A stretch of 10,049 bases of DNA, from the IMG/VR virus record IMGVR_UViG_2690316311_000018; one strand, written 5' to 3'. Origin of the DNA: a virus (taxonomy: Duplodnaviria; Heunggongvirae; Uroviricota; Caudoviricetes). Numbering within the stretch: position 1 is the first letter of the stretch; the number at the start of each line of letters is the position of its first letter. The position numbers and the translations under genes are program-made. Of the stretch, positions 1 to 10,049 are shown in pieces. The notes below the pieces were generated by a model. It did no database searches, was not told the origin of the DNA, and saw only the letters and a list, made by a program, of their open reading frames with translations.

Positions 1-435
1 CAAATGATGATTGATGGCTTATCAGAGCGTGGAAACGTCAATCACTGGCTGCTTAATGGCGGTGGCTGGTTCTTTAATCTCGATTACGACAAAGAAATTC
101 TGGCTAAAGCTCTTGCCCATAAAGCAGGTGAACTTCCGTTAATCATCGAACTGGTGAGCAAAGATAAAAAATATGTCATCTGCCACGCCGATTATCCTTG
201 TGACGAATACGAGTTTGGAAAGCCAGTTGATCATCAGCAGTTAATTTGGAACCGCGAACGAATCAGCAACTCACAAGACGGGATCGTGAAAGAAATCAAA
301 GGAGCGGACATGTTCATCTTTGGTCATACGCCAGCAGTGAAACCACTCAAGTTTGCCAACCAGATGTATATCGATACCGGCGCAGTGTTCTGCGGAAACC
401 TCACATTGATTCATGTACAGGGAGAAGGCGCATGA
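1..435 (+). CDS. ninI: Serine/threonine protein phosphatase, lambda NinI (ORF221)-type; 5'-partial, only the C-terminal ~144 aa are in the window
   Basis: Open frame from base 1 (codon 1-3 caa, then [15 protein letters not shown]...) to TGA at 433-435. From memory the sequence matches the C-terminal half of lambda protein phosphatase, including the GHTP motif typical of PPP-family phosphatases. Stop overlaps the next start (ATGA at 432-435). Confidence 0.85.
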
Positions 436-1055
436 GACTCGAAAGCGTAGCTAAATTTCATTCGCCAAAAAGCCCGATGATGAGCGACTCACCACGGGCT
501 ACGGCTTCTGACTCTCTTTCCGGTACTGATGTGATGGCTGCTATGGGGATGGCGCAATCACAAGCCGGATTCGGAATGGCTGCATTCTGCGGTAAGCATG
601 AACTCAGCCAGAACGACAAACAAAAGGCTATCAACTATCTGATGCAATTTGCACACAAGGTATCGGGGAAATACCGTGGCGTGGCAAAGCTTGAAGGAAA
701 TACTAAGGCAAAGGTACTGCAAGTGCTCGCAACATTCGCTTATGCGGATTATTGCCGTAGTGCCGCGACGCCGGGCGCAAGATGCAGAGATTGTCACGGT
801 ACAGGCCGTGCGGTTGATATAGCAAAAACAGAGCAGTGGGGGAGAGTTGTTGAGAAAGAGTGCGGAAGATGCAAAGGCGTCGGCTATTCAAGGATGCCAG
901 CAAGTGCCGCATATCGCGCTGTAACGATGCTAATCCCAAACCTTACTCAACCCACCTGGTCACGCACTGTTAAGCCGCTGTATGACGCTCTGGTGGTGCA
1001 ATGCCACAAGGAAGAGTCAATCGCAGACAACATTTTGAACGCGGTCACACGTTAG
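432..1055 (+). CDS. Q: Late-gene antitermination protein Q (lambda Q-type), 207 aa
   Basis: ATG at 432 preceded by GGGAGAAGG (419-427). Product [15 protein letters not shown]... with a Cys-x2-Cys ... Cys-x2-Cys zinc-binding arrangement, recalled as near-identical to lambda Q. The ORF track's start at 246 is a frame extension overlapping the phosphatase gene; 432 is the supported start. Confidence 0.9.
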
Positions 1056-1097
1056 CAGCATGATTGCCACGGATGGCAACATATTAACGGCATGATA

Positions 1098-1126
1098 TTG
1101 ACTTATTGAATAAAGTTGGGTAAATT
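1098..1126 (+). promoter_or_regulatory. Late promoter pR' (-35 TTGACT, 17-bp spacer, -10 TAAATT); the Q-utilisation (qut) site is expected to overlap it
   Basis: TTGACT at 1098-1103 and TAAATT at 1121-1126 with a 17-bp spacer, directly downstream of Q as in lambda. Predicted transcription start near 1133. Confidence 0.75.
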
Positions 1127-1132
1127 TGACCC

Positions 1133-1327
1133 AACGATGGGTTAATTCGCTCGTTGTGGTATTGAGATAAAAAGAGGCGGCGCTTACTACCGATTCCGCC
1201 CAGTTGGTCACTTCGACGTATCGTCTGGAACTCCAACCATCGCAGGCTGAGAGGTCTGCAAAATGCAATCCCGAAACAGTTCGCAGGTAATAGTTAGAGC
1301 CTGCATAACGGTTTCGGGATTTTTTAT
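1133..1327 (+). ncRNA. Short constitutive late leader transcript (lambda 6S RNA equivalent), pR' start to tR'
   Basis: Distance from the predicted start (~1133) to the end of the tR' U-tract (~1327) is ~194 nt, the length of lambda 6S RNA. No credible ORF inside. The 5' end is inferred, not observed. Confidence 0.6.
1268..1327 (+). terminator. Rho-independent terminator tR'
   Basis: Perfect 10-bp stem ATCCCGAAAC (1268-1277) / GTTTCGGGAT (1311-1320) enclosing an internal GCAGG/CCTGC sub-stem, followed by TTTTTTAT (1321-1328). Confidence 0.8.
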
Positions 1328-1335
1328 ATCTGTGT

Positions 1336-1602
1336 AACAGGTAAGAGCATTCTCCCTTATGGGGCTTGGCTTAAATGCACCGAGTGCTCTTATCGTTGTG
1401 GCAGCACAACGATAGTTTTCGTCAGAGTTGGCGACTTTGCGGTTTTTTAGAAACTGACCACAAAGATAAATGCAAACGATGATGTTGTTCTGATGGCGGC
1501 GTAATAGCCTGTAAGTCAGCAAGGTCTTCCGACTCCTTGTAAACAAATTCGGCGCACTGGCCCGGTGTGATTAATAATGGGCACACAACAGGTAAGAGCA
1601 TT
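1336..1602 (+). repeat. Exact 16-bp direct repeat AACAGGTAAGAGCATT (1336-1351 and 1587-1602) bounding a ~235-bp segment; each copy has a downstream inverted partner GAGTGCTCTT (1382-1391; 1671-1680)
   Basis: Read directly from the sequence. The repeats are 251 bp apart start to start. Each copy can pair with its partner as a ~10-bp long-range stem. Confidence 0.7.
1391..1414 (+). repeat. Perfect 10-bp palindrome / hairpin TATCGTTGTG-GCAG-CACAACGATA
   Basis: Arms at 1391-1400 and 1405-1414 are exact reverse complements with a 4-nt loop, followed by GTTTTCG. Lies inside the segment bounded by the direct repeats. Confidence 0.6.
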
Positions 1603-1830
1603 AAAGAACTGGCAAAGAGCTTAACGGTCTGCGAAAGCATTTCTTAGTGGCACAACTGGCCGGTACAACTGAGTGCTCTTTCCGGTGTGGTGAATGCGCA
1701 GGCTGATGCGCGCAGGAGAGCTTCGGAAGAACAAGGTGCCTGTATACAAGCCGGAGATCAGCGCCGGCCACCACAGCCAAATCCACCCAGAGCAAAACCG
1801 TTGTTCATCCTTACCATTCACTCAGTATTT

Positions 1831-1856
1831 TGGGCTACACCATCAGCCCATTTTTT
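1831..1856 (+). terminator. Candidate rho-independent terminator, + strand
   Basis: Stem TGGGCT (1831-1836) / AGCCCA (1845-1850), 8-nt loop, then TTTTTT (1851-1856). Confidence 0.5.
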
Positions 1857-1940
1857 AAAGCGTACTTCCACCAAGAACCAGACCTAACCAACTCATTGCT
1901 GACACTCTGTGGATACGGTTGTCTAGTACGCTTTAAAAAA
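1851..1940. repeat. Perfect 15-bp inverted repeat TTTTTTAAAGCGTAC (1851-1865) / GTACGCTTTAAAAAA (1926-1940) with a 60-bp spacer
   Basis: Read directly. The two arms supply the U-tracts of the two convergent terminator candidates. Confidence 0.7.
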
Positions 1941-1964
1941 GAAAACCCAGCATCAATGGCTGGG
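1933..1964 (-). terminator. Candidate rho-independent terminator, - strand, convergent with the one at 1831-1856
   Basis: Stem CCCAGC (1946-1951) / GCTGGG (1959-1964) with a 7-nt loop. On the - strand the hairpin is followed by TTTTCTTTTTT (complement of 1935-1945). Confidence 0.45.
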
Positions 1965-2127
1965 CTTCGTGATATGAGCGGCATGTATTGTTGGCGCAAT
2001 CCACGCCTGATTTGCTCATGAATGCGGTCACGAACAAACCCGTTACAAATCAACCGTAACCCGGATTTGTTCAAGCGACCATATCCATAATTCCTAATTT
2101 GAACAGATCCCCTTCTGGGGGTAAGAC

Positions 2128-2451
2128 ATGAAGATGCCAGAAAAACATGACCTGTTAGCCGCTATTCTCGCGGCAAAGGAACAAGGCATCGGGGCAATCC
2201 TTGCGTTTGCAATGGCGTACCTTCGCGGCAGATATAATGGCGGTGCGTTTACAAAAACAGTAATCGACGCAACGATGTGTGCCATTATCGCCTGGTTCAT
2301 TCGTGACCTTCTCGACTTCGCCGGACTAAGTAGCAATCTCGCTTATATAACGAGCGTGTTCATCGGCTACATCGGTACTGACTCGATTGGTTCGCTTATC
2401 AAACGCTTCGCTGCTAAAAAAGCCGGAGTAGAAGATGGTGGAAATCAATAA
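2128..2451 (+). CDS. S: Holin S (lambda S-type class I holin), 107 aa, with dual-start motif Met1-Lys2-Met3
   Basis: ATG AAG ATG at 2128-2136. Product [22 protein letters not shown]... with three hydrophobic segments and a charged C-terminus, recalled as near-identical to lambda S. Upstream GGGGGTAAGAC at 2117-2127. Confidence 0.92.
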
Positions 2452-2911
2452 TCAACGCAAGGCGTTCCTCGATATGCTGGCGTGGTCAGAGGGAACAGAT
2501 AATGGACGGCAGAAAACCAGAAATCATGGTTATGACGTCATTGTTGGCGGAGAGCTATTCACTGATTACTCCGATCATCCTCGCAAACTTGTCACGCTAA
2601 ACCCAAAACTCAAATCAACAGCCGCCGGACGTTACCAGCTTCTTTCCCGTTGGTGGGATGCCTATCGTAAGCAGCTTGGCCTGAAAGACTTCTCTCCCAA
2701 AAGCCAGGACGCTGTTGCGCTGCAGCAGATTAAAGAGCGTGGCGCTTTGCCGATGATTGATCGCGGTGATATTCGTCAGGCAATCGACCGTTGCAGCAAT
2801 ATCTGGGCTTCACTGCCGGGCGCTGGTTATGGTCAGTTCGAGCATAAGGCTGACAGCCTGATTGCAAAATTCAAAGAAGCGGGCGGAACGGTCAGAGAGA
2901 TTGAGGTATGA
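2435..2911 (+). CDS. R: Endolysin R (lambda R-type lytic transglycosylase), 158 aa
   Basis: ATG at 2435 overlaps the end of S. GGAG at 2423-2426. Product [24 protein letters not shown]..., recalled as near-identical to lambda R. Confidence 0.92.
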
Positions 2912-3345
2912 GCAGAGTCACCGCGATTATCTCCGCTCTGGTTATCTGCATCATCGTCTGCCTGTCATGGGCTGTTAATCATTACCGTGATAACGCCATG
3001 ACCTACAAAGAGCAGCGCGATAAAGCCACATCCATCATCGCTGATATGCAGAAGCGTCAACGTGATGTAGCAGAACTCGACGCCAGATACACAAAGGAGC
3101 TTGCTGATGCTAACGCTACTATCGAAAGCCTTCGTGCTGATGTTTCTGCTGGTCGTAAGCGCCTGCAAGTCGCCGCCACCTGTGCAAAGTCAACGACCGG
3201 AGCCAGCAGCATGGGCGATGGAGAAAGCCCAAGACTTACAGCAGATGCTGAACTCAATTATTACCGTCTCCGAAGTGGAATCGACAGGATAACCGCGCAG
3301 GTTAACTACCTGCAGGAGTACATCAGGACTCAGTGCCTGAAATAA
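2908..3345 (+). CDS. Rz: Spanin inner-membrane subunit Rz (i-spanin), 145 aa; lambda-like N-terminus, divergent periplasmic domain
   Basis: ATGA overlap with the R stop (2908-2911). N-terminal transmembrane segment [20 protein letters not shown], then a charged, likely coiled-coil region. The first ~30 aa match lambda Rz as I recall it; the remainder does not. Confidence 0.85.
3107..3292 (+). CDS. Rz1: Spanin outer-membrane lipoprotein subunit Rz1 (o-spanin), 61 aa, embedded in the +1 frame inside Rz
   Basis: ATG at 3107 with AAGGAG at 3094-3099 (7-nt spacing). Product [33 protein letters not shown]...: signal peptide with a V-S-A-C lipobox and a proline-rich mature part. The ORF track begins this frame two codons earlier at TTG 3101. 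Confidence 0.8.
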
Positions 3346-3376
3346 TTTTTTTGCAAATCACAAAGTCCATTTAATG

Positions 3377-3401
3377 AGCCTCGCGATGCGGGGCTTTTTT
3401 T
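3377..3401 (+). terminator. Rho-independent terminator downstream of Rz
   Basis: Stem GCCTCGC (3378-3384) / GCGGGGC (3388-3394) with one G-U wobble and a 3-nt loop, then TTTTTTT (3395-3401). Confidence 0.65.
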
Positions 3402-3550
3402 ACATCTGAATTTCACAGCGCATCTCACGCGCATATTACATCACCCGAGCCTTTCAGAAAGTTGAGCCTGAGAACTGCCGTATATGGTGGCGACCATCTC
3501 GGGGCGGCTTTTCTGTGAGACAGGCTCACTTTCTAAAAGGTAAAGACGCT

Positions 3551-4069
3551 ATGAATCATCAATTGGCTAATCTCGATTTCCGGGACATGGTGGTTGTTTC
3601 TGGTGATCGCGTGATCACAACCTCCCGCAAGGTAGCAGCTTACTTCGACAAGCAGCATCACCACATCATTCAGAAAATCGAAAAGCTAGACTGTTCGGAT
3701 GAATTTCTAACCAGCAACTTTTCGCGGGTTACCTATGAACACAAGGGTAATCAGTATGTTGAATATGAAATTTCCAAAGACGGTGCGATGTACATCATCA
3801 TGTCGTTTACCGGCAAAAAAGCTGCCGCCATCAAAGAGGCGTTTATCAAAGCATTTAATTGGATGCGTGACAGGCTGATGGAGATGGCTCACTCATACCA
3901 AAGAGAGCACAACGAGTTAATGCTGGAGTTCATGAAGGAAAAGGATGTTGCCAGTATGTCAGGACGCTTGCTGAACCGCTGGGGCAGGATCAAAAAACCG
4001 CAACTCATAGCAAGAATCAAAAGGCTTGAGCAGCAGGCGCAAATATCGATCCCCGGACTGCCAAAGTGA
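3551..4069 (+). CDS. Phage regulatory protein Rha-family (N-terminal Rha domain), ~172 aa
   Basis: Product MNHQLANLDFRDMVVVSGDRVITTSRKVAAYFDKQHHHIIQKIEKL... fits the Rha-domain N-terminal pattern. Start placed at ATG 3551 (weak AAGG upstream); the ORF track's longer version begins at GTG 3515 with no ribosome-binding site. The P22 gene order places rha just after the lysis genes. Confidence 0.7.
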   Translation: MNHQLANLDFRDMVVVSGDRVITTSRKVAAYFDKQHHHIIQKIEKLDCSDEFLTSNFSRVTYEHKGNQYVEYEISKDGAMYIIMSFTGKKAAAIKEAFIKAFNWMRDRLMEMAHSYQREHNELMLEFMKEKDVASMSGRLLNRWGRIKKPQLIARIKRLEQQAQISIPGLPK

Positions 4070-4352
4070 CCATTCCAAAGCCCATCTACGGGTGGGCTTG
4101 ATAATGAAACCGTGATTTACATCCCCACAATCCGGGTATGTAAAAGATAGTTCAGGCGAGAACAGATTTAACTAAATCTGTGCACCACCAGTTACGGCAG
4201 TACCGCGAAACAACCCAAGCCAGTAAGTGGGGAAATAACACTGGCAGCCACTGAAAGATGAACCTCCAGCCTTATGGCAAAAAAGATTCTTTGTGGTGGC
4301 GAACTGATGGAAAGACATCCTAATCAAGCAACCACTCTACAGGGTCATAATT

Positions 4353-4724
4353 ATGAACGACCAGCAAATCGAAAAAGAAATCGTTGAGAAAGGCAAAACG
4401 GCACCGCGAGTTACGCCAGACCATATCGAAGGAATTATTGCTCAGGAGGCATATTTCACAGCAGAGGATGGTGCCTTTGGCAAAGCCATAAAAGCGAAAC
4501 ATACTGGCGGAGAGGTAAACTACCAGTCGCACGAATCACTTTCTCTGCTGACGTTCTGCGTCCTGGTGCTGCGCAACGGCTTCACCGTCACCGGAGAGAG
4601 TGCCTGTGCAAGTCAGGAAAATTTTGATGCAGAAATTGGTCGGAAGATTGCCCGGCAGAATGCTGTAAACAAAATCTGGATGCTCGAAGGTTACTTGCTG
4701 AAGCAGAAGCTAAGCGAACAGTAG
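4353..4724 (+). CDS. Small phage protein, Gp49-like (N4 gp49 / Sf6 gp66 family), function unknown
   Basis: 123-aa ORF with AGGG 9 nt upstream. Family assignment is from memory of proteins found between lysis and terminase genes in P22/Sf6-like phages; not verified. Confidence 0.55.
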   Translation: MNDQQIEKEIVEKGKTAPRVTPDHIEGIIAQEAYFTAEDGAFGKAIKAKHTGGEVNYQSHESLSLLTFCVLVLRNGFTVTGESACASQENFDAEIGRKIARQNAVNKIWMLEGYLLKQKLSEQ

Positions 4725-4827
4725 TTATTACAAAAGCCATTCCTTACTGAGTGGCTTTGATAATGGCTTATACCCTACACGGGATAACTTAACTGATATC
4801 CCTTTTAACGGATAAACGGAGCCAACA

Positions 4828-5070
4828 ATGGCAGAGATTATTCCCATGACTGAAGAACAGAAATTCCAGTTAGAGATTTACAAACTGGTCATGAACCAGA
4901 ACGCAGCCGCGGAGGAAGCATTTCAGTTCATTGGCACTGACGAGCTGAAGCTTGAGCTATTCAAAATTCACTTCCAGTCAGGTGGCGCTAATTCAGATAT
5001 CACGACCCGCACAATCGAAGCGGTGCGTAAATCGAAGGAAGCGTTAGACCTGTTCACTACCGGAGCGTAA
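4828..5070 (+). CDS. Hypothetical small acidic phage protein, 80 aa
   Basis: ATG at 4828 with GGAG at 4816-4819. Same orientation and tight spacing as the neighbouring genes. No family recognised. Confidence 0.55.
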   Translation: MAEIIPMTEEQKFQLEIYKLVMNQNAAAEEAFQFIGTDELKLELFKIHFQSGGANSDITTRTIEAVRKSKEALDLFTTGA

Positions 5071-5072
5071 AC

Positions 5073-5144
5073 ATGGCAACTCAAGGTTTCGACAACCCAT
5101 CCAAATTCCGCGATGAATGGGATAAGCAAGCAGAAGGGAAATAA
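5073..5144 (+). CDS. Possible 23-aa leader micro-ORF (MATQGFDNPSKFRDEWDKQAEGK) immediately upstream of the small terminase gene
   Basis: ATG at 5073 with GGAG at 5062-5065 (7-nt spacing). Starts 2 nt after the previous stop and ends 5 nt before the terS start. Too short to judge by composition. Confidence 0.25.
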   Translation: MATQGFDNPSKFRDEWDKQAEGK

Positions 5145-5149
5145 TCAAT

Positions 5150-5575
5150 ATGGCGACTGAGAAAAAGAAAGGTGGTCGCCCCTCTGATTATATGCCGGAG
5201 GTGGCTAATGACATTTGCGCATTGCTTTCCTCCGGTGAGAGTCTGCGCAAAGTTTGCGAACGCCCAGGAATGCCGAGCAAAACATCAGTTTTTCGCTGGC
5301 TGGCTGAACATCAGGAGTTTCGTGACCAGTACGCGAAGGCAACAGAGACTCGGGCCGACTCTATTTTCGAAGAGATATTCGAAATTGCTGACGACGTAAT
5401 CCCTGATGCCGCCGAGGTGGCAAAGGCAAGACTTCGCGTTGATACCCGCAAATGGGCGCTGGCCCGAATGAATCCCCGTAAGTATGGCGACAAGGTAACT
5501 AACGAGCTTGTCGGCAAAGACGGCGGCGCAATCCAGATTGAAACATCACCGATGAGCACTCTATTCGGAAAATGA
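5150..5575 (+). CDS. Terminase small subunit (Sf6 gp1-type), 141 aa
   Basis: Product MATEKKKGGRPSDYMPEVANDICALLSSGESLRKVCERPGMP..., recalled as closely matching the Sf6 small terminase with an N-terminal helix-turn-helix-like region. Stop overlaps the terL start (ATGA at 5572-5575). Confidence 0.85.
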   Translation: MATEKKKGGRPSDYMPEVANDICALLSSGESLRKVCERPGMPSKTSVFRWLAEHQEFRDQYAKATETRADSIFEEIFEIADDVIPDAAEVAKARLRVDTRKWALARMNPRKYGDKVTNELVGKDGGAIQIETSPMSTLFGK

Positions 5576-6984
5576 CCTCGATTAATCCTATCTTTGAACC
5601 GTTCATTGAGGCGCATCGCTACAAAGTCGCCAAAGGCGGTCGAGGTAGCGGTAAGTCATGGGCAATTGCGAGGCTTCTTGTTGAAGCGGCGCGTCGGCAG
5701 CCTGTGCGTATTCTTTGCGCTCGTGAGCTGCAAAACAGTATCAGCGATTCGGTAATCAGGTTGCTTGAAGACACCATCGAGCGTGAAGGGTATTCGGCTG
5801 AGTTTGAAATTCAGCGTTCAATGATTCGTCATCTCGGAACGAATGCTGAATTCATGTTCTACGGCATCAAAAACAACCCGACGAAGATTAAATCGCTCGA
5901 AGGCATTGATATCTGCTGGGTGGAAGAAGCGGAAGCGGTAACGAAGGAATCGTGGGATATCCTGATTCCAACCATCCGTAAGCCGTTCTCTGAAATATGG
6001 GTAAGTTTCAACCCGAAAAACATCCTCGACGATACCTATCAGCGATTCGTCGTAAATCCTCCCGATGATATTTGCCTGCTGACGGTGAACTACACCGACA
6101 ACCCGCATTTTCCTGAAGTCCTCCGTCTGGAGATGGAAGAGTGTAAACGCAGAAATCCGACACTGTATCGTCACATCTGGCTTGGTGAGCCGGTAAGCGC
6201 AAGTGATATGGCAATCATCAAACGTGAATGGCTTGAAGCCGCAACCGATGCGCACACGAAACTCGGGTGGAAAGCGAAAGGTGCGGTTGTTTCTGCGCAT
6301 GACCCATCAGATACAGGGCCAGATGCTAAAGGTTATGCATCGCGTCACGGTTCGGTAGTTAAGCGCATTGCCGAAGGTCTGCTGATGGACATCAACGAGG
6401 GTGCTGACTGGGCTACTTCGCTGGCGATTGAAGACGGCGCTGACCATTACCTGTGGGACGGTGATGGCGTCGGTGCGGGCCTACGCAGACAGACAACGGA
6501 AGCATTCTCCGGCAAGAAAATTACCGCCACGATGTTCAAGGGTAGCGAATCGCCATTCGATGAAGATGGGCCTTATCAGGCCGGAGCATGGGCTGATGAA
6601 GTCGTACAGGGCGACAACGTTCGCACTATTGGCGATGTATTCCGCAATAAGCGAGCGCAATTCTATTACGCGCTGGCTGACAGGCTGTATCTGACATATC
6701 GGGCGGTTGTCCACGGTGAGTATGCAGACCCCGACGACATGCTGAGCTTCGACAAAGAAGCGATAGGCGAGAAGATGCTGGAGAAGCTGTTTGCAGAACT
6801 GACGCAGATTCAGCGCAAATTCAATAATAACGGGAAGCTGGAGCTTATGACTAAGGTCGAAATGAAGCAGAAGCTCGGTATCCCATCTCCTAACCTGGCT
6901 GATGCGCTGATGATGTGTATGCATTGCCCGGCATTGGTCCGCGAAGAAACAGAAATATACGTTCCCTCATCCTCCGGTTGGTAA
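5572..6984 (+). CDS. Terminase large subunit (P22/Sf6-type headful packaging ATPase-nuclease), 470 aa
   Basis: Walker A motif KGGRGSGKSW near the N-terminus and acidic nuclease-like C-terminal half. Length and N-terminus match my recollection of Sf6 gp2. Confidence 0.9.
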   Translation: MTSINPIFEPFIEAHRYKVAKGGRGSGKSWAIARLLVEAARRQPVRILCARELQNSISDSVIRLLEDTIEREGYSAEFEIQRSMIRHLGTNAEFMFYGIKNNPTKIKSLEGIDICWVEEAEAVTKESWDILIPTIRKPFSEIWVSFNPKNILDDTYQRFVVNPPDDICLLTVNYTDNPHFPEVLRLEMEECKRRNPTLYRHIWLGEPVSASDMAIIKREWLEAATDAHTKLGWKAKGAVVSAHDPSDTGPDAKGYASRHGSVVKRIAEGLLMDINEGADWATSLAIEDGADHYLWDGDGVGAGLRRQTTEAFSGKKITATMFKGSESPFDEDGPYQAGAWADEVVQGDNVRTIGDVFRNKRAQFYYALADRLYLTYRAVVHGEYADPDDMLSFDKEAIGEKMLEKLFAELTQIQRKFNNNGKLELMTKVEMKQKLGIPSPNLADALMMCMHCPALVREETEIYVPSSSGW

Positions 6985-6986
6985 AC

Positions 6987-10049: not shown

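What the first reader, a model, noticed from the sequence alone, without database searches (positions are those of the whole stretch)
1336..1690. ~250-bp segment bounded by exact 16-bp direct repeats in the untranslated late leader, each repeat with an inverted partner
AACAGGTAAGAGCATT occurs identically at 1336-1351 and 1587-1602. Each copy has a downstream inverted partner (GAGTGCTCTTATC at 1382-1394; GAGTGCTCTTTCC at 1671-1683) able to form a ~10-bp stem. As far as I recall lambda has only one such repeat/partner pair between tR' and S, which would make the first copy plus the intervening ~235 bp an insertion or duplication in the Q-dependent late mRNA leader. The segment has no convincing ORF but carries a perfect 10-bp hairpin (1391-1414). 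It could be a structured RNA element, a footprint of a small non-autonomous element, or a recombination scar.
Basis: partly seen in the sequence, partly recalled or inferred. Interest (0 to 1): 0.5.

Follow-up and report, generated by a model that had tools for sequence, protein, structure and literature searches.

The report
Repeated clamp hairpins flank tmRNA-like RNA
The two 16-base repeats are matching strands of two copies of a conserved RNA hairpin that flank a fragment resembling the bacterial ribosome-rescue RNA (tmRNA), a never-annotated cassette carried by many unrelated phages of enteric bacteria.

Summary
AACAGGTAAGAGCATT occurs exactly twice, and each copy has a downstream inverted partner.

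The repeats are not a duplication scar. They are the 5' strands of two copies of a conserved ~19-bp "clamp" helix (module M) that closes a hypervariable insert. Across 30 clamp variants the helix is 96% paired, and 12 of 19 pairs show compensatory changes.

The two modules flank a ~180-nt core (1411-1589) that looks like the messenger part of tmRNA:
- a 10-codon frame, ANDDVVLMAA**, starting at GCA;
- the stop codon in a hairpin loop;
- a downstream pseudoknot with full covariation.

A cloverleaf-like domain (B, 1684-1778) follows the second module.

Lambda has one module at the same place. This window is a mosaic of lambda-, prophage- and HK620-like leaders, and the joints lie in the clamp.

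Homologues occur in 757 phage records, including HK620, P1, Felix O1, Ackermannviridae, T1-like siphophages and N4-like phages. They are usually unannotated and lie beside tRNA genes.

No canonical tRNA-like domain (G3:U70, CCA) was found.

Most likely the clamps are RNA-processing punctuation that releases a tmRNA-derived RNA from the Q-dependent late transcript. This step is inferred, and the trans-acting function is unproven.

The parts
1267..1327 (+). tR' terminator of the pR' 6S transcript. It forms the upstream boundary: everything below is transcribed only after Q antitermination.
   Evidence: 97% identical to lambda 44510-44805. Inverted repeat I2 plus a T run.
1333..1400 (+). Module M1. 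Outer clamp 1333-1338/1395-1400, bulged A1339, inner clamp 1340-1351/1382-1394, insert 1352-1381 (CTCCCTTATGGGGCTTGGCTTAAATGCACC). It holds the first 16-bp repeat and its partner.
   Evidence: The same insert occurs in Felix O1 and Mooglevirus directly after PK3, in P1-like contigs, and in L010/L050.
1391..1414 (+). Perfect 10-bp hairpin TATCGTTGTG-GCAG-CACAACGATA. It reads as a B-type domain whose closing helix (GTTGTG/CACAAC) has been collapsed onto a tetraloop. It is followed by TTTTCGT.
   Evidence: (I11). Compared with lambda GTTGTGCTG...CAGCACAAC.
1411..1589 (+). tmRNA-like core: candidate PK1, tag frame, stop-codon hairpin, PK2 and the PK3 hairpin.
   Evidence: Rfam tmRNA_permuted 26.3 bits, E=0.0046, and beta_tmRNA. 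Alignment A4 and pair counts. About 80% identical to intergenic DNA of unrelated siphophages.
1414..1465 (+). Candidate pseudoknot PK1: AGTTT 1414-1418 with AAACT 1451-1455, and CTTTG 1435-1439 with CAAAG 1461-1465.
   Evidence: Stem 2 is 94% paired but nearly invariant. Stem 1 is poorly aligned (66% paired). Inconclusive.
1472..1507 (+). Tag reading frame GCA AAC GAT GAT GTT GTT CTG ATG GCG GCG TAA TAG = ANDDVVLMAA**
   Evidence: all homologues carry a 10-codon frame of the form AN[DES][DEN]xx[LM]x[AV]A. ARAGORN independently reads ANDNVFLAVA** in Mijalis. The identical tag occurs in N4-like ECBP1.
1497..1511 (+). Hairpin presenting the first stop codon in its loop (the tmRNA helix-5 analogue).
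   Evidence: helix 3: three pairs with compensatory changes.
1519..1552 (+). Pseudoknot PK2. Stem 1 is 1519-1524/1535-1540. Stem 2 pairs the loop CCGA (1529-1532) with TCGG (1549-1552).
   Evidence: Stem 1 is 96% paired with 3 compensatory pairs. Stem 2 is 99.5% paired with 4 of 4 pairs compensatory.
1559..1583 (+). PK3 hairpin: stem GCCC/GGGC with the conserved loop GGTGTGATTAATAAT.
   Evidence: Alignment A4. The stem sequence differs between families (GCCC/GGGC, CCCTGA/TCAGGG, GCGGGAG/CTCCCGC, CCCCG/CGGGG, GCCCAC/GTGGGC). Read by eye, not formally counted.
1584..1689 (+). Module M2. Outer strands 1584-1589/1684-1689, bulged A1590, inner clamp 1591-1602/1671-1683, hypervariable insert 1603-1670. 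It holds the second 16-bp repeat and its partner.
1684..1778 (+). Domain B, a cloverleaf-like four-way junction. It has a 7-bp closing helix 1686-1692/1769-1775, then AAT, hairpin 1 (1696-1711), a variable hairpin (1712-1743) and a T-arm-like hairpin (1750-1768). It is followed by GCCA.
1831..1856 (+). Intrinsic terminator-like hairpin plus T6, annotated as tQ in HK620. It lies just downstream of the RNA array.

Best explanation
The repeat and its partners are the two strands of a conserved long helix, the "clamp". It has 6 outer bp, a bulged A and about 12 inner bp, and it closes a hypervariable insert. I call this unit module M.

Two M modules bracket a tmRNA-derived core. The core has a possible PK1, a 10-codon degron-like tag frame starting at a GCA resume-type codon, a stop codon held in a hairpin loop, PK2 and the PK3 hairpin. 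After the second module comes a tRNA-shaped domain B.

In this prophage the whole array (1333-1778) sits between tR' and the holin gene. It is therefore made as the 5' part of the late transcript once Q lets RNA polymerase read through tR'.

Shown:
- the anatomy;
- the base-pair covariation;
- the conservation of the tag frame;
- the wide distribution in unrelated phages next to tRNA genes;
- the mosaic joints lying in the clamp sequence.

Inferred:
- The clamps act as endonucleolytic punctuation. Candidates are RNase III on the ~19-bp duplex, or tRNA-processing enzymes or a ribozyme in relatives where that position holds a tRNA, a tRNA-like insert or a hammerhead.
- This processing would cut a stable ~180-200-nt tmRNA-like RNA, and domain B, out of the late mRNA.
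- The released RNA would then act on host trans-translation during lytic growth, as an alternative tag template or as a decoy.
- The identical clamp sequences also serve as recombination linkers that shuffle cassettes between phages.
For: Repeat and helix:
- Searches confirm the repeat and partners.
- 96.1% of cells paired, 12 of 19 pairs with changes on both sides, 0 of 500 shuffles as good. The pair at columns 20:25, which was not used to select sequences, shows 6 pair types.
- More than 40 unrelated inserts sit inside the same clamp.

tmRNA-like core:
- Rfam tmRNA_permuted and beta_tmRNA hit the tag region.
- 126 loci all carry 10-codon tags ending in AA or VA.
- ARAGORN reads the homologous tag in Mijalis.
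- PK2 stem 2 is 99.5% paired with 4 of 4 compensatory pairs, and the stop-codon hairpin also covaries.

Distribution:
- 757 phage records.
- Own sigma-70-like promoters in swi2, ZCKP8 and Felix O1.
- Unannotated and 100% identical in E. coli O26 prophages.

Punctuation idea:
- A tRNA gene replaces M directly after PK3 in L044 and ECBP1.
- D-arm plus T-arm inserts occur in swi2, P1 and L121.
- A Hammerhead_1 match lies in the M2 insert of prophage L051.
- An RNase III processing paper on the lambda late transcript exists (Daniels et al. 1988, cited in PMC7547250).

Mosaic joints.
Domain B.
Against: - No tRNA-like domain with G3:U70 and CCA is linked to the core, either here or in most relatives. 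How the tag frame could be decoded is therefore unexplained.
- The Rfam scores are below the gathering threshold (26.3 against 47).
- The clamp sequences were selected for complementarity, which inflates the percentage paired (caveat).
- No cleavage or expression data were available. I could not read the 1988 RNase III paper, so the position of its sites relative to the clamp is unknown.
- There is no detectable complementarity to host ssrA.
- No promoter-like site lies inside 1330-1480, so in a lysogen the RNA may not be made at all.
Confidence: 0.55

Rival explanations
1. The array is a purely cis-acting leader structure. Its hairpins, including 1390-1415 with its T run and the terminator at 1831-1850, tune termination, antitermination or stability of the late mRNA. 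The tmRNA resemblance would be a relic with no function in trans.
For: - It lies in the Q-dependent leader between tR' and S.
- Terminator-like hairpins are enriched here: 5 found against 1.4 expected.
- Lambda keeps one module and a B-like domain but has no tmRNA-like core.
Against: - The same core with the same tag pattern sits in virulent phages as a separate gene with its own promoter, inside tRNA clusters and far from any late leader.
- The tag frame and PK2 are under clear constraint.
Confidence: 0.2
2. The array is a non-functional recombination scar. Homologous recombination between conserved linker sequences of different lambdoid leaders duplicated the repeat and dragged in junk DNA.
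For: The mosaic joints lie exactly in the clamp. Module number varies from 0 to 3 per locus.
Against: - Compensatory base changes maintain the helix.
- The intervening segment is conserved at about 80% identity across unrelated phage families, with covarying pseudoknots and a fixed-length tag frame.
Confidence: 0.08
3. The modules are DNA-level sites: either a small non-autonomous mobile element, or integron attC-like folded recombination sites that delimit cassettes.
For: - Imperfect inverted repeats with AAC...GTT-type outer boxes, a bulged base and a variable centre.
- A cassette-like arrangement with tRNA genes.
Against: - E. coli genomes that carry it have a median of one copy, only in prophages or P1-like plasmids.
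- I saw no integron-type integrase and no target-site duplications, but I did not search for either systematically.
- The position is fixed relative to the core RNA.
- The same position can hold a tRNA or a ribozyme, which points to an RNA-level role.
Confidence: 0.04
4. The array is a complete tmRNA in a new topology. Domain B (or a T-arm-bearing module) would be the chargeable tRNA-like domain, tethered in cis 3' of the tag template, and the phage would tag stalled proteins with its own degron.
For: - B has a 7-bp closing helix, a D-arm-like hairpin and a T-arm-like hairpin that abuts the 3' strand. In some relatives the T loop is canonical.
- In this window B is followed by GCCA.
- AUA at -6 to -4 before the resume codon matches E. 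coli tmRNA (alignment, plus my memory of the U85/A86 requirement).
- The tag is strongly conserved.
Against: - There is no G3:U70 pair; B has U3:A70.
- CCA is not conserved after B.
- ARAGORN and the Rfam tRNA and tmRNA models do not recognise B.
- RNase P would be expected to sever B from the template.
- The permuted acceptor piece that ARAGORN used in Mijalis is separated from the tag by three tRNA genes and a promoter.
Confidence: 0.12

Closest known systems
tmRNA (SsrA; Rfam RF00023, permuted forms RF01849-51 and RF04321)
   Same: - Resume-type GCA codon preceded by AUAAAU.
- A 10-residue tag AN(D/E)...(A/V)A close to E. coli ANDENYALAA.
- Stop codon in the loop of a hairpin.
- A covarying H-type pseudoknot after the tag and a candidate pseudoknot before it.
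- ARAGORN and Rfam pick up the tag region.
   Different: - No acceptor stem formed from the 5' and 3' ends.
- No G3:U70, no conserved CCA and no P2 helix.
- Scores are below the Rfam gathering threshold.
- The core is followed by a closed hairpin module and a closed cloverleaf-like domain.
- It is encoded by phages, often inside tRNA clusters or a late mRNA leader.
Phage-borne tmRNA genes (mycobacteriophage Bxz1 group, Bacillus phage G; DS6A carries the tRNA-like domain only; PMC4131195)
   Same: Phage-encoded derivatives of tmRNA. DS6A shows that partial tmRNAs exist in phages.
   Different: Those are standard tmRNAs, or the tRNA-like domain alone. This element is the reverse case: the messenger and pseudoknot part without a canonical tRNA-like domain, in phages of Enterobacterales.
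RNase III processing hairpins of phage transcripts (T7 R sites; lambda N leader, sib and late leader)
   Same: A long, imperfect duplex of roughly 19 bp with a bulge, placed between functional RNA segments of a polycistronic phage transcript. The apical part is free to vary.
   Different: Cleavage was not demonstrated here. Some inserts are tRNA-like or contain a hammerhead, which points to other nucleases in other phages.
tRNA punctuation and tRNA-like 3'-end processing signals (mitochondrial transcripts; the MALAT1 mascRNA principle)
   Same: tRNA genes, anticodon-arm-less tRNA-like inserts and the cloverleaf-like domain B occupy the junctions between RNA segments.
   Different: Most inserts in this family, including both in this window, have no tRNA features.
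Prophage late-region sRNAs (PasA/C/D, STnc100 RF02076; bioRxiv 10.64898/2026.05.13.724894) and StxS (PMC7547250)
   Same: The same genomic niche, from Q and pR' to the holin gene, is known to carry horizontally exchanged small RNAs. An STnc100-like cassette occurs in the P1-like and L010/L012 arrays.
   Different: No STnc100 match was found in window 900-2300. Whether the window carries a Pas sRNA could not be checked, because no Pas sequences were available. Those sRNAs are Hfq-type base-pairing sRNAs, not tmRNA-like.

Membership tests
tmRNA | Short tag reading frame with a GCN resume codon and no start codon, encoding a C-terminal degron and ending in stop codon(s). | tested here: met
   Window 1472-1507 reads ANDDVVLMAA**. 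All but two of 126 homologous loci gave a 10-codon tag of the form AN[DES][DEN]xx[LM]x[AV]A (one ended in P). The overlapping AUG frame varies in length (read).
tmRNA | Stop codon presented in the loop of helix 5. | tested here: met
   helix 3: three pairs with compensatory changes. Only 75% of cells are paired, partly because of misalignment.
tmRNA | Pseudoknots flanking the tag (PK1 upstream, PK2 and further ones downstream). | tested here: met
   PK2: stem 1 is 96% paired, and stem 2 is 99.5% paired with 4 of 4 compensatory pairs. PK1 is only a candidate because it is nearly invariant.
tmRNA | tRNA-like domain: an acceptor stem formed by the 5' and 3' ends, G3:U70, a T arm and 3' CCA. | tested here: not met
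   ARAGORN finds nothing in the window. A custom scan for T arm plus acceptor with G3:U70 found none linked to the core. No AAGCYCC-NCCA partner exists. Domain B has U3:A70 and no conserved CCA.
tmRNA | Reaches the Rfam gathering score. | tested here: not met
   26.3 bits against 47 (RF04321), and 17.2 against 84 (RF01850).
tmRNA | Alanylation, SmpB binding and tagging of stalled peptides. | not testable with these tools
   Needs biochemistry or mass spectrometry.
RNase III processing site | About two turns of mostly Watson-Crick duplex, often with an internal loop or bulge. | tested here: met
   A 19-bp covarying helix with a bulged A. In MFE folds, lambda forms the full helix with z = -4.3, while in this window M1 forms only the inner clamp with z = -3.4.
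RNase III processing site | Cleavage that depends on rnc. | not testable with these tools
   The only lead is the title of Daniels et al. 1988 (PMID 2849240), seen in the reference list of PMC7547250. The paper is not held.
tRNA / tRNA-like structure (domain B) | Cloverleaf with a 7-bp acceptor stem, D arm, T arm with a T-loop consensus, and recognition by tRNA models. | tested here: inconclusive
   Four-way junction in the MFE fold. The 7-bp closing helix is paired in every sequence and hairpins 1 and 3 covary. A T-loop consensus appears only in some relatives. There is no ARAGORN or Rfam tRNA hit.
MITE or other small mobile element; integron attC | Multiple dispersed copies, terminal inverted repeats with target-site duplication, or a linked integron integrase. 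| tested here: not met
   E. coli genomes that carry it have a median of one place, all in prophages or plasmids. The position is fixed relative to the core. Target-site duplications and a linked integrase were not searched for.
Protein-coding gene | A conserved ORF with homologues. | tested here: not met
   No PHROG family for the four ORFs overlapping 1208-1887. The conservation pattern is one of paired covariation.

The most novel reading that the evidence does not exclude
Enterobacterial phages, including HK620-like and lambda-like prophages, P1, Felix O1, Ackermannviridae and N4-like phages, carry a functional re-wired tmRNA. The tag template and pseudoknot ring would be uncoupled from, or tethered in a new linear topology to, a closed tRNA-like domain (B or the T-arm modules). 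The phage would use it to re-tag or protect stalled-ribosome products during infection.
Probability: 0.15. Interest if true: 0.9.

Novelty: new variant of a known kind. Interest (0 to 1): 0.65.

Why it matters
If the core is functional, classical model phages (P1, HK620 and Felix O1) and hundreds of E. coli prophages carry a previously unanalysed derivative of the ribosome-rescue RNA. That would mean phages manipulate trans-translation or its degron pathway, and it would offer a natural test of whether a tmRNA messenger module can work without a canonical tRNA-like domain.

Even if the core is not functional, two results stand:
- The conserved clamp and B cassettes explain the long-unexplained hairpin just downstream of lambda tR'.
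- They give a concrete example of conserved linker sequences at which non-coding cassettes (tRNAs, sRNAs, ribozymes) are exchanged between unrelated phages.

Annotation pipelines currently leave all of this blank.

Tried and rejected
- **Group I intron with a decayed homing-endonuclease ORF.** I considered this because of the conserved flanks and variable insert. No Rfam intron family matched at E<=10, and the inserts are too short.
- **GOLLD, ROOL or Y-RNA-like RNA.** There were no such hits. The YrlA hit in P1 lies over real tRNA genes.
- **Felix O1's D-arm-less tRNA-like with G3:U70, A73 and CCA as the missing tRNA-like domain.** Rejected: in Mijalis the same position holds an ordinary tRNA-Arg(UCU).
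- **GGGGCTT in the M1 insert as a tmRNA 5' acceptor strand.** No complementary 3' strand with CCA exists in any locus.
- **ARAGORN's tmRNA call in swi2.** Spurious: it borrows the tRNA-Met T arm and reads a nonsense tag.
- **ARAGORN's permuted call in Mijalis.** It reads the right tag, but its acceptor piece is about 530 nt away, across three tRNA genes and a promoter.
- **Pairing of the phage RNA with host ssrA.** No better than shuffles.
- **Long-range pairing of the M1 3' strand with the M2 5' strand as a P2-like rod.** Possible in this window but not general, because many phages have a promoter in place of M1.
- **Literature searches.** Searches for a described tmRNA-like RNA in these phages found only the one-line ARAGORN remark for phage Moogle.

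Full report
**Setting.** The window is a lambdoid prophage segment. It runs from a NinI-type phosphatase ORF, Q (432-1055) and pR'/qut/6S/tR' (97% identical to lambda 44510-44805), through an 800-bp untranslated leader, to S, R, Rz and the packaging genes. The finding lies in the leader just after tR'.

**Observation.**
- The 16-mer AACAGGTAAGAGCATT occurs exactly at 1336-1351 and 1587-1602. Each copy has the stated inverted partner, and the 10-bp hairpin at 1391-1414 is perfect.
- Shuffles give 0.13 matches on average even when 3 mismatches are allowed.
- Lambda has one such unit at 44789-44865, directly after tR'.

**What the repeat is.** In an alignment of the leaders of this window, lambda, a related prophage (L051) and HK620 (A2), the window is a mosaic:
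- It equals lambda up to 1351, the end of the first repeat.
- It equals L051 from tR' to 1602, the end of the second repeat.
- It equals HK620 from about 1555 to S.

Both main joints (lambda ending at 1351, L051 ending at 1602) fall in the repeated sequence; HK620-like identity begins about 1555, inside the core.

I collected 120 further loci from IMG/VR using a motif from the intervening segment. They show that the repeat is the 5' strand of a recurrent hairpin: CACAAC-A-GGTAAGAGCATT, then an insert, then (C)AGTGCTCTTWCC-GTTGTG.
- The inserts are hypervariable: more than 40 unrelated sequences of 30-190 nt.
- I replaced the insert with GAAA in 30 distinct clamp variants and counted pairs. The 19-bp helix is 96.1% paired, 12 of 19 pairs have changes on both sides, and no shuffle or slid register comes close.
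- Caveat: ten of the pairs were used to select the sequences. However, the apical pair at columns 20:25 was not, and it shows six pair types.
- The outer clamp also covaries with context. It is CACAAC/GTTGTG in most loci, CTATC/GATAG when the module sits directly 5' of the core, and AACATT/AATGTT with inner clamp AAAGGGTA/TACCCTTT in Felix O1.

So the "direct repeat with inverted partners" is two copies of one structured module, M1 and M2.

**What lies between the copies.** Rfam in E-value mode gave sub-threshold hits of tmRNA_permuted (26.3 bits, E=0.0046) and beta_tmRNA to 1450-1553, aligned over the tag reading frame.
- The frame is GCA AAC GAT GAT GTT GTT CTG ATG GCG GCG TAA TAG, which reads ANDDVVLMAA**. 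E. coli has ANDENYALAA.
- Nearly all of the 126 loci carry a 10-codon frame of the same pattern: ANDDLMMVAA, ANEEMYLAVA, ANDEQFLAVA, ANDNTFLAVA and others. The overlapping AUG frame varies in length.
- ARAGORN independently reads ANDNVFLAVA** in the Mooglevirus Mijalis. The Moogle genome announcement mentions a tmRNA found by ARAGORN (PMC4319497).
- On an alignment of 46 diverse cores (A4), the hairpin that holds the stop codon has three compensatory pairs. PK2 stem 1 is 96% paired. PK2 stem 2, which pairs the loop CCGA with the downstream UCGG, is 99.5% paired with all four pairs compensatory: CCGA/UCGG, CCAG/CUGG, CCAA/UUGG and GUCG/CGAC.
- A PK1 candidate precedes the resume codon but is nearly invariant.
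- The PK3 hairpin has a family-specific stem and a conserved loop GUGAUUAAUAA.

The segment is therefore a tmRNA-type messenger and pseudoknot module.

**What follows.** After M2 comes domain B (1684-1778).
- Its minimum-free-energy fold is a four-way junction.
- Across relatives it has a 7-bp closing helix (UGUGGUG/CACCACA; variants with AUG/CAU, CUG/CAG and GCGGUG/CACCGC), then AAU, a D-arm-like hairpin, a hypervariable centre of 30-150 nt, and a T-arm-like hairpin that abuts the 3' strand. In some phages that hairpin has a canonical GTTCGA loop.
- Lambda's leader after its single module is a diverged B, closed by GTTGTGCTG...CAGCACAAC.
- The window's 10-bp hairpin (GTTGTG-GCAG-CACAAC) looks like a B domain whose interior has been deleted.

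**Distribution.**
- Sensitive blastn with 1411-1780 finds 757 phage records. They include HK620, P1 and D6, Felix O1-like phages, Ackermannviridae (Det7, Ag3), T1-like siphophages of E. coli and Klebsiella, N4-like ECBP1 and Erwinia phages.
- In these phages the element is intergenic, unannotated or called "hypothetical protein", and lies in or beside tRNA clusters.
- In swi2, ZCKP8 and Felix O1 it has its own TTGACA-N17-TAKAWT promoter.
- ECBP1 has the identical tag to this window, which implies horizontal exchange.
- In E. coli genomes the window version is 100% identical in O26:H11 and other prophages. P1-like plasmids account for about half of all hits. PGAP annotates nothing there.
- Among species-representative genomes only four Enterobacterales-type contigs match.

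**Missing piece.** I found no canonical tRNA-like domain.
- ARAGORN and the Rfam tRNA and tmRNA models find none in the window.
- Scans for a T arm plus acceptor stem with G3:U70 and CCA, or for a partner of GGGGCTT, found nothing linked to the core.
- Apparent candidates dissolved on inspection: Felix O1's odd tRNA is a decayed tRNA-Arg, and Mijalis's permuted acceptor piece is separated from the tag by three tRNAs and a promoter.
- There is no special complementarity to host ssrA.

**How it probably works.** The position immediately 3' of PK3 is occupied in different phages by different things:
- the clamp hairpin (100 of 121 loci by motif);
- a clamp whose insert is a D-arm plus T-arm mini-tRNA (swi2, P1, L121);
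- a clamp whose insert starts with a type-I hammerhead core (RF00163, 24.7 bits, E=6e-4);
- a real or pseudo tRNA gene (L044, ECBP1).

All of these are RNA-cleavage signals. A ~19-bp duplex is an RNase III-type substrate, and a 1988 paper reports RNase III processing of the lambda late transcript (title seen; not readable). From this I infer that M modules are punctuation that releases the tmRNA-like core and B from the transcript. In this window that transcript is the Q-antiterminated late mRNA.

What the released RNA does is open. The selective maintenance of a degron-like tag, and of AUA at -6 to -4 before the resume codon, argues that it is decoded or at least engages the trans-translation machinery. 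The lack of a chargeable domain argues for a decoy, or for a mechanism not yet known.

**Comparison and novelty.** By sequence and structure this is a tmRNA derivative, but it fails the defining tRNA-like-domain test and the Rfam threshold. I therefore do not file it as a tmRNA.
- Known phage tmRNAs are standard forms, or the tRNA-like domain alone (PMC4131195).
- The Q-to-holin region is known to host exchangeable sRNAs such as PasA/C/D, STnc100 and StxS, but none of these is tmRNA-like.
- Apart from the one-line ARAGORN remark for Moogle, I found no description of this element.

I rate it a new variant of a known kind. The structural reinterpretation is secure, the processing role is plausible, and the trans function is speculative.

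Noticed in passing
L051 7921-7967 (- strand), homologous to the insert of module M2: A related lambdoid prophage has a 193-nt M2 insert. It begins with a type-I hammerhead core (GCGCGC-CUGACGAG-UCC..GGAC-GAAAC-GC..GC-GUC|GCGCGC). Rfam Hammerhead_1 scores 24.7 bits, E=6e-4, below the gathering score. If active, it would self-cleave the late transcript right after the tmRNA-like core.
   Followed up: partly
window 1831-1866, 1925-1968: Downstream of the array there is a plus-strand terminator (1831-1850 plus T6, the HK620 'tQ'). There is also a perfect 16-bp inverted repeat, TTTTTTAAAGCGTACT / AGTACGCTTTAAAAAA (1851-1866 / 1925-1940), and a minus-strand terminator-like hairpin (1968-1942). Together they suggest a further small RNA, possibly antisense. 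This Q-to-holin interval is where the PasA/C/D sRNAs are reported in other prophages.
   Followed up: no
window 1372-1379 and 1467-1474: The 8-mer TAAATGCA at the resume codon is repeated inside the conserved insert of module M1 (GGCTTAAATGCA). The same insert is conserved in Felix O1, Mooglevirus, P1-like contigs and L050.
   Followed up: no
window 1570-1575: The conserved PK3 loop contains the palindrome ATTAAT. In principle it could form loop-loop (kissing) dimers.
   Followed up: no
L004 (phage P1) 1990-3320; L018: P1 and P1-like plasmids carry the core (tag ANDDLMMVAA) right after dmt. It is followed by three M modules, tRNA-Asn and tRNA-Thr, B domains and a sub-threshold STnc100 match (37.8 bits). 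That is about 1.3 kb of unannotated structured RNA.
   Followed up: partly
L132 (Citrobacter phage Mijalis) about 985-1045: A circularly permuted tRNA-like unit: a T arm, then ACCCTTC-G-CCA, then AACA, then the complementary 5' strand GAAGGGT and a D arm. ARAGORN fuses it with the distant tag frame into a 749-nt 'permuted tmRNA'.
   Followed up: partly
window 1593-1616 compared with L006 (Det7) about 2249-2272: The start of the M2 insert (AAGAGCATTAAAGAACTGGCAAAG) closely matches the 5' end of a small ATG-initiated ORF-like sequence in Det7 (ATGAAGAGCATTAAAGAACTCGCAAAGG). The clamp 5' strand may derive from, or be shared with, a coding sequence.
   Followed up: no
L135 (N4-like phage ECBP1) 1500-1680: An N4-like virulent phage encodes exactly the same tag (ANDDVVLMAA**) as this lambdoid prophage. 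Its PK2 is of the P1 type, and a pseudo-tRNA lies directly after PK3. This is evidence for exchange of the core between unrelated phage families.
   Followed up: partly
L006 (Det7) about 1280-1375: Upstream of the Ackermannviridae copies lies an unannotated mini tRNA-like element without an anticodon arm. Its acceptor stem is GGTGAGG/CCTCGCC with U3:G70; in L033 the stem is GGCGAGG/CCTCGTC with G2:U71. ARAGORN does not call it.
   Followed up: no

Follow-up and report, generated by a model that had tools for sequence, protein, structure and literature searches.

The window, by which we mean the whole stretch of 10,049 nucleotides analysed here, represents the part of an HK620-like lambdoid prophage devoted to late regulation and lysis, with Q, pR', tR', S, R, and Rz. 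Positions 1056-1351 share 97% identity with lambda, in a segment that runs from the end of Q across pR' and the 6S RNA to tR', whose hairpin (-25.5 kcal/mol) is followed by TTTTTT. The leader between Q and S measures 1,073 nt. About 530 nt past the lambda-type tR', it contains a compact unit built around an inverted repeat (Table 1). A consensus scan of positions 1000-2500 returned seven terminator-like sites, compared to 1.6 expected.

Table 1. Features of the late leader and the lysis region, in window coordinates
Feature	Position	Strand	Evidence and remarks
pR' late promoter, TTGACT-17-TAAATT	1098-1126	+	promoter scan; 97% identical to lambda pR'/6S region; annotated in HK620
lambda-type tR' (6S RNA terminator), first late terminator	1268-1326	+	lambda identity; hairpin
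direct repeat D2, left copy TCCACCCAGAGCAAAACC	1782-1799		partner at 1867-1884, within the SL1 loop
hairpin 1 + U6, candidate intrinsic terminator (HK620 'tQ')	1831-1856	+	scan, HK620 annotation; lineage-specific
SL1 5' arm	1851-1866	+	U6 (1851-1856) doubles as terminator U-tract; AAAGCGUACU is the conserved core arm
SL1 loop, 5' part	1867-1906	+	C/A-rich, G-poor single strand with conserved CCAA...CCAGAC motifs
inner hairpin motif CUGUGGAUACGG, consensus CUGUGGCUACGG	1907-1918	+	RNAalifold and pair counts
SL1 3' arm, AGUACGCUUU plus A6	1925-1940	+	inverted-repeat search, pair counts
A-rich linker AAAAAAGAAAA; on the - strand U-tract UUUUCUUUUUU of the hairpin 2 terminator	1935-1945		scan
hairpin 2, CCCAGC-AUCAAUG-GCUGGG	1946-1964		- strand intrinsic terminator candidate reading 1968-1934
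CTTCGTGA, right boundary of the module	1965-1972	+	lineages diverge downstream of it
S	2128-2451	+	lysis gene
R	2435-2911	+	lysis gene
Rz	2908-3345	+	lysis gene

The initial annotation had described this unit (1831-1964) as two facing terminator candidates on a perfect 15-bp inverted repeat ahead of the lysis genes. The description was accurate: both hairpins are terminator-like in the consensus scan, S begins downstream of the unit, and the repeat is present, its length being in fact 16 bp. Hairpin 1 (1831-1850) pairs TGGGCT with AGCCCA, with four G-C pairs among the six, closes an 8-nt loop, and runs directly into TTTTTT. It has an energy of -8.5 kcal/mol and sits downstream of pR' on the same strand. 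The same 27 nt are annotated in HK620 as 'late transcription terminator; tQ' (GenBank AF335538, 16241-16267), and the two sequences are 98% identical across 231 nt around the unit. Hairpin 1 together with T6 is therefore not new as a + strand terminator, and it makes a credible candidate for an intrinsic terminator in the late leader. Because the lambda-type tR' is located 530 nt upstream, it would be a second, back-up terminator. The suggestion that a + strand terminator tightens the dependence of lysis on Q fits both the tQ annotation and this position behind tR'. With 6 bp and an 8-nt loop, hairpin 1 is modest as a terminator.

The fusion of a terminator to the inverted repeat is restricted to some lineages. 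Four unrelated hairpins, with stems TGGGCT, GCCAGC, GCCCG, and CTCAC and energies from -8.4 to -12.4 kcal/mol, directly abut T6 (the latter three types in SI8/L025, L080, and L094). In other lineages the terminator lies 8-20 nt upstream of SL1, the stem-loop formed by the repeat, and is unfused. The U6 of the window aligns with a conserved UUUCUG of other lineages. In P22- and HK97-type phages the base of the stem combines UUUCUG with CAAAAG and includes a C-A mismatch. The window, the SI8 group, L080, and L094 have UUUUUU instead, which faces AAAAAA in all of them except L094. The change from UUUCUG to UUUUUU thus provides both a longer helix and a terminator U-tract, and the locus illustrates a way in which an already existing RNA helix can acquire a fused terminator.

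The inverted repeat and its relatives in other phages

The repeat consists of TTTTTTAAAGCGTACT (1851-1866) and AGTACGCTTTAAAAAA (1925-1940), two arms of 16 nt that are 100% complementary and separated by a spacer of 58 nt. No other perfect inverted repeat of the 10-kb window with arms up to 150 nt apart is as long, and the repeat also exceeds the longest one found in any of 60 dinucleotide-preserving shuffles of the window (9-13 nt). The 151-nt unit around the repeat has a folding z of -4.3 relative to shuffles on the + strand, and in the + strand fold the 16 perfect pairs of the SL1 stem are prolonged by a 5-bp extension (UCCAC/GUGGA).

BLAST searches reach well beyond the immediate relatives of HK620. 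The stretch from the left arm to just beyond hairpin 2 matches P22-like Salmonella phages at 72-83% identity. A search starting from epsilon34 returned 106 phage records, and the reverse search also links the window element with epsilon34. Phages carrying the element include P22, epsilon34, ES18, HK97, HK022, mEp235, HK140, Sf101, Emek, Gally, and Pantoea PA-1. About 60 distinct metagenomic variants were obtained by a pattern scan of viral contigs, with AAAGAAAACC as part of the pattern, and alignment A1 holds 63 sequences, many of them closely related. Both BLAST and the alignment, which extends throughout the element, indicate that the window element is homologous to that of P22.

The order of parts is shared among these phages. 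A terminator, abutting or 8-20 nt upstream, is followed by an often present GCACGAC, by UUUCUG, and by a left arm starting with AAAGC. Then come a C/A-rich loop of 53-56 nt with CCAA and CCAGAC, which contains the inner hairpin CUGUGGCUACGG, and the right arm. The module ends with the linker AAAAGAAAA, hairpin 2, and CUUCGUGA, past which the lineages diverge again; at the other edge, the homology to SI8 begins precisely at 1851. The SL1 arms vary in length between 10 and 16 bp. Over the 63 variants the 5' part of the loop has a mean composition of 36% C, 7% G, 41% A, and 16% U, and its sequence diverges. The linker AAAAGAAAA is nearly invariant in A1, which is partly forced by AAAGAAAACC in the search pattern; the phages found by BLAST likewise keep an A-run at this position. 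In most lineages CTTCGTGA can pair with a CACGR upstream of SL1, a 5' partner that the window lacks; this boundary helix is 91% paired in A1, with one-sided changes only. The relatives also carry the module downstream of the late terminator(s) and ahead of the holin gene.

For the window, the covariance model that we derived from A1 gives a score of 114.5 bits; as its training rows include the window itself plus one identical sequence, this value is not independent evidence of homology. Searches of the curated Rfam families returned only sub-threshold, chance-level matches for the window and nothing for the P22, HK97, SI8, and PA-1 versions. One of these matches, isrJ (- strand, 1942-2016), was rejected: it scores 16 bits against a gathering score of 37, and its alignment consists mostly of the terminator hairpin. 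IsrJ itself has the same sense as the isrK-orf45-anrP transcript of Gifsy-1, with antQ upstream. A protein-coding reading was likewise discarded, as no reading frame is open throughout the variants and the element lengths (115-128 nt) do not differ in steps of three. Phage records annotate conflicting hypothetical ORFs here, on either strand (epsilon34 gp63, SI8 QEI23186, Sf101_0056, HK140 gp64, MG40_063). Lambda gives no covariance-model match on either strand and has no hairpin 2; it shares with the window only the short colinear words ATCACCAA, TTTTACACA, and CTTCGTGAA and an inverted 18-mer.

One E. coli strain, 47-1826, carries a prophage without hairpin 1 and the left arm. The missing segment corresponds to window positions 1800-1866, precisely between the two copies of D2, and its absence lowers the covariance-model score from 114 to 58 bits. 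The loss arose via recombination between the direct repeats at 1782-1799 and 1867-1884. The module is therefore dispensable, at least for prophage carriage.

Covariation, strand, and a small RNA of P22

Alignment A1 allowed us to ask how the arms of SL1 have changed. The core helix comprises ten pairs, seven of which have changed on both sides, and 89.6% of its cells are paired over the 63 sequences. The arm variants AAAGCGUACU (window), AAAGCGCCCUAUC (P22), AAAGCACAUC (HK97), AAAUCGCUCU (Pantoea PA-1), AAAAUGCCCU, and UUAGCGCUUAUC all still pair with their partners. For the whole structure 86.4% of the cells are paired, compared to 40-47% if the partners are slid by one to three columns. None of 500 shuffles reached the observed value for three of the five whole-structure measures, the covariation score among them, and 21 of 500 reached the observed count of further standard pair types. 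RNAalifold, run unguided, independently recovered the same SL1 helix. The helix of the inner hairpin (columns 105-109/114-118) is 93.6% paired.

Folding energy proved uninformative as a criterion for the strand on which SL1 acts. The - strand complement of the SL1 segment folds better (mean -28.8 kcal/mol) than the + strand (-22.4 kcal/mol) because the complement of a C/A-rich loop is rich in G and U, so that energy cannot decide the strand. We therefore counted G-U against A-C appositions instead. On the + strand the SL1 core has 58 G-U and 17 A-C cells, and the inner hairpin 111 and 2, respectively; since many of the 63 sequences are close relatives, such cell counts overstate the number of independent events, which we estimate by eye at about eight wobbles against two to three A-C. 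The wobble pairs favour the + strand, that of the late mRNA, as the one on which the predicted helix forms. At the level of the alignment, these comparisons show that compensatory substitutions keep the predicted SL1 helix intact, as do G-U wobbles, which exist as pairs only on the + strand. HK620 and most relatives carry AGUGCGC in the 3' arm, which results in a U-G wobble where the window has a U-A pair. The perfection of the repeat is thus a peculiarity of the window's sub-lineage.

The P22 version of the element coincides with an RNA detected in infected cells. A small-RNA survey of P22-infected Salmonella lists P22E, a + strand RNA of 101 nt at P22 positions 19,716-19,816 (PMC13397905 Table 2, 2026), with 2,582 RPM in cells and 1,883 RPM in vesicles. 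The survey covered lytic infection only, and ten loci account for 99.8% of its phage reads. It reports P22E by read abundance alone and gives no conserved structure, family, or function (PMC13397905). P22E is identical to the P22 sequence; it begins at the second U of UUUCUG, covers SL1 and the A-rich linker, and ends in the hairpin 2 loop. The equivalent stretch of the window is approximately 1852-1953. By our mapping P22E ends 180 nt before the start of gene 13, compared to the 48 bp stated in the survey, which may misplace P22E relative to this gene (PMC13397905). The 3' end of P22E lies within the hairpin 2 loop, which leaves the true ends of the RNA uncertain. P22E comes from a single survey and could also arise as a very abundant late transcript decays, in which case it would not be a functional RNA.

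Covariation and the homology to P22E both argue for a conserved RNA structure on the + strand whose basal helix is formed by the inverted repeat, a role beyond scaffolding for two terminators. By this comparison we assign the repeat of the window to a P22E-type family of late-leader RNAs that has so far been neither curated nor analysed. In its picture of the unit, the initial annotation correctly placed the + strand terminator and overlooked this role of the repeat; its alternative of a miniature inverted-repeat insertion fails, as discussed below.

Weighing the alternatives

Hairpin 2 also resembles a terminator, on the opposite strand. Read leftward, positions 1968-1942 form ten pairs including G-U, with a 6-bp core of CCCAGC/GCTGGG, and are followed by CTTTTTTAAA; the arms GAAGCCCAGC...GCTGGGTTTT lead into CTTTTTT. 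The energy is -9.0 kcal/mol for the core and -13.8 kcal/mol for the extended hairpin. The scan likewise calls hairpin 2 a - strand terminator in HK97 and P22, and two of its pairs covary in A1. It could be asked whether hairpin 2 ends a dedicated leftward sRNA similar to PasA and PasC, which would start between hairpin 2 and S or in the S initiation region and act in trans via Hfq or in cis on the S leader. A - strand hairpin 2 with a UUUUCUUUU tail is found in every lineage. In 52 of 56 variants the - strand fold gains 2.5-3 kcal/mol over the + strand fold, because an A-C at its base on the + strand becomes a G-U on the - strand, as it does in 113 cells. There is also a precedent in other lambdoid prophages, which makes the idea plausible: PasA and PasC of EPEC are validated, Hfq-dependent RNAs transcribed leftward between the upstream gene and the holin, and they end in a hairpin and U-tract (PMC8550237). 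The genuine PasA promoter scores only 6.9 in our lenient scan, so weak-looking promoters can function. Against this, in none of the three sequences examined by the consensus scan (the window, HK97, and P22) does a sigma-70-like - strand promoter lie to the right of hairpin 2. The best candidate in the window reaches 5.2 in the lenient weighted scan, compared to 14.8 for pR', and the candidates are not conserved in position or sequence across lineages. No - strand RNA from this region is among the ten loci of the P22 survey, which covered lytic infection (PMC13397905). The PasA/PasC loci have no sequence similarity to the window, and hairpin 2 is entirely missing from lambda. With no convincing leftward promoter found, the earlier idea of an antisense RNA over the S initiation region is unsupported, and we regard a dedicated leftward sRNA as unlikely.

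Rho loading, RNase III processing, and a role at the DNA level are weaker rivals. The SL1 loop could be a rut site, with the leader serving as a Rho-dependent attenuator of polymerase that has escaped tR' and being overridden by Q-modified polymerase. The C-rich, G-poor composition of the 5' part of the loop persists over the 63 variants despite sequence divergence, C exceeds G across approximately 1756-1895 in the window, and in most lineages the module directly follows the late terminator(s). Canonical rut sites, however, are longer and unstructured, whereas a stable stem encloses this C-rich stretch of just about 40 nt. The accumulation of P22E neither requires nor suggests Rho, and we find this explanation quite improbable. 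An RNase III site that separates the leader from the late mRNA would be cut within a stem of about two turns of double-stranded RNA; in the window, the stem has 16 + 5 bp. Daniels and co-workers reportedly described RNase III processing of lambda late RNA in 1988. But lambda, where sites were mapped, has no match to the module, the HK97-type stem is only about 10 bp long, and P22E keeps both arms of SL1, which means that the stem is uncleaved in the abundant species. RNase III processing at SL1 thus appears very improbable. A DNA element, be it a MITE, an insertion scar, or a recombination or inversion site, could account for the terminal inverted repeats, for the mosaic unit with sharp homology edges such as the start of the SI8 similarity at 1851, for the loop motif GACAGACAGTGGCTACGG that lambda has on the opposite strand, and for the natural deletion mediated by direct repeats in strain 47-1826. 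The copy search does not bear this out. Among 5,426 complete E. coli genomes 97 carry the unit, in one copy each and always on the chromosome, and all three places that we opened lie between the antiterminator gene Q and a lambda-family holin. No target-site duplication is present in the flanks, neither around 1831-1964 (CAGTATTT/CTTCGTGA) nor around 1851-1940 (AGCCCA/GAAAAC). Finally, the compensatory changes and the bias of G-U over A-C imply selection on RNA and not on duplex DNA. A DNA-level role is therefore extremely improbable, and the repeat should not be labelled a mobile element in annotations.

A model of the leader RNA and comparison with known systems

We consider it probable, with confidence somewhat above an even balance, that the unit at 1831-1972 is the lineage-specific version of a conserved, non-coding structured RNA that opens the lysis leader and acts on the late-mRNA strand. 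Holin expression sets the time at which an infected cell dies, and pR' fires constantly in a lysogen, so that leakage past tR' is dangerous. Polymerase without Q that leaks through tR' would be stopped at hairpin 1 and U6, a fail-safe that would keep S, R, and Rz silent in the lysogen. Q-modified polymerase would pass, and U6 would then pair with the downstream A6. The read-through transcript is predicted to fold as three abutting helices, namely hairpin 1, SL1, and hairpin 2. This compact domain may resist nucleases. Cleavage in the A/U-rich single strands on either side would probably release it, and it would persist as an RNA of about 100-125 nt from the leader, comparable to P22E. The function of the domain would likely reside in the exposed CA-rich loop, which could contact a protein (Hfq or Rho, for example) or a target RNA. 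The - strand terminator in hairpin 2 could most simply be a safety stop for stray leftward transcription, with no dedicated gene behind it. Termination and read-through folding in this model are based on sequence and annotation; the persistence of the RNA and the function of its loop we infer. A more elaborate version would be a two-strand riboregulatory module, in which a P22E-type RNA, whose loop binds Hfq, Rho, or a host target, tunes holin leak and timing, and a PasA-like leftward sRNA is ended by hairpin 2; the A/U tract common to both strands would then be an (ARN)n site in one RNA and supply the U-tail of the other. We think this combination improbable.

If the structured-RNA reading holds, the module is a candidate control point of lysis, placed right after the late terminator in P22, HK97, HK022, HK620, and many prophages of pathogenic E. 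coli and Salmonella, and it may likewise give rise to a phage small RNA. No Rfam family exists for the element, and its sole published trace is the P22E read-abundance entry of 2026. The alignment, the covariation, and the covariance model turn it into a testable family definition.

Several known systems share individual features with the window. The late leader of lambda contains Q-sensitive intrinsic terminators between pR' and S, as the window does. Tandem terminators in this leader are said to have been described by Luk and Szybalski in 1983. The window has the lambda-type tR' itself, at 97% identity, plus hairpin 1 as an additional terminator that is unrelated in sequence to lambda tR'; lambda, for its part, has no covariance-model match to the module of SL1 and hairpin 2. 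MITE, REP, and ERIC elements are short units bounded by inverted repeats, too, but the unit of the window differs from them by its single copy, its fixed context, the lack of a target duplication, and its RNA-type covariation. PasA and PasC (EcOnc51/52) of EPEC are arranged as '> < >' upstream of the holin (PMC8550237 Table S6). As in the window, the late-operon strand of these EPEC and EHEC lambdoid prophages has an A-run and then a hairpin just upstream of the holin, an arrangement that reads leftward as an intrinsic terminator. PasA, however, combines a mapped transcript with a correctly spaced TTGACA -35 box, whereas the window has neither. Membership in the PasA/PasC family was rejected, as BLAST gave no match between the window leader and the PasA locus and the covariance model gave none at the PasA and PasC loci.

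The closest counterparts are HK620 tQ and P22E. The tQ terminator comprises the same 27 nt at the same place as hairpin 1. Its annotation covers hairpin 1 and T6 and is silent on the upstream tR', the long-range stem, hairpin 2, and their conservation; HK620 also carries the wobble in place of the perfect U-A pair. P22E and the corresponding element of the window share homologous sequence and structure in A1, and both lie on the late-operon strand, after the late terminator and upstream of the holin. They differ at the start of the stem and in its arms. In P22, tR' lies about 20 nt upstream of the stem and is unfused, the base of the stem is the mismatched UUUCUG/CAAAAG, and the core arms are AAAGCGCCCUAUC; in the window, the base is U6/A6 and the core arms are different. 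What distinguishes the copy in the window is that its terminator is fused to a perfected stem.

A tmRNA-message-like sequence in the late leader

Part of the leader between Q and S looks like a tmRNA message domain; it includes the stretch GCAAACGATGATGTTGTTCTGATGGCGGCGTAA, which is preceded by UAAAU and translates as ANDDVVLMAA followed by a stop codon, compared to ANDENYALAA for the SsrA tag of E. coli. The corresponding Rfam scores were sub-threshold both for tmRNA_permuted (26.3 bits) and for beta_tmRNA (17.2 bits), and ARAGORN found no tRNA-like domain at this element. Homologues are present in 759 phage records from unrelated groups. A 10-codon frame of the AN(D/E)xxxLxxA type is kept, with synonymous changes, in all five aligned sequences. 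Four phage records were examined for genomic setting: the homologue lacks an annotation in all of them and is adjoined by tRNA genes in three, while no tRNA gene was found within 700 nt of the homologue in Kuttervirus ECML-4. Our literature search found no paper on this element.

Features of the leader and their counterparts in other phages
Feature	Location	Strand	Sequence or remark
tmRNA message-domain-like sequence	window 1411-1583, core 1463-1558	+	UAAAU then GCAAACGATGATGTTGTTCTGATGGCGGCGTAA
tmRNA-message-like homologue	Felixounavirus tRNA cluster		beside tRNA genes
tmRNA-message-like homologue	P1 ban leader		beside tRNA genes
tmRNA-message-like homologue	Klebsiella phage MK54		beside tRNA genes
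Lambda-type long stem-loop, two copies in leader	window 1330-1415 and 1580-1700		ACAACAGGTAAGAGCATT ... GAGTGCTCTT.CG.TGTG
SL1 loop motifs, fused	lambda L138 1153-1170	-	GACAGACAGTGGCTACGG; opposite strand

Modular organization of the leader

The long stem-loop occurring twice in the leader has its lambda counterpart after the late terminator tR' (L138 ~985-1070), and in Klebsiella phage MK54 this structure is located upstream of the tRNA genes. Short GCACRAC / GTYGTGC motifs appear to mark the junctions between leader modules; lambda carries three motifs of this type, for which alternative pairings could be formed. Past hairpin 2, the minus-strand terminator-like hairpin of the window, lambda/HK97-type leaders contain an additional plus-strand terminator-like hairpin (GGCAGGAGGT...ACCTCCTGCC GTTTTG), which is annotated as a terminator in the record of phage MG40. 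Where HK97, lambda and MG40 have this extra hairpin, the sequence of the window (1965-2127) differs. Downstream of tR', each lineage seems to maintain one or more further terminator-like hairpins.

Variants and traces of the SL1/hairpin 2 module

The prophage of E. coli 47-1826 (L142 1990-2010 vs window 1782-1884) represents a natural loss of hairpin 1 together with the left arm of SL1, the conserved late-leader stem-loop. This deletion falls between the copies of the direct repeat D2; the prophage carries a different Q type upstream of the module and a mismatch in hairpin 2. Contig L032 contains two covariance-model matches (4662-4826 and 4971-5082) about 150 nt apart, the second being a minimal form with a 7-nt loop in place of the large one. 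In Salmonella phage 29485 (L016 947-1465), an HNH homing endonuclease gene starts ~10 nt past the CTTCGTGA boundary of the module.

Lambda retains short colinear words of the module on its plus strand (ATCACCAA, TTTTACACA and CTTCGTGAA) as well as the arm-like sequences AAATGCGTAC / AGTTACGC. The fused loop motif on its opposite strand could be due either to chance or to an ancient inversion of the segment between the arms. A similar fused motif, GACAGACAGTGACGG, is found on the plus strand of the promoter region of PasA, a leftward Hfq-dependent sRNA of EPEC lambdoid prophages.

RNA-like matches in related leaders

Salmonella phage SI8 harbors a degenerate tRNA-like sequence (L002 1359-1428) that is located downstream of the late terminator and upstream of hairpin 1. 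It scored 23.9 bits with the Rfam tRNA model, which is below threshold, and would fit with tRNA morons having decayed at this position of the leader. The Rfam isrJ model gave a full-length match in HK97 (L006 724-794, plus strand) with 28 bits, relative to a gathering score of 37. The matching segment is the short transcript that HK97/P22-type phages make from pR' to tR' and, judged from this sequence similarity, IsrJ of Gifsy-1 may be a relative of their 6S-like pR'-to-tR' RNA.

Follow-up and report, generated by a model that had tools for sequence, protein, structure and literature searches.

A mosaic late-operon slot of a P22-like Escherichia coli prophage carries a predicted CBASS sponge of the Acb4 family

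A cluster of three small genes between the lysis and packaging modules

The window, by which we mean the whole 10,049-nt stretch of DNA analyzed here, is 100% identical to NC_013361.1 (Escherichia coli O26:H11 str. 11368). Three open reading frames on which the initial annotation had focused were confirmed at 3551–4069, 4353–4724, and 4828–5070, and Pfam matches far above cut-off identify all three as genes rather than chance ORFs; RefSeq labels them in NC_013361.1 as Rha family, Gp49 family, and DUF2560 family. The flanks are also as first described. On the left lies the Rz spanin gene (2908–3345, plus strand; PF03245, E = 1.4e-36; phrog_13, E = 1.3e-72), within which Rz1 is embedded (3101–3292), and on the right the gene for an Sf6-type small terminase subunit (5150–5575, plus strand; PF20901, E = 1.1e-44; phrog_1482, E = 7e-67). 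The three small genes belong to the late operon of an E. coli O26:H11 prophage that is P22-like (Lederbergvirus-type) and in which the interval 3346–5149 would constitute a mosaic accessory slot that closes the lysis module. The scaffold gene of the same prophage holds an IS3-family element, so that there may no longer be a viable phage for the slot genes to serve.

Besides the three genes, the interval contains a hairpin resembling an intrinsic terminator just 3′ of Rz (3376–3396, plus strand), with nine pairs, six of them G-C, followed by TTTTTT; in phage epsilon34, the annotation places a Rho-independent terminator at the homologous site. Close to the right border, a candidate 23-codon ORF (MATQGFDNPSKFRDEWDKQAEGK; 5073–5144, plus strand) can be read from the sequence. 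It carries no RefSeq annotation, and its position is occupied in relatives by hkbN, orf59c, or Sf6 gene 68. Rfam searches (E up to 1) returned nothing in 3346–5149, the sole matches being weak tmRNA-like ones at 1450–1553, and no tRNA was detected anywhere in the window.

The first gene of the slot (3551–4069, plus strand) encodes a basic protein of 172 aa (pI 9.5) and starts at the same ATG as in RefSeq. Its initial assignment to the Rha family is borne out by PF09669 (84.1 bits, cut-off 29.9, E = 1e-23), TIGR02681 (76 bits, cut-off 45.95, E = 2e-21), and phrog_518 (E = 1e-79), and PF10549 (84 bits, E = 8e-24) marks a C-terminal ORF11CD3 domain. The protein is identical to Rha of phage JEP4 (100%) and shares 45% identity over 99% of its length with Rha of P22, where rha directly follows gene 15/Rz1, the same position as in the window. 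It would accordingly represent the counterpart of the non-essential P22 rha and, as a putative regulator by its family annotation, one of several exchangeable genes of the DNA-binding regulator type that appear to alternate at a variable position of the slot ("position B"; Rha types, KilA-N, and T5orf172 in relatives).

The 123-aa protein belongs to the Acb4 family

The second gene (4353–4724, plus strand) encodes a protein of 123 aa that the initial annotation had correctly named Gp49-like. It matches PF13876 (Phage_gp49_66), the family of N4 Gp49 and Sf6 gp66, over all 82 profile positions (1–82) with 117.5 bits (cut-off 27, E = 3.7e-34). The accompanying remark that its function is unknown has been superseded, as PF13876 corresponds to Acb4, a family of anti-CBASS proteins that act as sponges for cyclic dinucleotides (Chang et al., bioRxiv 10.1101/2024.12.30.630793). 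Table S3 of that study, which lists the 1,331 homologues defining the published family, contains the exact 123-aa sequence under A0A136RQH1 (Escherichia coli) and also includes Sf6 gp66 (10.1101/2024.12.30.630793). By sequence, the 123-aa protein is therefore a catalogued member of the Acb4 family. On the same Pfam profile, the Acb4 protein of phage SPO1 scores 35.5 bits, compared with 117.5 bits for the 123-aa protein, and a direct phmmer search links the latter to the Acb4 structure 9e4w (E = 0.0058). Identities amount to 47% with N4 gp49 and, in the YH6-type Acb4-Sequestin fusion, to 44% with the Acb4 domain. N4 acb4 has been reported to activate the Panoptes system (10.64898/2026.06.04.730250).

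Structure prediction agrees with this assignment. The Acb4 protomer consists of a three-stranded antiparallel sheet, N-terminal helices, and a long C-terminal helix (PDB 9e4w), and the AF2 model of the 123-aa protein (pLDDT 85) displays this arrangement, with strands at 29–36, 66–73, and 78–84 and a helix at 93–121. When the model was compared with the PDB using Foldseek, the best 13 matches were all 9e4w chains (probability 1.0, target-normalised TM 0.55–0.69), and the next match had E = 0.25. The motif spanning the core beta-sheet and the C-terminal helix (NGFTVTGESACASxENFDAEIGRKIA), which the family conserves more strongly than any other part, is intact.

Predicted ligand and role of the Acb4-family protein

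Cyclic-dinucleotide binding and rescue of phage on CBASS hosts have been demonstrated for SPO1 Acb4, and eight homologues have been examined for binding only; all eight bound 3′3′-cGAMP (Chang et al., 10.1101/2024.12.30.630793). Homologues from phages of Gram-negative hosts additionally bind 3′3′-cAA. The Acb4 homotetramer forms a pinwheel with four inter-protomer pockets, and AF3 predicted high-confidence tetramers for all eight homologues modelled (10.1101/2024.12.30.630793). Binding together with phage growth on CBASS hosts has also been reported for an Acb4-Tad2 fusion. By analogy with these relatives, the 123-aa protein would form a homotetramer and trap the cyclic dinucleotides of CBASS; the host effector would then stay inactive, allowing the phage to escape abortive infection. 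Likely ligands are 3′3′-cGAMP and, judging from the homologues in phages of Gram-negative hosts, c-di-AMP-type signals. Whereas family membership is directly established, the tetramer, the ligand, and the phenotype are proposed by homology.

We further compared the residues that contact the ligand in SPO1 Acb4 (K36, F48, E49, V56, Y57, F62, N63, I66, T70, and K81). Three of the ten are kept in the 123-aa protein, F48, F62, and I66 being equivalent to F77, F91, and I95. The two residues that read the guanine, K36 and E49, are replaced by L65 and T78, the backbone-contacting N63 by D92, and V56, Y57, T70, and K81 by C85, A86, I99, and M110. With seven of ten contacts changed, including both guanine-specific residues, the ligand specificity may differ from 3′3′-cGAMP. 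The 123-aa protein also possesses a 20-residue N-terminal extension that forms an extra helix and a hypervariable insert (aa 41–62) adjoining the residue aligned with K36, neither of which is found in SPO1 Acb4. Such differences would fit a genuine PF13876 protein whose ligand or role is other than CBASS 3′3′-cGAMP, for example a 2′,3′-cAA-type signal, cyclic trinucleotides, or, given that the Acb4 fold resembles dsRBD proteins (10.1101/2024.12.30.630793), RNA. In the same direction point the 3′3′-cAA binding noted above and the Pseudomonas phage Acb4-Sequestin fusion Ab09 gp59, a sponge that binds 2′,3′-cAA and, only weakly, cGAMP (10.64898/2026.06.04.730250). Even so, we consider a different ligand or role unlikely: 3′3′-cGAMP was bound by every one of the eight diverse homologues, and the most conserved motif of the family is preserved here. 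Because divergent homologues still bind cGAMP (10.1101/2024.12.30.630793), the SPO1 contact residues do not strictly define the family. Sequestration of CBASS signals remains our preferred reading for the 123-aa protein.

The 283-bp gap is non-coding and precedes the acb4 ORF

Rha and acb4 are separated by a non-coding stretch of exactly 283 bp (4070–4352), which had initially been described as unusually long and structured. Its length stands, and the sequence folds better than shuffled versions (z = −2.8; 2 of 200 shuffles as good). This signal stems from three plus-strand hairpins in the first part of the gap (4078–4099, 4116–4144, and 4162–4181), which were seen in the MFE and centroid folds of 4070–4352; none of them is followed by a T-run, and the first is also carried by Stx2 phages. 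The description does not extend to 4185–4330, which shows no significant structure on either strand (z = −1.1 and −1.5).

This second part harbors a conserved non-coding core of roughly 125 nt (4194–4319), which emerged from a search of phage records and a five-phage alignment. It is present in 191 phage records with 90–100% identity and is at least 93–95% identical in P22, HK620, HK97, and Sf6. Its carriers include both podoviruses (P22, Sf6, and HK620) and siphoviruses (HK97 and HK022), and in every case variable genes flank it; in P22, HK620, HK97, HK022, Sf6, and ST64T, it sits 3′ of whichever accessory gene the respective phage has. The aligned columns are nearly invariant, but the phages differ by indels of 1 nt and 2 nt, which are incompatible with a shared ORF. 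Candidates for a hidden gene were discarded accordingly: a minus-strand ORF of 51 aa (4172–4327) and the plus-strand frames are broken by these indels, and the ST64T "Orf-118", with its start inside the core, is DUF2560 annotated from a point 38 codons too far upstream.

The acb4 gene follows the core directly as an ORF-only cassette of 403 bp (4320–4722, plus strand), composed of a 33-bp leader and the ORF as delimited by alignment and sequence. Relative to HK620, P22, and HK97, it is inserted between "GACATC" and the "GTTATT...hairpin" leader belonging to DUF2560, beside the site of the P22 pid moron, and the junction in Sf6 is identical. Downstream of the cassette, a hairpin (AAAGCCA...TGGCTTT, then GATAATGG; 4733–4758, plus strand) was recognized from sequence and alignment as homologous to the one located directly 3′ of the core in HK620, HK97, and P22. 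The gap is no gene in itself; rather, it combines hairpins with a conserved linker at which cassettes have been inserted, namely acb4 here and in Sf6 and pid in P22.

Conservation of the core across podovirus and siphovirus records, always between variable genes, might instead reflect a function of its own beyond that of a recombination linker, such as a small RNA, a site for processing or pausing of the late transcript, or a micro-ORF. The latter would be in line with an ORF of 21–28 codons (MNLQPYGKKDSLWWRTDGKTS...) inside the core that is kept in five of five aligned phages; it has, however, no good ribosome-binding site. The core is also no more conserved than neighboring coding DNA of this gene pool (Rz and DUF2560, 93–97% identical), its fold energy is ordinary on both strands, it belongs to no Rfam family, and its variation is too low for a covariation test. 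We therefore regard such a functional element as quite unlikely and favor the linker.

Gene content of the slot in related phages

The view that the interval between Rz and the terminase is a cargo slot is corroborated by its content in relatives. Among 72 IMG/VR loci sharing an identical DUF2560 protein, we counted about 30 slot architectures. Predicted sponges of immune signals recur in these loci (Acb4 in 16 of 72, Tad2-like in 4 of 72, and Acb2-like in 1 of 72), and the Acb4 gene, where present, is always the last one before DUF2560. The Tad2-like protein encoded by phage Huey also maps to this slot, as does Kapi1_043. For the homologue of gp66 in phage Huey, we found no support for its "anti-CRISPR protein" label; a neighboring protein of 166 aa, also labelled anti-CRISPR, is Tad2-like and AcrIIA7-like, which probably explains the label. 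The interval is a known mosaic cargo slot that acts as an anti-signalling hotspot.

The comparison further bears on whether the cluster merely consists of ordinary late-region proteins found in every relative, a possibility raised at the outset. Half of this holds. All three proteins have confident homologues in the P22/Sf6 late region, whereas near-universal presence is confined to DUF2560; relatives may or may not carry Rha and Acb4. With all three proteins in named phage families, the cluster is ordinary, largely explained, and composed of already known cargo.

Two points follow for annotation and for the search for new functions. RefSeq still uses the name "Gp49 family protein", even though the family has a defined anti-CBASS function, and the acb4 gene occurs in about 526 of 5,426 complete E. 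coli genomes (306 full length), including EHEC O26:H11. As a modest addition, the Rz-DUF2560 interval of P22-like phages recurrently holds three families of immune-signal sponges, which makes unassigned genes of the interval, and DUF2560 itself, reasonable candidates for new counter-defence proteins.

DUF2560 is the constant gene of the slot

The third gene (4828–5070, plus strand) encodes an 80-aa protein whose acidic nature, noted initially, is confirmed (pI 4.7, net charge −5). It had been considered impossible to place; it does, however, match PF10834 over all 72 profile positions (1–72; 147.7 bits, cut-off 25, E = 1.1e-43) and belongs to the DUF2560 family together with P22 Orf80, HK620 HkbM, and Sf6 gp67. 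The protein is 98.8% identical to that of P22 and 100% identical to several other phage proteins. DUF2560 is found in 171 phage records and in 899 of 5426 complete E. coli genomes and is near-universal in enterobacterial P22-like phages, and the gene is dispensable in P22. The family is nevertheless narrow, with 93 clusters at 90% identity and 74 representatives retrieved by profile search among 1.84 billion proteins. These 74 matches yielded no informative domain fusions: almost all are stand-alone proteins of about 75–100 aa, and the small number of longer matches resemble artefacts of frameshifts or low complexity.

The AF2 model (pLDDT 81) contains four helices and suggests a four-helix bundle; neither fold nor profile searches matched DUF2560 to anything characterised. 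A resemblance to Sequestin (PF21825), a short helical anti-Thoeris sponge that is often fused or adjacent to Acb4, was considered, as DUF2560 is likewise short, all-helical, phage-restricted, and encoded beside an Acb4 gene. It was rejected: hhalign of a DUF2560 alignment gave a probability of 1.5% against Sequestin domains taken from Acb4-Sequestin fusions, with a Sequestin alignment of only four sequences, and none of 25 DUF2560 members matched PF21825 at E up to 10. DUF2560 is moreover acidic, whereas the pockets of sponges are typically positively charged.

DUF2560 is a conserved and dispensable gene that anchors the slot just 5′ of the small terminase gene. As a best guess, its product may be small and acidic in order to bind other proteins, whether as a factor directed at the host or its defence or as a modulator of a late stage, and would be neither a nucleotide sponge nor a DNA binder. 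A more specific proposal is that it serves in anti-defence or host takeover as the anchor of the anti-signalling hotspot, acting through protein binding without nucleotide sequestration. What suggests this is that nearly all enterobacterial P22-like phages have the gene although it can be dispensed with in the laboratory, that it always adjoins the position at which the Acb4, Tad2-like, and Acb2-like sponges are inserted, and that its small, acidic, helical product resembles nothing characterised. We judge this specific role to be rather improbable.

Its position next to the small terminase gene (terS) raises the alternative that DUF2560 is not cargo and is always kept there because it assists in packaging DNA or in building the head. 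The gene lies just 5′ of terS, in some cases separated from it by one or two small ORFs, in P22, Sf6, HK620, epsilon34, ST64T, Kapi1, phiKp_30, and the window. A distant relative is located upstream of a lambda-type terminase, and the number of phage records with DUF2560 (about 143–171) is close to that with a P22-type portal (about 182). Conversely, DUF2560 is linked to at least three unrelated types of terS, which argues against a specific partner, and one distant relative follows NinX/NinH, away from terS. A dedicated packaging or assembly factor appears distinctly improbable to us, and we retain the broader guess of a protein-binding factor.

Probable expression with the late operon

Region 1056–1351 of the window is 97% identical to the lambda pR′/qut leader. 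A simple consensus scan revealed no sigma-70-like site upstream of Rha, acb4, or DUF2560; within 3200–5300, two promoter-like sites were found against 2.7 expected, one of them inside acb4 and the other on the minus strand. Since the three genes are co-oriented and have no detectable promoters of their own, we infer that a lambda-type late promoter drives them along with the lysis and head genes, with Q antitermination allowing transcription to read through the hairpins. The classical hallmarks of a moron are missing: the scan found no upstream promoter-like site, the downstream hairpins have no T-runs, and the leader of acb4 measures 33 bp.

The Tad2-like gene in the slot of phage Kapi1 was the highest-expressed phage gene in lysogen cultures (PMC12922286), so that slot genes may have expression of their own, or the signal may reflect spontaneous induction. 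[quoted passage not shown] The initial annotation leaned this way, considering the cluster the likeliest place for anything host-interacting in the window. Apart from the Kapi1 signal, a hairpin after each of the three slot genes and the use of the slot as a known moron site, with P22 pid acting there on host dgo expression (PMC3573128), would be compatible with this idea. Against it, the genes follow the orientation of the late operon, whereas pid is divergent, and acb4 is an ORF-only cassette. In addition, the only gene from a functionally characterised family is an anti-defence gene, which benefits a replicating phage. A search of PADLOC-DB 2.0 gave no significant match for the three proteins, the best being Rha versus PDC-S05 (E = 0.005, 14 bits). 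The initial statement that nothing here resembles a known defence or toxin system accordingly stands for defence; what it overlooked is a known anti-defence family. We consider lysogenic-conversion cargo very improbable.

Taken together, it is highly probable that the locus is a mosaic slot of the late operon that comprises a Rha gene, a predicted CBASS sponge of the Acb4 family, a dispensable DUF2560 gene, and a non-genic 283-bp gap.

Comparison with known systems

A close counterpart is the interval of P22, which reads rha - orf25 - pid - orf80 - orf59c - gene 3 (Cenens et al. 2013, PMC3573128; PMC8835761) and in which the pid moron occupies a documented insertion site between orf25 and orf80 (PMC3573128). 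Both intervals lie between Rz and the small terminase gene, begin with a Rha homologue, end with Orf80 (DUF2560), and have the conserved non-coding block after the first gene. They differ in their inserts: pid, a divergent gene equipped with a promoter and a terminator of its own, is situated 3′ of the hairpin common to both intervals, whereas acb4 in the window is co-oriented, ORF-only, and located 5′ of that hairpin. In Sf6, genes 66 and 67 are direct homologues of the 123-aa and 80-aa genes, and the upstream non-coding block and the junction are alike. There, however, gene 65, encoding a 50-aa membrane-type protein, replaces Rha, and the middle of gp66 is unrelated to that of the 123-aa protein. 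Klebsiella phage phiKp_30 shows the same gene order as the window (Rha - Gp49 - DUF2560 - terminase).

At the protein level, the predicted fold of the 123-aa protein matches PDB 9e4w and nothing else in the PDB, with a sequence identity to SPO1 Acb4 of only 25% and the N-terminal and insert differences described above. The settings differ as well, SPO1 being a Bacillus phage and the 123-aa protein being encoded in the late operon of a temperate podovirus.

With respect to anti-signalling hot spots, the window is distinguished by its single sponge, by the Rha, KilA-N, or T5orf172 genes that the slot also holds in most relatives, and by its location in a late operon rather than an early region. 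It shares with the Acb4-Sequestin/Bes1/Bes2 locus of N4-like Pseudomonas phages (10.64898/2026.06.04.730250) the use of one position for different sponge families in related phages, and the Tad2-like Kapi1_043 of a Lederbergvirus (PMC12922286) sits in this very slot.

A P22-like late region with three accessory genes

The window comes from a P22-like (Lederbergvirus-type) prophage, of which it forms the late region; its positions 1-9306 are 100% identical to E. coli O26:H11 str. 11368 (NC_013361.1). The plus strand carries, in order, a NinI phosphatase gene (4-435), the Q antiterminator gene (ending at 1055), a non-coding late leader of 1.07 kb (1056-2127), and genes for the holin (2128-2451), endolysin (2435-2911), Rz/Rz1 (2908-3345), the Rha, Acb4, and DUF2560 proteins (3551-5070), an Sf6-type small terminase (5150-5575), the large terminase (5572-6984), the portal (start 6987 in RefSeq, end 9113; the longest ORF opens at a GTG at 6915), and the scaffold (start 9127). 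Over its initial 296 bp, this leader shares 97% identity with the lambda pR'/qut region, and 74% of 1056-2127 matches HK620. It contains no annotated gene and no tRNA, while two tRNAs are found at that place in Sf6; tmRNA-like Rfam matches at 1450-1553 are weak and far under threshold.

An IS3-family element, whose transposase gene is on the minus strand (9349-10038), breaks the scaffold gene near 9306, ~60 codons from its start; head building has therefore probably been lost in this prophage. The full-length window is 100% identical in a few other strains, where the IS3-family element also follows position 9306, and most other strains, O26:H11 str. 11368 among them, carry the same prophage uninterrupted.

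All three ORFs between the Rz and small terminase genes lie where the initial annotation had placed them, and each product scores far above the threshold of a curated family, so that all three can be placed in named families. As had been stated at the outset, they give no sign of resemblance to a defence or toxin system.

Rha and DUF2560 proteins

The 172-aa protein (3551-4069, plus strand) is a standard Rha + ORF11CD3 protein, matching PF09669 (Rha) and PF10549 (ORF11CD3) at 84 bits each as well as TIGR02681 and phrog_518. Phage JEP4 encodes an identical Rha (100%), and the Rha found at this position in P22 shares 45% identity. The rha gene of P22/phi80, named for interference with phage growth in IHF-deficient hosts, is non-essential.

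The 80-aa protein (4828-5070, plus strand), correctly described as acidic (pI 4.7), had been left unplaced. It is, in fact, a member of PF10834 (DUF2560; 147.7 bits), the family of P22 Orf80, and shares 96-100% identity with the products of P22 orf80, HK620 hkbM, and Sf6 gene 67, with those of Sf101 and phiKp_30, and with many others. The family is narrow: its 93 clusters, drawn from 5.8 billion proteins, all come from Enterobacterales, and a profile search gave only 74 representatives among 1.84 billion. The phage collection holds 171 records (143 full length) in two subtypes of ~95% and ~43% identity, compared with ~182 phage records for the P22-type portal, and among complete E. coli genomes 899 of 5,426 encode a member. 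The AF2 model predicts a four-helix bundle (pLDDT 81). Profile comparisons revealed no relationship to Sequestin, a helical sponge often found beside Acb4.

Since P22 derivatives with an orf25-pid-orf80 deletion are viable, and since DUF2560 is linked to several unrelated terS types, we rank a protein-binding accessory role above a role in packaging. One distant relative lies upstream of a lambda-type terminase, and a second follows NinX/NinH, adjoining an inverted P22-type head module. In a distant P22-like element (a contig of NCBI GCA_013573015.1; 184-552 and 4001-4237), where a DUF2560 relative follows NinX/NinH, a PF13876 (Acb4-family) gene is found at the far end of an inverted head module, the two families co-occurring without being adjacent.

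The HK97-like siphoviruses HK75, HK446, mEp506, mEpX1, and mEp235 keep only the first 27-28 codons of the DUF2560 gene (~93% identity), apparently a scar left by recombination where their own packaging module joins. Orf-118 of ST64T (1648-2004 of the compared locus) is a DUF2560 gene whose annotated start lies 38 codons too far upstream, inside the conserved non-coding block described below. A 23-codon ORF (5073-5144; MATQGFDNPSKFRDEWDKQAEGK), absent from the RefSeq annotation, occupies the gap between the DUF2560 and small terminase genes; P22 orf59c, HK620 hkbN, and Sf6 gene 68 (59-63 aa, no family) are found at the same place.

A member of the Acb4 anti-CBASS family

The 123-aa protein (4353-4724, plus strand) had been recorded as Gp49-like and of unknown function. 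Its family, PF13876 (Phage_gp49_66; 117.5 bits), is however the described anti-defence family Acb4 (anti-CBASS 4), which comprises 1,331 homologues; Acb4 itself forms a tetramer that acts as a sponge, taking up 3'3'-cGAMP and related signals of CBASS (Chang et al, bioRxiv 10.1101/2024.12.30.630793). [quoted passage not shown] The family table of that study lists the exact 123-aa sequence (A0A136RQH1, E. coli), along with Sf6 gp66. The acb4 gene of N4 is reported to activate the sponge-sensing system Panoptes, and an Acb4 fusion of a Pseudomonas phage to act as a sponge for cGAMP and 2',3'-cAA (10.64898/2026.06.04.730250).

Of the searches initially suggested for the 123-aa and 80-aa proteins, profile-HMMs placed both in named families, and structure prediction gave an Acb4 fold match for the former. 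A phmmer search of PDB sequences returned a single meaningful match, Acb4 of Bacillus phage SPO1 (PDB 9e4w, E 0.0058), aligned across the conserved core (residues 66-108 of the 123-aa protein). With the AF2 model (pLDDT 85; 31 homologues as input), the best 13 Foldseek matches in the PDB are all 9e4w chains (probability 1.0, TM 0.55-0.69), and nothing beyond 9e4w falls under E 0.25. Identity to the 123-aa protein is 47% for N4 gp49, 44% for the Acb4 domain of the YH6-type Acb4-Sequestin fusion, and 25% for SPO1 Acb4. Because SPO1 Acb4 scores only 35.5 bits against PF13876, compared with 117.5 here, the protein is a central member of the family. Its membership is thus established, while a tetrameric state, the ligand, and the phenotype are predicted by homology.

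Only 3 of the 10 ligand contacts of SPO1 Acb4 are kept, the guanine-reading K36 and E49 being replaced by L65 and T78. This is consistent with the wider ligand range described for homologues whose phages infect Gram-negative hosts, and the exact ligand may differ from 3'3'-cGAMP. Among enterobacterial homologues at least 70% identical overall, residues 41-62 (window 4473-4538) are hypervariable and unalignable, while residues 1-40 and 63-123 are almost invariant. The hypervariable segment, which ends beside the residue aligned with K36, might influence which ligand is bound, or might be no more than a loop that tolerates change.

The acb4 cassette and its non-coding flanks

The gap upstream of acb4 (4070-4352) had been described as long and structured. 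Its length is 283 bp, and its fold is more stable than those of shuffled sequences (z = -2.8); three hairpins in the first 112 nt account for this signal, the remainder being unexceptional against shuffles. A sensitive blastn search with the gap matched 191 phage records, each with at least 90% identity. In a five-phage alignment, a block of ~125 nt (4194-4319) is almost invariant in P22, HK620, HK97, and Sf6; it lies directly after the rha stop codon in P22, after hkbL in HK620, and between gp73 and the HNH gene gp74 in HK97. One- and two-nucleotide indels in the alignment exclude a shared ORF. The block is about as conserved as neighbouring genes in the same gene pool, and we read it as a probable recombination linker rather than a functional RNA.

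In HK620, HK97, and P22, the block runs directly into 'GGTTATTGCAGAGGCC...hairpin...AATGGCTTATACC', which in HK620 goes on to form the DUF2560 leader. In the window and Sf6, 403 bp (4320-4722 here) separate the block from that hairpin. This insert consists of a 33-bp leader and the acb4 ORF, with homology resuming right at the stop codon, so that acb4 is a minimal ORF-only cassette. The pid moron of P22 is found on the 3' side of this hairpin, a few dozen bases further along. Hairpins after the Rha gene (4078-4106) and acb4 (4733-4765) share the pattern AAAGCC...GGCTT(T)GATAATG, and similar hairpin-plus-GATAATG units stand at the same junctions in HK620, HK97, P22, and Stx2 phages; such units may mark cassette exchange points.

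A consensus scan found no sigma-70-like promoters upstream of the Rha, acb4, and DUF2560 genes, and among the slot hairpins only the one after Rz is followed by a T-run. From this we infer that the slot genes are expressed within the Q-antiterminated late transcript.

The slot across relatives

The proposal that the Rz-to-terminase interval is a cargo slot was borne out by comparison of its gene content across relatives. Among 80 IMG/VR loci encoding a DUF2560 protein 99-100% identical to that of the window, 72 have an Rz gene upstream, and these yielded 70 distinct interval sequences in ~30 architectures. The variable gene mostly encodes a DNA-binding type of regulator (three Rha types, 29/72 together; KilA-N, 16/72; T5orf172, 3/72), and an Sf6-gp65-like small protein is optional (36/72). 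The Acb4 gene is likewise optional (16/72), and always the last before DUF2560. Tad2-like proteins (PF11195, E 1.7e-24; PDB matches to Tad2 and AcrIIA7) occupy the slot in four of the 72 loci (L015, L032, L036, L083) and in phages Huey and Kapi1. A single locus of the 72 (L023, UViG_3300045988_027816), whose DUF2560 protein is identical, has an Acb2-like protein of 94 aa (PF24729, E 3.5e-18; PDB matches to T4 Vs.4 and PaMx33 p26, E 2e-8), its gene preceded by an unassigned 95-aa ORF. At least one sponge is present in 19 of the 72 loci. The interval is therefore both a slot for regulator genes and a hotspot for genes that inhibit immune signalling by nucleotides. Kapi1_043, the Tad2-like gene of this slot, reportedly has the highest expression of any Kapi1 gene in cultures of the lysogen (PMC12922286). 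In the public record of Huey, the Tad2-like protein (1925-2425 of the compared locus) and the Acb4 homologue (2660-3040) are both labelled "anti-CRISPR protein", which are annotation slips.

The cluster is ordinary and essentially explained, except for the role of the conserved but dispensable DUF2560 protein. The most interesting of its three products, Acb4, belongs to an anti-defence family that has already been described.

Follow-up and report, generated by a model that had tools for sequence, protein, structure and literature searches.

A lambdoid, P22/Sf6-like prophage carries two copies of a short hairpin element in its late region. Comparison across sequenced phages shows the element as the fixed right border of two slots with hypervariable accessory-gene content, and the compensatory changes within its family show, at the level of sequence comparison, an RNA structure selected on the + strand. 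The reading that we favour, to which we give a probability of about 0.45, is that the element would be a processing or stability hairpin that "punctuates" the mRNA and that doubles as a conserved island for cassette exchange.

Gene neighbourhood of the two hairpins

Gene content and Pfam matches identify the window, i.e. the whole stretch of 10,049 nucleotides that was analysed, as the late region of a lambdoid, P22/Sf6-like prophage. The features that concern us are the following.

246-1055: Q antiterminator, first in the gene order of the window (Pfam)
2128-2451: holin (Pfam)
2435-2911: endolysin, assigned by position, with no Pfam match
2908-3345: Rz (Pfam)
3376-3401, + strand: canonical intrinsic terminator after Rz, a 9-bp GC-rich stem and a T-run (terminator scan)
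3515-4069, + strand: Rha-family gene, the cargo of slot 1 (Pfam Phage_pRha and ORF11CD3; TGA at 4067-4069)
4071-4106, + strand: hp1 element (sequence, RNA fold, covariance-model match, homology island)
4107-4193, + strand: variable spacer starting with a conserved AAACCG, with at least three alternative versions in other phages
4194-4319, + strand: ultraconserved non-coding block of 126 bp (at least 94% identity across phage records)
4320-4724, + strand: cargo of slot 2, a 33-nt leader and a gene of the gp49/Sf6-gene-66 family (CDS 4353-4724; Pfam Phage_gp49_66; TAG at 4722-4724)
4726-4765, + strand: hp2 element (sequence, RNA fold, covariance-model match)
4766-4827, + strand: conserved leader beginning GCTTATACCCTACACGGGATAAC, from hp2 to the DUF2560 gene
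4828-5070, + strand: DUF2560 gene (P22 orf80 / HK620 hkbM / Sf6 gene 67; Pfam DUF2560)

The layout is thus slot 1, hp1, spacer, 126-bp block, slot 2, hp2 and the DUF2560/terminase leader. The DUF2560 gene is the first of a conserved downstream packaging module and is followed, by order in the window and Pfam, by an Sf6-type small terminase, a large terminase and a P22-type portal. Slot 1 is bounded by the post-Rz terminator on its left and by hp1 on its right; this terminator is itself a mosaic joint (homology breakpoints at 3376/3377, BLAST against 17 reference loci) and the records of epsilon34, ES18 and HK106 carry a terminator annotation for it. The Pfam matches confirm the labels rha and gp49-like that a first-pass annotation, made from the letters of the window, had given to the two cargo genes.

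A tRNA and tmRNA scan of the whole window found none, and the Rfam 15 covariance models, run on the whole window at E<=1, gave no match at 4070-4830. Two sub-threshold tmRNA-like Rfam matches were seen at window positions 1450-1553.

Sequence and fold of hp1 and hp2

The first-pass annotation had described two modules, one after the rha stop and one after the gp49-like stop, each consisting of a stem of about 9 bp without a U-tract and a GATAATG, and both are found in the sequence at these sites, no U-tract following either stem. The first, hp1, reads AAGCCCATC (4078-4086), a TACG loop, GGTGGGCTT (4091-4099) and GATAATG (4100-4106); the second, hp2, reads AAAGCCATTC (4733-4742), a CTTACT loop, GAGTGGCTTT (4749-4758) and GATAATG (4759-4765). 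The sequence immediately 3' is TTGATAATG after hp1 and TTTGATAATG after hp2. The inner stems are of 9-10 bp with loops of 4 nt (hp1) and 6 nt (hp2), so that the earlier stem length holds for hp1 and has to be corrected to 10 bp for hp2.

The GATAATG had also been taken as a separate hexamer appended to the stem; it is present, but its AATG or TAATG part is one strand of an outer helix. In hp1, CATT (4071-4074) pairs with AATG (4103-4106), an internal loop separating this helix from the inner stem, and in hp2, TATTA (4726-4730) pairs with TAATG (4761-4765) around a CA/GA internal loop. Because of this pairing with the upstream CATT and TATTA, GATAATG belongs to the hairpin structure. Folded as + strand RNA, hp1 has a free energy of -18.4 kcal/mol (z -4.2) and hp2 of -15.8 kcal/mol (z -3.8).

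A relaxed motif, AAAGCC-N8-14-GGCTT-N0-1-GATAATG, recovers only hp1 and hp2 in the 10-kb window, with 0 expected from 200 shuffles. A generic repeat finder did not pair the two as copies, because their loop lengths differ. Consensus promoter and terminator scans called neither hairpin; the post-Rz terminator was found by the same terminator scan, at 3376-3396.

Distribution among lambdoid phages

Using a 50-nt query around hp1, we matched 147 phage records, among them P22-like, HK97/HK022-like, ES18 and Stx-converting phages, and the hp2 query matched 128 phage records; nearly all of these matches lie in unannotated intergenic DNA, and the element is now known in about 150 sequenced lambdoid phages. 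In phage 2B8 and in Stx2 phage 1717 both queries land on the same site, and hp1 and hp2 are for this reason regarded as one family. The hp1 element is also present in 1246 of 5426 complete E. coli genomes (23%), at a median of 1 place per genome.

A covariance model was built from 48 distinct variants and run with filters off on the window and 18 phage loci (84 kb). It gave 30 matches of 50-63 bits, one or two in each phage; every one of them is on the + (late-operon) strand and falls in the interval from the lysis genes to the terminase. The window copies scored 57.1 bits (hp1) and 60.0 bits (hp2), both on the + strand, with no further match in the rest of the 10-kb window. Over 231 instances from IMG/VR contigs and reference phages, the number of copies per locus never exceeds 2.

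The idea of a recurring intergenic module is therefore borne out, and for many lambdoid phages beyond the P22/Sf6-like ones: the module occurs in related phages and is consistently intergenic, the two points on which the idea stood to be refuted. Its placement 3' of genes, which we checked, is usually 0-15 nt past a stop codon. The earlier statement that the modules follow two accessory genes is right for the window and incomplete for the family, since hp2 also occurs in phages without a gp49-like gene and some hp2 copies sit straight after a canonical terminator.

Covariation and strand

The consensus of the 48 variants is 5'-CAUUA, CA, a GC-rich stem-loop of 9-10 bp with a variable loop, GA and UAAUG-3', and the CA/GA internal loop is nearly invariant across them. 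Standard pairing is found in 98.2% of 671 sequence-by-pair cells, compared with 33-51% after a shift of the 3' partners by 1-3 columns, and both sides have changed in 7 of the 14 pairs, including an outer-helix pair, values that 0 of 500 shuffles reach, although these controls leave some effect of relatedness among the 48 sequences.

The changes can be followed in individual copies. The inner stem remains paired as AAAGCC/GGCTTT in hp2 of the window, GAGGCC/GGCCTC in P22, GAGACC/GGTCTC in epsilon34 and ACAGGC/GCCTGT in one contig. A search of the genome collection for distant DUF2560 loci returned one diverged locus only, in a Citrobacter prophage, where the inner stem is AAGCGTCTC/GGGGCGCTT and the hairpin stands 27 nt upstream of a DUF2560 homologue with only 45% protein identity. 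In the outer helix, the pair nearest the internal loop passes from A-U through G·U to G-C as GATAATG becomes GACAATG, the form GACAAT being carried by most HK97/HK022/HK620-type copies; because this pair covaries, GATAAT is to be read as a paired strand. The 3' strand, GAYAATG, varies less than the 5' strand with which it pairs, and pairing alone is an insufficient explanation of this.

With regard to the strand, G·U pairs make up 74 of the 671 cells (11%) and would be A·C mismatches on the opposite strand, and in 40 of the 48 variants the better fold is that of the + strand. These G·U cells and the greater stability of the + strand are the reasons for placing the selected structure on the sense strand, where it would most simply be a structure of the late mRNA.

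The element as a boundary between exchangeable flanks

When the window was compared by BLAST with 17 reference loci, homology was found to start or stop at 4064-4071, 4106-4119, 4185-4194, 4319 and 4724. In 11 of the 17 comparisons hp1 forms a homology island from 4064/4071 to 4106/4119, and it is the recurrence of breakpoints at its edges that makes this island an isolated one. The gp49-like gene is a clean indel (4320-4723) with respect to HK022, HK97, HK620, P22, epsilon34 and APC_JM3.2, in all of which 4319 abuts 4724 and hp2 lies directly 3' of the 126-bp block. The position of slot 1 is held elsewhere by hkbK/hkbL, by genes of the Sf6 gene-65 type, by GIY-YIG or KilA-N genes and by others.

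For the analysis of flanks we also considered the instances ascertained from the hairpin sequence alone (n=119), which show 14 left-flank clusters as against 4 main right-flank types, in well mixed combinations. Upstream, the neighbours of the element belong to about 15 unrelated protein families. The element starts at most 2 nt from a stop codon in 92 of the 231 instances and at most 15 nt from one in 40 more; in the remaining instances it directly follows either a canonical T-tract terminator (about 40 instances) or the 126-bp block. Downstream there are essentially two partners: AAACCG with the spacer, in three variants, leading to the 126-bp block, and the DUF2560 leader GCTTATACC, which stands 3' of the hairpin in 148 of the 231 instances and in 32 of the 119 found by the hairpin alone. 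Judged by these flanks, the element is in effect the fixed left end of the downstream DNA, the upstream genes being the variable part.

Two-copy loci have a constant order of hp1, spacer, 126-bp block, optional cargo and second hairpin, the latter being of the P22 type where slot 2 is empty and of the hp2 type where the slot holds one of at least five alternative cargos. In Stx2 phage 1717 and in 2B8, hp1 is joined straight to the right flank of hp2 and the 126-bp block is missing. The pid moron of P22, whose promoter and terminator are its own and lie on the opposite strand (PMC8835761), is found inserted right behind hp2 and GCTTATACC.

Proposed function on the late transcript

Among the possible functions of the hairpin, that of a processing site, which the first-pass annotation had already named among its suggestions, seems to us the most plausible. 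According to this proposal, hp1 and hp2 would be carried as cis-acting RNA structures on the late Q-antiterminated transcript, where the hairpin would serve as a site of RNase III-like cleavage at the conserved CA/GA loop, as a barrier to exonucleases, or as both, and the stability of the lysis/accessory segment of the mRNA would be uncoupled from that of the downstream packaging/head segment. The hairpin would have to stay intact, so that recombinants arising by illegitimate or short-homology recombination would survive only with joints at its edges, either at the 5' border of the element or a little past its 3' end. Such a need to preserve the element together with the DNA behind it would explain why joints pile up here and would make the element the de facto linker in cassette exchange.

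T7 R1.1-type intercistronic sites and lambda sib/tI are RNase III processing or retroregulation hairpins, and in lambda sib the lower helix forms only in read-through transcripts. The element resembles them as a hairpin with an internal loop, placed between cistrons of a long read-through phage transcript, whose outer helix is only possible once the polymerase has moved past the inner stem. An RNase III site is a double-stranded RNA of roughly two helical turns, often with an internal loop at the site of cleavage; the total helix of the element, of 14-15 bp, is short by the standard of classical E. coli RNase III substrates and differs in this from the T7 and lambda hairpins, which have about 20 bp or more and share no sequence similarity with it. 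Also to be set against the proposal is that the transcriptome tables of the P22-like prophage BTP1 list no separate RNA in this interval and no ncRNA between rha and pid, and that the P22 pid paper is silent on the hairpin. In addition, a general stabiliser might be expected after other late genes too, whereas the element is confined to one locus, and this confinement is also compatible with common descent and some other local function.

Terminator, recombination site, promoter and operator readings

It is possible, although in our opinion not probable, that the element is a leaky intra-operon intrinsic terminator, which would stop transcripts without Q modification, for example those from accessory-gene promoters in the lysogen, and would be read through by Q-modified polymerase. 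A GC-rich stem-loop right behind stop codons is what such a terminator would look like, and the stems and loops of hp1 and hp2 are within its usual dimensions (a stem of at least 5 bp, a loop of 3-8 nt); the record of phage Ayreon labels the homologue of hp2 "terminator", and intra-operon terminators of unknown role have been described in P22-like late operons (PMC8022706). With the A-U pairs left out of the stem, hp2 is followed by UUUGAUAAU, as a terminator reading would have it, but the P22/HK97 type is followed by GACAAUGG, and the 8 nt past the 9-bp stem hold only 2, 2 and 1 T in the hp1, hp2 and P22 types, respectively. The bases that would form the U-tract are moreover paired in the covarying outer helix, the terminator scan made no call at the hairpins, about 40 instances stand directly behind a canonical T-tract terminator, and the curated records of P22, Sf6, HK97, epsilon34, ES18 and HK106 annotate other terminators and not the hairpin. 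A canonical intrinsic terminator is excluded for the family on these grounds (1-2 T after the stem, U-tract bases paired, real terminators upstream). The "terminator" features that lie under our matches in HK106, epsilon34 and ES18 proved to be the post-Rz T-tract terminator and not the hairpins.

We regard as unlikely a recombination site acting at the DNA level, whether an attC-like site, an IS200/IS605-like target or a set of homology linkers for phage annealing recombinases. This reading would account for the cassette-array layout, in which units of gene, hairpin and GATAATG follow each other in direct repeat, for the hybrid sites where hp1 is joined to the right flank of hp2 exactly after GATAATG, and for the free reassortment of the flanks, and the lambdoid "boundary sequences", which the Sf6 record lists as bsq features, offer a precedent for it. 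However, no integron-type integrase or Y1 transposase was found in the window, where the scanned ORFs have ordinary phage functions, the element is without a GTTRRRY-type core, and it occupies a single locus with never more than 2 copies. The left contexts, at least 14, far exceed the 2 right modules, and for this reason selection on random joints fits better than a symmetric site-specific exchange. The compensatory changes, finally, indicate that the fold is selected, and a homology patch would not need a fold.

The first-pass annotation had suggested that the hairpin might be paired with a promoter. In this reading, which we now consider highly unlikely, GATAAT would be the -10 of a sigma-70 promoter that drives the downstream genes and the hairpin an attenuator or insulator upstream of it. 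GATAAT does agree with TATAAT at 5 of 6 positions, A2 and T6 are invariant in the 48 variants, only the third position, the least critical one, varies (T/C), and the 3' strand shows more conservation than the strand it pairs with. On the other hand, there is no -35 at 16-18 bp and no extended -10 TGn, the spacer and -35 region would fall inside the hairpin and be altered by its compensatory substitutions, the promoter scan made no call, and the T/C change covaries with the pairing partner, i.e. the hexamer is one strand of a covarying helix. Work on the P22 pid locus, by promoter-probe and dRNA-seq, reports only the pid promoter, on the other strand (PMC8835761).

A palindromic, operator-like DNA site for a dimeric phage or host protein such as Rha or IHF, which had also been proposed as a binding site for a regulator, is barely credible: the element is an imperfect palindrome with rare perfect variants (CATTATCAAAGCC...GGCTTTGATAATG) and a Rha-family regulator is encoded just upstream in the window, but the element is also found in phages without rha (Sf6, HK620, ST64T), its stem is free to change in sequence as long as pairing is kept, and the 11% of paired positions that are G·U are possible on the + strand only and make the DNA half-sites unequal. 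The IHF core is only half-matched, the ATCAA half of the consensus alone being present, and an IHF site was rejected.

Comparison with known elements and significance

Intrinsic terminators of lambdoid late operons, including those of morons, are likewise GC-rich stem-loops on the sense strand after a gene in an antiterminated operon; the element differs from them in having no U-tract, an outer helix in the place of the latter and a CA/GA loop, and in its frequent position behind a real terminator. The HK620 genome paper, by Clark et al. in 2001, reportedly describes lambdoid "boundary sequences", bsq1-7. The element resembles them as a short stretch of conserved sequence that marks the border of modules, with the flanking modules reassorting around it, but it lies in the late operon and has a selected secondary structure rather than a conserved sequence only. 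Nor does it coincide with any of the boundary sequences that the Sf6 record annotates: bsq7 is placed there within gene 63 (Rz), the hairpins carry no bsq feature, and the HK620 records likewise have nothing annotated at them.

With integron attC sites the element shares the imperfect-palindrome hairpin found 3' of each promoterless cassette and repeated directly; unlike them, it has no integron integrase and no R/L core boxes, at most 2 copies at a single locus and a structure in the mRNA sense. The REP/BIME sequences of enterobacteria are, similarly, intergenic stem-loops of operons that are able to protect upstream mRNA from 3' exonucleases. They are unrelated in sequence, and REP sequences are chromosomal, with hundreds per genome, whereas the element is phage-borne, with 1-2 copies in a fixed position.

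The element is unannotated in the P22, Sf6, HK620, HK97, HK022, ST64T, epsilon34 and ES18 records, and the label "terminator" in Ayreon is the only one that we found; the hairpin is not described in the epsilon34, phage L, P22 pid and BTP1-transcriptome papers, and a literature search with sequence strings returned unrelated primer matches only. While the general kinds (intra-operon hairpins and terminators, morons with terminators, boundary sequences) are known, this element is previously unlabelled. Although P22, HK97, Sf6 and the Stx phages serve as models or are of medical importance, their reference records leave the element unannotated, and Rfam does not have it.

It may serve as a landmark in two respects: for how a 20-kb antiterminated late transcript is subdivided for the differing expression of lysis, accessory and structural genes, and for why mosaic joints and new accessory genes (Rha, KilA-N, GIY-YIG, gp49-like, pid and others) cluster at one spot. 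The hairpins define two natural "landing pads" that tolerate foreign genes in these lambdoid phages, and their signature of sequence and structure could be used to locate accessory cargo in prophages.

The 126-bp block between the hairpins

The block at 4194-4319 keeps an identity of at least 94% across 159 phage records and is present in every two-hairpin locus, always between both hairpins. It has no codon periodicity, the variable sites being distributed by codon position as 9/15/11 and 2/8/4, with no third-position excess, and some copies carry indels of 1-2 nt. On account of these indels and of the lack of periodicity we rejected its coding candidates (a 21-aa + strand ORF from 4259, a + strand ORF from 4274 and a minus-strand ORF of 43-51 aa); the start codon of a candidate ORF is also lost in HK022. 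Covariation inside the block was uninformative, because the predicted helices never vary.

That the hairpins might be processing signals which release the 126-nt block and the spacer as a discrete structured late ncRNA seems doubtful to us. If it were true, an unrecognised ncRNA gene would be common to P22, HK97, HK022, Sf6, HK620, ST64T, epsilon34 and other lambdoid phages, and any gene inserted after the block and ahead of the second hairpin would simply be carried along in that processed unit. The block may be a more intriguing object than the hairpins themselves, and the whole interval from hp1 to hp2, folded as + strand RNA, has a z of -5.0.

A conserved block between the hairpins

Between hp1 and hp2, the two plus-strand copies of the hairpin that follow the Rha-family gene and the gp49-like gene respectively, lies a 126-bp block (4194-4319) that is 94-99% identical across 159 phage records and is carried by P22, HK97, HK022, Sf6, HK620, ST64T, epsilon34, BTP1 and others. 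The block is far more conserved than its flanking neighbours, and its final 44 nt (4276-4319) are nearly invariant. Codon periodicity was absent from it in every candidate frame checked, several copies contain 1-2-nt indels, and folding of the hp1-hp2 interval gave a z of -5.0 on the plus strand versus -2.45 on the minus strand. The block probably functions as a non-coding element, at the level of either RNA or DNA. The short "hypothetical proteins" annotated over it in some records appear to be spurious, as does the N-terminal extension of ST64T orf118 annotated over the same block. In the phage L record, a minus-strand terminator is predicted within it.

Gene cargo and insertion points

The gp49/Sf6-gene-66 family gene of the window (4320-4723) is a clean indel by comparison with HK022, HK97, HK620, P22, epsilon34 and APC_JM3.2, and the hairpin subtype differs between the site filled by this gene and the empty site. 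In other contigs, this slot is occupied by one of at least five small, unrelated genes (45, 56, 72, 80 and 110-126 aa). The pid moron of P22, which is encoded on the opposite strand and brings a promoter and a Rho-independent terminator of its own (PMC8835761), is inserted at 2533-3192 of BK000583, directly 3' of hp2 and GCTTATACC; the equivalent position in the window is right after 4774. The pid site is a third insertion point, linked to the hairpin's 3' edge.

Hairpin variants

Rare hp2 variants, found in L097 and one further IMG/VR contig, have the CA/GA internal loop closed (CATTATCAAAGCC...GGCTTTGATAATG), which makes them perfect palindromes, and both of their strands fit the family pattern. 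A Citrobacter sp. prophage (L295, 1036-1500) carries a diverged hairpin of the family (AAGCGTCTC-TACT-GGGGCGCTT-GATAATG), which lies directly 3' of the TAG stop codon of an ORF of 133 aa that has no relationship to Rha or gp49, and upstream of a DUF2560 homologue that is just 45% identical. The hairpin therefore predates the E. coli and Salmonella phage sequences that make up most of our sample.

Other features of the window

Additional features, by window coordinates
1098-1126: likely late promoter, TTGACT-17-TAAATT
1339-1401 and 1590-1690 (approximate): internal direct repeat, with AACAGGTAAGAGCATT and ACYGAGTGCTCTT common to both
1851-1866 and 1925-1940: perfect 16-nt inverted repeat
3376-3401: canonical intrinsic terminator, GAGCCTCGCGATGCGGGGCTT and a T-run, 31 nt downstream of Rz within the late operon
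4779-4806: second small hairpin, GGGATA-ACTTAACTGA-TATCCC followed by TTTTAA, within the conserved DUF2560 leader

The terminator after Rz is itself a recurrent homology breakpoint (3376/3377), and in minimal phages it is directly followed by an hp2-type hairpin and then by the DUF2560 leader. ST64T-type and Citrobacter leaders do not have the 35-nt piece that carries the second small hairpin, and their main hairpin lies merely ~27 nt upstream of the start codon.

Within Rz of the Sf6 record, the annotated boundary sequence bsq7 (L005, 1978-2025) includes CATTACcgtGATAATG, which corresponds to both outer-helix strands of the hairpin minus the inner stem-loop; the window counterpart (2968-2990) is CATTACCGTGATAACG. 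This likeness, located in coding sequence, may be a coincidence.

The interval of ~1.07 kb from the Q gene to the holin (1056-2127), where the promoter and both repeats are found, contains no long sense-strand ORF and no tRNA genes, whereas Sf6 has tRNA genes at the equivalent site. Rfam returned two sub-threshold tmRNA-like matches at 1450-1553 (E 0.03-0.045, far under the gathering score), and several terminator-like hairpins occur in the interval on both strands.
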